Source: Candidatus Onthoplasma sp.
GTDB lineage: Bacteria; Bacillota; Clostridia; Christensenellales; UBA1242
NCBI GenBank assembly: GCA_045578345.1
Contig: JAZNKB010000008.1
Span: forward strand, 31,839-95,838
DNA: 64,000 bases
Reading direction: 5' to 3'
Positions 1-64,000 of the stretch are shown one piece after another (the stretch's first letter is position 1; each line of letters begins with the position of its first letter). A program made the position numbers and the translations under genes. Under the pieces are notes generated by a model, which worked only from the letters and a program-made list of their open reading frames with translations, was not told where the DNA came from and did not search any database.

Positions 1-1
1 A

Positions 2-1366
2 TTTTGCATTATTTTATTTATTTTTGAATTAATTTTTAAAAATATTTTGTTTTATATTGTAACAAACACTATTATTTATATTTTAAATTTATTCTATTTA
101 AAAAATTTAATTAAAACTTCAAAAACACCATTGAAATTCACACGAAAGTTGTCGAGATTATATATAATTTCAATTTTTATTTTGTTGTTATTATGCTTAT
201 ATAAATATTCGTTCTTACTTGTCGCCGCCTTAACATTTATCTCTCCACCACTTGCAAATTTTATCAACATATACGACAGAATAAAAAATCAAAACTATAT
301 TCACACTGCGAGAAAAAAGTTAAAAAATCATCCAACTCAAATTATTGCAATCACAGGAAGCAACGGCAAAACAAGTGTTAAAAATATTTTGGCAAAAATG
401 TTATCGACACAACACAAAGTTCAGTTCACTCCAGCTAGTTACAACACTCCACTTGGCATTGCAAAATTCATTAACAACGAGTTAAAGTTTGAAACTGAAT
501 TTTTAATTTTAGAGTTCGGCGCAAGACGCAAAAACGATATTAGAAGGTTGTGTAATTTATTTGGTGCAGACTATGGAATTATTACTACCATAACAAGCCA
601 ACATTTGGAATGTTTTAAGTCAGTTGAAAATGTGTTCAAAACAAAAAGCGAACTTTCAATTTTTCTTCAAAATAAACCTTGTGTTTTTAACATTGATAAT
701 CTTTACACAACACGAATGTTTGATGAAAAAATTTGCAACAAAGTTTCCGTTTCAACAAACCAAACTGCAGACATTTTTGCAAGCAATATAAGAATTGAAA
801 ATTTCAAAACAAACTTTGATTTACACATCAACAACCAAACATTTTCTTTAGAAACAAACTTACTTGGCAAACATAACGTTTTAAACATTTGTCTTGCCAC
901 TGCTCTAGCAAATCATCTTGAAATTTCAAACAAAAACATCATTTCTGCAATTCAAAATCTTGAACAAGTTCCTCACAGGTTGTCACTCACTCAAACGCAC
1001 ATTAATATTTTAGATGATAGTTACAATTGTTCTCCCGCAAGCGCAAAAGAATCATTATGGGTTTTAAAAAACTTTCCAGGAAACAAAATGATTGCAACTC
1101 CTGGCATTATTGAATGCGGAAAAGAAAAATACAACATCAACTTCAACCTCGGAAAGCAACTTGCTCACTTTGACCATTTAATCATTATTGGGAATGAAAA
1201 TAAGCAGGCAATTTTAAATGGACTAAAAAAAGAGATTGAAGAAAACACTCTTCAACCTCAAATCTATTTTTCACCATCATTAGAAGAATCAAAACAACAT
1301 TTTTCAAAACTTAATCATGGTGACACACTACTTCTTTTAAATGATCTACCTGATGATTATAATTAA
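2..1366 (+). CDS. murF: Mur ligase family protein, MurF-like (UDP-MurNAc-tripeptide--D-Ala-D-Ala ligase type); 5' end open at window edge, hydrophobic N-terminal region
   Basis: Has the ATP-binding motif ITGSNGKTS and a C-terminal DDSYNCSPAS motif (MurF-type DxYNANP). The frame has no stop back to nt 2. The first ~75 aa look like TM helices. Confidence 0.7.
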   Translation, partial: FCIILFIFELIFKNILFYIVTNTIIYILNLFYLKNLIKTSKTPLKFTRKLSRLYIISIFILLLLCLYKYSFLLVAALTFISPPLANFINIYDRIKNQNYIHTARKKLKNHPTQIIAITGSNGKTSVKNILAKMLSTQHKVQFTPASYNTPLGIAKFINNELKFETEFLILEFGARRKNDIRRLCNLFGADYGIITTITSQHLECFKSVENVFKTKSELSIFLQNKPCVFNIDNLYTTRMFDEKICNKVSVSTNQTADIFASNIRIENFKTNFDLHINNQTFSLETNLLGKHNVLNICLATALANHLEISNKNIISAIQNLEQVPHRLSLTQTHINILDDSYNCSPASAKESLWVLKNFPGNKMIATPGIIECGKEKYNINFNLGKQLAHFDHLIIIGNENKQAILNGLKKEIEENTLQPQIYFSPSLEESKQHFSKLNHGDTLLLLNDLPDDYN

Positions 1367-1368
1367 GC

Positions 1369-1749
1369 TTATTTAGACAACATATCATCAATTAATGAGT
1401 TTTTAAATTTGTCCAACAATTCGTTATTCGATCTTTCTTCAAGAACAAAATTTAATAAAAACCTTTTAGTTTCTCTATTTACGCAAACAAATTTCCATTT
1501 ATTAAACCAAATTGGATCAATTTCTTCAGACTCAAGTGAGAAGCTTGGCCAAATTTTAAAATCTTCATTAATTAAATCCACCAATAAATCCCTAGATTCA
1601 CCATCTAACTTTAACAACAACAAATGTATCGCCTTAGCAATCGCCTTATCATTACAGCTAAAAACCTCAAGAAGTTCATTCCACTCTAACTTTTCGTTAT
1701 TGTTTAACTTTTTAATAATCACATCTCTTGAAAGTCCAAATCCTTGCAT
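1369..1749 (-). CDS. hypothetical protein (126 aa)
   Basis: Intact ORF with an AAGGAG RBS 6-7 nt upstream of the ATG. No recognisable motif. Confidence 0.55.
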   Translation of the reverse strand: MQGFGLSRDVIIKKLNNNEKLEWNELLEVFSCNDKAIAKAIHLLLLKLDGESRDLLVDLINEDFKIWPSFSLESEEIDPIWFNKWKFVCVNRETKRFLLNFVLEERSNNELLDKFKNSLIDDMLSK

Positions 1750-1830
1750 AAATTCTCCTTGTTTGTTTTATATTAACACACATTATAACATTTTGCAATA
1801 CCAAATTAAATAATACAACCAAAAACAATT

Positions 1831-1866
1831 AAAAAAAGAGTTGTTTAAACTCTTTTCATTTTTTCA
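1831..1866. terminator. rho-independent terminator (bidirectional) after tsaB-rimI
   Basis: Stem agagtt/aactct extended by A-T pairs, flanked by an A-run and a T-run. Confidence 0.55.
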
Positions 1867-1919
1867 ACCTATTTATTTTTTGATTTTAACTAATTGGTTG
1901 AGCGACTTAGCGCAGGCGT

Positions 1920-2969
1920 TTAGCGAACACCAACCGTTAAAATCATCTCAATTGCGTCATCACCATTTTTATAGTAGCTTTTGCGTGTTCTACGTTCAAC
2001 AAAGCCAAGTTTTTTATATAATAAATATGCTGTGATATTTTTATATGCCACTTCCAAACTTAAAATTTCAATATTACTTTCTTTTGCGAAATCTTCAGCT
2101 TTTTGAATCAATTTTGTTGCAATTCCCAAATTTCTAAATTCTTTTTTAACCGCAATGCTATCAACGTTAAGTTCATCACTCATATTTAGCATAATAAAAC
2201 CAACAATTTCATTATCAACAACAGCTTTAAAAACGGCATAATTTTCATTGTTTAAAGCGTTTCCAATTTGATTTTCACTCATTGTGTTAACCAAAATATT
2301 TTCCTTTTCAAGTTCAGCAATTTGAGTTAAATCTTGTTCAGTCGCCAATTCAATTTTAATCTCACTTCTCTTGAGTTTTTCATTTTCTGCTTGCGACAAT
2401 TGATAATACACAGGAACAAGCGAATTGTCTTTACTATCAGATAAACATTTTATCAACGTTTCCTTATCCTGTTTAACAACATAACAATCTAAATTATCAT
2501 CTTGCTCAAACATACCAATCGGTTTATTTTCAGCAATAGCTTTAAGTTCTTCAAGTGTTAAATTTCTTTCATATTTATAAACAACACCATGAATCAGCTT
2601 TGCAACAAAATAACTATCACGACTACCCTTTATCGCAACCGTTTCAATTATGTTGTTTATGTTTGATAATGCATACAAATAATCTAAACTGTTAATTCCT
2701 TTAGCTTTTGCATTTGTTGCATCACGAAAAGCTTTAATTGTTGCAATTCCAACCCTTATACCGGTGAAGGATCCTGGCCCGATAAGCACCCCAAACTCAT
2801 CAATTTCACCAATTTCAACATTATGTTTTTTTAACATTTCATCTATAATTGGCAGCATTGTTTCGTTATGGTGCATTTTCGAGTTTAAAGATTCAGAAAA
2901 AATTTCATTGTCCTTTTTTAGAACAATGAAAAGTTCGTCTGTTGCTGTATTTATAACCAATTTTTTCAT
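1920..2969 (-). CDS. tsaB: bifunctional TsaB (t6A biosynthesis) / RimI-type GNAT acetyltransferase fusion
   Basis: N-terminal half has the TsaB-like GPGSFTGIRVGIATIKA motif. C-terminal ~145 aa has a GNAT core (VKKEFRNLGIATKLI). Overlaps the tsaE stop by 4 nt. Confidence 0.85.
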   Translation of the reverse strand: MKKLVINTATDELFIVLKKDNEIFSESLNSKMHHNETMLPIIDEMLKKHNVEIGEIDEFGVLIGPGSFTGIRVGIATIKAFRDATNAKAKGINSLDYLYALSNINNIIETVAIKGSRDSYFVAKLIHGVVYKYERNLTLEELKAIAENKPIGMFEQDDNLDCYVVKQDKETLIKCLSDSKDNSLVPVYYQLSQAENEKLKRSEIKIELATEQDLTQIAELEKENILVNTMSENQIGNALNNENYAVFKAVVDNEIVGFIMLNMSDELNVDSIAVKKEFRNLGIATKLIQKAEDFAKESNIEILSLEVAYKNITAYLLYKKLGFVERRTRKSYYKNGDDAIEMILTVGVR

Positions 2970-3376
2970 TTTATAATTTCAAATTCCCTTTCATTTTCGT
3001 TTAAGTATTTTATGTTTATTTTGATTGAATCTTGCGGGATTAAAGGAGCAATATTTTCACTCCATTCAACAAAAATTATACTATCTTTTTCTTCAAAAAC
3101 CTCGTCAAAACCCGCTTCAATCGCTTCTTCAACAGTTATTCGATAAGTATCAAAATGATGAAGTTTAAATTTACCTTGATATGATTTCAAAATCGCAAAT
3201 GTAGGACTGCTAACCACATCTTCAACACCAAGCGCCTTAAAAACAAATTGGGTGAAAGTTGTTTTTCCAGCTCCCAAATCACCATTCAATAAAACAACTT
3301 CGCCACCGATTAACTCGGCAGCAAAGTTATTCGCTAGTTTCATAGTTTCTTCAAGTCCTTTGACTACTGTTTTCAT
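2966..3376 (-). CDS. tsaE: tRNA t6A biosynthesis ATPase TsaE
   Basis: P-loop GDLGAGKTTF, size 136 aa, and position upstream of tsaB. Confidence 0.9.
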   Translation of the reverse strand: MKTVVKGLEETMKLANNFAAELIGGEVVLLNGDLGAGKTTFTQFVFKALGVEDVVSSPTFAILKSYQGKFKLHHFDTYRITVEEAIEAGFDEVFEEKDSIIFVEWSENIAPLIPQDSIKINIKYLNENEREFEIIK

Positions 3377-4641
3377 TAATTAATAACCTTTTTTATCACC
3401 TTAATAGGAAGAATTTTTTCGCTTGTTATTCTAACACACCCAGCAATTGCATTTTTATATCTTTCAAAATCTTCTTCATCTTTATAATAGAATGACACAA
3501 TAACATCACCCTTTTTAACCATTTGACCAATTTTAACACGCAAAATCGCACCAATATTGTCATCATGAGTTTCAGCACATAAACGTCTTATAAGTTCACC
3601 TAAAAGTAAAGAATTAATACTTCCCACATAGCCATCCCTATCAGCAACAAAGTTCACAGATTTATAAGGCAAGAAAAGTTTTGATTCTTTAACAACTTGA
3701 ACATCTCCACCTTGCCACTTAACGATTTGCAATAACCTATTATATGCGGATCCATTATCAAGAGCCATTTTAACCATATCTTCAACATCTTTTCTTTTAA
3801 GTTTCTTATCCGCCGCCATTATCATTAATGTCGCATATTCAACACACACATCTCTTAAAACGCATTGGCGACCTTGCAAAACTTGCAAAGCATCAACAAC
3901 TTCAACAGCATTTCCAATTCCATCACCAATAGTTTGAAGAGTGTTTGTTAAAACAATAATACTTTTAACATTTGATTGATCGAACACATATCTAAGTATG
4001 CTAGCAAGTTCTTTTGCTGATTCATAATCTCTAACAATTGAAGCATGTCCATATTTGATATCAACCAAAACAACCTTGGCTCCACTTGCCAATTTCTTTC
4101 CCGCAATTGATGCTGCAAGCAAATTAATATCATTTTCAATTCCTGCAACTTCTCGTACATCATACAAAAGTTTATCAGCAGGACAAACAATTTCATCATG
4201 AGAAAGAACACAAGCATTCGTTCTATCCAATGCTGTAACAATTGCTTCATTAGTTAATGTTACCTTAAAACTTGGAATTGCACCGAATCTGTCAGCACTT
4301 CCGTTTGTGAATAAAAATGACTTTGCTGTTGATTTGATTATTTTATATCCCAAACTGGCAATAAGCGGAACCAAAACAACACTTGAAGGATCTCCAACGC
4401 CACCTGTTGAATGTTTTTCAAAAACACATTCAGCAAAGTTGAAAACTTTCCCGCTATCACGCAAAGCTCTTGAAAAATATAAAACTTCCTTTTTGGTCAT
4501 TCCAAAGGAATTTAAACTCAAAAAGAATTTGACAGCATCTTTACTTACGCCACCTTGAACAAATTTGTCGACTATTTCATAATATTCCGTTTGTGTCAAC
4601 TCTTGTCCGTTATACTTTTTTTCAATAAAATTACTAAACAT
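3376..4641 (-). CDS. pdp: pyrimidine-nucleoside (thymidine) phosphorylase family protein, divergent
   Basis: KHSTGGVGD phosphate-binding motif and 421 aa with family-wide collinearity. The Gly-rich SGRGLGHTGGT loop is diverged to TAKSFLFTNGS. Its stop overlaps the tsaE start (TAATG). Confidence 0.75.
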   Translation of the reverse strand: MFSNFIEKKYNGQELTQTEYYEIVDKFVQGGVSKDAVKFFLSLNSFGMTKKEVLYFSRALRDSGKVFNFAECVFEKHSTGGVGDPSSVVLVPLIASLGYKIIKSTAKSFLFTNGSADRFGAIPSFKVTLTNEAIVTALDRTNACVLSHDEIVCPADKLLYDVREVAGIENDINLLAASIAGKKLASGAKVVLVDIKYGHASIVRDYESAKELASILRYVFDQSNVKSIIVLTNTLQTIGDGIGNAVEVVDALQVLQGRQCVLRDVCVEYATLMIMAADKKLKRKDVEDMVKMALDNGSAYNRLLQIVKWQGGDVQVVKESKLFLPYKSVNFVADRDGYVGSINSLLLGELIRRLCAETHDDNIGAILRVKIGQMVKKGDVIVSFYYKDEEDFERYKNAIAGCVRITSEKILPIKVIKKVIN

Positions 4642-4748
4642 ACCCCACCTACTACTATAATTTTATAAATTATTTGTTTTTTTGTCAAACAACTTATGCA
4701 ATTTTTACAAATAAGTTTAAAACATTTTTTTATGGCGAAAATATTATC

Positions 4749-5534
4749 ATGTCAAAATTTAAAATAATTAACCTCATCGATAAAGTTTTCATCACCTGTG
4801 CAATCTTTTTAATCATATATGCATGGATTAATTTTTTTATAAGAGATTTATGGACAACATTTTTCTTAAGTTTAATTTTTTCTTTTGCTTGCGTGTTTCT
4901 GCTTTTTTATTTTTTCAACAAACGCAATGAAAAAAAATTTATAAGTAAACAAAATTTAAAAGATATGGAAGAAAAATTTTTAGCATTTAGATTATCTCCA
5001 AAATCCGATAAATTAAAGTTATTAAAATCCATAATCGAAAACAAATATGAATGCAAAAAGATTAAAGATTGTTTAGTCTATTTTAAAGATGAAAAAATTC
5101 ATCAAATTACACTCGCAACCGACACTCAAAAATTAAGCCAATTCGAACTTGAAAATTTGATTCAAAATTCAGAAAAAAACGTGTCGGTTTTACAAATCGT
5201 TTGTTGCGAAGTGGATGCAAATTTAAATACAAAAATTTTGAAAAATTTGGATGTTGAAATCATAACAAAAAAAGAACTTTATGAAAATTATTTTACGTTA
5301 TTTAACACCTTTCCAGATTGTTCAAATTTAAACACAAAAACTGATCGAAAAAAGTTTAAAGAAATCGCAAAAAATTTCTTTATTCAAAACAAAGCAAAAT
5401 CGTATTTTTTGTGTGGACTAATTTTAATTTTTTCTTCAATAATTTTACCTTATCACACATACTATTTAATTTTTGGAACTGTGTTTTTAATTTTCAGCAT
5501 AATATGCAAACTGCAACCATTTTTTAACCGTTAA
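4749..5534 (+). CDS. hypothetical membrane protein
   Basis: TM segments at both the N- and C-termini. Start placed at the internal ATG (MSKFKII); the ORF is open from 4674. Confidence 0.5.
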   Translation: MSKFKIINLIDKVFITCAIFLIIYAWINFFIRDLWTTFFLSLIFSFACVFLLFYFFNKRNEKKFISKQNLKDMEEKFLAFRLSPKSDKLKLLKSIIENKYECKKIKDCLVYFKDEKIHQITLATDTQKLSQFELENLIQNSEKNVSVLQIVCCEVDANLNTKILKNLDVEIITKKELYENYFTLFNTFPDCSNLNTKTDRKKFKEIAKNFFIQNKAKSYFLCGLILIFSSIILPYHTYYLIFGTVFLIFSIICKLQPFFNR

Positions 5535-6663
5535 CAATTTGATTAAGTGCATAAATCAAATACTCAATTTCTTCAATCGAATTATAAAAATCAAGACTAA
5601 CTCTCACCGCACCCGAATCTAGCGATTTGTTTCTTTTGTGAATTAGCGGTGCACAATGAAGACCAGCACGAACACATATGTTAAATTTCTCATTTAATAT
5701 GTTTGCAACCATTCCGCTATCAACATTTTTCACATTAAACGAGAAAACATTTAAACTTGATTTTTTTGAAAAAACTTCAAGATTTTTAATATTTTTCAGG
5801 TTTTTATATAAAAAATCACGCAATTTACATTCTTTTTCTAATATTTTTGAAAAATTTTCTTTTAAGAATTTAACTCCCTCATTAAGTGACAAAATTGAAA
5901 TTGTTGAAATTGTTCCCGCCTCAAACCCTTCAATTGTGTCAGTTGGTTGAACTAAATTTTCACTGTCAGTTCCCGTTCCACCTAAAATTATTGGAGTTAA
6001 ATTTTCAAGATTTTTTACAAACAATCCACCAACACCTGTTAACGACAACAAACCCTTATGACCTGCGTAAGCAAACATATCACAACCCAAATCTTCCAAA
6101 TTTATTTTCATATGACCACTTGCTTGGGCTCCGTCAATAAGATGAATAATGTTATGCTTTTTGCAAATTTGATTAACAGATTTAACATCACAAATGTCGC
6201 CAGTAACATTACTCACAAATGTTGTGATAACAAGCTTTGTGTTTGGCTGAATTTTTTGTTCAAAACTTTCGTGAAATTTTTCCAAATCAGAATCCAAAAT
6301 TGTCACTTCAACACCAAGTTTTTTTAGGTGTTCAAGCGGACGCAAAACAGAGTTATGTTCATAACAAGTTGTGATGACATGGTCACCCTTTTTTAGTGTT
6401 CCAAAAATTGCCAAGTTTAGCGCTTCCGTACAATTTTTTGTAAAGATCAAGTCATAGCTTTTTGCACCGAAAAATTCTTTTAAATTTTCCCTCGTCTCCA
6501 CAATAATTTCAGCAACGTTTTGAGACAACTTATGACCACTTCGTCCAGGATTTGCTGTAAGATTTTCAACAGCATATAAAACCGCATTTTTCACTTCCTT
6601 TGGTTTGTGAAAACTTGTTGCTGCGTTATCAAAATAAACAAACTTTTTATTCTTATAATCCAT
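5524..6663 (-). CDS. class V aminotransferase / cysteine desulfurase-like PLP enzyme
   Basis: YFDNAATS near the N-terminus and the PLP-lysine motif AGHKGL. Start uncertain: the ORF is open to a GTG at 6708. Confidence 0.8.
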   Translation of the reverse strand: MDYKNKKFVYFDNAATSFHKPKEVKNAVLYAVENLTANPGRSGHKLSQNVAEIIVETRENLKEFFGAKSYDLIFTKNCTEALNLAIFGTLKKGDHVITTCYEHNSVLRPLEHLKKLGVEVTILDSDLEKFHESFEQKIQPNTKLVITTFVSNVTGDICDVKSVNQICKKHNIIHLIDGAQASGHMKINLEDLGCDMFAYAGHKGLLSLTGVGGLFVKNLENLTPIILGGTGTDSENLVQPTDTIEGFEAGTISTISILSLNEGVKFLKENFSKILEKECKLRDFLYKNLKNIKNLEVFSKKSSLNVFSFNVKNVDSGMVANILNEKFNICVRAGLHCAPLIHKRNKSLDSGAVRVSLDFYNSIEEIEYLIYALNQIVNG

Positions 6664-6752
6664 ACAACACAATATGAAAATTTTCAATATTCTGTTATCA
6701 TATTCCACACTAAATATTTTTGTTTTGAATATTGTGAAATAAGGAGACTAGT

Positions 6753-7013
6753 ATGAAATATCTTATATTATCCTTTAAATCCCGAAACGAGCTTTACTCT
6801 TTTGCAAGAGTTCTTAAATCCAATCAAATATTTTTTTCAATTATCAACTCTCCAAAGAATATTGGATCTAACTGTATGCTTTCAATCAAAACTGATTGCA
6901 AAAATCTTAGCAACATTTCTTTAAAGTTAAGACAATTTCAACTAAAATCTTTTTTAGGGTTATATTCAGTTCAAACAACACAAAACGGAGAACAAATTAT
7001 CAAGCTAATGTAA
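6753..7013 (+). CDS. small DUF3343-like putative S/Se carrier protein
   Basis: 86 aa with a strong AAGGAG RBS and a conserved-looking Cys (GSNCMLSI). Divergent from the cysteine desulfurase gene. Confidence 0.45.
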   Translation: MKYLILSFKSRNELYSFARVLKSNQIFFSIINSPKNIGSNCMLSIKTDCKNLSNISLKLRQFQLKSFLGLYSVQTTQNGEQIIKLM

Positions 7014-7045
7014 AAAAACGGACTTAATAAATCCGTTTTTTGTTT
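7014..7045 (+). terminator. rho-independent terminator
   Basis: Stem aacgga/tccgtt followed by a T-run. Confidence 0.7.
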
Positions 7046-7086
7046 TATGTATTGACTATTTTGTTGTTTTTTGGTATTATGTTTTT

Positions 7087-7713
7087 GTGAAAAAAGTTGA
7101 TGAAATTTGTGTTTATTTTGATGAGTTATTTCCCAAGCCAAAGTGTGCACTCAATTTTTCAAATAATTACGAGTTACTTATTGCTGTGGTTCTATCCGCT
7201 CAATGCACAGATGAACGTGTAAATAAGGTGACACCTGAATTATTTAAACTTGCTTCCACACCCGAAAAAATGATTGCTTTGGGAGAAAGCAGAATCAAGC
7301 AAATTATCTATCCATGTGGGTTTTATAACAACAAAACAAAATCAATTTTAAGTTTATCGAAAGACTTAATTATCAAGTTTAACGGACAAGTTCCATCAAC
7401 CATAGATGAACTAACCACTCTCACTGGTGTTGGAAGAAAAACTGCAAATGTGGTTATAGGAGTTGCATTCGGCGGACAAACTATTGCTGTGGACACTCAT
7501 GTTCATAGAGTTAGCAAAAGACTAGGACTCACAAAGGAAAATTCAACTCCAGAAAAATGTGAGCAAGATTTGTTGAAAGTTATCCCTTACGAGCGAAGAA
7601 CAAAATTTCATCATCAAGCAATTTGGTTTGGGCGCCTTAAATGCAAAGCACAAAAACCATTATGCTCTACTTGTAAATTGAAAGACATTTGTAAATATTA
7701 TAAAAGGAAATAA
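7087..7713 (+). CDS. nth: endonuclease III
   Basis: HhH motif LTGVGRKTANVV and a C-terminal 4Fe-4S Cys cluster CKAQKPLCSTCKLKDIC. GTG start. Confidence 0.92.
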   Translation: MKKVDEICVYFDELFPKPKCALNFSNNYELLIAVVLSAQCTDERVNKVTPELFKLASTPEKMIALGESRIKQIIYPCGFYNNKTKSILSLSKDLIIKFNGQVPSTIDELTTLTGVGRKTANVVIGVAFGGQTIAVDTHVHRVSKRLGLTKENSTPEKCEQDLLKVIPYERRTKFHHQAIWFGRLKCKAQKPLCSTCKLKDICKYYKRK

Positions 7714-7714
7714 A

Positions 7715-9356
<1,642 letters not shown>

Positions 9357-9385
9357 ATAATTATTAAATTTTATAGGAGTCTCAA

Positions 9386-9898
9386 ATGAAATTGTTGAAG
9401 ATCTCAACCAATTCACATTATCTTAATAAAATTGAAGAAATTTACAATTATTCATTTCCTGAAAATGAAAGAATAAATTTTGAAGATATGGTCAACTGTA
9501 AGTTTTCCAACAGCAAATTATATGCAATTTTGAAAAGTAACCGCTTAATTGGTTTCACATATATTACCCTATGTAACAATTTTGCTTATATCGTTTATTT
9601 TGCAATAGATAAATCACAAAGGAATAAAGGATTAGGAACTTTATCCATTAATAAAATATGCAATTTTTACAAAAACAAAACAAAAGTTTTATGTGTAGAA
9701 AAACCCACAACTGAAGACCCAACAAAACTAAGAAGAATTAAATTTTATGAAAGGAATGGTTTCCTTTTAGCAAATTTTCAATTTAATTATTTAGAACAAG
9801 ATTATTTTACAATGTACAAAGGTCCATTAAACAAACAAGAATTTATAGAATGTTTAAATGCTTGTTTTCCTGGATGTAAAGATTTTAAAAATATATAA
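9386..9898 (+). CDS. GNAT family N-acetyltransferase
   Basis: Motif A-like QRNKGLGTLSI; 170 aa. Confidence 0.7.
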   Translation: MKLLKISTNSHYLNKIEEIYNYSFPENERINFEDMVNCKFSNSKLYAILKSNRLIGFTYITLCNNFAYIVYFAIDKSQRNKGLGTLSINKICNFYKNKTKVLCVEKPTTEDPTKLRRIKFYERNGFLLANFQFNYLEQDYFTMYKGPLNKQEFIECLNACFPGCKDFKNI

Positions 9899-9907
9899 GG
9901 AGAAATT

Positions 9908-10201
9908 ATGATAGACAAAAAAACAAGAATCAAATTGAGAAGTCTTGCAATGACAATCAAACCAACTCTTTGGGTTGGCAAAGACGGATTTAGTGTTAAT
10001 GTTTTAAAACAAATCGAAGAAGAACTTTTCAACCATGAACTTATCAAAATCGCTGTTCAAGACAATGTTGAACTTCCAAGCGAGTTTGAACTTACAGAAA
10101 TTGCAGTTAAACTTGGTGCTGACGTTGTAACAGTCATTGGAAGAAAAATTGTTCTCTACAAACACAGCGAGAAAAAGAACATTAAACATGTTTTAACTTA
10201 A
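9908..10201 (+). CDS. yhbY: YhbY-type (CRM domain) RNA-binding protein
   Basis: KLRSLAMTIKPTLWVGKDG...HELIKI pattern; 97 aa. Confidence 0.85.
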   Translation: MIDKKTRIKLRSLAMTIKPTLWVGKDGFSVNVLKQIEEELFNHELIKIAVQDNVELPSEFELTEIAVKLGADVVTVIGRKIVLYKHSEKKNIKHVLT

Positions 10202-10293
10202 GTAGATGTGTTTACAAGCAATTTTATTAATTTATTTTTAAAATTGATTATAATCACAGCGAGAAAAAGAACATTAAACACGTTTTAGCTTAA
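10163..10293 (+). repeat. 39-bp direct repeat duplicating the yhbY 3' end (copies 10163-10201 and 10255-10293)
   Basis: 37/39 identical by hand count. The second copy keeps the frame and the TAA stop. Confidence 0.9.
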
Positions 10294-10329
10294 CAGCTTC
10301 ACAAACTTAAAAAATGAGGATTTAAAAAA

Positions 10330-10686
10330 ATGAATACTGAATTATACGAACAAGATTATCTTGATATGATAACTAATTTCATCAACAATTCAATTGGAGT
10401 TTTTTGGCGTAAATGTTACACCGTTCAAGACATTGTAAATCATTGTGTTTCAAGTGTTGATAATATCGACAGTGTTGATTTTAATGCAATTCGTAAATTA
10501 GCCAAACTAACAGTAGAAGCATTGCTTGATTCTGGTCACATTATCGAATATGAACAAGGTTTATATAGAACAAAAAAATATATCAGTCCAGAGCAATCTC
10601 TCATTCTTGAACCAAAAATTCCAACATCTAAAAAAGCAACAAAAGAAATCGCCAAAGCTTTCGACGACATCGCAAAAGATTTATAA
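10330..10686 (+). CDS. small hypothetical protein, paralog of the 43846-44211 product
   Basis: Collinear similarity to that product: QDYLDMITNFI vs QDYCNMVVDYI, YTVQDIVNHC vs FTVKAITKYC, and a shared GLY motif. Confidence 0.6.
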   Translation: MNTELYEQDYLDMITNFINNSIGVFWRKCYTVQDIVNHCVSSVDNIDSVDFNAIRKLAKLTVEALLDSGHIIEYEQGLYRTKKYISPEQSLILEPKIPTSKKATKEIAKAFDDIAKDL

Positions 10687-10865
10687 AAAATATTTTAATG
10701 AGTGCGTTGTTAGATTTGATAAGCGCAACAAACTTTTAGTTAAACAATGTGAAAAATATAATCATAGACTAATTGATACTTCATATGGCGAAAACAGAAA
10801 TTTAATTTTAAAAGAACTTTTAAATGAAATTTTAAAAAAAGAATATGAATTAACACAAAAAAATT

Positions 10866-10891
10866 AAGCATTATTGATGCTTATTTTTTTT
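10866..10891 (+). terminator. rho-independent terminator
   Basis: Stem aagcat/atgctt followed by a T-run of about 9. Confidence 0.7.
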
Positions 10892-11025
10892 ATTATTTCT
10901 TTTCCGCACTCCAAATTGTAATGTGTTTTTTATATTCATTTTATCACTCCAATATTTTATATTTTTTTAGCATATCAAAAAACTATAACTTATTGCAAAA
11001 ATTTAATTTTAGTGATTAATGCTTT

Positions 11026-11685
11026 TTATTCCACGCGTGTGTAGTTTTTAATTTCAAAATCTGTTGTTTTGAGTTCTTTTTTTGTGGCTTGTTTTTTGCT
11101 AAATTTGTTCAATCCACCACCCTTGAACATATTTAAAATTCCACTCATCATTTCCTTGTTTGACATAAGGTTTGAAATTAAGTTCATCGGATTTGAATTA
11201 TTTCCAGTTTGAGATTTATCAGCGTTGTTCAACATCCCAACAAGACTACTCAAATCTGCCCCACCACCCATATTAAATAAACTTAAAAGCGGAAGCAGGT
11301 TTTTTAAATCAAAACCGAAACCACTTTGTTTTTGCGAATCATTATTATGACAATTGTCATTATGATTATCTTTATTATTTAAATTATAATTTCCGTTGTG
11401 ATTGCAACAATCCTCTTTCGGGAATAAGTTTCCATATTGATTGATTTTTTTGTTTCTCTGATTGCAATTGTAATCAGGATTGCCATAATTGTTGTTTGAA
11501 TGATTGTTATGTTTTGCAACACAATCACAATTATGTTTTTTTAAATCGTTGTTTATGTAATAACTAGGCAAACATTCATAAGGTTCTTGAAAGACAATTT
11601 TTTTTGTTTCTTTATTTTTTTCAAACCTTTGAATGTAAGCATTTGGATCGCAATAAAGCGAATTTAAATTATCTTCAAAATCCAT
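11026..11685 (-). CDS. Asn/His/Cys/Asp-rich low-complexity protein (possible spore or metal-binding protein)
   Basis: 219-aa ORF. The central region is rich in NHNDNCHNN-type runs. The C-terminus is Gly/Met/Asn-rich. Confidence 0.5.
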   Translation of the reverse strand: MDFEDNLNSLYCDPNAYIQRFEKNKETKKIVFQEPYECLPSYYINNDLKKHNCDCVAKHNNHSNNNYGNPDYNCNQRNKKINQYGNLFPKEDCCNHNGNYNLNNKDNHNDNCHNNDSQKQSGFGFDLKNLLPLLSLFNMGGGADLSSLVGMLNNADKSQTGNNSNPMNLISNLMSNKEMMSGILNMFKGGGLNKFSKKQATKKELKTTDFEIKNYTRVE

Positions 11686-11770
11686 GTTAATATTTATGTT
11701 ATAATTATAAAATTTGTAACTAACATAAAAATTTTTTCATATAAACAATAGGAGAAAAAGGAGACGTTAG

Positions 11771-12064
11771 ATGCCAAGAGATTTTAAAAGTTTTGCAAAA
11801 GAACACAAACAAGAAACTGAAAAAATAATCAATGAGAACCAAGAAAAAGCAAATGAATTTCAAGACATACTCAACAAATACAAAAACATGAATCAAAGTG
11901 ACCTTATGTCTAACCTTTTTTCTGAAGCAAGCAAACTTAAAAGCGAAGGAAAATTAAATGCTGAAACATTAAACAATTTAAAATCAACACTTGCGCCATT
12001 CCTTAATTCTGAGCAACAAGAAATGCTTAAAAATTTAGTTAACGCAATCAATGAACAAAAATAA
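11771..12064 (+). CDS. small coiled-coil-like hypothetical protein
   Basis: Has an AAGGAG RBS. Overlaps the downstream protease start by 14 nt. Confidence 0.5.
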   Translation: MPRDFKSFAKEHKQETEKIINENQEKANEFQDILNKYKNMNQSDLMSNLFSEASKLKSEGKLNAETLNNLKSTLAPFLNSEQQEMLKNLVNAINEQK

Positions 12065-13154
12065 AATATCCAAATCATTAATCAACCAAGTTGAAACGTT
12101 AAACACAAAAAATATTAAAAATGTGTTCGTTTTTAGTGAAAATTTCAACAAAACCAAGCAATTTTTAGAAAATTTTAAATATTCTTACATAGAATATCCA
12201 TTTTTGAATTGTTTCTATCTCCCCGCCGACTCAGATGATTTAAACATAATGTCTATGCAAAATCACGTAGGTTTTATTAGTTCAAACGCAGAAGTGCAAA
12301 CATTAAACACTGAACAAGATTTTATGAATTTATCACTCCTTACTGAAAACAAATTCTTTGGGCAAGGGCAAACAATTTGTTTTATCGACACAGGAATTTA
12401 TCCGCATTTGGATTTCATTTTTCCAAGGTCTAAAATAATTAAATTCCTTGACTTTATAAACAAAAGTGATTGCCCATATGACGACAATGGACACGGAACT
12501 TTTGTTGCAGGTGTTGCGTGCGGAAGCGGAATTTTTTCTCACTCTGAAATCGGAATTGCTCCACAGGCAAATATTATTTCAATCAAAGCTTTGGGTAAAA
12601 ATGGAGACAGCAACTCAAATGTCATTTTGGATGCTATGCAGTGGGTTTATGAAAATCATAGGGCATACAAAATAAGTGTTGTTTGCATGAGTTTTGGCGC
12701 AGACGCCAGCGAAAATTTCGACCCACTAAACAAGGGCGCTGAAGCACTTTGGAAAGCGGGAATCACTGTTGTTGCCGCCGCCGGAAACAGCGGACCAAAT
12801 TTTAGCTCAATCAAGTCACCTGGAAGTAACCCATACATAATCACAGTTGGTGCGTTGGACGTTACGAATTTACAAGTTGCAAATTTTTCAAGCCGTGGTC
12901 CAACAATTTATGGTCACAAACCAGACCTTCTTGCTCCCGCTGTTGACATCATTTCATGCAATAACAAATTTTTGCCATACACCAAAATGAGCGGAACAAG
13001 CGTTGCCACTCCAATTGTTGCTGGAGTTTGCGCCATAATTAAATCCAAATATCCAAAAATGACAAATGTTGAAATTAAAAAATTCCTGCTATCTCATTGC
13101 ACAAAAATAACAGGAAACGTCGACCAAGAAGGCGCGGGCTATTTAAAGTTTTAA
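12051..13154 (+). CDS. subtilisin-like serine protease (peptidase S8), no obvious signal peptide
   Basis: Catalytic triad contexts FIDTGI (Asp), HGTFVAG (His) and SGTSVATP (Ser). Confidence 0.88.
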   Translation: MNKNKISKSLINQVETLNTKNIKNVFVFSENFNKTKQFLENFKYSYIEYPFLNCFYLPADSDDLNIMSMQNHVGFISSNAEVQTLNTEQDFMNLSLLTENKFFGQGQTICFIDTGIYPHLDFIFPRSKIIKFLDFINKSDCPYDDNGHGTFVAGVACGSGIFSHSEIGIAPQANIISIKALGKNGDSNSNVILDAMQWVYENHRAYKISVVCMSFGADASENFDPLNKGAEALWKAGITVVAAAGNSGPNFSSIKSPGSNPYIITVGALDVTNLQVANFSSRGPTIYGHKPDLLAPAVDIISCNNKFLPYTKMSGTSVATPIVAGVCAIIKSKYPKMTNVEIKKFLLSHCTKITGNVDQEGAGYLKF

Positions 13155-13166
13155 AAACAACTTTTC

Positions 13167-13195
13167 TTTACAATTTTATTGTTTTGTGATATAAT
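13167..13195 (+). promoter_or_regulatory. sigmaA-type promoter (TTTACA-17-TGaTATAAT) ending 7 nt before the ATG
   Basis: Read directly from the sequence. No Shine-Dalgarno between the -10 element and the ATG at 13202. Confidence 0.5.
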
Positions 13196-13201
13196 GCTTG
13201 C

Positions 13202-13912
13202 ATGATTGAATTTAAGCATGTGTTTGTTCAATATGTGAATGAGTTTTATTCGCTTTATGATTTTAGTTGTGAGATTAATTCTCACACTCTTTTTATTGGT
13301 GATTTCTTTTCCGGCACAAATGCAATTATGCGAACACTTTCAAAAATTGACAAAGACTACAAAGGCGATATTTTTATTGATAATATTAACTTAAAAAACA
13401 TTAAAGATAAAGATTTAAATTTAGCATATTTGCCCGAAACACCTGTTTTATTTAAAAATAAAAATATATTTGATAATTTGTATTTTCCACTAAAAATTAG
13501 AAAAATTGAGAAAAATACTTCAAAAAATCTAATAAATAGCATATTTTTTGAATTAAAAAATAATAATTTTGAAATTTTTAATGAATTTTTAAATATTAAA
13601 AATTATGATTTAAATGATGAAAACAATTTAAAAAATGAAGACCATAGAGATTATTTAATTGAAAATATTTTAAAATTAAAAGTGAAAAAACTAAGTTTAA
13701 GTGAGCAAAAAATCATTACACTTATTCGTGCAATTCTTCGCAAACCAAAATTTGTTTTGATTGAAAACTTTTTTGAAAATTTAAATGAAAAACATTTTCA
13801 ACTTGCTGAATTCTTGCTCAACAAAATTAAAGAAACTTCAACCGTCATTGCATGCGAAAAAGAAGTTAAAGATGTCTTTAAAAGTTTTCAAATCAACAAC
13901 TTAACAAAATAA
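13202..13912 (+). CDS. ABC-ATPase-like protein with degenerate nucleotide-binding motifs
   Basis: ABC-type start MIEFKHV. Walker A position reads GDFFSGTNA, the signature reads LSLSEQK, and Walker B reads FVLIENF. Contains an Asn-rich insert. Confidence 0.6.
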   Translation: MIEFKHVFVQYVNEFYSLYDFSCEINSHTLFIGDFFSGTNAIMRTLSKIDKDYKGDIFIDNINLKNIKDKDLNLAYLPETPVLFKNKNIFDNLYFPLKIRKIEKNTSKNLINSIFFELKNNNFEIFNEFLNIKNYDLNDENNLKNEDHRDYLIENILKLKVKKLSLSEQKIITLIRAILRKPKFVLIENFFENLNEKHFQLAEFLLNKIKETSTVIACEKEVKDVFKSFQINNLTK

Positions 13913-13940
13913 AAAAGGAAGACTAAACTTCCTTTTTTAA
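13911..13940. terminator. bidirectional rho-independent terminator
   Basis: Stem aaggaag/cttcctt with flanking A- and T-runs. Confidence 0.75.
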
Positions 13941-14239
13941 TAATCCATTGTCATATCTTCTCTTTTTGATTTTTCATGTCTAACACATTTTTGATAATCA
14001 GATTCTAAAGTCATATCTAATTTGATAACATTTGTAACTTTAAAATGTTTCGGCGAATTCTCAAGTTCTTTAACTTTTGATTTTAAATAATATCTTGAAC
14101 AATAAACAGGAAATAATTGACCATCACCAGTAACTATCAACAAATAATCCCAACCTTCTCTTAGAGCAACATCATTAAGCCAATCATTAATAACTGGATT
14201 ATTATTCGTTTTTCTAAATTCACTTTCTAACACTTTCAT
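13937..14239 (-). CDS. hypothetical protein (100 aa)
   Basis: Has an AGGAG RBS and its own TTGACA-16-TGaTATAAT promoter at about 14250-14285. Confidence 0.55.
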   Translation of the reverse strand: MKVLESEFRKTNNNPVINDWLNDVALREGWDYLLIVTGDGQLFPVYCSRYYLKSKVKELENSPKHFKVTNVIKLDMTLESDYQKCVRHEKSKREDMTMDY

Positions 14240-14294
14240 AATCTCTCCTAAACAAGATTATTATATCACATTTTTAATATTTGTCAACATTGTA

Positions 14295-16757
14295 TTATTC
14301 GCTTGTTTTGGTCATGAAAATTAGTTTGCCGTCTTTAGTGTCAACAAGCACATTGTCACCTTTTTTGATTTCGCCTTTAAGCATTCTATCTGCCAACTCA
14401 TCTTCAATTTTGCTTGTGATTAATCTTCTCATTGGACGAGCGCCAAAGTCTTCGTTTGTTCCGTTCTTCACAAGATAGTTCAAAGTTGATTGAGTGAACT
14501 TCAATTCAATGTCGCTTTGCTTTAAGTTTTTGTTTAAGTCACTGAGCATTTTCTTTGCAATATCTTTCATGACTTTTTCGCTAAGTTTGTTGAACACAAC
14601 AATGTTATCAATTCTGTTTATGAGTTCTGGTTTGAAATATTTTTTAAGTTCGTTAAGCATAACTTGTTGTTTATCTTCATCACTACTGTTTTCGCCAAAA
14701 CCAAGACTGACATTTGATTTGTTAAGTTTATTACTTCCAATGTTTGAAGTTAAAATGATTATTGTGTTTTTGAAACTTACAATTTTTCCATGTGAATCTG
14801 TTAATCTTCCATCATCAAGAATTTGAAGAAGCATGTTAAACACTTCTGGGTGAGCTTTTTCAATTTCATCAAACAACACAACACTATATGGTTTTCTTCT
14901 AACTTGTTCAGTGAGTTGTCCACCATCATCAAAGCCAACATATCCTGGAGGAGAACCTATAAGTTTACTTACGCTATGCGCTTCCATAAATTCACTCATG
15001 TCAAGACGAATGATTTTGTTTTCATCATCAAACAAACTTTGAGCAAGAGCTTTGCTAAGTTCAGTTTTACCAACACCTGTTGGTCCTAAGAACAAAAATG
15101 AGCCAATTGGACGACGAGGGTCACGAATTCCAATTCTACTTCTTCTTATTGCCTTACTTACCTTTTCAATTGCTTCATCCTGACCTTTAACACGTTCAGT
15201 CATCATTTTTTCAAGGTTAAGAAGTTTTTCTGCTTCACCTTCAGTTAATTTAGTTAAAGGAATGTTTGTCCATTTGCTGACAACTTCGGCAACATCTTGC
15301 TCTGTAATCACCGCGTCACCACTTCCACTTGCAACAGGAAGAGATTTTTGACGCATTATTTCTTCTTTGATTTCAGCAATTTTATCTCTAAGTTTTCCAG
15401 CGCGTTCAAAATTTTCTTGATTTACTGCATCTTCTTTTTCAGCTTCAAGTTTAACAAGTTTTTCTTTTAATGCTTTTACTTCTGCACTATCATAATTTGA
15501 CTTAACTTTTGCTCTGCTTGACGCTTCATCAATAAGGTCGATTGCCTTATCTGGAAGACTTCTATCTTGAATGTATCTATCAGAAAGGGTTGCTGCTGCC
15601 TTGATTGCTTCGTCTGATATTTTCACTTTATGATATGCTTCATAAGTATCTCTTAAACCTTTCAAAATTTCTATTGTTTGTTCAACAGTTGGTTGATCAA
15701 CCATGATTGGTTGAAATCTTCTCTCAAGTGCTTTATCTTTTTCAATATATTTTCTATATTCGTCTGTTGTTGTTGCTCCAATTGTTTGCATTTCACCACG
15801 TGCAAGATATGGTTTTAACATGTCCGCAGGGTTTGTTTCACCTTTATCGCTTCCAACTTGAGCAAGAGTATGAATTTCATCAATAAAAACGATAATACTT
15901 CTGTTTGTTGTTATCATTTCAATGGCATTTTTAAGTTTTTCTTCCATGCTTCCGCGATATTTTGTGCCGGCCATAAGTCCACCAATATCAAGTGAATATA
16001 TGGTTTTATTCTTCAAAATAGTTGGAACATCACCAGAGACAATTCGTCTTGCCAAACCTTCCACAACAGCAGTTTTACCAACTCCCGCTTCACCAATAAG
16101 CACAGGGTTGTTTTTTGTTTTTCTACACAAAATTTCAATCATACGTTCAATTTCAGAATCACGACCTATGATTGGATCGATTTTGCCTTGCTTTGCTTTA
16201 AGAGTTAAATCACTTCCCATTTCAAGCAATTCCTCAGGAAGGTCACTAACAATGTTATCTTGATTTGATTGAGGAGTTTCTTTGCCTTTAACGTTGCCAA
16301 CTTGAACAAGTCCTTCTCCTTCAAATGAACTTCCAGAATTTGTTATAATGCTTATTGCTTTATTTCGAATTTCAATGACATTAAGTTTTAAAACTCCAGC
16401 TAAAATGTTAATTGCAAAACTATCTTCTTGACTCAATAATGCAACAAGTATATGTTCGCTCGAAATGTATGCGCTGTGAGTTTTCTTTGCAACACTGTTT
16501 GCGATCATCAACATTTCTTTAACTCTAGGGGTAAGTTCGACAACGTTAGAAGGCACACCAGAGCTTCCATATTTATTTAAAATTTCTTGCACAATTTCAC
16601 TTGTTACACGACATGCTTGTAACAACTTTTTTGATTTACTCTCAACTTTTGTTAATGCATACAAAATATGCTCAGTTCCAACCTGATTTGTTCTATGAGC
16701 AGCAAATTGTGATGCAACTTGAACAACTTTATTTGCTAAGTCAGTTAAATTGTACAT
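14295..16757 (-). CDS. clpC: ATP-dependent Clp protease ATP-binding subunit ClpC
   Basis: Two AAA+ modules (GEAGVGKT, GPTGVGKT), N-terminal Clp repeats with GTEHIL, and a UVR-like linker. Last gene of the ctsR operon. Confidence 0.97.
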   Translation of the reverse strand: MYNLTDLANKVVQVASQFAAHRTNQVGTEHILYALTKVESKSKKLLQACRVTSEIVQEILNKYGSSGVPSNVVELTPRVKEMLMIANSVAKKTHSAYISSEHILVALLSQEDSFAINILAGVLKLNVIEIRNKAISIITNSGSSFEGEGLVQVGNVKGKETPQSNQDNIVSDLPEELLEMGSDLTLKAKQGKIDPIIGRDSEIERMIEILCRKTKNNPVLIGEAGVGKTAVVEGLARRIVSGDVPTILKNKTIYSLDIGGLMAGTKYRGSMEEKLKNAIEMITTNRSIIVFIDEIHTLAQVGSDKGETNPADMLKPYLARGEMQTIGATTTDEYRKYIEKDKALERRFQPIMVDQPTVEQTIEILKGLRDTYEAYHKVKISDEAIKAAATLSDRYIQDRSLPDKAIDLIDEASSRAKVKSNYDSAEVKALKEKLVKLEAEKEDAVNQENFERAGKLRDKIAEIKEEIMRQKSLPVASGSGDAVITEQDVAEVVSKWTNIPLTKLTEGEAEKLLNLEKMMTERVKGQDEAIEKVSKAIRRSRIGIRDPRRPIGSFLFLGPTGVGKTELSKALAQSLFDDENKIIRLDMSEFMEAHSVSKLIGSPPGYVGFDDGGQLTEQVRRKPYSVVLFDEIEKAHPEVFNMLLQILDDGRLTDSHGKIVSFKNTIIILTSNIGSNKLNKSNVSLGFGENSSDEDKQQVMLNELKKYFKPELINRIDNIVVFNKLSEKVMKDIAKKMLSDLNKNLKQSDIELKFTQSTLNYLVKNGTNEDFGARPMRRLITSKIEDELADRMLKGEIKKGDNVLVDTKDGKLIFMTKTSE

Positions 16758-16758
16758 A

Positions 16759-17679
16759 TTATTCTCCTTTTAAAATTTCTTTTGCTTTATTTGCAAGGTC
16801 TTTCAACTCACTTGGTGTTACAATATCATCATTTTTACTTGTAACTAAATACTGCAATTTGTTTAATATTTCCAAACTCAAATTCACAAGTCCTAAATTT
16901 AATCCCATTCTTAAATTTACGATTATATTATATAGTTCGTCGTATGTTAAAAGCACTGCTGAATTTAAAATTGCCATGCTCCTTGCAATCTTATCCAACA
17001 TTTCATCATGATTATCTACATCTAGCATTTTCACACTTTCAATTTCCAATTCTTGAAGTTTTAAAAGTGTGTTTTCAAAATCTTCACACATTTTCTTTTC
17101 ACTTATTCCCAAACCACATTTTGTTGACAATGTGTAGATTGCTGGGAATTTTGTTTCATTAAGCGAATAACCTAATTTTGCAACATTAAGTTTTACTTGT
17201 TCAATTTTATTTATCTTTGTTATTGCACTAAGCATTATGTTGCTTTCCAACCTGATTCCTGAGCCAATTTTGTTTAAATCACTCATCAAATAACCATACT
17301 CATCGTTGTATGCAAATTGAATTTTGTTTGAAAGATGATTTGATATGTCAACAACATTTTTAATCACCTTTTTATCAAATCCAACAACATTAGACACAAT
17401 AGACAAATGTTCACCATTAAACAAATTTATTGCAGTGTTTTCTTTTGAAACAAATAAGTTTTGAGTATTACCAAGAATCAAGCTGTTTGCAATAAGGTTT
17501 TTTGTTATTTTTCCATCCGTTTGGCTTAAATTTATTAACGACATTTTACCTTTCAATGCAGTTTCAAGCATTTCAATGATTTGTTGCTTGTTTTCATTTG
17601 ATAATTTAGGTTCAAATTTAAAATCTTTAATATTTCTAAAAATTGTTACTCTTGTTGATATTACATTATTCATTTGCAC
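16759..17679 (-). CDS. mcsB: McsB-like protein (protein-arginine kinase family) with degenerate active-site motifs
   Basis: Position between mcsA and clpC and collinear similarity to McsB. The phosphagen-kinase signature CPTNVGTGLRAS reads DLNKIGSGIRLE, and NEEDHIR reads NGEHLS. Confidence 0.7.
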   Translation of the reverse strand: MQMNNVISTRVTIFRNIKDFKFEPKLSNENKQQIIEMLETALKGKMSLINLSQTDGKITKNLIANSLILGNTQNLFVSKENTAINLFNGEHLSIVSNVVGFDKKVIKNVVDISNHLSNKIQFAYNDEYGYLMSDLNKIGSGIRLESNIMLSAITKINKIEQVKLNVAKLGYSLNETKFPAIYTLSTKCGLGISEKKMCEDFENTLLKLQELEIESVKMLDVDNHDEMLDKIARSMAILNSAVLLTYDELYNIIVNLRMGLNLGLVNLSLEILNKLQYLVTSKNDDIVTPSELKDLANKAKEILKGE

Positions 17680-18157
17680 TCTCCAATTTTGCGATTTGTT
17701 TCTTTATTTTCGCAGCATCTTCATATCTTTCTTCACTTACCGCTTGTTTCATTTGTTCTCTCAAAACTTTAATTTTTTCTTCTTTACTTAATCTAGTCGG
17801 TTTGGCAACTGTTTTTATTGGTTCTTGTATATGTGTCTCAAATGGAGCAATTCTTTTAATCACATTTGAAATTTCTTCTCTAAACATATCATAGCAATTT
17901 GGACATCCTAGTCTGCCTGACGACTTAAATTCTCTTAGTGTTGTTTTACAAACAGGACAAACAACATTTTCAACTTGTTCAAAACCTAACAAATCACTAA
18001 ATGAACTAAACATCTCATCAAACAAACTTGTTTTTTGTTGATTAAAAACGCCCTCCTTTATAGCACAGTCTCTACATAAACTTGTTTTTTGACTTACACC
18101 ATTCACTATAAGCGTTGAATGATAAACGCTTGGATTTCCACACTTATCACATTTCAT
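17666..18157 (-). CDS. mcsA: McsA (UVR-domain, zinc-finger activator of McsB)
   Basis: Four CxxC pairs and a C-terminal UVR motif (EERYEDAAKIKKQI). ATG at 18157 with an AAGGAG RBS. Confidence 0.85.
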   Translation of the reverse strand: MKCDKCGNPSVYHSTLIVNGVSQKTSLCRDCAIKEGVFNQQKTSLFDEMFSSFSDLLGFEQVENVVCPVCKTTLREFKSSGRLGCPNCYDMFREEISNVIKRIAPFETHIQEPIKTVAKPTRLSKEEKIKVLREQMKQAVSEERYEDAAKIKKQIAKLESANE

Positions 18158-18158
18158 A

Positions 18159-18638
18159 TTACACACTCTCCTTTCTATCTTTTAATTTCATTGTTTCAAT
18201 TATAACCTGACATAATATATTTGACCTAAGTTTATTATCTATATTTAAGGGGTTATTTAGCGATTTTGCACTAATTGCGCTCTTTAACAGTTCCATTTCC
18301 CTTAAACTGATTAGTTTTCTATCTTTCATTTGCTCCAAAAGTTGATTCCCTTCAATAACTGTTATTGGTTTTGAACAAATATGCAAAGCATTGTTTAAGA
18401 AATTGTTGTTATTATCTTGAACACGAACTACCTTAATATACCCACCTCCGCCACGCTGACTTTCAACAACAAAACCTCGATTAACAGTAAAACGTGTGTT
18501 CAAAACATAGTTGATTTGACTTGGGACACATGAAAAGAACTTTGCTAAATCGTTTCGACTAAGTTCAATAAAACTATCATCATCTAAACTTGACATTATA
18601 AATTCTTCGATAATATCACTAACTGTTTTATTATTCAT
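18159..18638 (-). CDS. ctsR: class III stress gene repressor CtsR
   Basis: VSDIIEEFI N-terminus, the RGGGGYIKV motif, and first position in the ctsR-mcsA-mcsB-clpC operon. Confidence 0.92.
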   Translation of the reverse strand: MNNKTVSDIIEEFIMSSLDDDSFIELSRNDLAKFFSCVPSQINYVLNTRFTVNRGFVVESQRGGGGYIKVVRVQDNNNNFLNNALHICSKPITVIEGNQLLEQMKDRKLISLREMELLKSAISAKSLNNPLNIDNKLRSNILCQVIIETMKLKDRKESV

Positions 18639-18648
18639 ACTTCTCCTT

Positions 18649-18665
18649 TTTGACTTTCTTTGACC
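18649..18665 (-). promoter_or_regulatory. CtsR operator (GGTCAAA GAA AGTCAAA)
   Basis: Matches the A/GGTCAAAnAnA/GGTCAAA direct heptad repeat. Lies between the -10 element and the RBS of ctsR. Confidence 0.85.
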
Positions 18666-18674
18666 TTTGATGTT

Positions 18675-18703
18675 ATTATAATACTATTTTCTATCGTCGT
18701 CAA
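18675..18703 (-). promoter_or_regulatory. sigmaA-type promoter of the ctsR operon (TTGACG-17-TATAAT)
   Basis: Read on the minus strand, immediately upstream of the CtsR box. Confidence 0.65.
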
Positions 18704-18767
18704 GCATTTTATGCCAAATTTTTGAAAATTTTTAGCAATCTTTTGTTTATAGTGCTAAAAAGTATAA

Positions 18768-18800
18768 CAAAAAAACACCATTTCGGTGTTTAGTTTTGTT
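18768..18800 (-). terminator. rho-independent terminator
   Basis: Stem aacacc/ggtgtt with a T-run on the minus strand. Confidence 0.7.
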
Positions 18801-18913
18801 TATAAAAGTTCTTCACAAAAATTATCTTCTTCATAAGAAACAATGGTTTTATATTGCAACAGTTTTGCAATAAGATTTAAGCATTCCTCATGCTTCGAAT
18901 GTTGAAAATCTTT

Positions 18914-19099
18914 TTAAAGGACTTTGTTTGAAATTGAAATTATCCAATCATCAAATTGCAAGTTTGGCATCATTTTCACTTGTTTTAGCGATTTATTTAA
19001 AACAAATTCAAATGACAAATCATCAAAATTTTTAATTAAATATTCTCTTAGTGTGCTTCTTATTTGCTTTATTTTTATTTTGATTTCTTTTAAATTCAT
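18914..19099 (-). CDS. small protein, tandem paralog of 19131-19424; ends at an in-frame TAA, with a homologous open frame continuing to 18800
   Basis: RSTLREYLI vs RTALRNYLI, and QFDDWI vs KFDEWF. The 37 codons after the stop stay open and resemble the C-terminus of the paralog. Confidence 0.5.
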   Translation of the reverse strand: MNLKEIKIKIKQIRSTLREYLIKNFDDLSFEFVLNKSLKQVKMMPNLQFDDWIISISNKVL

Positions 19100-19130
19100 T
19101 ATGTATCAATCCTTATAAAAACTTTATTTA

Positions 19131-19424
19131 TTAAAAATAGATATCATTTGTTGTTGCTTCTGCAATTGCCACATTATTCATGCTGCAAAGATATTCATCA
19201 ATAAGTTCGGTTAATGTTATGTCATTTTCTTTATTTTCAAGGAAAACACTCATAACTGATGCAAACCACTCGTCAAATTTTTCGCCACTCATATTCTTTA
19301 ATTGTGAATCAATCGGTAGTGAAATATTATAATCTCTTCTAATTTCACTTTTAAGCATTATAAGATAATTTCTCAATGCGGTTCTTGCCTTTCTTCTTTG
19401 TGATTTACAATAAGTTAAATCCAT
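19131..19424 (-). CDS. small hypothetical protein (97 aa from MDLTY)
   Basis: AAGGAGG RBS before the ATG at 19424. Paralog of the downstream small ORF. Confidence 0.55.
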   Translation of the reverse strand: MDLTYCKSQRRKARTALRNYLIMLKSEIRRDYNISLPIDSQLKNMSGEKFDEWFASVMSVFLENKENDITLTELIDEYLCSMNNVAIAEATTNDIYF

Positions 19425-19476
19425 ATTTCCTCCTTTTAGCCTTGTTATTTTACCATATTTAAACAATTTGTCAAGT

Positions 19477-21345
19477 TTATTTTTTTCTAAAATGATCGAA
19501 AATTACTTTTGCTGTTGGCTTTGTGATGCCTTTTGTCGATTCTAACTCTTCTAAGGTTGCATTTTTGATGTTTTCTATTGTTCTAAACTTACTTAATAAC
19601 GCTCTTCGTGTTTTGGGGCCTACACCTTGAATTGACTCCAATCCGCCCTTAAACATTCCTTTTGCTCTCAGTTGACGATTGAACGTGATTGCAAAGCGGT
19701 GCGCTTCGTCTCGAGCAAGTTGGATTAATCTAAGAGAATAACTTCCTCTTGCCAAAATATATGGAATGCTTTGATTTGGTTTAAACACTTCTTCTTCACG
19801 TTTTGCCAAACTTATCAAATCATTTGTGAAATGATATTTTTCCATGATTTCAACCGCTGAACTAAGTTGACCTTTTCCACCATCAATAATGATTAAATCT
19901 GGCATACTTGAAAAACTTATATCATCACTCGCCAGTTTTTCCATACGGCGCGTTAAAACTTCTTTCATTGAAGCAAAGTCATCAATGAAATCAACTGTTT
20001 CAATTTTAAATTTGCGGTACATACTTGGTGCTTTCTCACCATTGATTAAAACAACCATGCTTGCAACAGTGTAAGTTCCATGAGTGTGCGAAATGTCGTA
20101 GCATTCAACACGCTTTGGAATATGTTTTAGGTTTAAATCTTTTTGAAGTTGTTTTATTGCACCAATGCTTGCATTTCTTTGTTTTGTGGTTTTGTCCAAA
20201 TTCTTTTCAATGTGCATTCTGGCATTTTTTTCTGCCATTGACAGCAATTGATATTTAACACTGTCAATTTTAGGTTTTGTTATAATAATTCTTTTTTCTC
20301 TTCGTTTGTGGGATTCTTCGACTACGCTATCGCTTCGCTCAGAATGACATGGAATATTGTATTTATTTGATAAAAACACTTCAATTTCATCCGTTTCAAT
20401 TTGTGGCAAAATTATTTCATCCGCCACCATAGGGTGCGTATTATAATATTGCATGATAAATTGCGAATATGCCTCTTTTTCTTCAAGGAAATTTAATATG
20501 TCAAAAGTTTGAATTCCTTGAAGTTTTCCGCCACGAATATTCAACACACACATTGCTGAAAATTCTCCACTAGTGATTAAATTAAACACATCATAGTCAA
20601 CAAGCGAACCAAGGCTTGTTATAACCCTACTTTCCAACTTTTCAATCATTTTAAGTTTTTCTCTGAGTTCCAAAGCAACTTCATAATTTTCATTTTGTGA
20701 AGCAAACATCATTTTTTGCTTAAGAATTTCTGCAACTTCCTTTGTTTCACCCTTTAAAAATCTTATTGCCTTATTAACTTCTTCCATGTATTCATCTTTT
20801 GTAACTTTCAAAGCACAAGGAGCTGAGCACATATGCATTTCATGAAATAAGCACGGTTTGAGTGGCTTTTTGTTTTCACCTAGTGGAAGTTTACATTTTC
20901 TAAGTTTGAATGCATAATCCATAATCGACATAACATCTCTGGCTGTTACTCCTGCCATATATGGACCAAAATATTTATCGTTTTTGTTTAACTTCCTGCT
21001 TATTTCAAAACGCGGGAAATCTTGTTTCATGTTCACTTTGATGTAAGCATACGTTTTGCTGTCTTTAAGCAAGATGTTATAGTAAGGTTTATGCTTTTTG
21101 ATAAGGTTATTTTCAAGCGCAAGTGCTTCAACTTCACTGTTTACAATGAAAAAATCAAAGTCAACAACATTTTTAACCATATTTTGAACTTTAACATGGT
21201 CCTGCTTTCGCAAAAAATATTGACTCACTCTCTTTTTTAAATTCTTAGCCTTACCGACATATATGATGTTTTCATCTTTATCTTTCATGATGTAAACACC
21301 AGGGTCATTCGGCAAACGCTTAATCTTATCTTGAATTATATCCAT
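19477..21345 (-). CDS. uvrC: excinuclease ABC subunit C
   Basis: GIY-YIG N-terminus (GVYIMKD...IYVGKA), a UVR domain, and a C-terminal endonuclease plus (HhH)2 region. 622 aa. Confidence 0.96.
   Translation of the reverse strand: MDIIQDKIKRLPNDPGVYIMKDKDENIIYVGKAKNLKKRVSQYFLRKQDHVKVQNMVKNVVDFDFFIVNSEVEALALENNLIKKHKPYYNILLKDSKTYAYIKVNMKQDFPRFEISRKLNKNDKYFGPYMAGVTARDVMSIMDYAFKLRKCKLPLGENKKPLKPCLFHEMHMCSAPCALKVTKDEYMEEVNKAIRFLKGETKEVAEILKQKMMFASQNENYEVALELREKLKMIEKLESRVITSLGSLVDYDVFNLITSGEFSAMCVLNIRGGKLQGIQTFDILNFLEEKEAYSQFIMQYYNTHPMVADEIILPQIETDEIEVFLSNKYNIPCHSERSDSVVEESHKRREKRIIITKPKIDSVKYQLLSMAEKNARMHIEKNLDKTTKQRNASIGAIKQLQKDLNLKHIPKRVECYDISHTHGTYTVASMVVLINGEKAPSMYRKFKIETVDFIDDFASMKEVLTRRMEKLASDDISFSSMPDLIIIDGGKGQLSSAVEIMEKYHFTNDLISLAKREEEVFKPNQSIPYILARGSYSLRLIQLARDEAHRFAITFNRQLRAKGMFKGGLESIQGVGPKTRRALLSKFRTIENIKNATLEELESTKGITKPTAKVIFDHFRKK
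20311..20348 (-). repeat. copy of a dispersed repeat arm, in frame within uvrC
   Basis: The minus-strand sequence gtcattctgagcgaagcgatagcgtagtcgaagaatcc matches intergenic copies at 34333, 34398, 56514 and 56619. Confidence 0.8.
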
Positions 21346-21386
21346 ATATTGTTATTATATCACATATTATCTTTATTTCAATGAAA

Positions 21387-22061
21387 TTATTGAATTTTAT
21401 TTTCTTGATTTTTTCTTAACTTTATAAATGAAATATATCCCCAAATATTAAGCCCAATATATATTAAACTCATTATAATCATCATAATTGCGTTTTGCGA
21501 ATAGCCTTTTATTAACACAATTATCCAAGTTGTTAATTCTACTAAATTGCACATTATCCACACAATCCAACCCTCTTTATACCTCAAAGCAATTAGTAAA
21601 ATTCCGCAAATGTTCAATATATCACCACAAGCATCCCAAAACGCTAGTCTCTGAGTTGGAATTAATGATAATAATAATGATAAAATTGCAGTACAAATAA
21701 TAACTAAAGAAATTGTGAAAATTGATTTTTTTACCGTCATTTTATTTAAATTTACAACATTATCATTATTATACTTCTTCCAATTAACAATACGAAATAT
21801 AGATAACGGAATATAAACTAACACTGTAAAAATAGCACTACCATACATACAAGCGAAAAAACATACTATTGTAGACATAATAGTTTCAAAAATTCCCACA
21901 AACTCTTCATACCATTTTCCTTTTGTCATAAAGTAAGTTTGTGTGAAACCTAAAAATAATGTTGTTGAGCCTAAAAAATATTTATCTTTAAACAAAATAC
22001 CAAGTCCGAAAGATAAACAAAAAGTCAATATGAAATAAATTTTAGTAAATTTTTTATTCAT
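21387..22061 (-). CDS. pnuC: nicotinamide riboside transporter PnuC
   Basis: Multi-TM protein with PnuC-like YKEGWIVWIMCN and FWDACGD segments. Start placed at the internal ATG (MNKKF). Confidence 0.75.
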   Translation of the reverse strand: MNKKFTKIYFILTFCLSFGLGILFKDKYFLGSTTLFLGFTQTYFMTKGKWYEEFVGIFETIMSTIVCFFACMYGSAIFTVLVYIPLSIFRIVNWKKYNNDNVVNLNKMTVKKSIFTISLVIICTAILSLLLSLIPTQRLAFWDACGDILNICGILLIALRYKEGWIVWIMCNLVELTTWIIVLIKGYSQNAIMMIIMSLIYIGLNIWGYISFIKLRKNQENKIQ

Positions 22062-22128
22062 AAGTGGATTATAACACATATTTCATATCTTTTAAAATAA
22101 TTTGGTCAAGTTTTTAATATAATTTATT

Positions 22129-23052
22129 ATGAAAGTTTTAAAGTTTTTAAAAAAGCATTGGTTTAAGATTTTAAGTGTGGTTTTGATTGGAACAATTTCA
22201 ATTTATGTTCTAATGTTTGGAATGAAGCGTGCAAGAAATTATGAAATTTTAAAAGGGGACGAAAAACAGCAAACAATTTACACCATTTGGCATGTTGAAA
22301 CTTTTGAAGGCGGTGGTAAGGCACGAATTGATTATCTTAAAACAATTGCGCGAAATATGGAAAAAGAAGATAATCAAATTTTGTTTATGATTAAAGCGGT
22401 TGATCCTGAAAAGTTAAGTGCAGAATTGGAAGTGAGCAAACCAGACATTATCTCTTTCGGTTTTGGTGTTGGCGAAATTATTTTACCTTATTTAAACACC
22501 CAAGAAAACACTTTTGATGTTAGAGACGAATTGATTGAGAGTGGTAGTTTTAACAGAAAGTTTTATGCCGTGCCATATATTGTTAGCGGCTACGCTATGT
22601 TCAACCACTCTATGCAAGCAAGCGAATTTCATGTTGGCACGAATAACTACACCGCCCCACAAAATATTTACTCATCATTAAATCTTCAACCAAAAGAAAA
22701 TGAAAGCCAATATGAAGCATACAAAGAATTTGTTTATGATAAAAATGTGCAACTACTTGGAACAGGACGAGATCTGTTTAGAATCAACAGCCTTAATAAC
22801 ATTGGACGAACAAATGCAATTATTAATCCGATTAACACTTACACTGATTTAATTCAATATTTAGGTGTCATAAACTCAAACAAAACAACTCAAAATTTTA
22901 TAAGATTGGCGCTTAGTGAAAGTTATCAAAACACACTTGTTCAATATTCTTTATTCAGTTCTAAATATAACAAATTGTATCACGACGGAATATATAATGA
23001 TATGGAAGATGCTATCATGAGTTGCACAGTTCCAAATGTATTCAGTAACTAA
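22129..23052 (+). CDS. membrane-anchored hypothetical protein (307 aa)
   Basis: One N-terminal TM helix. No motif recognised and no SD upstream. Confidence 0.5.
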   Translation: MKVLKFLKKHWFKILSVVLIGTISIYVLMFGMKRARNYEILKGDEKQQTIYTIWHVETFEGGGKARIDYLKTIARNMEKEDNQILFMIKAVDPEKLSAELEVSKPDIISFGFGVGEIILPYLNTQENTFDVRDELIESGSFNRKFYAVPYIVSGYAMFNHSMQASEFHVGTNNYTAPQNIYSSLNLQPKENESQYEAYKEFVYDKNVQLLGTGRDLFRINSLNNIGRTNAIINPINTYTDLIQYLGVINSNKTTQNFIRLALSESYQNTLVQYSLFSSKYNKLYHDGIYNDMEDAIMSCTVPNVFSN

Positions 23053-23053
23053 T

Positions 23054-23225
23054 GTTATGTTGAACTAAGTCGAAACATAACGATTTGCAATCATGATTAG
23101 TTTTGTAATCACGCTATAATTTTTATTTTTTATTCCTATCTATTTAATATGATTAGCGGATTATTCGATTCCACTAAGAACTATAATAAACAATGACTCA
23201 ATATCATGTTGAGATGAGTTAAAAC
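23054..23225. repeat. cluster of degenerate copies of the dispersed repeat family
   Basis: Forward arms at 23054-23081 and 23203-23225, a reverse arm at 23158-23186, and a tgatta/taatca hairpin at 23094-23111. Confidence 0.6.
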
Positions 23226-23253
23226 TTATCCTAAACGAAGTGAAAATAAAAAT

Positions 23254-24312
23254 ATGTTTGAAATTTTAAAAGATGTTTGTTTAAAAGATTTTTGCACTTT
23301 CAGTATTGGTGGAAAAACAAAGTTTTTGTTTGTTGCACACGATAATAACACTCTAATTGAAGTGTGTTTATATGCAAAATCACACAATATAAAGTATAAG
23401 ATAATTGGACTTGGTGCAAATCTTCTCTTTGATGATTTAGGGTTTGATGGCCTTATTATTGTTAACAAAACCAATAATGTTTTATTAAGAAAAGTAAACA
23501 CTTATGAAGTTTTATATGAAGACAATAGGGATATAAATTTGTCTTGTGAGTTTAATAAATCCACTTCTCTCGCATCATTTAAACTAAATAACAACTATCG
23601 TAATCATGATGACAAATGTCATAAGACTAATACTCTCAACCATGACAACAACAGTAGTAATCTCTGCTTTGGCGATAAAAATGATTGTTGTTTTGCTTAT
23701 GTGGATAGCGGGGTTAATGTAACCAACCTAATTATGAAATGCTGCATGCGATCTCTATGTGGGTTTGAATGTTTGGCTGGAATTCCTTCAACTGTTGGCG
23801 GTGCTGTAGTAAATTCATTGGGGGCGTATGACACTAACTTCTCTGACTGTATTGAATATGTTGAGTGTTATCACAAGAGCGATTTAACAAAAAAGTTAAA
23901 AATAAGCCATGAAGAATGCCGTTTTGGTTACCGCACTTCTCTATTCAAAAATGGTGAATATATTATCACAAAAGTGAAATTAAGATTGTTTGAAGATGAT
24001 AAAAGTCTAATTCAAAAACGAATTAAAGACGCAGTTGAAAAAAAGAAATCAACTCAACCGCTAGATAAATTTAGTGCAGGAAGTGTTTTTAAACGCAGTG
24101 ATATAATCCCCGCAAAAGTGATTGACGAACTTGGACTTAAAGGCACAAAAATTGGTGGTGCTGAAATTTCCACTAAACACGCAGGTTTTATTATAAACAC
24201 AACTAACGCCACCAGCAAAGATGTGAAACAACTCATCTCTCTCATTCAAGAAAAAGTTAAATCCGCCACCAACGAAGACCTAACCCCCGAAATCGAATTC
24301 GTGGAATATTAA
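23254..24312 (+). CDS. murB: UDP-N-acetylenolpyruvoylglucosamine reductase MurB with a ~60-aa low-complexity insert
   Basis: FSIGGKTKF, GLGANLLF, AGIPSTVGGAV, SAGSVFKR and GGAEISTKHAGFIIN motifs. 352 aa, against about 300 for a typical MurB. Confidence 0.9.
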   Translation: MFEILKDVCLKDFCTFSIGGKTKFLFVAHDNNTLIEVCLYAKSHNIKYKIIGLGANLLFDDLGFDGLIIVNKTNNVLLRKVNTYEVLYEDNRDINLSCEFNKSTSLASFKLNNNYRNHDDKCHKTNTLNHDNNSSNLCFGDKNDCCFAYVDSGVNVTNLIMKCCMRSLCGFECLAGIPSTVGGAVVNSLGAYDTNFSDCIEYVECYHKSDLTKKLKISHEECRFGYRTSLFKNGEYIITKVKLRLFEDDKSLIQKRIKDAVEKKKSTQPLDKFSAGSVFKRSDIIPAKVIDELGLKGTKIGGAEISTKHAGFIINTTNATSKDVKQLISLIQEKVKSATNEDLTPEIEFVEY

Positions 24313-24340
24313 AAAAAGAGCAAGTGCTCTTTTTATTTTT
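24311..24340. terminator. bidirectional terminator
   Basis: Stem agagc/gctct with A/T extensions. Confidence 0.6.
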
Positions 24341-24773
24341 CAATATTATTTATTGATGGATTAATTACTTCCACAGGGTCATATTTTTCAACTAATTCTT
24401 TGACTCTTTCAACATCTTCAGTTTTTTCATCAAGATTATAGTGGTTTTTAAAATCGTAATACATATCTTTATCTACTTCATAGGTTATTTTTGCATCGTC
24501 TTCAAGTTGAGAAACTCTTCCATAAAATTCCCATTTCTTTGTTATAAATGTAATATAAAATTTTTCGTTTTGTATTTTATATTCAAGATAAAAGCCCTTA
24601 TCCTCAACATTCTCTTTAGAAAGGTTTGTGTTTGCATCATATTCTAACATTTCTCTTATTTCATTTTCGTTTTCAAGTTCAACACTATGCTTCACATTAT
24701 CATCACCACATCCTGATAAAGTTGATGTTGCAATAGTAAGCGTAATCATTAAAGCAATTAAACGTCTTTTCAT
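24333..24773 (-). CDS. lipoprotein (hypothetical)
   Basis: Signal peptide with the lipobox LSGC at residues 19-22. Confidence 0.7.
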   Translation of the reverse strand: MKRRLIALMITLTIATSTLSGCGDDNVKHSVELENENEIREMLEYDANTNLSKENVEDKGFYLEYKIQNEKFYITFITKKWEFYGRVSQLEDDAKITYEVDKDMYYDFKNHYNLDEKTEDVERVKELVEKYDPVEVINPSINNIEK

Positions 24774-25005
24774 TGTAGGTTCTCCTTATGTGCGTATTAT
24801 AACATAAACTTGAAAATTGTCAACTCTTAACAAAAACATTTTAAAAGAAAAGCTCAAGGGAAAAGATAATCGTTTGATTTATTTTTTGATTAGTGTTATA
24901 ATAAATCCAAAGTTGAAATGCATGAAATTGTTTACATAGAAACAAACCACAACAACTAGTGTTTTGTTTGTTACTAAACAACAATTTATAAAAAAGGAGA
25001 ATTAA

Positions 25006-25776
25006 ATGGCACTTCTTGCTGATTATCACACTCACACCAAGTTTTCAAGACACAACCACGGAAAAGGTTCAGTTGAAGATAATGTTCGCGTGGCATACGA
25101 AAAGGGGCTCGCGCAAATTGCAATAACTGACCATGGTTTTAATCAAAAACTCTATGGTGTTAGAAGAAAAGATATTCCACTTGTGAAAGAAAAAATTGAG
25201 GATGCAAAGGAAATGTATCCTATTGATGTTTTATTGGGTGTTGAAGCAAACCTTATCTCAAGCAATGGCGACCTAGACATTGTTGCTGAAGATATGAATG
25301 ATCTTGATATTGTTCTTTGCGGTTTCCACCGCCTTGTTAAAGCACCAACTAGGCGTGAACAACTAAAATTTGTGTTTAAAAACATTCTTTGTGAATTATT
25401 TCACCACACCAGCAAAAAACAACGCGAAAAGAACACAAATGCTTACATCAACGCAATGAGAAAATACGACATTGACATCTTAACTCACTTAAACCACGCT
25501 TGCAAAGTGGACGTTGAAAAGGTTGCTCGTGTTGCAAAAGAAACCAACACATTAATTGAACTTAACGGAAAACGTCTTGGAATGACTGATGCGGAAATTT
25601 TGAAATGCTATGAATTAGGTTGTAAATTCGTGATTAACAGTGATGCTCACTCACCTAACCGTGTTGGTGAATGTCATTTAGGACTTGAAGCTTGTCTGCG
25701 CCTCAGAATTCCAGATAGCGCAATTGTGAACTATAATCAATTACCAAAATTAAAGAAAGAAAAAAGAAAAAACTAA
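25006..25776 (+). CDS. PHP-domain (histidinol-phosphatase family) metal-dependent phosphoesterase
   Basis: LADYHTHT N-terminus, then ITDHG and a later NSDAH motif. Confidence 0.8.
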   Translation: MALLADYHTHTKFSRHNHGKGSVEDNVRVAYEKGLAQIAITDHGFNQKLYGVRRKDIPLVKEKIEDAKEMYPIDVLLGVEANLISSNGDLDIVAEDMNDLDIVLCGFHRLVKAPTRREQLKFVFKNILCELFHHTSKKQREKNTNAYINAMRKYDIDILTHLNHACKVDVEKVARVAKETNTLIELNGKRLGMTDAEILKCYELGCKFVINSDAHSPNRVGECHLGLEACLRLRIPDSAIVNYNQLPKLKKEKRKN

Positions 25777-25788
25777 AAGGAGCTTGTT

Positions 25789-26667
25789 ATGACTGACTGC
25801 AAACAGCAAATTCTTAATACCATACCTAACAACAACTGTTGCAGTCATGCATTTTTAAATGTTGTTGTACTAACAAGTCAAATTAATAAAGACAAAACGA
25901 ATCTCATCATAAATGCTCAACAAAACATACTAGAAAAAGTGACTAAAATTGTTGCAAATTTCTATCCCAACATTGAAATTAATAGTTGGGATGGTTTTTT
26001 GTGTTTGGTTGGAAATATATATGAAATGCTTATGGATTTAAATTTCCAAACCAAGTTAGATTTGTCACTCTTCTCTGAAGAATGTGACAAGTTGACAATA
26101 TTAAAATCTTTCTTTTTGATGAATGGAAGATTTTATTACAATCAAGATAATAACTTAAATTCAAAAGGTTATAGTTTAGAATTTGTCATGAGAGATGAAC
26201 ATAATGCAAATGTTGTTTTGGAACTACTTAAACTTTACAACTTCGAATTAAAAAAGATTAAAAGACAATCCAATTTTGTTATATATACAAAAAACAGCAA
26301 TATCATAAGTGATTTGCTTGTAACACTTGGTGCAACCTACACTGCTCTTGACATTCAAAACAGTTTGGCAATAAGAGAAATGCGAAACAATGTTAACAGG
26401 CAAAACAACTGCTTTGAATCCAACCTTGATAAAACTTTAACTGCAAGCAGTTTACAACTTAAAGCAATAAACTATATCATTAACAACTACTCTATTGATT
26501 ATTTTGACGAGAGTTTACGTGAAGTTGCTCTTGCTAGGATTGCAAATCCTGATGTGTCACTAAACGAACTTCGAACACTTCTTGGTAGTAATATTAGTCG
26601 CGCAGGAATAAAGTATCGACTTGATAAAATCATTGAGTTATACAAAAAACTTAAAGGGGAAAATTAA
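25789..26667 (+). CDS. whiA: DNA-binding protein WhiA
   Basis: Size and a C-terminal HTH (ANPDVSLNELRTLLGSNISRAGIKYRLDKI). Confidence 0.85.
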   Translation: MTDCKQQILNTIPNNNCCSHAFLNVVVLTSQINKDKTNLIINAQQNILEKVTKIVANFYPNIEINSWDGFLCLVGNIYEMLMDLNFQTKLDLSLFSEECDKLTILKSFFLMNGRFYYNQDNNLNSKGYSLEFVMRDEHNANVVLELLKLYNFELKKIKRQSNFVIYTKNSNIISDLLVTLGATYTALDIQNSLAIREMRNNVNRQNNCFESNLDKTLTASSLQLKAINYIINNYSIDYFDESLREVALARIANPDVSLNELRTLLGSNISRAGIKYRLDKIIELYKKLKGEN

Positions 26668-26685
26668 TCTACAGGAGAAAAACAA

Positions 26686-29600
26686 ATGGAAGACACTAAC
26701 AAACCCGAAATGAAACCTTTTGTTCACTTACATGTGCATACCGAATTTTCACTTTTGGACGGTGCAGCAAGAATTAAAAAAATGGTTAAATTAGCCAAAG
26801 AGTATAATATGCCAGCAGTTGCAATAACTGATCACGGCAATATGTTTGGCGCAACTAGATTTTTTGATGCTTGTAAAGAAGTTGGAATTAAACCAATTTT
26901 TGGAACAGAATTTTATGTTGATGATGACTTAACTGTTAAAAAAGGCAAGCAACGACTTGCCCACCTTGTTATTTTGGCAAAAAATGAGCAAGGTTATAAA
27001 AATTTAAGTATGCTTAACACAATTGCTTTCCGTGATGGATTTTATTATAAACCAAGAATAGATTATAAAACATTGGAAAAATACCATGAGGGTTTAATAT
27101 GTTTATCTGCCTGCTTGGGCGGGGATGTTCCACGCCTTATTCTTGAAGAACAATATGAAAAAGCAGAAGAATTAATTCAATGGTTTAAAAATTTATTCGG
27201 TGAGGATTACTACCTAGAAATTCAACACAACAAACTTGCTGATCAGGAAATTGTTAATGCAAAACTAAGAGAATATTCAAAGAAATTTGGCATTAAACTT
27301 GTTGCAACAAATGACGTGCATTATCTTATGGAAGATGATGCTGAAATGCAAGATGTTTTAATGTGCGTTTCAATGCAAAAATTCGTTGACGATCCAGATA
27401 GATTTAAATTCCCAACTGATGAATTATATTTTAAAACTTATGATCAAATGCTTGCTGGACTTCCTCAAGACGAAGAAGCTCTTGCAACAACTTTAGAAAT
27501 TGCTGAAAAATGTAATTATGAATTTGTTTATGGTCATTATCTCTTCCCTAAATACGTTCCAGAAGGTGGCTACAATGCCGAAGTTGGATTAACACCAAAA
27601 GAATATTTTGTTAACCTTATCGACAAAGGTGTTGAACGCCGTTATGGTGGCTACACAGACGTTATTCGAGCTCGTGTTGCAAGCGAAATGGCAGTTATTG
27701 AAAAACAAGGTTTTATTGAATATTTCCTTATTGTTTGGGATTATATCAATGCTGCAAGAAATATGGGAATTTCGGTCGGCCCCGGCCGTGGTTCAGGTGC
27801 CGGTTCTCTTATTGCTTATGCAATTGGAATCACAAACATTGACCCACTCCGCTTCGATTTGTTGTTTGAACGTTTTCTTCATAGTGAACGTGTTACTGCG
27901 CCAGACTTTGATATTGACTTCCAAGATAACCGTCGTGAAGAAGTTGTAGATTATGTTAAAAGAAAATATGGTGAAAATCGAATTGCTCGTATTATCACTT
28001 TTGGAACAATGAAAGCAAAAAATGCTATTAAAGACGTTGGTCGTGTTATGCGTGTTCCTTATAACACATGCGACAAAATCACAAAAATGATACCTATGTA
28101 TAAAAGTCCAATCATTCCAAAAGCATTTGGTTTCCACATCCCTAAAGAAGGGGATAAAGATTTTGGAACTGTTTATATTGTTCCGGAATTAGTTGAAATG
28201 TATAATTCTGACCCACAAGTTAAAAAGATGATTGACATTGCAATGAAAGTTGAAGATTTCCCAAGACAAAGTTCAACTCATGCTTGTGGCGTTATTATTG
28301 GTGCAGATATTCTTGATAAACATGTGCCACTCGCTCGTAATGGCGAAGATATCACCACTCAATTTGAAGGTGCTGATATGGAACACCTTGGCCACTTAAA
28401 GATGGACTTCTTGGGACTAAGGAACTTAACTGATATCGTTGAAACCAAAAAATTAGTCAAAAAGAACTATGGTGTTGACATCGATTTTGAAAATTGCACT
28501 TATGATGATCCTAATGTATTTAAATTGATTTCAACAGGAAACACAGAAGGTATTTTCCAAATAGAATCTGGTGGTTTCCAAAAGTTTATGAAAGAGTTGC
28601 AACCATCATGCATAGAAGATATTGTGGCAGCAGTGTCACTTTATCGCCCTGGACCAATGGACAGCATTCCTCGTTACGTTCACAACAAACACCACCCTGA
28701 AGACACAACTTATGATCACCCTATTTTGGAACCAATTTTGAAGGTTACTTATGGTTGTATTGTTTACCAAGAACAAGTCATGAAAATTTGTCAAGAAATG
28801 GCAGGTTTCACGCTTGGACAAGCAGACATGATTCGTCGAGCTATGGGTAAGAAAAAACTTGCTGAAATGCTTAAATGGAAAGATGCTTTCCTTTATGGTA
28901 AAGAAGCTTACACTGACGACCACGGAAAATTTAACTCTGCAATTAAGGGGGCGGTAAATAATGGAGTTAGCGAAGAAATTGCAAACAAAATTTGGAACGA
29001 AATGGAAGCTTTTGCGTCTTACGCGTTCAACAAATCTCACGCAGCAGCTTATTCTCTTCTCACCTATCAAACTGCCTATTTAAAAAATTATTATTTAGCA
29101 GAATTTATCACAGCAACTTTGAATGATAGAATCACAAACATTGAAAAATTAACTCATTACATTGCTTACGCAAAACAAGAAAAAATTGAAGTTTTGCCAC
29201 CAGATATTAACAAAAGTGATGTTTATTTCACAACTGATGGAAAGAAAATTTTGTTTGGACTTTCAGCCCTTAAAAACGTTGGTGTTTCAGTTATGGAAGA
29301 CATCATCAAAGAACGTGAAGAAAATGGAGAATATAAAGACTTTAACGATTTCATTTGGAGAGCAAATCCTCAAGCACTTAATAAACGTTGTATTGAATCA
29401 CTCATTAAAACTGGTGCTTTTGACTGCTTTGGAAAAACCAGAAGCCAACTTATGGCAATCTTCTCTATCATGGTTGATAGATGCTTGGATAGAAAAAAAC
29501 AAGCAATGGATGGTCAAATGAATTTGTTTGGTGACATCATTGAAGATACAAAATTAATTGAAGACAATGAAATTCCAAACCTTAATGAGTTTAATAACAC

Positions 29601-30348
29601 AATTAAACTTCAATATGAAAAAGAAATTGCTGGAACTTACCTATCTGGTCACCCGCTTGATAGTTTTATGGACATCATTAAAAACTTCACTTTTGATTCT
29701 TCATTCTTGCCAAGCGTTACGGATGATGAAGAAGATAGTTCGTTCGAAAGCGACAATTCTTTTGATTCTCTTTTGGAAGAAAAAGAAGAATTATATAAAG
29801 GTCTTAAGAATGGTGATGTTGTAACCTGCGGTGGTGTTATATCTAACCTTAAAGTTATTCAAACTAAATCTGGCGGAAGAATGGCGTTTGTTGGAATTGA
29901 AGATTTAACAGGCAGTTTTGAAGTTGTTGTTTTCCCTAAAGTGTTTGATAAGTTTAAAGATATTTTAACTGCTGATGCTCTTGTTGCAATTAGAGGAAGA
30001 TTCTCTCTTCGTGATGGCGAAAAACCAACAATCACAGCAGATAACATTGAACTTATGGATGATCATGAAAACACGGAAGAAAATGGAAATTCTAACGAAA
30101 ATTTATATGAAGAAGTTGAAGTTATTAAACCAAAAAAATTATGGTTAAAATATAACGTTAGCGACGGAATTATTCACGATGCGGTTAAAAAGATTTTAAG
30201 TGACTATAACGGAATTGACGAAGTTTATGTTAAAGACACAGGAACGAACCAAGCATTCAAAATGAACACACTTGTCACCATCCGCGAAAGCCTAATTTAC
30301 GAACTTGAAACAATCTTAGACAAGGCAAACATCTTCATTCAAGAATAA
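26686..30348 (+). CDS. dnaE: DNA polymerase III alpha subunit DnaE
   Basis: N-terminal PHP domain HLHVHTEFSLLDGA, polymerase core (GPGRGSGAGS, PDFDIDF), and an OB fold near the C-terminus. 1220 aa. Confidence 0.96.
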   Translation: MEDTNKPEMKPFVHLHVHTEFSLLDGAARIKKMVKLAKEYNMPAVAITDHGNMFGATRFFDACKEVGIKPIFGTEFYVDDDLTVKKGKQRLAHLVILAKNEQGYKNLSMLNTIAFRDGFYYKPRIDYKTLEKYHEGLICLSACLGGDVPRLILEEQYEKAEELIQWFKNLFGEDYYLEIQHNKLADQEIVNAKLREYSKKFGIKLVATNDVHYLMEDDAEMQDVLMCVSMQKFVDDPDRFKFPTDELYFKTYDQMLAGLPQDEEALATTLEIAEKCNYEFVYGHYLFPKYVPEGGYNAEVGLTPKEYFVNLIDKGVERRYGGYTDVIRARVASEMAVIEKQGFIEYFLIVWDYINAARNMGISVGPGRGSGAGSLIAYAIGITNIDPLRFDLLFERFLHSERVTAPDFDIDFQDNRREEVVDYVKRKYGENRIARIITFGTMKAKNAIKDVGRVMRVPYNTCDKITKMIPMYKSPIIPKAFGFHIPKEGDKDFGTVYIVPELVEMYNSDPQVKKMIDIAMKVEDFPRQSSTHACGVIIGADILDKHVPLARNGEDITTQFEGADMEHLGHLKMDFLGLRNLTDIVETKKLVKKNYGVDIDFENCTYDDPNVFKLISTGNTEGIFQIESGGFQKFMKELQPSCIEDIVAAVSLYRPGPMDSIPRYVHNKHHPEDTTYDHPILEPILKVTYGCIVYQEQVMKICQEMAGFTLGQADMIRRAMGKKKLAEMLKWKDAFLYGKEAYTDDHGKFNSAIKGAVNNGVSEEIANKIWNEMEAFASYAFNKSHAAAYSLLTYQTAYLKNYYLAEFITATLNDRITNIEKLTHYIAYAKQEKIEVLPPDINKSDVYFTTDGKKILFGLSALKNVGVSVMEDIIKEREENGEYKDFNDFIWRANPQALNKRCIESLIKTGAFDCFGKTRSQLMAIFSIMVDRCLDRKKQAMDGQMNLFGDIIEDTKLIEDNEIPNLNEFNNTIKLQYEKEIAGTYLSGHPLDSFMDIIKNFTFDSSFLPSVTDDEEDSSFESDNSFDSLLEEKEELYKGLKNGDVVTCGGVISNLKVIQTKSGGRMAFVGIEDLTGSFEVVVFPKVFDKFKDILTADALVAIRGRFSLRDGEKPTITADNIELMDDHENTEENGNSNENLYEEVEVIKPKKLWLKYNVSDGIIHDAVKKILSDYNGIDEVYVKDTGTNQAFKMNTLVTIRESLIYELETILDKANIFIQE

Positions 30349-30349
30349 G

Positions 30350-30380
30350 AAAAAACACTCCTAATTGGAGTGCTTTTTAT
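30350..30380. terminator. bidirectional terminator
   Basis: Stem cactcc/ggagtg followed by a T-run. Confidence 0.65.
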
Positions 30381-30775
30381 TTACCAAACACATTATTATT
30401 GCTTTGATTGTTTTTGTATTCGTTTTTCCTTTCAGCAACAAATTCATCATAGCTATGATAGAGTTTATGACTTCCAACTTTAAATGGTGATTGACCATTT
30501 CCAAATATATTGTTATATGTTTCTTCAAAAACTACATATCTTTCACCATCTACTTTAATTCTATTATATGCATTTCTTAATGTCATGGCATCATCATATG
30601 CAAGGAAAATGCAAGGGAATACATATTCTTTTCTATCAAATGGACTTAACATTAAATAATCCATTGGCGAGATTTCGCCTTCAAAAAGAACTTCTTTATA
30701 AACACCGTAAACCATTGTGTTTTTTGTTATTTTATCATTATCTTTTTTGTGTTTAAAATAATCTAATATACTCAT
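30377..30775 (-). CDS. hypothetical protein (132 aa)
   Basis: Intact ORF; no motif recognised. Confidence 0.45.
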   Translation of the reverse strand: MSILDYFKHKKDNDKITKNTMVYGVYKEVLFEGEISPMDYLMLSPFDRKEYVFPCIFLAYDDAMTLRNAYNRIKVDGERYVVFEETYNNIFGNGQSPFKVGSHKLYHSYDEFVAERKNEYKNNQSNNNVFGK

Positions 30776-30834
30776 AATGCTCCTTAAAATTGCAAAAAGT
30801 ATAGCATACTTAGAAAATTATTTCAATATTACTT

Positions 30835-31896
30835 TTAAAAATTATTTAGATTTTTTCTTTTATAATACAGGATTAAACCGCTGATTAAGAATATGATTGA
30901 AAGACATAAAAGTGTTAAAGCTATTATTGCATGAATGTTTTGATCTAAGGTAACTTCTGGAATCCAACGAGAAAAATCTGCCTTAAATATGTTTGCATCA
31001 TGAGACAACTCTCTTTGAAGTTCTGGATTTTTAAATTTAAGAAATGGTGGCACCAAATATAATGAATTTATTAAAGTTAAAATAATGCTTGTTTTTAATA
31101 GTTTATTGACCTTCAAGAATCGCACTGCCATTAAAATACTAATAATTAAATAGCACACCAAAGTTATTGGAAAACCAATTTTTAAAAACCAATGGTTATT
31201 TGCATGTCCGTTTGAAACTGCGAATATGTCAACAACAATTAACAAAATATTAAGCGCAACAAAATCAAAACCAACTGAAACAAAATCGTTAAATTTTCTA
31301 ATCTTTTCAAACACTTTATATTTTTTAACATAGATTGGCATAAAGATTATTATCATTCCAAACAAAACTGAAAGAGTTGGAATTAAAAACCAATTTCCAC
31401 CCGTGTGTAAGCAACAAACACCAAGCAATAATGTTAGCGCTAAAAACTCACTAAGAGGCACAAAAATAAGTTTATGTTTCTTTATATATTTTGGAAGATT
31501 TGTGAATGTAAAAGCTAGAATTAAACTAGATAAAACAATCCAAAACCAAGTTAAACTTTTGTTAATGGCCAAGTCACAAATGAAACATGGGATGAGGGCA
31601 AGTGCATACGAAATAGAAAAGAACAAACTCCAAGAAAAACTGAGTGTTCTCCACTTCTTTGCTTGAACTTTTTCTGCTCTGCTTTTTTCATCAATGCTTG
31701 CGGTGATTAGTTCATGTTCACTAACTCCCAAAATTTCACTAAGTTTAGGAAGCAATGCTATGTCTGGATGAGCCACATCTTTTTCCCATTTGCTAACCGC
31801 CGACTCTGTTACAAACAACAATTTTGCCAATTCTTTTTGAGTTAGATTTTTTTCTTGTCTTTTTTGTTTTAAAAACAAACCAAAACCATTAGACAT
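30835..31896 (-). CDS. XRE-family HTH domain fused to a polytopic membrane domain
   Basis: N-terminal LKQKRQEKNLTQKELAKLLFVTESAVSKWE, followed by about 8 hydrophobic helices. Confidence 0.75.
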   Translation of the reverse strand: MSNGFGLFLKQKRQEKNLTQKELAKLLFVTESAVSKWEKDVAHPDIALLPKLSEILGVSEHELITASIDEKSRAEKVQAKKWRTLSFSWSLFFSISYALALIPCFICDLAINKSLTWFWIVLSSLILAFTFTNLPKYIKKHKLIFVPLSEFLALTLLLGVCCLHTGGNWFLIPTLSVLFGMIIIFMPIYVKKYKVFEKIRKFNDFVSVGFDFVALNILLIVVDIFAVSNGHANNHWFLKIGFPITLVCYLIISILMAVRFLKVNKLLKTSIILTLINSLYLVPPFLKFKNPELQRELSHDANIFKADFSRWIPEVTLDQNIHAIIALTLLCLSIIFLISGLILYYKRKNLNNF

Positions 31897-32035
31897 AATT
31901 TTCTCCTTTTAGATTATTTGTGCTTGAACATAAACAAGCGAAAAGAAAATATATATCAAACTTACTTGAATATAATTTTCCCTTTCTGTTGCAAACATAT
32001 TAACACAAAATTTTTAAATTTGTTTTAAATTTTAT

Positions 32036-32072
32036 AAAAAAATCACTTGAAAGTTATTCAAGTGACTTTTTA
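32036..32072. terminator. bidirectional terminator
   Basis: Perfect 9-bp stem tcacttgaa/ttcaagtga with A- and T-runs. Confidence 0.75.
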
Positions 32073-32146
32073 AAATTATTTTTTTATTTAAAAAATTATT
32101 AAGAAATACTATTTTATAGTATTTTAGCGATTTTTTAATTAATATT

Positions 32147-32638
32147 TTAATTATATTTAATTTCAACAAAATTAAAATTACCATATGGTGGAATTGCTTT
32201 TTGAAAAAGTTCTTTCTTCTGCTTTTCATATGCTAATCTTTCTTCTTTTGTTAAATCATCAAGCTCATGACTGAAACAAAACTTTTGATATTCTAAAAGT
32301 GCTTCTTTAAAATATATATTGTAAAATTCTTCACTCCTAGCCGTATCAACATCTTCTTTTGTTAAGATATCTTTATTCAAATGATGCATCAAAGATAAAG
32401 CCAAATCATAATCTTCATAAACATGTTTAGCATTGCAAGGAATCAAACTGAGTTTAACAAGAATTTTTTGAATTATTGATTTCATTTCTTTTCTTCTTAA
32501 CACTCTTTCCTTTTTTGCCAACTCCATTGCTTTATCTCTTGTTAAAAAGCCTAAATCTTTTGGAATTTTCAAATAAACATCATATAACCAACCAGTATAT
32601 TGACTATATGTAATCGCTTCTAATTGTTCTTGCTTCAT
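32147..32638 (-). CDS. hypothetical protein (163 aa)
   Basis: AAGGAG RBS 6 nt before the ATG at 32638. No motif recognised. Confidence 0.5.
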   Translation of the reverse strand: MKQEQLEAITYSQYTGWLYDVYLKIPKDLGFLTRDKAMELAKKERVLRRKEMKSIIQKILVKLSLIPCNAKHVYEDYDLALSLMHHLNKDILTKEDVDTARSEEFYNIYFKEALLEYQKFCFSHELDDLTKEERLAYEKQKKELFQKAIPPYGNFNFVEIKYN

Positions 32639-32684
32639 AATCACTCCTTATTATTATATTAATAGTTAATAAGAGTTTGTCAAA

Positions 32685-33830
32685 TTATATAAGTCTAGAT
32701 AAATCAATGCCTTCTTTGAAAGCGCATGGGGTTGCACATTTGAATCCGCTTGTGCAACGAGCTCCTGTGTTGATTTTCTCTAAATCACGGCGAACAAAAT
32801 CGTTATCAGTGTTTTTGATTATTCTTTCAATTGTATATTGAGTGTTTCTCATAACTTCAAGTTGAGCTGCAGTGCAAAGTCTTTCTTTTGCTTTTAAAAT
32901 TAAGTTTTCATAGTCTCCACGTTCGTTGATGTTCAAAAGTTGACCTTGTGGAAGCAAGTGTTCCACTTGTTCCATATCTCTTAACCACTCTTCAACCAAA
33001 TATGGATTATCTTGCAATATCAAAGGGATGAAATATTCAGGATTTTCATCTAACATCATTTCATAATGAAGAGTTCTGTGGCGTTGCGCTTGGGCAAGCA
33101 TTGCAAAACTTCCTTTATAGTTCACTGAATAACATTCACCAAATTGTTCTTGACGTACACGTTTACCAATCAATGAAAATTCTCTTCCCTTTCCATCATT
33201 CATAAGGTCTTTATCAAGATAGCCAAAATCTTCCATTTTTTGAACGAATTCACTTGCAGTAGGAGCCAACATTTTATATATTGGGTTATTGCTATTTTCA
33301 AATTGTTGCATCCAACCGCACATATAATTTAGTTGTTGATAACTGATAGAGTGTCTCATAGATGTTGGAGTCATAACAGAAGTGAAATATCTTGCGTTTT
33401 CCATTGCAAGCTTTTTAATTCTTCTTCCATCAAAATAACTAAAATGACCATATTTTTCAGTTATAATCTTTTCAAGTTTATCTGTCCATTTATCGTAAAG
33501 ATACTTTTCAATGCCGGTTAGTTCCATTTTTGTGTATCTTGCTGATTTCTCGCTTGTATCAAAAACCTTTTCATTATTAAGTAACATAGCAAATAATTTT
33601 GGAATATTTTCAAGGTCAAAGGTAATTCTTGAATGTCCAAACACACTATGATGTCCACTTCCCTTAGTTCTGTCACTTCTACTAAATGTTTTTTCAATAT
33701 CTTCATTTTTAAGAGCTTTAAAATCTAGCGGCATATAACAAACACCCGCAGAACTTCCACCAAATTGGTCTAACTCAAATTTATCAACCACATAACCGAT
33801 TTTTGTACTTGCAGCAACTTCAATATTCAT
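32685..33830 (-). CDS. ThyX-like (flavin-dependent thymidylate synthase family) protein, internally duplicated
   Basis: First half: GHHSVFGHSRITF...SEKSARY (ThyX HxSxxEH...SxRY, but no RHR). Second half: QRHRTLHY...EYFIP...RLCTAAQLE (has RHR, but no SxRY). Confidence 0.5.
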   Translation of the reverse strand: MNIEVAASTKIGYVVDKFELDQFGGSSAGVCYMPLDFKALKNEDIEKTFSRSDRTKGSGHHSVFGHSRITFDLENIPKLFAMLLNNEKVFDTSEKSARYTKMELTGIEKYLYDKWTDKLEKIITEKYGHFSYFDGRRIKKLAMENARYFTSVMTPTSMRHSISYQQLNYMCGWMQQFENSNNPIYKMLAPTASEFVQKMEDFGYLDKDLMNDGKGREFSLIGKRVRQEQFGECYSVNYKGSFAMLAQAQRHRTLHYEMMLDENPEYFIPLILQDNPYLVEEWLRDMEQVEHLLPQGQLLNINERGDYENLILKAKERLCTAAQLEVMRNTQYTIERIIKNTDNDFVRRDLEKINTGARCTSGFKCATPCAFKEGIDLSRLI

Positions 33831-33920
33831 AAAATTCTCCTTTGTTTCATTAAAAAAGATAAACCAAAAAAAGAAATGTTTTTATTTCTCTAGTTTGTTT
33901 ACCCCTATGACTAATATTAT

Positions 33921-33938
33921 CACAAATTTAAATTTGTG
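33921..33938. promoter_or_regulatory. 18-bp perfect palindrome CACAAATTTAAATTTGTG inside the putative promoter of the ThyX-like gene
   Basis: On the minus strand the promoter reads TTTACA-17-TGaTAATAT. The palindrome covers the end of the -35 element and nearly the whole spacer. Confidence 0.5.
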
Positions 33939-33978
33939 TAAAGAAAATCAAGATTCAATTTTAAGAAAAAAAGAAGTT

Positions 33979-34236
33979 CTAAAATTCTTCGACTTCTTCT
34001 TTCCTTTGAACTGGTTTTTTCTTTTTATAATTAAAGAGTTTAAGTCTTCCTTTTGAAAACAAAGTAACAACCAAAATATACATACTGCAAAAACCAATGA
34101 ACACATAAATAATACGACTAAAAACATTTGCTTGAGTTCCAAAAATGCCAGCAATGAAATCATATTGAAGCGCACCAATCATTAGCCAATTTAGCCCACC
34201 CAAACAAGTCATTATAAAAGCAACCAATCTAAACAT
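33979..34236 (-). CDS. DUF378-family small membrane protein
   Basis: GGLNWLMIG...SRIIYVFIG pattern, with an AGGAG RBS. Confidence 0.7.
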   Translation of the reverse strand: MFRLVAFIMTCLGGLNWLMIGALQYDFIAGIFGTQANVFSRIIYVFIGFCSMYILVVTLFSKGRLKLFNYKKKKPVQRKEEVEEF

Positions 34237-34332
34237 ACATTCTCCTATTTATTGTAGTTTTCTTTGTTTGCACAAATTTATTCATATTTGTATGTTGTTA
34301 AATTAAGTCAATGTAATAACACCTATTAAAAT

Positions 34333-34432
34333 GTCATGTTGAGCGAATGAAATGAGTCGAAACATCCCATAATCAGAAAGTATTGCTTAGCATTATGGGA
34401 TTCTTCGACGCACTACGTTTGCTTAGAATAAC
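34333..34432. repeat. 100-bp inverted-repeat element of the dispersed family
   Basis: Forward arm at 34333-34367 and reverse arm at 34398-34432, flanking a perfect 10-bp stem atcccataat/attatgggat. Confidence 0.8.
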
Positions 34433-34459
34433 AAAACGTTTTATCAAAACGGAACCAAA

Positions 34460-35617
34460 TTAATTTTCTTTGTTATATTTTTCAATTTCTTTCATCATTG
34501 ATTTATATCCAAAAGGTGTTTTAACTTCCACTTTTCCATATGGACATGCAGCAACACATTTATGGCAGAAAATACACTTTTTATAATCAATTTCAGCATA
34601 TAGTTCACCGCGATTATCATATTTCATCATAATTGCGTTTGTTGGACAAATTTTAGAACAGATTTTACAACCTTTACATTGATTTTTATCGATTGTAACT
34701 CTTTGTTGATAGTTGATAAAATAGTTCTTGGAATGTTTAATTTCAGTATGATTATCAAATTCAACTGTTTGGAAATCAACAACGTTAAATCTATCAAGTT
34801 TTTCGGCAACAAGTTTATATGGTCTGTTGAAATCAAACAAATCTCTGTTTTGAGCTTGTTTTAAAATTGTGTTATCATACTTGATTTTTAAAATATCAAA
34901 CATACATGCATCTATTGCGTAAGCACTTTCACTAACAGCCAAAACATTAAGCATTCTTTGAGTTTTGTTTGCTTCAAGAGATACAATTCCATCTAAGATA
35001 TTCAAAACAATTTTGTTTTTAAATGTTTCATACATGTCAATTATGTAATCATTAAAATCTCCTAGTGTGGACAATCTATTTAACACTAGTTCTTTCATTT
35101 GTCCAGGAATTAAACCAAACATATTTGACGTTGCACCTAAATACCCCAATTTATCGTCAAACTTAAGTTTTCCAATGTTTATTATTGCATCAACCTGATT
35201 TACAACATCCAAAACCTTAATTCCTTTTGTTTTTACACCATTCGGAACTTCTAGATTTACTGTTCTTAAGTTGTGGTTAAGTTCACAAGTTGTTAAATTT
35301 GCCATCTCTAACATTCCGGTGTTTAAATAGACTGAACTAAGGTAACTATCACTGAACTTTTTCTCAGGGCTATCCGCAACCAAACATTTAACACCAAACT
35401 GAGATAGATAATCAACCACCGCTCTTACAACAGATGAGTGAGTTGTCTCAGCCAAGTCTTGCGACACAGCATCAGGTAAATGAACCTTAAGAAGAACTTT
35501 CATTTGCGATTTAAACTTGTTTTTCAAACCTAAACGTTGAAAACCATTTTCTATTGCAATTTTCAAATCTTCAATGTTATAATCATTTAAATATTCTAAT
35601 GACACTAAATTACTCAT
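34460..35617 (-). CDS. DUF362-domain protein with a C-terminal 2x[4Fe-4S] ferredoxin domain
   Basis: Two Cys clusters, CKGCKICSKICP and CIFCHKCVAACP. The N-terminal region resembles DUF362. Confidence 0.7.
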   Translation of the reverse strand: MSNLVSLEYLNDYNIEDLKIAIENGFQRLGLKNKFKSQMKVLLKVHLPDAVSQDLAETTHSSVVRAVVDYLSQFGVKCLVADSPEKKFSDSYLSSVYLNTGMLEMANLTTCELNHNLRTVNLEVPNGVKTKGIKVLDVVNQVDAIINIGKLKFDDKLGYLGATSNMFGLIPGQMKELVLNRLSTLGDFNDYIIDMYETFKNKIVLNILDGIVSLEANKTQRMLNVLAVSESAYAIDACMFDILKIKYDNTILKQAQNRDLFDFNRPYKLVAEKLDRFNVVDFQTVEFDNHTEIKHSKNYFINYQQRVTIDKNQCKGCKICSKICPTNAIMMKYDNRGELYAEIDYKKCIFCHKCVAACPYGKVEVKTPFGYKSMMKEIEKYNKEN

Positions 35618-35763
35618 AAAAATATAATATTAAATTTGAATATATTTGTCAAATGAAATGAATTTGTGCATTAGATAATTTAAAATTAATTTTTTAAGAT
35701 TTAATTTATCATTACAATAAAATAATTTGCTTTTTTTATTTATTTAGAATAAAATAGATATGT

Positions 35764-36021
35764 ATGATTAAAATATGGGGAAAAGTTGTAAGCAACGAAA
35801 AAATCGTGAAAAGCAAAACTGTTAAAGTGGACACCGAAACCACAACTTTTTTTGACATGCTTGCAAACTTAAGCCATTTGTTAAACATTCCTACTCCAGT
35901 GTTACTTGATAAACATGTTTACGATTTTAATGTTTTCGGTATTTGCACATTTAAGCCGGATGATTTTATTGAAGATGTTGCGTTTGACCGATTTGTGGTT
36001 GAAATTTTTAAAGGTTTATAG
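35764..36021 (+). CDS. hypothetical protein (85 aa)
   Basis: Intact ORF only. Confidence 0.35.
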   Translation: MIKIWGKVVSNEKIVKSKTVKVDTETTTFFDMLANLSHLLNIPTPVLLDKHVYDFNVFGICTFKPDDFIEDVAFDRFVVEIFKGL

Positions 36022-36070
36022 TTATATTTTAAAATGTAATTTTAAAGATTTATAATTTATGGGGGAAATT

Positions 36071-36982
36071 ATGAAAATAAAAAAAATTGCTGTTTTAACA
36101 AGTGGCGGTGATGCTCCTGGCATGAACTCTGCCATTTATGGCATATATTCTGCTTGCAGAGAAAACAATATCAAACTTCTAGGTTTTGTTGGCGGTTATG
36201 ATGGTTTAATTGATAACAATTTCATTGAAATTGATTTCAGTTTGCTTGATGGAAAAATCAATGCTGGCGGAAGCGTTTTAAAAAGCAGTCGAAGTCCAAG
36301 ATTTTTAAAGCCAGCTTATTTTAAAAAAGCACTTCAAAATATAAAGTCCAACAAGATTGATGCAGTGATTGTTATTGGGGGAGATGGAACAATTCGCGGT
36401 TCAATTGCTCTTCGTGATGCTGGAATTAACATTATTTCTCTTCCTGGAACCATTGACAATGATTTAAATTTCTCTTACACCATTGGTTTTAACACCGCTT
36501 TAAATAATATCGTTGACGCTGTGGATAAAATTTCAGAATCACTTTCTGCTTTCAATTATGGTGGTGTTATTAAAATCATGGGGCGCGAATGTGACGATTT
36601 AATCAATGCTGCTGCCACTGCTCTTCACTGCGATCTTGTTGTTAAACAAAAAGATTTTAACTTAAATTCGCTTGTAAAAGCAATCAAGAAAACTCACGAT
36701 AACTATCACTTGCCAAGTATTGTTTTGGTGCGTGAAGATTGTGTGGACTGCAATGAACTTGCTTCAATTTTGCAAGAAAAATGCAAATTTCAATTCCGTC
36801 CACATATATTAGGATATATACAACGCGGTGGAAGACCAACCGCTTTTGACAGATCTTATGGCTACTCAGTCGGACTTTATGCTGTTAAATTTATGCTTAA
36901 GAATGAATACGGATTCTCTCTAGGTATGCAAGGAACAGAAATTGTAAAAAAATCATTTGAAGAAACTGTTAAAAAATTATAA
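36071..36982 (+). CDS. pfkA: ATP-dependent 6-phosphofructokinase
   Basis: IAVLTSGGDAPGMN, IGGDGT, PGTIDND and MGR motifs. Confidence 0.93.
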   Translation: MKIKKIAVLTSGGDAPGMNSAIYGIYSACRENNIKLLGFVGGYDGLIDNNFIEIDFSLLDGKINAGGSVLKSSRSPRFLKPAYFKKALQNIKSNKIDAVIVIGGDGTIRGSIALRDAGINIISLPGTIDNDLNFSYTIGFNTALNNIVDAVDKISESLSAFNYGGVIKIMGRECDDLINAAATALHCDLVVKQKDFNLNSLVKAIKKTHDNYHLPSIVLVREDCVDCNELASILQEKCKFQFRPHILGYIQRGGRPTAFDRSYGYSVGLYAVKFMLKNEYGFSLGMQGTEIVKKSFEETVKKL

Positions 36983-36990
36983 ATTTCTCT

Positions 36991-37020
36991 TGACAGTAAA
37001 CCTGTTCAAATGTTATAATG
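36991..37020 (+). promoter_or_regulatory. sigmaA-type promoter (TTGACA-18-TGtTATAAT) of greA
   Basis: Read directly from the sequence; about 175 nt upstream of the greA ATG. Confidence 0.6.
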
Positions 37021-37045
37021 ACACGTAGTTTAAGAAAAACAACTG

Positions 37046-37080
37046 TTGCGATAGGTCTTCTATTGCAACTATTTTGTTGT
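37046..37080 (+). terminator. leader hairpin plus U-rich tract (candidate attenuator) in the greA 5' leader
   Basis: 10-bp stem gttgcgatag/ctattgcaac (one G-U pair), 5-nt loop, then tattttgttg. Confidence 0.45.
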
Positions 37081-37194
37081 AAAAACAAAAAAACAATCAT
37101 TAACATTAAATTTGATTTATTATCTATATTAAAAAATTAGATAACTAATCGATTTAAATTTGTTAAACCATTAACTATAAAAGGAGATATTATT

Positions 37195-37668
37195 ATGGAT
37201 GAAAAAACATTTATGACTCAAGAAGGATATGACAAAACTGTTGAACGTTTAAACTTTTTAAAAACAACAAGAAGACAAGAAGTTGCAAACAAAATTGCTG
37301 AAGCAAGAAGTTATGGCGACTTAAGTGAAAACAGTGAATATGACATTGCAAGAGAAGAACAAGCAAGCACTGAAGCTGAAATTTTTGACCTTGAAAACAA
37401 ACTTAAATCTGCTGTTATCATCGACCCAAAAAAAGTTGACACTAAAAAAGTTGGTGTTGGATGTAAAGTTAGCATAACAAACATGAAAACAAAACAAAAC
37501 TTTGAATATACAATTGTTGGTGACACAGATTCAGACCCATTGAACGGAATGATTAGTAACGTTTCTCCAATTGGTGCGGGCCTTATGGGCAAAAAAGTTG
37601 ACGAAATTGCTGTTATAAAAACACCAGCAGGTCTTGTTCAATACAAAATTACAAAAATTCAATTATAG
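37195..37668 (+). CDS. greA: transcription elongation factor GreA
   Basis: N-terminal coiled coil with SYGDLSENSEYD; 157 aa. Confidence 0.95.
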   Translation: MDEKTFMTQEGYDKTVERLNFLKTTRRQEVANKIAEARSYGDLSENSEYDIAREEQASTEAEIFDLENKLKSAVIIDPKKVDTKKVGVGCKVSITNMKTKQNFEYTIVGDTDSDPLNGMISNVSPIGAGLMGKKVDEIAVIKTPAGLVQYKITKIQL

Positions 37669-37671
37669 AAT

Positions 37672-37722
37672 AAAAAAAAGAACATTGTTATGAAGAATTC
37701 TAAACAGTGTTCTTTTTTTTGC
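37672..37722. terminator. bidirectional terminator
   Basis: 10-bp stem agaacattgt/acagtgttct with A8 and T8 flanks. Confidence 0.7.
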
Positions 37723-37736
37723 ATTTCATAAAAGTC

Positions 37737-38258
37737 TTATTTAACAATAACATCAGGTGGTTGACACACATTGTCTTGATTAGATTTTATCAATTGTTCG
37801 TCATTTGCACACATTGCTAAGATTAAGAAAATAACTTCTATAATGTTGGTGTTTAAAACAGTTAACGTAAGCAGTGCAATTGTGCAACCTTTTGCATATT
37901 TATTTTTACCACTCGAACTCAGAACTTTGATTGCCAAAACAAGTTTTGCAACTCCCATTCCTAATATCACAAAACCAGCGAAGTCGATTATTGTTGTGAT
38001 AACTCTAACAGTTATGATGATATCCGATTGAGTGGTTATATCCTCTTCACCGTCTTCGTCTATTTCCACAAAATAATAACTACCATCTGCTTCTTCATAA
38101 TAAACACATTCATCAGATTTATACACTTCTTTCATAAAATCTTCGTCCACAAATGAACCTAATGCAAACAAAGCAAGCCCCATCAACATTTCAAATGCTG
38201 AAGCAATTATTATAATAATAGATCCAATTGTTAAATATTTTTTCCTTTTTCTATTCAT
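37737..38258 (-). CDS. hypothetical membrane protein (173 aa)
   Basis: About 4 TM helices and an acidic loop. Confidence 0.5.
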   Translation of the reverse strand: MNRKRKKYLTIGSIIIIIASAFEMLMGLALFALGSFVDEDFMKEVYKSDECVYYEEADGSYYFVEIDEDGEEDITTQSDIIITVRVITTIIDFAGFVILGMGVAKLVLAIKVLSSSGKNKYAKGCTIALLTLTVLNTNIIEVIFLILAMCANDEQLIKSNQDNVCQPPDVIVK

Positions 38259-38319
38259 AAACCCCTCCTTAATTTTATTGTATATTGTTTATATGTTTTT
38301 GTCAAGATAATTAAATGAT

Positions 38320-38348
38320 TTGTAAAATTTTAAGTTTTGTGCTATAAT
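38320..38348 (+). promoter_or_regulatory. sigmaA-type promoter (TTGTAA-17-TGcTATAAT) ending 7 nt before the holB ATG
   Basis: Read directly from the sequence. No SD between the -10 element and the ATG at 38355. Confidence 0.45.
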
Positions 38349-38354
38349 ATCTCC

Positions 38355-39281
38355 ATGATTGAAACATTGAGAGATACAAACCTATTTAAATCATTAAATT
38401 TAAGCAAAAATTCACATCACGCATACTTATTTTATTCCCTTGACAAAGAATTAAATAACAACATTGCTCTTTTGTTTGCAAAATCACTTTTATGTGACAA
38501 TAAAATTGGTTGCAATTCGTGTCCTGCGTGCAAACAATTTGAAACTTATTCACATCCAGACTACATTAAGCTTGATCAAAATGCAATTAAAGTTGATGAC
38601 ATAAATAACTTAATTGATAAATTAAACACTTTACCAATTTCAAGTTCTCATAAGATTTTTGTTATTTTAAATGCTGAAACAATAAATGAAATTTCTCAAA
38701 ATAAACTCTTAAAATCATTAGAAGAACCTAATCTATCTAACATTTTTATTTTAACAACCAGCAAAATGGATAAACTTCTACCAACAGTATTAAGTCGTTT
38801 AAACAAAATTAACATTCCAAAATTAAACCAAGATGATTTGAAAACAATTCACAACGAATTAAAACAAAACAACATTGATATTTCAAAGTATATGTCAACT
38901 GATTTAAATTTAACTGAAATGTTAAATTTTGAAACTAATGAAAACTATCAAAAAACAATTAATGCAATAAAATATATTTTTGAAAATTTAAAATCTTCTC
39001 AAAACATTCCTAAAATTGCAAGTTCTCTTCCTGAATATGACAAAAATTTAATTCTTCCAATTTTGCAAAAATTATTTTTAAGTTGCATCAACAATCAAAT
39101 GGTTTTTGATAATTATCTTACAACTTTAATAAAAACAAATTACCCAACTCAAGCTCTAATAAATTCATTACCTCACATTGAAAATTCATATAAAAAACAA
39201 ATGTCAAATGTTAATCTTGGATACATTTTGGACAACTTACTATTTAATATTTTAAAGGAGAAATTTTTATGCAAACAATAG
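38355..39281 (+). CDS. holB: DNA polymerase III delta' subunit
   Basis: HAYLF, Zn module CNSCPACKQF, HPDY and KSLEEP motifs. Synteny with yaaT. Confidence 0.85.
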   Translation: MIETLRDTNLFKSLNLSKNSHHAYLFYSLDKELNNNIALLFAKSLLCDNKIGCNSCPACKQFETYSHPDYIKLDQNAIKVDDINNLIDKLNTLPISSSHKIFVILNAETINEISQNKLLKSLEEPNLSNIFILTTSKMDKLLPTVLSRLNKINIPKLNQDDLKTIHNELKQNNIDISKYMSTDLNLTEMLNFETNENYQKTINAIKYIFENLKSSQNIPKIASSLPEYDKNLILPILQKLFLSCINNQMVFDNYLTTLIKTNYPTQALINSLPHIENSYKKQMSNVNLGYILDNLLFNILKEKFLCKQ

Positions 39282-40057
39282 AACTTAATCTTATCAATTT
39301 ACCACAAACAGTATATGCATTGAAAAACAATGATGATTACAATATTAACGATATTGTTATTGTTTCAACAAATGGATCTCTTGATATTGCAACAATTAAA
39401 AACTTCACCGATGTTAAAGCTGATGTTGAATATTGTGAAATTGTTAGAATTGCTTCACAAGAAGACAGAAAACAAAATTGCGAAAATTGCAAATATGCTC
39501 GTTCATTGTTACCTGAGATTAAACAAGAAGCAAGCAAACTTAATCTCAACATGAAAATAGGTTTTATTTCTGTAAGCCTTGATAAAAGCAAAATAAATGT
39601 TAACTACACCGCCGATGAGCGTGTTGACTTTAGAGAATTAATCAAAGTTCTTGGTTCAAAATTTAAGGCAAGAATTGAAATGCGTCAAATTGGAAACAGA
39701 GATGAAACAAAACAAGTCGGAGCAATTGGCGTTTGTGGACGTGTTACTTGTTGCAAATCGTTCTTAAATGATTTTGATAAAGTAAGTATCAAAATGGCAA
39801 AGAATCAAAACATTTCTCTCAATCCAACTAAAATTAATGGAATGTGTGGACGTCTCCTCTGCTGTTTTAAATTCGAAGATGAATATTACGCTGAAATGCA
39901 AAAGAAAATGCCAAAAGAAAATTCTTATGTAAACACACCTGACGGAAAAGGCTTGGTTACTGGAAGAGATTTCTTAAAAGAGACTGTAACGGTAACCTTC
40001 ACAAAAGATGATACTACCGAAATTAAAATTTATGATTTAAAAGATATTCAAAAGTAA
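39269..40057 (+). CDS. ricT: PSP1-domain protein YaaT/RicT (stage 0 sporulation protein)
   Basis: PSP1 C-terminal region with Cys motifs (GVCGRVTCC, CGRLLCC). Follows holB, as in Bacillus. Confidence 0.85.
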   Translation: MQTIELNLINLPQTVYALKNNDDYNINDIVIVSTNGSLDIATIKNFTDVKADVEYCEIVRIASQEDRKQNCENCKYARSLLPEIKQEASKLNLNMKIGFISVSLDKSKINVNYTADERVDFRELIKVLGSKFKARIEMRQIGNRDETKQVGAIGVCGRVTCCKSFLNDFDKVSIKMAKNQNISLNPTKINGMCGRLLCCFKFEDEYYAEMQKKMPKENSYVNTPDGKGLVTGRDFLKETVTVTFTKDDTTEIKIYDLKDIQK

Positions 40058-40063
40058 TTACAT

Positions 40064-40768
40064 ATGAAAAAAATTGATAATTTTAAATTAGAGCATTTCG
40101 ACATCCTCACTCCAAATAAGGACGGACGAAATGAAATCTCTATTTACCAATCTGATAATTATTATAAGTTTACGCAAGATGCAATTATGCTTGCTAAATT
40201 TTGCAATATCAAACATAGTGATGATGTTTTGGAACTTTGTGCTGGAAGCGGCGTCATAAGTTTTTATGCATATTCTCTTTGCCCATATAATCATTTGTAT
40301 TTCAATGAAATTCAACCTGAAATGTGTGAAATAATTGAAGAAAACATTGCTTTCAATGGTTTTAAACGCCGTAGTAAAATATTTAATTGTAATCTTAAAG
40401 AACTTAAATCATCCGATTTTAAAAAACATCTTGATGTAATTATTTGCAATCCACCATACTTCAAAGTTAATCCAAACAATAAAATAAACGAGAAATATGA
40501 AATTGCAATATCTCGCCATGAGATTGAAGCAACTTTGGAAGATATCATTTCAAAATCAAGCGAACTTTTGAAGGATAAAGGAAGATTATACATGGTTCAT
40601 CTTGCTTCTCGCTCAACTGAAGTTATTTCCACATGCTCTAAATATCATTTGGAAGTTAAAAGGATGAAGTTTATTTTCAATGGCGAAAAAGAAGCATATT
40701 TAGTTCTAATTGAAGCAATTAAAAATGCAAAACCAGGTGTTAGAATAACAAAAAACAAGGAAGAATAA
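40064..40768 (+). CDS. SAM-dependent methyltransferase, YabB/TrmN6-like
   Basis: SAM motif LELCAGSG and the NPPY motif (ICNPPYF). Confidence 0.75.
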   Translation: MKKIDNFKLEHFDILTPNKDGRNEISIYQSDNYYKFTQDAIMLAKFCNIKHSDDVLELCAGSGVISFYAYSLCPYNHLYFNEIQPEMCEIIEENIAFNGFKRRSKIFNCNLKELKSSDFKKHLDVIICNPPYFKVNPNNKINEKYEIAISRHEIEATLEDIISKSSELLKDKGRLYMVHLASRSTEVISTCSKYHLEVKRMKFIFNGEKEAYLVLIEAIKNAKPGVRITKNKEE

Positions 40769-40797
40769 AATCCCTTGTTTTTTCGTAAGTTTTTAAT

Positions 40798-41208
40798 TTA
40801 AATAATTTCTAAAATGCTAGTCAATGTGTCAATTGAAATGGTTTTGAAATTACCATCAGCGTCTATAACAGCATCTGCTATATTTCCGTTTTCATCTCTA
40901 TATTTAATAAGTATTAATTGTATTTTATCAATTTCTTTATATTTAATATCCGCAATTTCAAGCGTATTAATCTCTTGATCTTCATCGCTATAATATTGTG
41001 GAACATCTTCATTGTAATATAACATTGATCCAAACTCATTTTTATAGATAATAGCAGATTTGATGATATAATATTTTGAGCATGTAATTACTGTATCGCT
41101 ATTTTTGTGATAGATACGGAAAAATTTATCATTTTTGTTCTTTTTCGTTATGACATAAAACTCACTTTCATGTTTAATTTCACAATCCTCTAATTGTTTT
41201 TTCTTCAT
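40798..41208 (-). CDS. hypothetical protein (136 aa)
   Basis: Has a GGAGG RBS; no motif recognised. Confidence 0.5.
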   Translation of the reverse strand: MKKKQLEDCEIKHESEFYVITKKNKNDKFFRIYHKNSDTVITCSKYYIIKSAIIYKNEFGSMLYYNEDVPQYYSDEDQEINTLEIADIKYKEIDKIQLILIKYRDENGNIADAVIDADGNFKTISIDTLTSILEII

Positions 41209-41328
41209 TTTGTTTCCTCCAAATTTAACTATATTTTACACCAAAATATAAATTTGTCAATACCCAACACAAAACTTTACATTTATTTCAAAATGAACTA
41301 TAATACTTAATAAATAAAAGGAATTTTT

Positions 41329-41661
41329 ATGATAGGAAATTATAAGATTATAACTTTATGTGGCTCTACCAAATTTAAAGATGATTTCATGCGAGTTCAA
41401 AAAGAACTAACACTTCAAGGAAATATTGTTATCTCTGTTGGATTATTTGGTCATTCCGGTGATAATGAAGTTTGGGAAAACATGAGCGAAGGTGAATTAA
41501 CAAAAACAAAAATCATGCTTGATGACATGCATAAAAGAAAAATTGATTTGGCTGATGAAATTTTTGATATAAACAAAAATGGATATATTGGAGAAAGCAC
41601 AAAATCAGAAATTGAATACGCAATTAAAACAAACAAAAAAGTAAACTATATGGAATATTAA
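41329..41661 (+). CDS. small hypothetical protein (110 aa), possibly nucleoside 2-deoxyribosyltransferase-like fold
   Basis: ITLCGSTKF...GNIVISVG...IGESTKSEIEYA pattern. This assignment comes from memory only. Confidence 0.35.
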   Translation: MIGNYKIITLCGSTKFKDDFMRVQKELTLQGNIVISVGLFGHSGDNEVWENMSEGELTKTKIMLDDMHKRKIDLADEIFDINKNGYIGESTKSEIEYAIKTNKKVNYMEY

Positions 41662-41829
41662 TTTAAATTAAAAAAATATTTTATTCGCAACTACAAAAAT
41701 ATTCACAAATTGATATCTTTTAATATATTCACTATCAACACCAAAAATTAATACAATTAATATAAACTTTACTTTCTTTATAGTTTTATGTACAATGAAT
41801 ATATATTAAAAAAACATTGAGGAGTTATT

Positions 41830-42633
41830 GTGTTATACTTCGTTTCAACACCAATTGGAAATCTTGACGACATCTCATTTAGAGCTGTGAATATTTTGCG
41901 ATCTGTTGATGTTATTGCTTGTGAAGATACTAGACATAGCAAAATCTTATTAGACCATTATGAAATCACAGCAAAAACTATCGCATATCATAAATTTAAC
42001 GAAACAAATTCAGCTGAAGGAATAATTTCACTTTTAAAAGAAGGCAAAAATGTTGCTGTAATTTCAGATGCAGGTATGCCAATAATAAGTGATCCTGGGA
42101 ATATTTTAGCAAAAAAACTTATTGAAAATAACATAAAATTCACAATTATTCCAGGCGCAAATGCTGGTCTTTGTGCTCTCGTTTTGTCTGGTTTCGATGC
42201 AACTAAATTTGCTTTTTTTGGATTCTTAAGTGAAAAGAACAAAGAACTAAAAACTCAACTTAATGATATTAAAAATTTCAATGGAACTAAAATTGTTTAC
42301 TCTTCAAAGTACAACTTAAATAAGGATTTAAAATCTTTATTTAATGCTTTAGGTGATGTTAACATTGCAATTGTAAGTGAAATCACTAAAATGCATGAAA
42401 ACGTAACTTTTGCAACTCTTCCTTTTGAACTAAATGATCCCAAAGGTGAATTTGTTGTAATTATTGAAAATAAAGAACAGGAAAAAACTGAAATAACTGA
42501 CGATATTTTGCTTACTGAAATGAAAGATCTATTAAAAGAAAATGACAAACAAACGGTTTTTAAGACTCTTAAAGAAAAATATAATTTAACCAAATCTTAT
42601 ATCTACAATTTATATGAAAAAAACAAGGATTAG
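41830..42633 (+). CDS. rsmI: 16S rRNA (cytidine1402-2'-O)-methyltransferase RsmI
   Basis: LYFVSTPIGNLDDIS...ACEDTRHS motif. GTG start with a GAGGAG RBS. Confidence 0.92.
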   Translation: MLYFVSTPIGNLDDISFRAVNILRSVDVIACEDTRHSKILLDHYEITAKTIAYHKFNETNSAEGIISLLKEGKNVAVISDAGMPIISDPGNILAKKLIENNIKFTIIPGANAGLCALVLSGFDATKFAFFGFLSEKNKELKTQLNDIKNFNGTKIVYSSKYNLNKDLKSLFNALGDVNIAIVSEITKMHENVTFATLPFELNDPKGEFVVIIENKEQEKTEITDDILLTEMKDLLKENDKQTVFKTLKEKYNLTKSYIYNLYEKNKD

Positions 42634-42650
42634 ACCTTGTTTTTTATTTA

Positions 42651-43388
42651 TTATTCTTGAGTTTCAACTAGTTGATCTTGAACTTCATTATCAAGATCCA
42701 TATTTTCAATAAGATCTTTTCTAACAAATTTGCCATCGATTCTTTTAAATTTATCTTTGAATAATTTACAAATTCTAAAATTACATTTTGGTCCAAATTG
42801 TATATCTTTAATTTCTTCAACAGCTCCTGTATCTTTTAAACAATTTGTGTTCAAATAAAGAGTTCGGATTTTCCTTATGTTTTTTAATGAGGTTGCTTTA
42901 CACTTTCTTTCATCATCATCAATACATAATGTACCATCTACAATTTGTAGATTACCAAAGTCCTCTAAATTTAAATTGGAAAGATATAAATTTGAACCTA
43001 TATATTCCACATTATTTAATGATTTAATATTTTCATTTAATGTAATTGAACCATAAATTTTTCTAACATTTTCTAAGCTTTTGATTTTAGAATTTTTAAG
43101 ATTAATCCCCAAATAAATAGGCTGATGGTTAATATCTGTGATAGGTCCAAAAGCATCTCTAAACTTTTTGCCATAAACAATTTCTAAATTACCTAAACTT
43201 GTAACAGACGAATTTTCAAAGTTTGCAAAACCTAAAATCACTTTATATGGACAAACGGTATCATTTGTTTGATTTGCAATATAATCATCCAAACAAATTT
43301 CTTCTGGCTTACAATTAAATTTTTTACATAATTCTTCAACTGACATTTTTTTAATTTTATCAATCTTCTCAGATAATTTTACGTTCAT
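42651..43388 (-). CDS. leucine-rich-repeat-like cytoplasmic protein (hypothetical)
   Basis: Repeated xSLxNxxxIxG(S/N)L units and no signal peptide. ATG at 43388 with an AAGGAG RBS. Confidence 0.5.
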   Translation of the reverse strand: MNVKLSEKIDKIKKMSVEELCKKFNCKPEEICLDDYIANQTNDTVCPYKVILGFANFENSSVTSLGNLEIVYGKKFRDAFGPITDINHQPIYLGINLKNSKIKSLENVRKIYGSITLNENIKSLNNVEYIGSNLYLSNLNLEDFGNLQIVDGTLCIDDDERKCKATSLKNIRKIRTLYLNTNCLKDTGAVEEIKDIQFGPKCNFRICKLFKDKFKRIDGKFVRKDLIENMDLDNEVQDQLVETQE

Positions 43389-43495
43389 AATATCTCCTTT
43401 AATTCCCTCATGTATATCTTTATATGCAACTGAATAATACCACACAAATTTCACCTTGTCAATAGTGAAAATTAAAAAAGAACTCAATAGGAGTT

Positions 43496-43846
43496 CTATA
43501 ATTTAATATTGTTTTCTTTTTCTTGAATTTTTGAATACACAATATTTTCAAAAGTTTTGTGGTTACATTTTATTGTGTTATCGTCCAAAAAATTTAATTC
43601 CAATTCACTATTGTTGTACCCACCAACAGTTTGAGCTCTATCAATAACTATAATAGGCATATTATTAATGTTGAATCTATAATAAGCACCAGCAAATTCC
43701 CAAATTTTATTCTTTCCTGGATTCATAACTTCACTATTTAACGCAATATCCACAAGTTCATCTAAAGAGAGAACTTCTAAGCAAGTTCCACAAACCAACT
43801 CTTCGTATTTTTCTTTACTTAATTCTTTTCCAATGCTAAGTTCCAT
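43496..43846 (-). CDS. hypothetical protein (116 aa)
   Basis: AGGAG RBS. Its start overlaps the upstream stop (TAATG). Confidence 0.5.
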   Translation of the reverse strand: MELSIGKELSKEKYEELVCGTCLEVLSLDELVDIALNSEVMNPGKNKIWEFAGAYYRFNINNMPIIVIDRAQTVGGYNNSELELNFLDDNTIKCNHKTFENIVYSKIQEKENNIKL

Positions 43847-44211
43847 TACAAATTATCTCCTAAATATTGCGTATTTCTATCGATTTCATTAAGTCTATCT
43901 ATCATTTCTTTTGAAAGTTGTTTCATTGGTTTTGGTTCTTCCATAACATATATATCAGCTTTTAAAACATCTTTAACAGCAACATATAAACCTGCACTTT
44001 TAGTTAAATATCCTGTGCCTCGTAAAGTTTCTAACGTTTCGCGTACAATATGTTCAATTTGTTCTTCATCACCTTCATCTAATACTTCTGTATTCTTAAT
44101 GCAATATTTTGTAATAGCTTTAACAGTGAAAGGCAATAAACCTTTAAAACTAGCAATATAATCAACAACCATATTGCAATAATCTTGCGGAACTAATTCA
44201 TTTCGTGCCAT
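43846..44211 (-). CDS. small hypothetical protein, paralog of 10330-10686
   Basis: Collinear similarity to the 10330-10686 product; AAGGAG RBS. Confidence 0.6.
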   Translation of the reverse strand: MARNELVPQDYCNMVVDYIASFKGLLPFTVKAITKYCIKNTEVLDEGDEEQIEHIVRETLETLRGTGYLTKSAGLYVAVKDVLKADIYVMEEPKPMKQLSKEMIDRLNEIDRNTQYLGDNL

Positions 44212-44220
44212 AATTTCTCC

Positions 44221-44508
44221 TTATAAACTATTTATATTCTCATTTTCATCATAAACAAAATAATCTAAATGTTTTACTTGTGAATATTTATGATTATCAA
44301 ATTTTTCCAAGCATTCTTTTTCTGTTAAATATTCTAAGCAATATTTAATAACAGAATGTATTTCTTTTTTATCTAATTCTGGATACAATTTAGTACAAAA
44401 ATGCGTTACCATCTTTGCATTGAAAAATAATTTACCTTCGTGCGTTCCATCTATATATTTCTTAATCGCCTCAACACCATCTTTATTTGTGAATACTTTT
44501 TTCTTCAT
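44221..44508 (-). CDS. small hypothetical protein (95 aa), distant member of the same family
   Basis: Similar size and spacing (AIKKYI...VTHFCTK...IKYCLEYL); AAGGAG RBS. Confidence 0.5.
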   Translation of the reverse strand: MKKKVFTNKDGVEAIKKYIDGTHEGKLFFNAKMVTHFCTKLYPELDKKEIHSVIKYCLEYLTEKECLEKFDNHKYSQVKHLDYFVYDENENINSL

Positions 44509-44529
44509 AATATCTCCTTATCTAGTTGT

Positions 44530-44558
44530 ATTATATCATACCATATCTATTTTGTAAA
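44530..44558 (-). promoter_or_regulatory. sigmaA-type promoter (TTTACA-17-TGaTATAAT) of the four-gene accessory operon
   Basis: Read on the minus strand. Confidence 0.55.
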
Positions 44559-44690
44559 TACCCCAAATATATTTCAATCAAAAACCTTATAGAAAAAGGA
44601 AAGGAAGCCATGAAGGGAAAACATGGGGTTTCCCTTCATAATGCATCGCAATAGTCTAAAAGTGCTTACGTTGCGATTTGAAATAAAAAA

Positions 44691-44720
44691 ATCGCAACTA
44701 GCCATAAGACTAATTGCGAT
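44691..44720 (-). terminator. rRNA operon terminator
   Basis: Stem atcgcaatta/tagttgcgat (one mismatch) followed by U7, directly after the 5S gene. Confidence 0.75.
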
Positions 44721-44725
44721 GCAGG

Positions 44726-44843
44726 TTGATGGCAACGATCTATTTTCTCGGGCCGTCTCCAGCCAAATATCGTCGACGTGTGAGAGCTTAACTGTTGTGT
44801 TCGGAATGGGAACAAGTGGATCCTCTCAGCTATAATCACCATC
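44726..44843 (-). rRNA. rrf: 5S ribosomal RNA
   Basis: Reverse complement contains CCCATTCCGAACACAACAGTTAAGCTC and complementary ends. Boundaries are accurate to about 5 nt. Confidence 0.9.
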
Positions 44844-44875
44844 ATGGTTCATTGAACATCAGCATTTGCTGATTT

Positions 44876-44895
44876 AGAACAATGACAACTGCATA
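44876..44895 (-). repeat. 3' half of the long-range stem bracketing 23S
   Basis: agaacaatgacaactgcata is the exact reverse complement of 48116-48135. Confidence 0.85.
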
Positions 44896-45078
44896 CTCCG
44901 CCAATTAACCTTTTGGCAAATTGCTATTCGCAATTATAGCCCTTATGGTTATTGTCTTCGTTCTATGAAGGAACACCTTAAAAAGTTTTTCCTTCATTAC
45001 TTCTTTTCCAAAGAAAAGGTGAACGATTTAAAACACAAATACTTTGTAATTCTACAAAAGAATCATTTCTCAAAAGGA

Positions 45079-48011
<2,933 letters not shown>

Positions 48012-48115
48012 GTCTTTTTGTTCCTTTGATAAATGTTCTTTGGCAAAATTACAAATTTGAAATTGAAATAATTGCTTAATGCAAATTACTTTCTCGTATT
48101 TGTATTTTTCAAAAA

Positions 48116-48135
48116 TATGCAGTTGTCATTGTTCT
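48116..48135 (-). repeat. 5' half of the long-range stem bracketing 23S
   Basis: Exact 20-nt complement of 44876-44895, about 105 nt upstream of the mature 23S 5' end. Confidence 0.85.
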
Positions 48136-48222
48136 CATACTATATAATTAAGAGACATAAGTCCCATTATATAGGCGCATTTGCAACTTCGCGATATGCG
48201 TTATTACATGTTGCGCATTGTT

Positions 48223-48251
48223 AATATAACACACTTCAAAACTTTTGTCAA
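48223..48251 (-). promoter_or_regulatory. rRNA promoter, proximal (TTGACA-17-TGtTATATT)
   Basis: Read on the minus strand. Confidence 0.55.
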
Positions 48252-48367
48252 CAGTTTTTTCAAAACTTTTTTAATTTTTTTTGAAAATTTTTAAAATTTC
48301 TTAAACTTTCGACAAATTCATGAAATTTTGTGTGTTTGTTACGCCCTTGCGGTGCGTAACTGAGCCT

Positions 48368-48396
48368 ATATTACACCATTTTTAAAATTAATGCAA
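48368..48396 (-). promoter_or_regulatory. rRNA promoter, distal (TTGCAT-17-TAATAT) with an upstream A/T-rich UP-like tract
   Basis: Read on the minus strand. Long A/T tracts lie at 48400-48450. Confidence 0.45.
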
Positions 48397-48551
48397 GTGT
48401 TTTTTATAAATTTTTTAAAAATTTTTTATTTTTTTTAAAAATGATATTTTTAGCACTTTCAGCCCTTTATTTAATAAGGTATTTATAATAAGCATATATA
48501 TTATATATTATTTATAGCAAATGAAAAAAGACATTGCAATTGTGATATCTT

Positions 48552-49070
48552 TTAATCTTCACTATTGTTTTTGTTGATGATTGATTGAACACCAGCAAAA
48601 ATGAGTAACACACAACCGATATATCTTGCTGATACATGATATTGTTCGGCGTCTTTACGAATTACACCGATTTTTTCAAGGAAAGACAAATGATGATAAA
48701 GTTTGCCTGTGGTGGAGAAATTAAGTTCTTCCATAAGTCCGCGTGCAGTTAAGCTTCTTTGAATTAACGTTTTAACAATGTTAATTCTATCTTCGCTTGA
48801 GAATGCGTCAATTACTTGAGCCATTTCAAACGAATTGGTTTCGAAAAGTTTTGAAATTTTAATCTTATCCGACCCAAAAGTTGAGCCCATGCTTCTATCT
48901 GGAGACTCGTACTTGCCAACATAAGCCATTCTACCATATTCCATATCTTTTGGATTTATTGTGACGTTCCCAAATTTTTCTCGTTTTTGATCTTGAGTGT
49001 CATCTTCCATTCTTTTGAGCCTATGCTCCACATCTTTAAGACGATTTAAAATTTCTTCCATCTCAGTCAT
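48552..49070 (-). CDS. ArsR-like winged-helix transcriptional regulator with an N-terminal coiled coil
   Basis: SSEDRINIVKTLIQRSLTARGLMEELNFSTTGKLYHHLSFLEKIGVIRK fits the ArsR/SmtB HTH pattern. Confidence 0.6.
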   Translation of the reverse strand: MTEMEEILNRLKDVEHRLKRMEDDTQDQKREKFGNVTINPKDMEYGRMAYVGKYESPDRSMGSTFGSDKIKISKLFETNSFEMAQVIDAFSSEDRINIVKTLIQRSLTARGLMEELNFSTTGKLYHHLSFLEKIGVIRKDAEQYHVSARYIGCVLLIFAGVQSIINKNNSED

Positions 49071-49170
49071 TTTATATTCCTCCTTGAATTATTACGTAAT
49101 TACATAATATCATAATATCATAAACATGTCAACAGTTATTAAAAAAGAAAAAAGACCTTGCTATAAGGTC

Positions 49171-49617
49171 TTAATCATAATCTCTTTTGTCTAAAACTCC
49201 AGCAATAAGCATTGCTTTAAGTTCTGGCGATAAGGATTTTATTTCTTCTGCAACATTTTTTGGTTTTTGAGACCTAGATCTTCTTCTTGGCATATAAGGC
49301 ATACTCATATCTTTAAAGTCGCTAGGAAGTTCTATTCTTTTGGGTTTTGATATGTCTTGTTTTTTTCTTTCAATATAGTTTTGAAAATCATCAGTTGAAA
49401 TTTCATTTGACACGATCGGTTTTTGAATCTCTTTAGGTCCTTCTTGAACAACTGGTTCTTTAGGTTTTTCTTCCTCTTTAAAATCTGCGAGGGTTTTAAT
49501 CGGTTCTTTAACCTTTTTTATTTTCTTTTTAAATTTGATTTTTGGAAAAACCATAATCAATGCAATAACAGGTATTGCACACAAAAGCGCTATTAAGAAA
49601 ATTTCAAATTTGGACAT
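49171..49617 (-). CDS. membrane-anchored Lys/Glu/Pro-rich hypothetical protein
   Basis: One N-terminal TM helix, then a charged tail. Lies downstream of floA. Confidence 0.5.
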   Translation of the reverse strand: MSKFEIFLIALLCAIPVIALIMVFPKIKFKKKIKKVKEPIKTLADFKEEEKPKEPVVQEGPKEIQKPIVSNEISTDDFQNYIERKKQDISKPKRIELPSDFKDMSMPYMPRRRSRSQKPKNVAEEIKSLSPELKAMLIAGVLDKRDYD

Positions 49618-49663
49618 ATTTTATCTCCTTTTAGAAAAAGCCCAACTTTCGTTAGGCTTTAGC

Positions 49664-50695
49664 TTAGAAACCACCACCGTGATTAGGTTTTCCTTCATCG
49701 TTAGGTTTTTCATCCTTTGATCCACTGATTGAGTTTCTCATTTTTGTGTCAGCAGCTATGTTTTGAAGTTTATAGTAATCCATAACACCAAACTTACCAT
49801 TTTTCATTGCTGTTGCCATTGCTTTATGAACTTCACTTTCTGCAGCAAGAACAATTGCTTTCATTTCTTGAGTTTTTGCTTTCATTTCTTGCTCTAAAGC
49901 AATTGCTTGAGCTTTTCTTTCTTCTGCTGCAGCTTGAGCAATTTTCTTTTTACTTTCTGCTTCTTCAATTTTGAGTTTTGCTCCAACATTATTTCCAACA
50001 TCAACATCACAAATATCGATTGACAAAATTTCATATGCTGTGTTTTTATCCAAATGGTCCGCTAAAATTGTTTTTGAAATAACTGATGGATTTGAAACAA
50101 TTTCAGAATGAGTGTTTGCTTTACCAATTGCAGTTACAACCCCTTCTCCAACACGTGCTAAAATAGTTTCAGTGTCTGCTGTTCCAATTTGACGGTCGAG
50201 TTTTGCCTTAAGAGTTACTTGAGCAATTGCTCTCACTTGAATTCCGTTTTTTGCTAAAGCTTCAATCCAGTTAGTTTTAATAACTTTTGGAGTTACACTT
50301 ATTTTAACAGCCTCTACAACATCACGACCAGCCAAGTCGATTGCTTTTGCCATCTCAAGTGGCAAATCCAATTTTGCGCTGTGAGCCGCAATTAATGCAT
50401 CTACAACTTTTTCAATGTCTCCACCAGCCATCAAGTGAGTTTCCAATTCTACAATTGGAATTTGCAATCCAGCTTTTTGAGATATGATATAAATATTTAC
50501 AAGTTTTTTATAATCAACTTTACGCATTTTCATGCCGATTAATCTCAACATTGAAACGTGAGCACCAGACGCAAGCGCCCTAAACCAAACATTTGTTGGC
50601 ACTAACACTAATATTCCAACAATTATTGCAACAACAACCGATAAAACAATTGTAAGAATTGCCCAAGTTGGCATTAACATCATTGAATTCAACAT
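49664..50695 (-). CDS. floA: flotillin-like protein FloA (UPF0365/YqfA family)
   Basis: LETHLMAGGDIEKVVDALIAAHSAKLDL...AIDLAGRDV matches the remembered YqfA core. AAGGAG RBS before the ATG at 50695. Confidence 0.88.
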   Translation of the reverse strand: MLNSMMLMPTWAILTIVLSVVVAIIVGILVLVPTNVWFRALASGAHVSMLRLIGMKMRKVDYKKLVNIYIISQKAGLQIPIVELETHLMAGGDIEKVVDALIAAHSAKLDLPLEMAKAIDLAGRDVVEAVKISVTPKVIKTNWIEALAKNGIQVRAIAQVTLKAKLDRQIGTADTETILARVGEGVVTAIGKANTHSEIVSNPSVISKTILADHLDKNTAYEILSIDICDVDVGNNVGAKLKIEEAESKKKIAQAAAEERKAQAIALEQEMKAKTQEMKAIVLAAESEVHKAMATAMKNGKFGVMDYYKLQNIAADTKMRNSISGSKDEKPNDEGKPNHGGGF

Positions 50696-50705
50696 ATTTT
50701 CTCCT

Positions 50706-51221
50706 TTATTCAAACCACTTTCTCACCATAATGGTGTTATTTCTGATTTCGACAACTTTGATTCGTGCACCAACATCAATATATGAAGAGATTGACACAA
50801 CGTCATATATTTTGCCTCTGATTTTTGCTTTGCCACCTAAATCAAGTTTACTGATTGTTTTTCCATTTCTTCCAACAAGACGTCTCAACTCCTTATCAGC
50901 TTTGTCGTAATCCTTCGAAAGGGTTGTCCTTCTTTCAAATAAGCCGGTTTTCCCAAGAATTCCGTATTGCGCGCCCCATATCATAAGCATAACAACAAGC
51001 ACCAAGAAACCTAAAACAATTAAAATCAGTGCCAAAGATTGACTTAAATTTAAGCCAAAGCAAATTCTAACAATTACTCCAGCAATGAGTGAACCAAAAC
51101 CTGAAATCCCAAAAAATCCAAACCCTGGAACGAAAATTTCAATAATCACAAGCACTATACCAAGAATAAGCAACAATGCCGGAACCCAATGCATTTCAGT
51201 AAAGATTTGAGCAAATTCCAT
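50706..51221 (-). CDS. nfeD: NfeD-family membrane protein
   Basis: Multi-TM N-terminal region plus a C-terminal OB-like domain (GKAKIRGKIYDVVS). Sits upstream of floA. Confidence 0.8.
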   Translation of the reverse strand: MEFAQIFTEMHWVPALLLILGIVLVIIEIFVPGFGFFGISGFGSLIAGVIVRICFGLNLSQSLALILIVLGFLVLVVMLMIWGAQYGILGKTGLFERRTTLSKDYDKADKELRRLVGRNGKTISKLDLGGKAKIRGKIYDVVSISSYIDVGARIKVVEIRNNTIMVRKWFE

Positions 51222-51323
51222 GTCAATTTCTCCTTTGTTTGATATGAGTATATCATAGAATTTCAATTTGTCAAGAGTGGTTTTTCAAATAGATATGAAA
51301 AAACTTTCATATACTGAAAGTCT

Positions 51324-52157
51324 TTACTTAATATTGTTATCTCTAAAATAATAGAAAAAGTATTGTTGAGCATACCCAGACAAATTTCCATAACGCGCAG
51401 TTAATAGCTTTGTAATTTTCTTTCTATCCGTTTCAAACGTGTTAGTTAATTTATTGTAAACTTTGTTTATCCATGTATCAACTGGGAAAACATTTTTAAC
51501 ACCAAGTCCAAAGAGCATTATACAATTTGCAACTTTCTCACCAATTCCTTTAAGAGAAACTAAAAATTTAAATTGCTCTTCTTGTGGCATTGTTTTTAAA
51601 TTGTTAATATCTTGCTCGCTCAAAAATTGAATTGTTTCCGCCATTTGTTCTGCCCTATAACCCAAGCCTGCAAGCTTAAAATCTTCAATCGTTGCCTTTT
51701 TCAATTGGTTTAAGGTTGGAAAAGCAAAATAGTCACCTTTGTTATCACCAAACTTTTCGCACAACCATTCAATTGATTTCTTTATTCGTTTTATGTTATT
51801 GTTTGCAGAAATTATAAAACTAACAATCATTTCATACGCATCATTGTTTAAGATCCTTATTCCTTTTCCATAGTCCACAGCTGAAGACAAGAATTCATTT
51901 TGCTTAAGTTCTGTTTTTATTTTAGAATAATCTGTTTTTAAGTCAAAGAAATTTTCAAAGTAATCAACATCATTGGTTTTTATCACAACTCTATCTTGTT
52001 CTGTCTTTAAAATTGCTTGCTTATCAATTGAATGAACAACTGCAACATCCCCATCCATTGTGTAACGAAAGATTTGACCACAATCTAAAATCTGTTTTGC
52101 ATTGAAATCTTCCAAATTTATTATTACTATATTATCCTTATTCTTGATATAATCCAT
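51324..52157 (-). CDS. ogg: 8-oxoguanine DNA glycosylase (Ogg, HhH-GPD family)
   Basis: N-terminal DCGQIFRY, HhH motif LKGIGEKVANCIMLFGLG, and FPVDTWI. Confidence 0.8.
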   Translation of the reverse strand: MDYIKNKDNIVIINLEDFNAKQILDCGQIFRYTMDGDVAVVHSIDKQAILKTEQDRVVIKTNDVDYFENFFDLKTDYSKIKTELKQNEFLSSAVDYGKGIRILNNDAYEMIVSFIISANNNIKRIKKSIEWLCEKFGDNKGDYFAFPTLNQLKKATIEDFKLAGLGYRAEQMAETIQFLSEQDINNLKTMPQEEQFKFLVSLKGIGEKVANCIMLFGLGVKNVFPVDTWINKVYNKLTNTFETDRKKITKLLTARYGNLSGYAQQYFFYYFRDNNIK

Positions 52158-52693
52158 TAATCCTTCTTTTCCATTTTATACACAGCAACTGTGCCATATT
52201 TTTTCTTTTTAACTTCAAAATTATTAAAATTAAATTCAAACTCTTTTTCTTCGCTGGTTTCAAAGATAATTATTGCCTTTTCATTAAGCAAATCTTTTTC
52301 AATTAAGGTTTTTATTGCATCAATACCAAATTCAGTTTTATAAGGTGGATCAAGCAACACAACATCAAACTTGGCTGTTGTTGAATTCAAAAATTCAAGA
52401 TAATCCTTATTTTCAACAACAAAGTCTCCCTCAATTCCTTTCAAGTTATCTTTGATTATATTAATTGCTTCTTTGTTCGAATCAATTAAATAAGTTTTCT
52501 TTGCACCCCTTGAAATCGCTTCAATACCAAGCGCACCAGTTCCAGAAAAAAGATCTAACACAACAGCATCTACAATTTCAAACTGAATAAGATTGAAGAT
52601 AGATTCTTTAACCCTATCAATTGTGGGTCTTGTTGAAATTAAATCAAACTCTTTTAATTTTTTACCTCTATACTTTCCTGCTATTATTCTCAT
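52157..52693 (-). CDS. rsmD: 16S rRNA (guanine966-N2)-methyltransferase RsmD
   Basis: RIIAGKYRGKKL, LDLFSGTGALGIEAISRGA and DPPY motifs. Confidence 0.9.
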   Translation of the reverse strand: MRIIAGKYRGKKLKEFDLISTRPTIDRVKESIFNLIQFEIVDAVVLDLFSGTGALGIEAISRGAKKTYLIDSNKEAINIIKDNLKGIEGDFVVENKDYLEFLNSTTAKFDVVLLDPPYKTEFGIDAIKTLIEKDLLNEKAIIIFETSEEKEFEFNFNNFEVKKKKYGTVAVYKMEKKD

Positions 52694-52814
52694 ATTTATA
52701 TCATAAATGAAATAAAAAAAAATTGCAAGTGTTGATTATTAAATCCCTTTTCAATTTTTTTTATTATTATATTCAGTTTTTCATTAAGCATAAAAAAAGT
52801 TTGATACTCAAACT

Positions 52815-53012
52815 TTAATCATTTCTTTTTTCTTCAGATTTTTCTTCTACATTATGTTCAACAGAGCTTTCTTGAGATTGATTTTGTTCCACATAATTTT
52901 TTATGATTTCCCTATCTTTTTTATCCATCTTAATAAAAATAACTGCGCAAGCAACTATTCCTGCAATTAAAGCAAATATAACAAAATACCATGAGGTAAA
53001 CACAAAAGTCAT
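52815..53012 (-). CDS. small single-pass membrane protein with an acidic tail (65 aa)
   Basis: AAGGAG RBS, an N-terminal TM helix, an E/S-rich C-terminus, and a flanking terminator. Confidence 0.55.
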   Translation of the reverse strand: MTFVFTSWYFVIFALIAGIVACAVIFIKMDKKDREIIKNYVEQNQSQESSVEHNVEEKSEEKRND

Positions 53013-53175
53013 TTTTTTCTCCTTTAATGTTAATCTAATACAACTTTATTGTAACAAAAAAAATCAAGAAAGTCTACTTTTTTACAAGAAAAAAAGTTCT
53101 TTTTCAAGAACTTTTTTAATTACATTCACCAACAAAACATATTTTCATTAGAAAATTGTTGTCTTAAATCCAACT

Positions 53176-54156
53176 TTACTTCTTTGTTGTCTTTTTTGCT
53201 GGAGCTTTTGCTGCTGGCTTTGTTGCTTTTTTAGCCGGAGTTTTTACAACTGATTTCTTTTCAACAGGTTTTACTTCCTTTTTAGCTTCAACTTTCTTAG
53301 CTGGAGCAGCTTTTGCTTCAACTTTTTTTGCTGGAGCTTTTACTGCTGGCTTTGTTGCTTTTTTGACAGGAGTTTTTACAACTGATTTCTTTTCAACAGG
53401 TTTTACTTCCTTTTTAGCTTCAACTTTCTTAGCTGGAGCAACTTTTACGTCAACTTTTTTGGCTGGAGCTTTTGCTGCTGGCTTTGTTGCTTTTTTAGCC
53501 GGAGTTTTTACTTCTGCTTTCTTTTCAACTTTTGATTCAGCAGGAACAACTCTTGTTGCCTTAACAACTGGTTTTGGAGCCTCAACCTTTTTGGCTGGAG
53601 CTTTCTTTTCTGCGACTGCAGGTTTAACTTCTGCCTTTACTGGTTGAGCTTTTTTCTCTTCAACTTTTTTTGTTGCAACCTTCTTTGCAGGAACTTTCTT
53701 TTGAGCAGGTTTAGTTTGTTCAGTTTTCTTTTCAACTGGTTTTACAACTTCTGCTTTCTTTTCAACTTTCGCTTCAGCTTTTTTAACTGGAGCTTTAACT
53801 GCTGATTTTGTTTCCTTTTTAACTTCAGTTTTCTTTTCAACTGGTTTTGTTAAAGTGCTTTCCTTTGCAACTTTTTTTGCTGCTGTTTTTGTTACAACAG
53901 CTTTGGTTTTTGGTTTTGAAGGCTTGTTTTCAACAACAACTGAATTATTTTCAACTGCTGGAGTTTTTGCTTCTTCTTGCTTTTGTTCAACTTTCTCAAT
54001 AGGTTGTTCATTTTCAACAATAAGAACCTTTTCTTGGAAGTCTTTTTTGATTCGTTTATCCTTATAGTTTAAAATAACAAGAACAACAGATAAAGCAACA
54101 ACAAGTGAGAGCAAAATAACAAGCATCCACCAATAGTTATTTGTGAACCATTCCAT
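53176..54156 (-). CDS. membrane-anchored Lys/Ala/Pro/Val-rich repeat protein (histone-H1-like composition)
   Basis: N-terminal TM helix (WWMLVILLSLVVALSVVLVIL), followed by about 280 aa of AKK/PAKK/VEKK repeats. Confidence 0.7.
   Translation of the reverse strand: MEWFTNNYWWMLVILLSLVVALSVVLVILNYKDKRIKKDFQEKVLIVENEQPIEKVEQKQEEAKTPAVENNSVVVENKPSKPKTKAVVTKTAAKKVAKESTLTKPVEKKTEVKKETKSAVKAPVKKAEAKVEKKAEVVKPVEKKTEQTKPAQKKVPAKKVATKKVEEKKAQPVKAEVKPAVAEKKAPAKKVEAPKPVVKATRVVPAESKVEKKAEVKTPAKKATKPAAKAPAKKVDVKVAPAKKVEAKKEVKPVEKKSVVKTPVKKATKPAVKAPAKKVEAKAAPAKKVEAKKEVKPVEKKSVVKTPAKKATKPAAKAPAKKTTKK
53198..53515 (-). repeat. 132-bp (44-aa) tandem repeat, about 2.4 copies, inside the K/A/P-rich CDS
   Basis: Units start at 53198, 53330 and 53462, with only a few substitutions. 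Confidence 0.9.
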
Positions 54157-54300
54157 ATAAATTTACCCCTTTTTTATTTTTGATACAAATATCATAGCAC
54201 TAAAAATTTTAAATTCCAAATGTTTTTTAAAACTTTTTTCAAAATATGACAATTTTTTTAAATTTTATTTTTGATAAATTACTTAACACTTAACAAACTA

Positions 54301-54335
54301 AAAAAAAGCCACTCATTTCGAGTGACCTTTTTAAG
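54301..54335 (-). terminator. terminator after rplL
   Basis: Minus-strand stem gtcactc/gagtggc (one mismatch) followed by U8. Confidence 0.65.
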
Positions 54336-54344
54336 CATAAAGAA

Positions 54345-54719
54345 TTATTTAAGTTCAACTTTTGCACCAGCCGCTTCCAAAGCTGCTTTAAGAGCATTAG
54401 CTTCTTCTGCTGGAACATTTTCTTTAACAGTTGCAGGAGCGCCTTCAACCATAGCTTTAGCTTCCATTAAGCCAAGACCAGTAGCTTCACGAACTGCCTT
54501 GATAACTGCAATTTTGTTTGCGCCACATTCAGCAAGCACAACATTAAATTCTGTTTTTTCTTCTGCTGCTGCAGCTGCTTCACCTGCAACTGCTGGGCCA
54601 GCAACCATAGCTGCTGCAGCACTAACACCAAATTCTTCTTCAATTGCTTTAACTGTTTCATTAAGTTCAACAACTGACATAGATTTAATTAATTCAATAA
54701 TTTGATCTTTCTTTTCCAT
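54345..54719 (-). CDS. rplL: 50S ribosomal protein L7/L12
   Basis: Ala-rich hinge and a C-terminal domain [24 protein letters not shown]. Confidence 0.97.
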
Positions 54720-54783
54720 TTTTATTTCTCCTTATATATTTTTTGTGCTTAAGCACATAGCCTAATTTTAAACCAAAAGTGGT

Positions 54784-55269
54784 TTATTCTTTTTCTGCGA
54801 TTGCTTTGATTGCACGTGCAAGGCCAGATACAGGTGCATTGAGGACAAATAGCAATTGTGCCATAAGTTGCTCTCTTCCTGGGATTGAAGCAAGAGCCAT
54901 AACTTCTTTTTCATCAATAGCTTTGTTGTTATACAAACCAGCTTTAATTGAAAGAGCAGAATAGTCTTTAGTTGCTTTCTTAACCATTCTTGGAGCAGCT
55001 GTTTCGTCTTCACCACTGAAAGCAAAAGCTGTTGTTCCGTTTAAAGATTCTTCCAAACCAGCGATTCCAAGTTGTTCACAAGCCTTATTAAATAATGTGT
55101 TTTTAATAACCTTGTAAGTTACATTGTTTTCACGCATAGTTTTACGAAGAGCTGTGTCGTCACTAACAGTGATGCCTTTGTAGTCTACCAAAACGATAGA
55201 TTTAGAAGATGAGATTAAGTTTTTAATTTCCTCGACCGCAGTCTTTTTAGCTTCTAAATTTGCTGACAC
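54784..55269 (-). CDS. rplJ: 50S ribosomal protein L10
   Basis: 161 aa with L10-like sequence upstream of rplL. GTG start with a GGAGG RBS. Confidence 0.93.
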   Translation of the reverse strand: MSANLEAKKTAVEEIKNLISSSKSIVLVDYKGITVSDDTALRKTMRENNVTYKVIKNTLFNKACEQLGIAGLEESLNGTTAFAFSGEDETAAPRMVKKATKDYSALSIKAGLYNNKAIDEKEVMALASIPGREQLMAQLLFVLNAPVSGLARAIKAIAEKE

Positions 55270-55559
55270 TTTAAATCCTCCTTTATGCCTTTAGAAAAAC
55301 AAAAATTCCTTTTGCCCAAGACAAAAGGAATACAATTACAAAGTTTAATCGACATTCTTTTTCATCTCCTCGATAAGCTACTCGAAACATGTCCGTTGTT
55401 ATCATTTTGCTAATCGCAAAATTTCTTTATTGGACAATTTCTCGTTTTACCCCATTTCAACATTTGTCTCATGGGGACCCCAGAAATGTCCTTCAGACCT
55501 TTGAGTAATTACGCTTAACAGCACTTATTGTCTTTGGCGCGAAAATTTCTATTAATCTG
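55270..55559 (-). ncRNA. rplJ 5' leader (candidate L10-leader cis-regulatory RNA) with a terminator-type attenuator at 55294-55331
   Basis: About 290-nt untranslated leader downstream of a consensus promoter. Hairpin attccttttg/caaaaggaat plus a U-tract lies about 25 nt before the RBS. Confidence 0.55.
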
Positions 55560-55565
55560 AAACCT

Positions 55566-55593
55566 ATTATACTCAAAAAAATTTGTTTGTCAA
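55566..55593 (-). promoter_or_regulatory. sigmaA-type promoter (TTGACA-16-TATAAT) of rplJL
   Basis: Read on the minus strand. Confidence 0.6.
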
Positions 55594-55651
55594 CACTTTT
55601 TCAAAAGTTTGTAAGAAATTTTAATTACAATTGTAGTCACGATACCAAGGT

Positions 55652-56080
55652 TTATTCTCTTCCAAGCAAATAATCCACAGTCACATTGAAATAGTCCGCA
55701 AGCTTGATTAGGGTTTCTGGCGATGGTACAACGTTTTTATTAAACCATCTATCAAAAGCACTTGAAGAACAAATACGGTCTTTCTTCACCATTTGATATT
55801 GAGTTTTACTTCTTAAATCCATTAAAAACTTAACTCTATTTGCAAACTTATCAACGACTTTAACTCTTCCCTTACCCATATCTTCCGTTCTATTTAGCAT
55901 ATATTCAACAGAACAATCAAAGTATTCACACATCTTTACAACATATTCTGTCGACGGATAGTGTTTAGAAATTTTCCAAGCATGAACCATACTACTATCC
56001 AAATTTAAAAATATAGCTAAATCTTTTATATTTGTTTCCTCATCTTTTAGAAACTCAACAATTCTTTTATCACTAACCAT
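55652..56080 (-). CDS. transcriptional regulator with two tandem XRE-type HTH domains
   Basis: Two HTH_3-like units, each ending in (Y/F)xxSVEYML or VTVDYLLGRE. Confidence 0.75.
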   Translation of the reverse strand: MVSDKRIVEFLKDEETNIKDLAIFLNLDSSMVHAWKISKHYPSTEYVVKMCEYFDCSVEYMLNRTEDMGKGRVKVVDKFANRVKFLMDLRSKTQYQMVKKDRICSSSAFDRWFNKNVVPSPETLIKLADYFNVTVDYLLGRE

Positions 56081-56092
56081 ATAATGATTATG

Positions 56093-56174
56093 TTCTCAAA
56101 ACCTCAAAAATATAATATTAGGATATTTTGAGAATATCTTTTAAAATTGCTTGACAATGAGATTTTGAGAATAT
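56093..56174. promoter_or_regulatory. operator-like repeats in the divergent intergenic region
   Basis: ATTTTGAGAATAT occurs at 56125-56137 and 56162-56174, with an inverted partial copy TTCTCAAAA at 56093-56101. The second copy lies in the spacer of TTGACA(56151)-17-TATTAT. Confidence 0.55.
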
Positions 56175-56196
56175 ATTATCATTGTAGGAGATTAAT

Positions 56197-56490
56197 ATGA
56201 ACAATGAGTCTTTATTTTTTGCCCAAAAATTAATTAAAAGCGAAAATCATAGGAAAATTTTGGAAACAAAATCCGTTGTTAGTGTTGAAATTAATTTTGC
56301 TTATACTAATCTGATTGAAAATCTACCCTTTGATTTATATGATTCATTTTATGATTATTGCGACTTATTAATTAAACATATTTCAGAAATTAATAAAGAA
56401 AAAAGCAATATGATGTGCCAAGAAGCTTTTAAAAACGGAATTGAATTTGAAAGATATTTAAAATATAAACATGAAAAAATCGAGCAATAA
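56197..56490 (+). CDS. hypothetical protein (97 aa)
   Basis: AGGAG RBS, its own promoter, and a terminator atcgagc/gctcgat at 56470-56503. Confidence 0.5.
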   Translation: MNNESLFFAQKLIKSENHRKILETKSVVSVEINFAYTNLIENLPFDLYDSFYDYCDLLIKHISEINKEKSNMMCQEAFKNGIEFERYLKYKHEKIEQ

Positions 56491-56513
56491 CGCTCGATTT
56501 TTTATTATTTAGG

Positions 56514-56655
56514 GGATCCATTCGACTTCGCTAGCGCTCTGCTCAGAATGACACCATGATTACTATTGTAATCATGGTAATAAAATCATCCACAATTCTT
56601 CACTCTTCATTTCTTTTTGTCATGTTGAGCCTGCCGAAACATCCCATTATCAGAA
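56514..56655. repeat. composite copy of the dispersed repeat family
   Basis: Reverse arm at 56514-56552, an 11-bp hairpin accatgattac/gtaatcatggt at 56553-56578, and a forward arm at 56619-56655. Confidence 0.8.
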
Positions 56656-56887
56656 CGCGATACTTCATGCAATGTTTTAAATCATCCGCTTTTTCCTAAG
56701 GCGAAGGTAATTGCTTTTTTGAACTTTACATAGCACTTAAAACACGTAACAACTCAAGCATTCTTAAATAATAATCCGCTTTTTCTTAAAACGAGAAGCT
56801 TTCGCCCGAACGACTTTTGATTTAATGATCACTCTTGTTAACGTGGTCAGAAAATCAACTAAGTGAAGATGAAAGTTTCGAGTTTCC

Positions 56888-58366
56888 TTATAATAATATG
56901 CACAAAATTCCGCCTTTTCCTTCGTTGACAATTCTTCCAACAGTTTTACGTAGTTTGTTTTGAAGATTTGTTGGCATTGCGTTAAGTTTGCTATTAATTC
57001 CTTCGTTTACTAAACTTTCAAGCGATTTTCCAAACATATTTGTTTGCCAAATTCCTTGTGGGTTATTTTCAAATTCTTGAAGAAGATATTTTGCCAAATC
57101 TTCACTTTGTTCATATCCTCCCATGATTGGACTAACTTCAGTTTCAACATTAACTTTCATAATATGTAAACTTGGTGCATTAGCCTTAAGTTTAACTCCG
57201 CAACGGCCACCAGCTCTCACAATTTCTGGTTCTTTAAGTTCCATTTCATCCATAGTTGGAACAACAATTCCATAACCATTTTCTTCAACGTTATCTAAAG
57301 CCTCACGGATTTTATCATATTTCTTTTTGGCATATGTTAATTCTTTCAAACAGTTAACAAGTTCAAAATCGTCATGGATGTCTGTTCCGCATTGTTCACT
57401 AAGCACATTATAAAACAAACCATCTTTTGGAACAACTTCGAAAGTTATTTCACCTGTACCCATTTCAATGTTACTGTTTAAAATTGGTTCAAAACAAGTT
57501 GAATTTTCAAACAAGATTTTGTTTGCATTATATTCTCCAATTCTATCCACACCACTTAACGCACCATTCACTTCATCCAAAATTTCTTTGATTGTTGGAT
57601 TGTCACTTGGAAGAGGTTTTAACCACTTTGGCATTTTTATGTTAACCACTTCAATTGGGAATTCTTTTAAAATTTCAGTCATAATATTATCCACATCTTC
57701 CTTTTTTAATTCGTTCACGTTCATTCTGATAACTGGTGTTTGATATTCATTTTGCATTGTTTCAGCTAGTTTCTTTGTTGATTCATCTTCAGGGTTTGCG
57801 GTGTTTAATACAACCACAAATGGTTTATTTGCTTCTTTTAATTGTTTTATTGTTCTCTTTTCAGCGTCAACAAAATTTTGTCGTGCAATTTCACCAAAAC
57901 TACCATCAGTTGTAACCGCCACCGCAATTGTTGAATGATCTTTAATGACCTTTTCAGTTCCAATTACCGCTGCTTGAACAAACGGAATTTCTTTTTCGCT
58001 CCAAGGTGTTTTAACAAGACGTGGTTTGCCTTTATCCATTGCACCTTCTGCTCCATCAACCATAAAACCTACACAATCAATTAGTCGAACAGACATTGCA
58101 GTATTATTGATTTTAACCTTAACTGCCTCACTTGGAACAAATTGGGGCTTTGTTGTCATCACAATGTTTCCCGCACTTGCTTGCGGAAGTTCATCGTTAG
58201 CTCTTAGTTTATCATGCTTGTTTGTTATATTTTCAAGCACAAAGTTTTTCATGAAATTCTGTATGAATGTTGATTTACCACATCTAACCGGACCAACCAC
58301 ACCAATGTAAACGTCACCATTTGTTCGACGCGCAATGTCTGTGTAGATGCTTGAATTTTTCTCCAT
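56888..58366 (-). CDS. spoIVA: stage IV sporulation protein A (spore-coat basement-layer ATPase)
   Basis: N-terminal VYIGVVGPVRCGKSTFI Walker A, size about 490 aa, and the characteristic C-terminus GKGGILCILL. Confidence 0.93.
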   Translation of the reverse strand: MEKNSSIYTDIARRTNGDVYIGVVGPVRCGKSTFIQNFMKNFVLENITNKHDKLRANDELPQASAGNIVMTTKPQFVPSEAVKVKINNTAMSVRLIDCVGFMVDGAEGAMDKGKPRLVKTPWSEKEIPFVQAAVIGTEKVIKDHSTIAVAVTTDGSFGEIARQNFVDAEKRTIKQLKEANKPFVVVLNTANPEDESTKKLAETMQNEYQTPVIRMNVNELKKEDVDNIMTEILKEFPIEVVNIKMPKWLKPLPSDNPTIKEILDEVNGALSGVDRIGEYNANKILFENSTCFEPILNSNIEMGTGEITFEVVPKDGLFYNVLSEQCGTDIHDDFELVNCLKELTYAKKKYDKIREALDNVEENGYGIVVPTMDEMELKEPEIVRAGGRCGVKLKANAPSLHIMKVNVETEVSPIMGGYEQSEDLAKYLLQEFENNPQGIWQTNMFGKSLESLVNEGINSKLNAMPTNLQNKLRKTVGRIVNEGKGGILCILL

Positions 58367-58386
58367 TTCTTCCTCCAATTTATCAT

Positions 58387-58415
58387 AACTTATGTGCACA
58401 AACATCCATTTATGA
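58387..58415 (-). promoter_or_regulatory. candidate sigmaE-type promoter of spoIVA (TCATAAA-14-CATAAGTT)
   Basis: Compared with the remembered Bacillus sigmaE consensus TCATATT-14-CATACAnT. Lies about 20 nt upstream of the ATG. Confidence 0.4.
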
Positions 58416-58427
58416 CAAAGACATAAA

Positions 58428-58456
58428 AAAAGCGAACTAAATTCGCTATTTTAAAT
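58428..58456 (-). terminator. rho-independent terminator
   Basis: Minus-strand stem agcgaa/ttcgct followed by a U-run. Confidence 0.7.
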
Positions 58457-60142
58457 TTATTGAAATGTTGCATTATAACTTTTTAGTTTTATTGTTGGTG
58501 TTAATGTATAAGTTCCAGATGCCACACTTGGAAATGCTGCTTGATTTACAACAGTTAAAACTGAAGTTCCTGAAGAATTTGTTACATTACCATATGAATC
58601 AATTGTATATATTGGTAAAAATGTGTAAGTAACAGTTTGAGAATTTATTGTATAAGAAACAACAGTTGATGTTGATGAGTAAGCAATTGAAACAGTAAAC
58701 TTTTGTCCTGCAGTAACAGTTATAGACGACTGGCTTGGTGCCACACCGTTAACAGTTGCAAAATTCAAGGTGTAAATTAATTGTTTATAAACAGCTTTAT
58801 ATGTTAAATTTGCCGTTTTGTCCCATTTTTTAAAAGTATAGCCAGAAACTATCACTGTTGTAACACTTGTGCCACCTAAAGATATTGTGCGCAATGTGCT
58901 TCCATTAATACTATTATCTAATTCTGTTATAAAACCACTATCGTCTGGAACTGTTGCTGTAACAGTGGACTGAAATCCATTAGAATCCCACTTGGTTGCC
59001 GAAGCAGTTGCCCATGACATAAAAGCTCTAAGATACGGAATGCCCGACTTAAATCTACTATCGTAATACCAATCCTTCCCTGTTTCACACTTTGTCCCAC
59101 CATTACTGCTACAATTACTCCAAGTTCCAAAGTTTGAGTTGTAAACATCCTTAGCATTTTCATGATTGCCAGAATAGATTTGATTACTTTGAACATTTTT
59201 ATATGAAGTATATAATTTTGATGCGGTTGAAACACAATCATATAATTTGAAGAAATGCGCAGAATAACCGTTTCCATCGATTGTACATCCATTCGATTCA
59301 AAAAAACCACTAACATTAAACGTTCCAGTACTTCCAGAGCCAACTGATATATTGCTTGTTAAGCAATTTTGCACAATCAAACATTCATTTTTTGATGGAT
59401 TAAAATATCTAACAGCTCCAATAAGTCCACAAACACGGTGAGTTACGCCATTTTCCTTTGATAAAGCAGTTAAATTTTCAACAATGCAATTTTCAATTGT
59501 TACAGTCTTATCATTATAAATTTCTGCCTGCCCCGCAATGCCACCAACATAGCATGTGTAATTTCCGATCATCCGATCCTCATCATAATTAAAGTTCATA
59601 TTCTGCAATCTAACATTTTTAACAATTACATTTGAGGTTTCTGCCCTTAATATACTAAACAAACCCAATATTGGTCCACCCGATCCTGCTGTTGTATTGT
59701 TGATATATGTATTTAAATTTGATATTGTATGATTATTACCATCAAATGTACCTGAAAATGCTTTTTCTCCATTGTATTTTGAGTCCATAGAAGCACCAAT
59801 TGGTTGCCAATTCCAGTCAGACATATCTATATCGTTGCTTAAATACACATTTTTACCTTCAAATGAATATCCATAAGCAACAGAAACTGAAAATTCATGT
59901 AATCCTGCAGCATTTTTTATTTCAAAATTTTCATTTTCATAACCTGATGAATTATCATCATCAAATCGACTAAAATTAAGCGTGTCAAAAACATATGGAG
60001 AATAAACAGATTTTACAGATTTTTTAGTATCTTGATACTTATCAATAACATAGACCAAAGAAAAAACTATTCCTAAAAGAATTATAGCCAAAAGAAAAGA
60101 TATTAAAAACTTTCTATTTTTAACTGAATTCAAATCAATCAC
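58457..60142 (-). CDS. membrane-anchored surface protein with GLUG-like and Listeria-Bacteroides-type repeat regions
   Basis: N-terminal TM anchor, then FSGTFDGNNHTISNL, GGIAGQ/CGLIGAV and GYTFKKWDK motifs. Ser/Thr-rich beta-type C-terminus. Confidence 0.65.
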   Translation of the reverse strand: MIDLNSVKNRKFLISFLLAIILLGIVFSLVYVIDKYQDTKKSVKSVYSPYVFDTLNFSRFDDDNSSGYENENFEIKNAAGLHEFSVSVAYGYSFEGKNVYLSNDIDMSDWNWQPIGASMDSKYNGEKAFSGTFDGNNHTISNLNTYINNTTAGSGGPILGLFSILRAETSNVIVKNVRLQNMNFNYDEDRMIGNYTCYVGGIAGQAEIYNDKTVTIENCIVENLTALSKENGVTHRVCGLIGAVRYFNPSKNECLIVQNCLTSNISVGSGSTGTFNVSGFFESNGCTIDGNGYSAHFFKLYDCVSTASKLYTSYKNVQSNQIYSGNHENAKDVYNSNFGTWSNCSSNGGTKCETGKDWYYDSRFKSGIPYLRAFMSWATASATKWDSNGFQSTVTATVPDDSGFITELDNSINGSTLRTISLGGTSVTTVIVSGYTFKKWDKTANLTYKAVYKQLIYTLNFATVNGVAPSQSSITVTAGQKFTVSIAYSSTSTVVSYTINSQTVTYTFLPIYTIDSYGNVTNSSGTSVLTVVNQAAFPSVASGTYTLTPTIKLKSYNATFQ

Positions 60143-60231
60143 CGCCCATATTATTTTTTTTATTTTACAAAATTTTTATAACATTTGCAAACTTTTTTAT
60201 AAAAAAACAAAAAAAGATGACTTTCGTCACC

Positions 60232-60840
60232 TTAGTTTGATGAATTTTTAGATTTTGGACCGAGATTGAAAGCTTTTAAGATTTCTTCAAGTTCCATTGT
60301 TGGATGAAGCGCTTCGTTGAAATCAAATCCGCTTGATGATACATTTTCCATAAGTTCATCTGTTGGACCACCTCGTTTTTCGTCCCCTCCGACCTTTTTT
60401 GAATCAAAGCAATCAATGATGTTTCTTAACAATTTTTTAATAGGATCATCAACAACAGGTTGTTTTTTTATGTCTAATGCAACAGTGTCCGCACTCTTTT
60501 CGCTAAGATCGGTGAACACCATTGATTTGAATTTTTGGCTCATATCTTTAAGTTTGGAATCTTTTTTAAGTTCTGGATATTTAAGATACAATTCATTTAT
60601 AACTTGTTCCATTCTTAAATACATAAGTCGGCTTCGTTGAATGTCTAATGAATAAAGTTTTTTTCTGCTTGCTTCAAGTTGATTTGCATGATCAATGCTT
60701 GCAATGATTGCACTTGAAATTGTTTGTTCTTTGTTTTTATATTCATCCACTTGAGCTCTGAGTCTGGCATTTGCCAAACGAAGTTCTCTAACTTGATTTT
60801 CAAGTTCAGCAATTCTGGACGTTTCTTCTCTTCTTTCCAT
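60232..60840 (-). CDS. coiled-coil protein, weakly DivIVA-like
   Basis: N-terminal heptad-rich region (ELENQVRELRLANARLRAQVDEY). Translationally coupled (TAATG) to the upstream gene. Confidence 0.35.
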   Translation of the reverse strand: MERREETSRIAELENQVRELRLANARLRAQVDEYKNKEQTISSAIIASIDHANQLEASRKKLYSLDIQRSRLMYLRMEQVINELYLKYPELKKDSKLKDMSQKFKSMVFTDLSEKSADTVALDIKKQPVVDDPIKKLLRNIIDCFDSKKVGGDEKRGGPTDELMENVSSSGFDFNEALHPTMELEEILKAFNLGPKSKNSSN

Positions 60841-61340
60841 TACTTACTCCTTTTTTTGAATATTAACAAGTTTGCAACAAAATATACAACAAACAATGCA
60901 ATCATCAGACCTATATACCAACCCAATATTAGCACCTTTAAAGCAAAAAGTAAAGTTATTAAGCCAAATCCTAAAAATAAAACACACAATTTGAATTGCA
61001 ATTTATCTTTAAAATATATTCCTGTTACCAAACTTGAAACTGCAACCGCAAACAAATAATAAGGCACAATTTGTTTAACCGTTAGCCATTTATAAGTTTG
61101 TCCGAAATATAGCAACAAATTAAGCAAACCAAACAAAAATAATAGTGTTCCAATAAACATACTACTATCAAGTTTCAGTGTTATAGCCCTTGAAATTAGA
61201 AGCAAACCAATAAGCATAAGTGACACAGCAAAACTTATTCTAAAAAACGGAAAATTGAGTCCTGGGATTAGATCTAAAATAAAACACCCAAGATTCACAA
61301 AAAGCACTGAATAATACAAAATTTTTGATTTCTTACCCAT
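60840..61340 (-). CDS. hypothetical polytopic membrane protein (166 aa)
   Basis: About 5 TM helices. Overlaps the lgt stop by 8 nt. Confidence 0.55.
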   Translation of the reverse strand: MGKKSKILYYSVLFVNLGCFILDLIPGLNFPFFRISFAVSLMLIGLLLISRAITLKLDSSMFIGTLLFLFGLLNLLLYFGQTYKWLTVKQIVPYYLFAVAVSSLVTGIYFKDKLQFKLCVLFLGFGLITLLFALKVLILGWYIGLMIALFVVYFVANLLIFKKRSK

Positions 61341-62136
61341 CTATTTTTTCCTTTTTTGCTTTTATCGACTTATATATATTCCAGCAAAGAATCACAATTC
61401 CAGCAACAACCAAAATCATGCTTAACAGTTGTGAAACTCTAATCCCTGTTGAACCTATATACAGACTATCAGATCTTAACCCTTCAATCCAAGTTCTTCC
61501 AATTCCATACCAAACGAGATACCCTGCCACTGTTGTTCCTGTTTGTTCTGATTTATGATACGTAAACAATAAAATTGCGACACCAATTGCATTCCACAAA
61601 CTCTCATAAAAGAAAGTTGCTTGATACCACGCTTGTTCACTTTCAATCCAAACCGCAAACGGAAACCACATTAAATTCGGATTTGTTATCATGTTTCCAT
61701 AAGCTTCTTGATTGAAGAAATTTCCCCAACGGCCCAATGCCTGACCTAAAATCAAACATGGAGCGCATATGTCCATTAAAACAAAAATTAATTTCCAATT
61801 CTTTTTAATTAGTGCAAAAATTATCACACCAACAACGCCGCCAATCACTCCGCCATAAATTGCAAGTCCACCTTGCTTAATGTTGAATATTTCCCAAAAC
61901 GAGTAATTATATTCATAGAAGAAACAATAATATAGCCTTGCTCCAACAACTGCACACGGCAAAGCAATCAGCGCAAGCATAAATATGTCATCACTTTTTA
62001 TTCCTTTCTTTTTGGCAAGTTTGCACGCAAGAAGAACACCTAAAAGCATAGCAACAGCCATAATCAAGCCATAAAACTTGATTTCCAAACTTCCTATTGA
62101 AAAGCCATCTGCTGGCGGATTATAAATTTTTCCCAT
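61333..62136 (-). CDS. lgt: prolipoprotein diacylglyceryl transferase
   Basis: GGLAIYGGVIGG and GRWGNFFNQEAYG motifs. Start placed at the internal ATG (MGKIYNPP); the ORF is open to 62211. Confidence 0.9.
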   Translation of the reverse strand: MGKIYNPPADGFSIGSLEIKFYGLIMAVAMLLGVLLACKLAKKKGIKSDDIFMLALIALPCAVVGARLYYCFFYEYNYSFWEIFNIKQGGLAIYGGVIGGVVGVIIFALIKKNWKLIFVLMDICAPCLILGQALGRWGNFFNQEAYGNMITNPNLMWFPFAVWIESEQAWYQATFFYESLWNAIGVAILLFTYHKSEQTGTTVAGYLVWYGIGRTWIEGLRSDSLYIGSTGIRVSQLLSMILVVAGIVILCWNIYKSIKAKKEKIDG

Positions 62137-62243
62137 ATCAGCATTATATAAAAAAAACTTACAAAAGGCAAATAAAATGTGGTTCGTTTTTTGTCTTAGG
62201 TTGTCACGCATAACAAAATTTTATATATCGCATATAAAAATAT

Positions 62244-63524
62244 ATGAAATATTTTGGAACTGATGGAATTCGTGGAAAAATTGATGAGAAATTAAGTGTT
62301 AAAACACTAAACAAAGTGGCAAAAGCAATTGTTTTATATCTTAAAAATCAATCAAAAAAGACTTTACTAGTTGGAAATGACAGCAGAAACACCAGTGACT
62401 ATATTTTGGCAATTTTGAGCGCAAAGTTACTGAAAAACGGAATTGAAATTCACAATGTTGGAGTATGTTCGAGTCCGTGTTTAGCATATTTAACAAAAAA
62501 ATATAATTATCCGCTTGGACTTATGCTTTCCGCCTCTCACAATTCCGCCGAATATAACGGACTTAAATTTTTTAATCCTCATGGAGAAAAAGTAACGGAT
62601 GATTTTGAAGAAAAGTTTGAAATTTTAATGGAGAAAAAAACCACGCTAAAAAATAATTGTTTTTCTCATTTAAAGAATTTCGAACATTTAAAGCAGGATT
62701 ACATCAACCACCTTAAAAAACTAAAGAAATTTACAATTCCAATCATTATAGATTGCGCAAATGGTGGAACAAGTGAAATTTGCAATGTTATATTTCCAAA
62801 ATTTGAAAAAATCAACAACAAGCCAAACGGAAAAAATATCAACCACAACTGTGGTTGCACACATATTGAAATGCTTAGAAATTTGTGTGTTAAAAAGCAA
62901 AAAATTGGTTTTGCTTTTGATGGCGATGGAGATAGAGTTCACATTGTAGACATTGATGGTTCAATAATAACTGGAGATAAAATCATCTACATTCTTTCTA
63001 AGTTTTTTTCATCTTCTGGAGATTCTTGTGTTGGAACAATTTACACCAACACAGGTCTTGAAAAGTCATTAAAAAAGCGTAATATAACACTGAAAAGAAG
63101 TGATGTTGGAGATAAAAAAGTTTATGCCCTAATGTCAGCCACCAAAGCTAATATTGGCGGTGAAGATTCTGGGCATATCATCTTAAAACACCTAGCAAAC
63201 ACCGGTGATGGATTGCTTGTTGCAATAACACTTTCTAACATACTTGAAATTGGCAAAACAAGTTTGAGCAAACTGCTTAATACTTATTATGAGCATCACC
63301 AATGCAGAAAAGACATTAAAATAAATGATAAAATAAATGTTGATTCGATTTTGGAAAATCCAAAACTTAAAGAATATATCGAAAATCAAAATAATAGCGC
63401 AAAGATAATCATTCGTCCAAGCGGAACCGAACCTGTTATACGTTTGTTCGTTGAGCATGAAAACAAAGACATTGCGAAACTTACCCTTAATGAATTGATT
63501 AATATAATTAATATGTCATCCTGA
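62244..63524 (+). CDS. glmM: phosphoglucosamine mutase
   Basis: YFGTDGIRG, phosphoserine loop SASHNSAEYNG, FDGDGDR and RPSGTEP motifs. Confidence 0.92.
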   Translation: MKYFGTDGIRGKIDEKLSVKTLNKVAKAIVLYLKNQSKKTLLVGNDSRNTSDYILAILSAKLLKNGIEIHNVGVCSSPCLAYLTKKYNYPLGLMLSASHNSAEYNGLKFFNPHGEKVTDDFEEKFEILMEKKTTLKNNCFSHLKNFEHLKQDYINHLKKLKKFTIPIIIDCANGGTSEICNVIFPKFEKINNKPNGKNINHNCGCTHIEMLRNLCVKKQKIGFAFDGDGDRVHIVDIDGSIITGDKIIYILSKFFSSSGDSCVGTIYTNTGLEKSLKKRNITLKRSDVGDKKVYALMSATKANIGGEDSGHIILKHLANTGDGLLVAITLSNILEIGKTSLSKLLNTYYEHHQCRKDIKINDKINVDSILENPKLKEYIENQNNSAKIIIRPSGTEPVIRLFVEHENKDIAKLTLNELINIINMSS

Positions 63525-63538
63525 GCTAAATAATGTGA
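63515..63538 (+). repeat. partial forward arm of the dispersed repeat family overlapping the glmM stop
   Basis: The arm begins gtcatcctgagc (63515-63526), and the glmM TGA at 63522-63524 lies inside it. Confidence 0.55.
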
Positions 63539-63567
63539 GTTATAAACAATCACCTTTCACACATAAA

Positions 63568-63596
63568 AAAAGAGCGAACTATCGCTCTTTTTCTAT
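63568..63596 (-). terminator. rho-independent terminator
   Basis: Stem agagcga/tcgctct with flanking A- and T-runs. Confidence 0.7.
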
Positions 63597-64000
63597 TCAA
63601 AGGTTGTGTTATATGATTTAACTTTGACCACCGCTGTAACTGAAGATATGTTATCTTCCAAGCAAATTACTTTTGAAGGGTTCCCTGCACTAATAATACT
63701 TGACTTTTCAATTACATAACCCGCATTTGCTGTGTATGTAACACTACGTTGAACATTATCCATATCTATGAAATATATTGTTATTGATTTATAACCTTCT
63801 TTAATATTCTTTGTTCCATATGTAACGCGAACAACTCCACCACAACCAAGATTGTAATTTGTGTTTAAAGACGTGTTAGCCCCACAAGTTGCTGTTGCAT
63901 TGGAAACTGAAGCAAATTTAATATTAAGTGTTTTTCGTTCTATTTCCATTTTATATGATCCAGCATGGCTGGTGCTAGGATTTGGTGTATAATTCCATTT
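63593..64000 (-). CDS. surface-protein paralog (C-terminal part only; the frame continues past the window edge)
   Basis: The frame is open to nt 64000. Its C-terminus VVKVKSYNTTFE parallels IKLKSYNATFQ of the 58457-60142 product. Confidence 0.6.
   Translation of the reverse strand, partial: KWNYTPNPSTSHAGSYKMEIERKTLNIKFASVSNATATCGANTSLNTNYNLGCGGVVRVTYGTKNIKEGYKSITIYFIDMDNVQRSVTYTANAGYVIEKSSIISAGNPSKVICLEDNISSVTAVVKVKSYNTTFE

Follow-up and report, generated by a model that had tools for sequence, protein, structure and literature searches.

A TGTC-tagged hairpin unit, probably Ssn-related, lies in frame within the uvrC gene of a gut Clostridia genome

The uvrC gene in the 64-kb stretch of Candidatus Onthoplasma DNA that we analysed (64,000 nucleotides, referred to as the window) contains an intact TGTC-tagged hairpin unit, which is translated as part of the protein. 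We consider it likely that this is an Ssn-related hairpin that was inserted in uvrC and that had spread in trans as a non-autonomous derivative. The uvrC unit is a member of the CGTC/TGTC-tagged REP superfamily and a further example of a published phenomenon. The gene, the inserted segment and the repeat units of the window are the following.

19477..21345, minus strand: uvrC, 622 aa (ORF list, Pfam, 119 orthologs)
uvrC product, Pfam domains by residue: GIY-YIG 16-90; UvrC_RNaseH 250-380; RNase H endonuclease domain 401-553; HhH 569-620
20299..20358, boundaries uncertain by about 10 nt, minus strand: segment of about 60 nt absent from orthologous uvrC (DNA alignment with two related loci, L001 and L002; alignment of 120 UvrC proteins)
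20310..20349, minus strand: intact TGTC-tagged hairpin unit of 40 bases in uvrC (family pattern, 0 mismatches)
23053..23231: three decayed units (plus strand 23053-23081; minus strand, about 23158-23192; plus strand, about 23203-23231) that take up the space from ORF 22129-23052 to the following gene
34332..34368, plus strand: left unit of an intergenic inverted pair, GT/AC stem variant
34397..34433, minus strand: right unit of this 34-kb inverted pair, TC/GA stem variant, 2 mismatches to the pattern
56512..56553, minus strand: intergenic unit TGTCATTCTGAGCAGAGCGCTAGCGAAGTCGAATGGATCCCC, 33/39 identical to the uvrC copy
56618..56645, plus strand: short-loop 28-nt unit TGTCATGTTGAGCCTGCCGAAACATCCC

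The unit at 20310-20349 (minus strand) has the sequence TGTCATTCTGAGCGAAGCGATAGCGTAGTCGAAGAATCCC and the layout TGTC-ATTCT-GA-GC..(15-nt loop insert)..TC-GA-AGAAT-CCC, and the sense strand of uvrC is its tagged strand. The segment of about 60 nt that surrounds it encodes IPCHSERSDSVVEESHKRRE, the 20 residues 331-350 of the protein; its length is a multiple of three and it is free of stop codons. The 38-nt string that the initial annotation had reported at 20311-20348 is present exactly as quoted and, as claimed there, is translated without a stop, reading CHSERSDSVVEESH inside the 622-aa uvrC ORF 19477-21345 (minus strand). Three frames of the unit are stop-free, one of which is used, and the common 28-nt form of the family is stop-free in four of its six frames.

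On both flanks of the insert uvrC aligns with its orthologs in the same frame and at approximately 84-85% nucleotide identity. In the protein alignment, IPCHSERSDSVVEESHKRRE is gapped exactly in 119 of the 119 other UvrC sequences retrieved (76-91% identical, mostly 600-605 aa), which bears out the earlier claim that other UvrC proteins have no such segment; the longer orthologs carry their extra length at the N- or C-terminus alone. The UvrC protein with the insert has one member, on one contig, in the sequence set that contains the 119 orthologs. Neither a target-site duplication nor a sharp insertion edge was definable from the DNA alignment at the uvrC site. Judged from these alignments, the segment and its unit are shown to have entered uvrC after this lineage had separated from relatives with a 91% identical UvrC.

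The insert had been placed in the linker that precedes the C-terminal endonuclease half. It falls instead within the non-catalytic RNase H-like domain (UvrC_RNaseH, PF22920, residues 250-380), and the structure model proposed as a check of whether it forms a loop does put it in predicted coil. In this AlphaFold2 model the pLDDT is below 50 for exactly residues 331-350, and both flanking secondary-structure elements, a helix (residues 319-329) and a strand (residues 354-356), are retained around the low-confidence coil. Such a low pLDDT is to be expected in part, since the segment is present in a single sequence of the alignment. The 20 added residues are predicted to form a disordered loop in the non-catalytic RNase H-like domain. 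The catalytic domains of UvrC are all intact, and the insertion is therefore most likely a tolerated passenger.

Global alignment reproduced the similarities on which the repeat had first been recognized: the uvrC string has the same 33 matches over 39 columns to 56514-56552 and 30 matches to 34398-34432, and its reverse complement has 28 matches to 34333-34367 and 22 to 56619-56645. The term "arm", which implied half of a palindrome, was mistaken, as the uvrC string is itself a complete basic hairpin unit. That this similarity exceeds shuffled expectation was borne out by the consensus proposed in the initial annotation, GTCATNNTGAGCGAA-N-GTCGAANNATCC, with two matches in the window and none in 100 dinucleotide-preserving shuffles. 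The 17-mer GTCATTCTGAGCGAAGC, with up to three mismatches allowed, likewise has two matches in the window, where shuffles have 0.06 on average. On its own, a looser fuzzy pattern does not reach significance in the window (6 observed, shuffle mean 2.4, maximum 6), so that the significance of the repeat depends on the strict patterns together with the evidence from the family. Strict patterns and instances of the family elsewhere both indicate that the dispersed repeat family is real. Full-text literature searches with the nucleotide strings and the encoded peptides returned only primers or unrelated papers, and no NCBIfam model matched the hairpin-encoded peptides.

Within the window the units occur singly, head-to-head and tail-to-tail. 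Folded as a whole, the element at 34332-34433 gives a long hairpin (z -5.7 as RNA, -4.0 as DNA). The unit at 56618-56645 is followed by ATTATCAGAA, which is similar to the beginning of the spacer in the 34332-34433 element. A decayed pair orthologous to the 23053-23231 cluster is present in the relative L002 and absent in the relative L001, which suggests that the repeat family has long been resident in the lineage. The uvrC copy differs by one mismatch from a copy in another Clostridiales metagenome-assembled genome (L064), and it is GC-rich compared to the window (31.6% GC).

Each unit consists of an unpaired TGTC tag, a 5-bp stem that opens with A-T and T-A pairs, a GA/GA internal step, a GC-loop-GC tip and an unpaired CCC(A) tail. 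The tip has the form GC/GNA/GC, into which the uvrC copy has a 15-nt extra loop segment, and longer variants of the family carry additional palindromes in the loop. Two of the stem pairs covary freely. We collected 145 instances from 120 genome loci with a search pattern that left two NN positions free, and both NN pairs are Watson-Crick in 139 of these instances (shuffle mean 56, maximum 71). Seven complementary NN combinations are found: TC/GA (75), CC/GG (46), GT/AC (6), GC/GC (5), CT/AG (4), TT/AA (2) and AT/AT (1). Nearest-neighbour folding of the solo unit is weak and no better than that of shuffles (DNA -1.9 kcal/mol, z -0.6; for the uvrC unit, z +0.2 as DNA and -0.16 as RNA), and it does not tell the two strands of solo units apart. 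Support for the hairpin therefore comes from covariation and from established G.A chemistry. Sheared G.A pairs and the d(GCGAAGC) mini-hairpin are known DNA structures, and from this chemistry we infer a tandem G.A in the stem and an asymmetry between the strands (GA/GA versus TC/TC).

The superfamily to which the unit belongs includes Neisseria dRS3 and the Rickettsia conorii elements RPE-4 and RPE-6, and repair genes, uvrA and uvrB among them, are interrupted by its members (Di Nocera et al. 2013, PMC3733652). CGTC REPs have also been found in frame in "excinuclease ABC complex proteins" and in tRNA synthetases; they occur as solo units and as inverted dimers, are sited just past the 3' ends of ORFs, and in many repeats have the tag TGTC (PMC3733652). 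The units of the window share these properties. The tag (CGTC, with TGTC or CCTC allowed) is TGTC at 20310-20349, 34332-34368, 56512-56553 and 56618-56645, TGTT in two decayed window units, and CGTC in the copy of a relative (L064, 4045-4073). The A-T, T-A stem opening is common to all intact window units and, by construction, to the 145 genome instances. A CCA-like tail is present as ATCCCA after the stem in the uvrC copy, in both 34.3-kb units and at 56618-56645. Inverted pairing and a site after ORF 3' ends are likewise shared: the 34332-34433 element lies 27 nt past the stop of ORF 34460-35617, the 56512-56553 unit lies 22 nt past the stop of ORF 56197-56490, and the unit at 23053 begins at the next base after a stop codon. 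The stem differs. The four published CGTC families have 8-9 fully paired stem positions and loops of 4-5 nt (PMC3733652), whereas the units described here have five Watson-Crick pairs, a GA/GA step, two GC pairs and a loop of 3 nt, which makes nine stacked positions with the two G.A steps included; in the window copies the loop has inserts of 11-15 nt.

The likeness to Rickettsia palindromic elements that the initial annotation had drawn turns out to be better than an analogy, since the unit has the tag, stem and tail of the superfamily that holds RPE-4 (a CGTC-4 REP) and RPE-6 (a CGTC-1 REP) (PMC3733652). Those elements are likewise found in frame and stop-free in conserved genes, where they are tolerated as extra peptide. 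They differ from the uvrC unit in host phylum and in stem sequence, and the link is made through the published statement (PMC3733652). Further in-frame copies of the present family were found in UvrA (L058), in LeuRS (L086) and in an RlmI-like methyltransferase (L051). RPE-1, to which the resemblance is looser, is longer and belongs to another class of sequence.

Repeats of this kind, known as NTS or Ssn-related motifs (SRM), flank ssnA, the gene of a GIY-YIG nuclease specific to single-strand DNA (Chenal et al. 2025, PMC11893778). The nuclease, Ssn, works on single-stranded DNA, not RNA: it binds the tagged strand at the hairpin and cuts a few bases 5' of it; in many bacteria the units bracket, in inverted orientation, a gene for a single-domain GIY-YIG protein of about 94 aa (ssn), and the family corresponds to the cd10448 group (PMC11893778). 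In N. meningitidis NTS are rarely intragenic (2%), and a role in natural transformation is known for Neisseria alone (PMC11893778). The GTCAT head, the hairpin, the ATC-C tail, the inverted flanking of a GIY-YIG gene of about 94 aa and the occurrence in many phyla are common to NTS/SRM and to the family described here.

We confirmed the nuclease link of the hairpin family independently of the literature. As only two of 120 randomly matched genome loci have ssn beside the unit, the association was tested from the side of the gene. Across 80 metagenomic ssn loci, a plus-strand unit lies at most 150 nt upstream in 30 of 72 genes and a minus-strand unit lies downstream in 26 of 76, with both present in 18; elsewhere in the same 80 loci the background is 0.028 units per 150 nt. 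In one locus (L053) a 93-aa GIY-YIG gene (408-689) lies between TGTCAT...ATCCC, 17 nt upstream, and GGGAT...ATGACA, 18 nt downstream; another (L054) has the same bracketed arrangement in tandem, and one downstream arm, in a third (L130), is of the long-loop form seen in uvrC. The 93-aa protein P0121, in which PF01541 is the sole domain, is 41% identical (E 2e-27) to a 94-aa N. gonorrhoeae ORF that is unannotated in its record and flanked by CGTCATTCCCGCGCAGGCGGGAATC NTS repeats, and which we take, from its length and these flanks, to be ssnA. Database homologs of the GIY-YIG protein run into hairpin-encoded peptides, for example DPSLRSG*, VILSVAKDL and HCHSERSKES. A GIY-YIG regular expression and profile searches found no ssn homolog in the window, and profile searches found none in the related loci L001, L002 and L064; inverted units on both sides of ssn are thus found for the family (L053, L054 and the 80 loci) and not in the window itself. 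We had first taken the partner gene to be of the YhbQ/UPF0213 type, an idea that proved wrong in detail, the family being the cd10448 Ssn group. Full-text searches for GIY-YIG with palindromic repeats and for COG2827/UPF0213/YhbQ gave only primers or unrelated papers.

The published SRM string, HGTCWYN(0-2)YYVSBRHN(0-5)WNVSBRGN(0-2)RNCYNB, has no match in the window and matches none of the units nor the 28-nt consensus. The same expression found six NTS in a Neisseria control locus, and it has matches in four of the 80 ssn loci. The G.A-mismatch subclass occurs in many phyla and is missed by this search string. The 2013 survey dropped repeats with more than one stem mismatch, and its CGTC REP hosts belong to five phyla, without Bacillota or Patescibacteria (PMC3733652). 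A more far-reaching reading, which we put forward tentatively and regard as rather unlikely, is that the form TGTCAT-NN-TGAGC-GNAG-CGAA-N'N'-ATCCC constitutes a distinct Ssn-hairpin subclass missed by both the 2013 mismatch filter and the 2025 SRM string. The form is near-identical in at least 10 phyla, including Patescibacteria and Bacillota. On this reading it would be part of a hairpin-ssn-hairpin unit of about 400 bp that is still moving between phyla and seeding solo copies, and its recurrence in excision-repair genes (uvrC here, uvrA in L058, and uvrA and uvrB in the literature) would be due not to chance but to a true bias in targeting or tolerance.

As for how the uvrC copy arose, we infer that the gene-less inverted pairs (34332-34433 and the 23053-23231 cluster) and the solo uvrC unit may be non-autonomous derivatives of hairpin-ssn-hairpin units. 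Such derivatives would spread in trans by an Ssn-dependent process on single-stranded DNA, possibly by nicking followed by copy-repair or template switching, and selection would then retain only in-frame, stop-free, loop-sited insertions in genes that matter. GIY-YIG nucleases act by hydrolysis, and Ssn is not known to have any transposition chemistry.

Other origins are far less probable. The 34332-34433 pair looks like terminal inverted repeats around a short spacer, as would be expected if the family were a classical MITE derived from a DDE-transposase insertion sequence and the uvrC copy were a half-element left by deletion. We regard this as very unlikely, given that the units stand singly, head-to-head and tail-to-tail, that each is itself a hairpin with internal covariation, and that no target-site duplication was definable at the uvrC site. 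Moreover, the sole gene found between inverted units encodes the 93-aa GIY-YIG nuclease and no transposase, and none of the 25 most frequent of the 92 Pfam families among the window ORFs is a transposase.

GTAG-type REPs and REPINs moved by RAYT, an IS200/IS605-like tyrosine transposase, are also short tagged hairpins that occur as solo units and dimers with a dedicated flanking gene acting on single-stranded hairpins; they are of the same size class, lie just downstream of ORF ends and have been reported in repair genes too (PMC3733652). An assignment to this system has, in our estimation, a very slim chance, since the tag is TGTC/CGTC and not GTAG, the survey of Di Nocera et al. yielded no RAYT with CGTC units on its flanks (PMC3733652), and the partner of the TGTC units is a GIY-YIG nuclease whereas that of GTAG REPs is a HUH tyrosine transposase.

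An artefact of the metagenome assembly, be it a chimeric join induced by the repeat or a collapsed read, is similarly improbable. Only one assembly carries this UvrC protein, an exact-sequence search of a contig index with the UvrC of the window gave no match, and repeats of the family do break assemblies, since many ssn contigs are just 0.5-3 kb long. Against a mis-join, uvrC keeps its frame and its ortholog identity either side of the insert, and a clean, stop-free multiple of three would rarely come from a random one.

An RNA-level function in the uvrC mRNA, as a stabiliser, attenuator or ribozyme-like element, could be suggested because REPs downstream of ORFs are thought to be RNA elements (PMC3733652) and because the CUGAGC...CGAAG core superficially resembles that of the hammerhead. 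We give this little credence: Rfam has no match to the repeats at gathering thresholds in the whole window and, at E up to 10, chance microRNA matches alone in 34250-34500; the RNA fold of the solo unit does not stand out from shuffles (z -0.16), and Ssn acts on DNA. The hammerhead core itself was rejected, with G8 and A9 missing and C3 not conserved in GT-type units. An origin from tRNA T-arms, tmRNA or rRNA was also considered and is unsupported; the 23S and 5S genes of the window contain no match to the pattern.

Finally, that the segment is an ancestral or adaptive UvrC loop whose likeness to the intergenic repeats is secondary would fit the intact unit and the preserved frame, but it is refuted as far as the data go, with a probability close to negligible, by the absence of the segment from all 119 closest orthologs, its 33/39 identity to the intergenic copy, the single mismatch to the L064 copy and its GC-richness in a 31.6% GC window.

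An Ssn-related hairpin inserted in uvrC, the reading we prefer, opens no new kind of biology; it adds AT-rich gut Clostridia to the hosts of a known system of repeat and nuclease. Gene annotation is affected, because hairpin-encoded peptides (such as HSERSEES, VILSEAKNL and DPSLRSG*) pollute protein databases, as is repeat counting, because the published string detects so few of the ssn loci. For the developing use of Ssn nucleases as sequence-specific cutters of single-stranded DNA, new pairs of enzyme and site are readily available in this very common class of hairpin, whose stem is built differently. The finding also shows that an excision-repair protein can take up a unit of this kind and keep it as a loop of 20 residues.

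The uvrC gene carries an intact copy of a TGTC-tagged hairpin repeat, translated in frame within the protein.

19477-21345, minus strand: uvrC, an ORF of 622 aa
20310-20349, minus strand: intact repeat unit in uvrC; sense strand TGTCATTCTGAGCGAAGCGATAGCGTAGTCGAAGAATCCC
23053-23231: cluster of three decayed units, filling the gap between the ORF at 22129-23052 and the next gene

The G+C content of the window is 31.6%. Neighbors of uvrC are ctsR, a UVR-domain gene, an mcsB-like kinase gene and a clp ATPase gene, and relatives have the same neighbors there. The 38-mer quoted in the initial annotation is present at 20311-20348, its count of 33 of 39 identities to 56514-56552 is exact by alignment, and the other three claimed matches align with 30, 28 and 22 identities; the proposed consensus matches the window twice, compared to no match in 100 shuffles. 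Multiple alignment of five window units (the uvrC copy and those at 34332-34368, 34397-34433, 56512-56553 and 56618-56645) revealed a conserved TGTCAT..TGAGC head and CGAA..ATCCC tail. The window's units carry loop inserts of 11-15 nt, and a looser window search added a decayed unit at 23053-23081. A perfect 10-bp hairpin at 56556-56579, CCATGATTAC TATT GTAATCATGG, is located between the diverging units 56512-56553 and 56618-56645; it could act as a terminator or belong to the element.

Other features were also observed in the window. The product of the minus-strand ORF 53179-54156 is 326 aa long; it has an N-terminal membrane anchor, and its body, rich in Lys, Ala, Pro, Val and Glu, consists of 44-residue (132-nt) tandem repeats. 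A 45-nt intergenic direct repeat (10157-10201 and 10249-10293, 91% identity, 92 nt apart) has no match in Rfam. The 23S and 5S rRNA genes and a ribosomal protein L10 leader are found at 44727-48011 and 55291-55555, both on the minus strand; the ORFs listed within the rRNA genes are spurious.

A UvrC protein search returned the query itself and 119 relatives of 76-91% identity, nearly all 600-605 aa in length. As the initial annotation had stated, the segment is missing from other UvrC proteins: all 119 relatives are gapped opposite IPCHSERSDSVVEESHKRRE in the protein alignment, and the few that exceed the usual length differ solely by terminal extensions. At the DNA level, the orthologous uvrC genes of two relatives (L001 and L002) show 84-85% identity to the window gene on either side of a 60-column gap. 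In this alignment the insert ends are blurred by ~10 nt and no target-site duplication is definable. The unit lies inside the 622-aa ORF and is read in frame without a stop; the finding is real and had been correctly read.

The position within the protein differs from the linker first proposed, as the insert lies inside the stretch that Pfam assigns to UvrC_RNaseH (residues 250-380), which is non-catalytic and is followed by the endonuclease domain (residues 401-553). In an AlphaFold2 model of moderate quality (42 orthologs, mean pLDDT 69), residues 331-350, which are exactly the insert, are predicted as coil with pLDDT <50, while the flanking helix 319-329 and strand 354-356 are retained with pLDDT 76-87. 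The model fits a surface loop, although the low pLDDT of the insert is partly expected, because just one aligned sequence has the segment.

Four of the six frames of a 28-nt unit are stop-free, as are three of six for the long-loop uvrC unit. Combined with a one-in-three chance of a frame-keeping length, roughly 1 in 5 or 6 insertions into a loop would leave the gene intact. A small genome sample contained in-frame units in clearly real proteins: in UvrA of a gammaproteobacterial MAG (L058 5992-6019, near residue 175), in LeuRS (L086 3038-3086, residues 238-254) and in an RlmI-like methyltransferase (L051 6751-6778).

We scanned species-representative genomes once with TGTCATNNTGAGC-N(3-25)-CGAANNATCCC, which matched at least 120 stretches. 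Hosts among the matches listed include members of Acidobacteriota, Chloroflexota, Patescibacteria, Bacteroidota, Pseudomonadota, Bacillota, Actinomycetota, Verrucomicrobiota, Elusimicrobiota, Myxococcota and Armatimonadota. The unit reads TGTC / A-T-N-N-T / G-A / G-C / G-N-A / G-C / G-A / A-N'-N'-A-T / CCC, and 94 of the 145 instances among these matches are 28 nt long. The NN positions, unconstrained by the scan pattern, are Watson-Crick complementary to N'N' in 139/145 listed instances, in seven different combinations (shuffled partners: mean 56, maximum 71). The unit is therefore a 5-bp stem with a GA/GA step and a GC-GNA-GC tip, which agrees exactly with the minimum-energy fold predicted for the DNA. 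Tandem sheared pairs can form where GA faces GA, and the mini-hairpin d(GCGAAGC) is well known for its very high stability; on the complementary strand, TC would face TC. Predicted folds of solo units are no better than shuffles with a folding tool that gives no reward for G.A pairs or mini-hairpin features; the inverted pair 34332-34433 folds better than shuffles (z -5.7 as RNA, -4.0 as DNA). Longer variants (L029, L016, L013, L074) contain an extra loop palindrome, and a copy from a Clostridiales MAG differs from the unit in uvrC by a single mismatch.

At the 23053-23231 site, L002 (about 8800-9010) has an orthologous pair of units including TGTAATGTTGAGCCTGCCGAAACATAAC, which is close to the window unit 56618-56645, and in L001 (about 640-660) the same two genes abut with no spacer. 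This filled/empty polymorphism could define the element ends. Given the decayed units in the window and the pair in L002, the family has been present in the lineage for long enough that some of its sites have decayed; the copy in uvrC has zero mismatches to the family pattern and is lineage-specific, and is therefore comparatively young.

The family is linked to genes for the small GIY-YIG nuclease Ssn. In a Patescibacteria locus (L053 408-689) a 93-aa GIY-YIG gene is precisely bracketed by units: the upstream one, TGTCAT...GGATCCC, lies 17 nt from the ATG, and the downstream one, GGGATCC...GGATGACA, 18 nt from the stop. In Pedobacter frigidisoli (L054) units flank repeated copies of such a gene. 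The latter forms a tandem hairpin-ssn-hairpin array (1600-4200) with more than eight hairpins over 2.3 kb; a stop splits one of its ssn copies into pieces of 63 and about 50 aa. As just 2 of 120 randomly matched genome loci have a GIY-YIG gene beside a unit, the link was tested from the gene side. The 93-aa protein (P0121) has 1607 homologs at E ≤1e-5, many on contigs of 0.5-3 kb, as expected if repeats break assemblies. Among Ssn homologs (P0152-P0240), the longer database entries are extended by peptides that the hairpins encode (DPSLRSG, DSSLRSE and HCHSERSKES at the C-terminus, VILSVAKDL at the N-terminus). Among 80 metagenomic loci encoding relatives, a plus-oriented unit lies ≤150 nt upstream of 30/72 genes and a minus-oriented unit ≤150 nt downstream of 26/76, with both arms at 18 genes; the background within these loci is 0.028 units per 150 nt and orientation. 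One arm (L130) shares its long-loop form with the units in uvrC and at 56.5 kb. P0121 has 41% identity (E 2e-27) with a 94-aa protein encoded amid canonical NTS repeats in Neisseria gonorrhoeae; its ORF carries no annotation in its record and, from its length and NTS flanks, is taken to be ssnA. GIY-YIG regex and profile searches found no ssn gene within the 64-kb window. In IMG/VR, units occur in 51 stretches of contigs classed as viral, and one contig (L255) encodes an Ssn homolog.

Chenal et al. 2025 identified the partner gene, ssnA, whose product is a 94-aa single-domain GIY-YIG protein (cd10448); NTS (CGTCATTCCCGCGMAVGCGGGAATCYRG) or similar hairpins, termed SRM, flank 71% of homologs. 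On single-stranded DNA, SsnA binds the hairpin of one strand and cuts upstream; it is inactive on duplex DNA and RNA (PMC11893778). The authors likened NTS-ssnA-NTS to an insertion sequence and found NTS repeats rarely intragenic (PMC11893778). Their SRM string has no match to the window units or the 28-nt consensus, and matches 4/80 ssn loci and 6/120 genome loci (a Neisseria control locus: 6 NTS); SRM counts in the literature are probably too low for the family. The solo uvrC unit and the gene-less pairs may be non-autonomous derivatives of hairpin-ssn-hairpin units, whose spread would be driven by Ssn acting on single-stranded DNA. A hydrolytic GIY-YIG nuclease alone cannot explain integration.

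The likeness to Rickettsia palindromic elements noted at the outset is borne out by Di Nocera et al. 2013, who split REPs into GTAG- and CGTC-tagged superfamilies, the latter including Neisseria dRS3 and R. conorii RPE-6 and RPE-4 (PMC3733652). Tails of CGTC-tagged REPs fit CCA, inverted dimers are common, and no dedicated transposase was known in 2013 (PMC3733652). Among genes with intragenic copies, those for replication and excision repair are prominent (R. conorii uvrB; uvrA of Thioalkalivibrio and O. terrae), as are tRNA synthetases (PMC3733652), a bias that our UvrA, LeuRS and RlmI-like cases appear to parallel. That survey, however, dropped repeats with >1 stem mismatch, which would remove the GA/GA form found here, and its five phyla did not include Bacillota and Patescibacteria, which host GA/GA units; annotations place relatives of the present genome in Clostridia, one of them as Candidatus Onthoplasma (Christensenellales). 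The repeat family and its in-frame insertion into excision-repair genes were already known; what is new here is modest and concerns the host, the gene that was hit and the subclass of hairpin.
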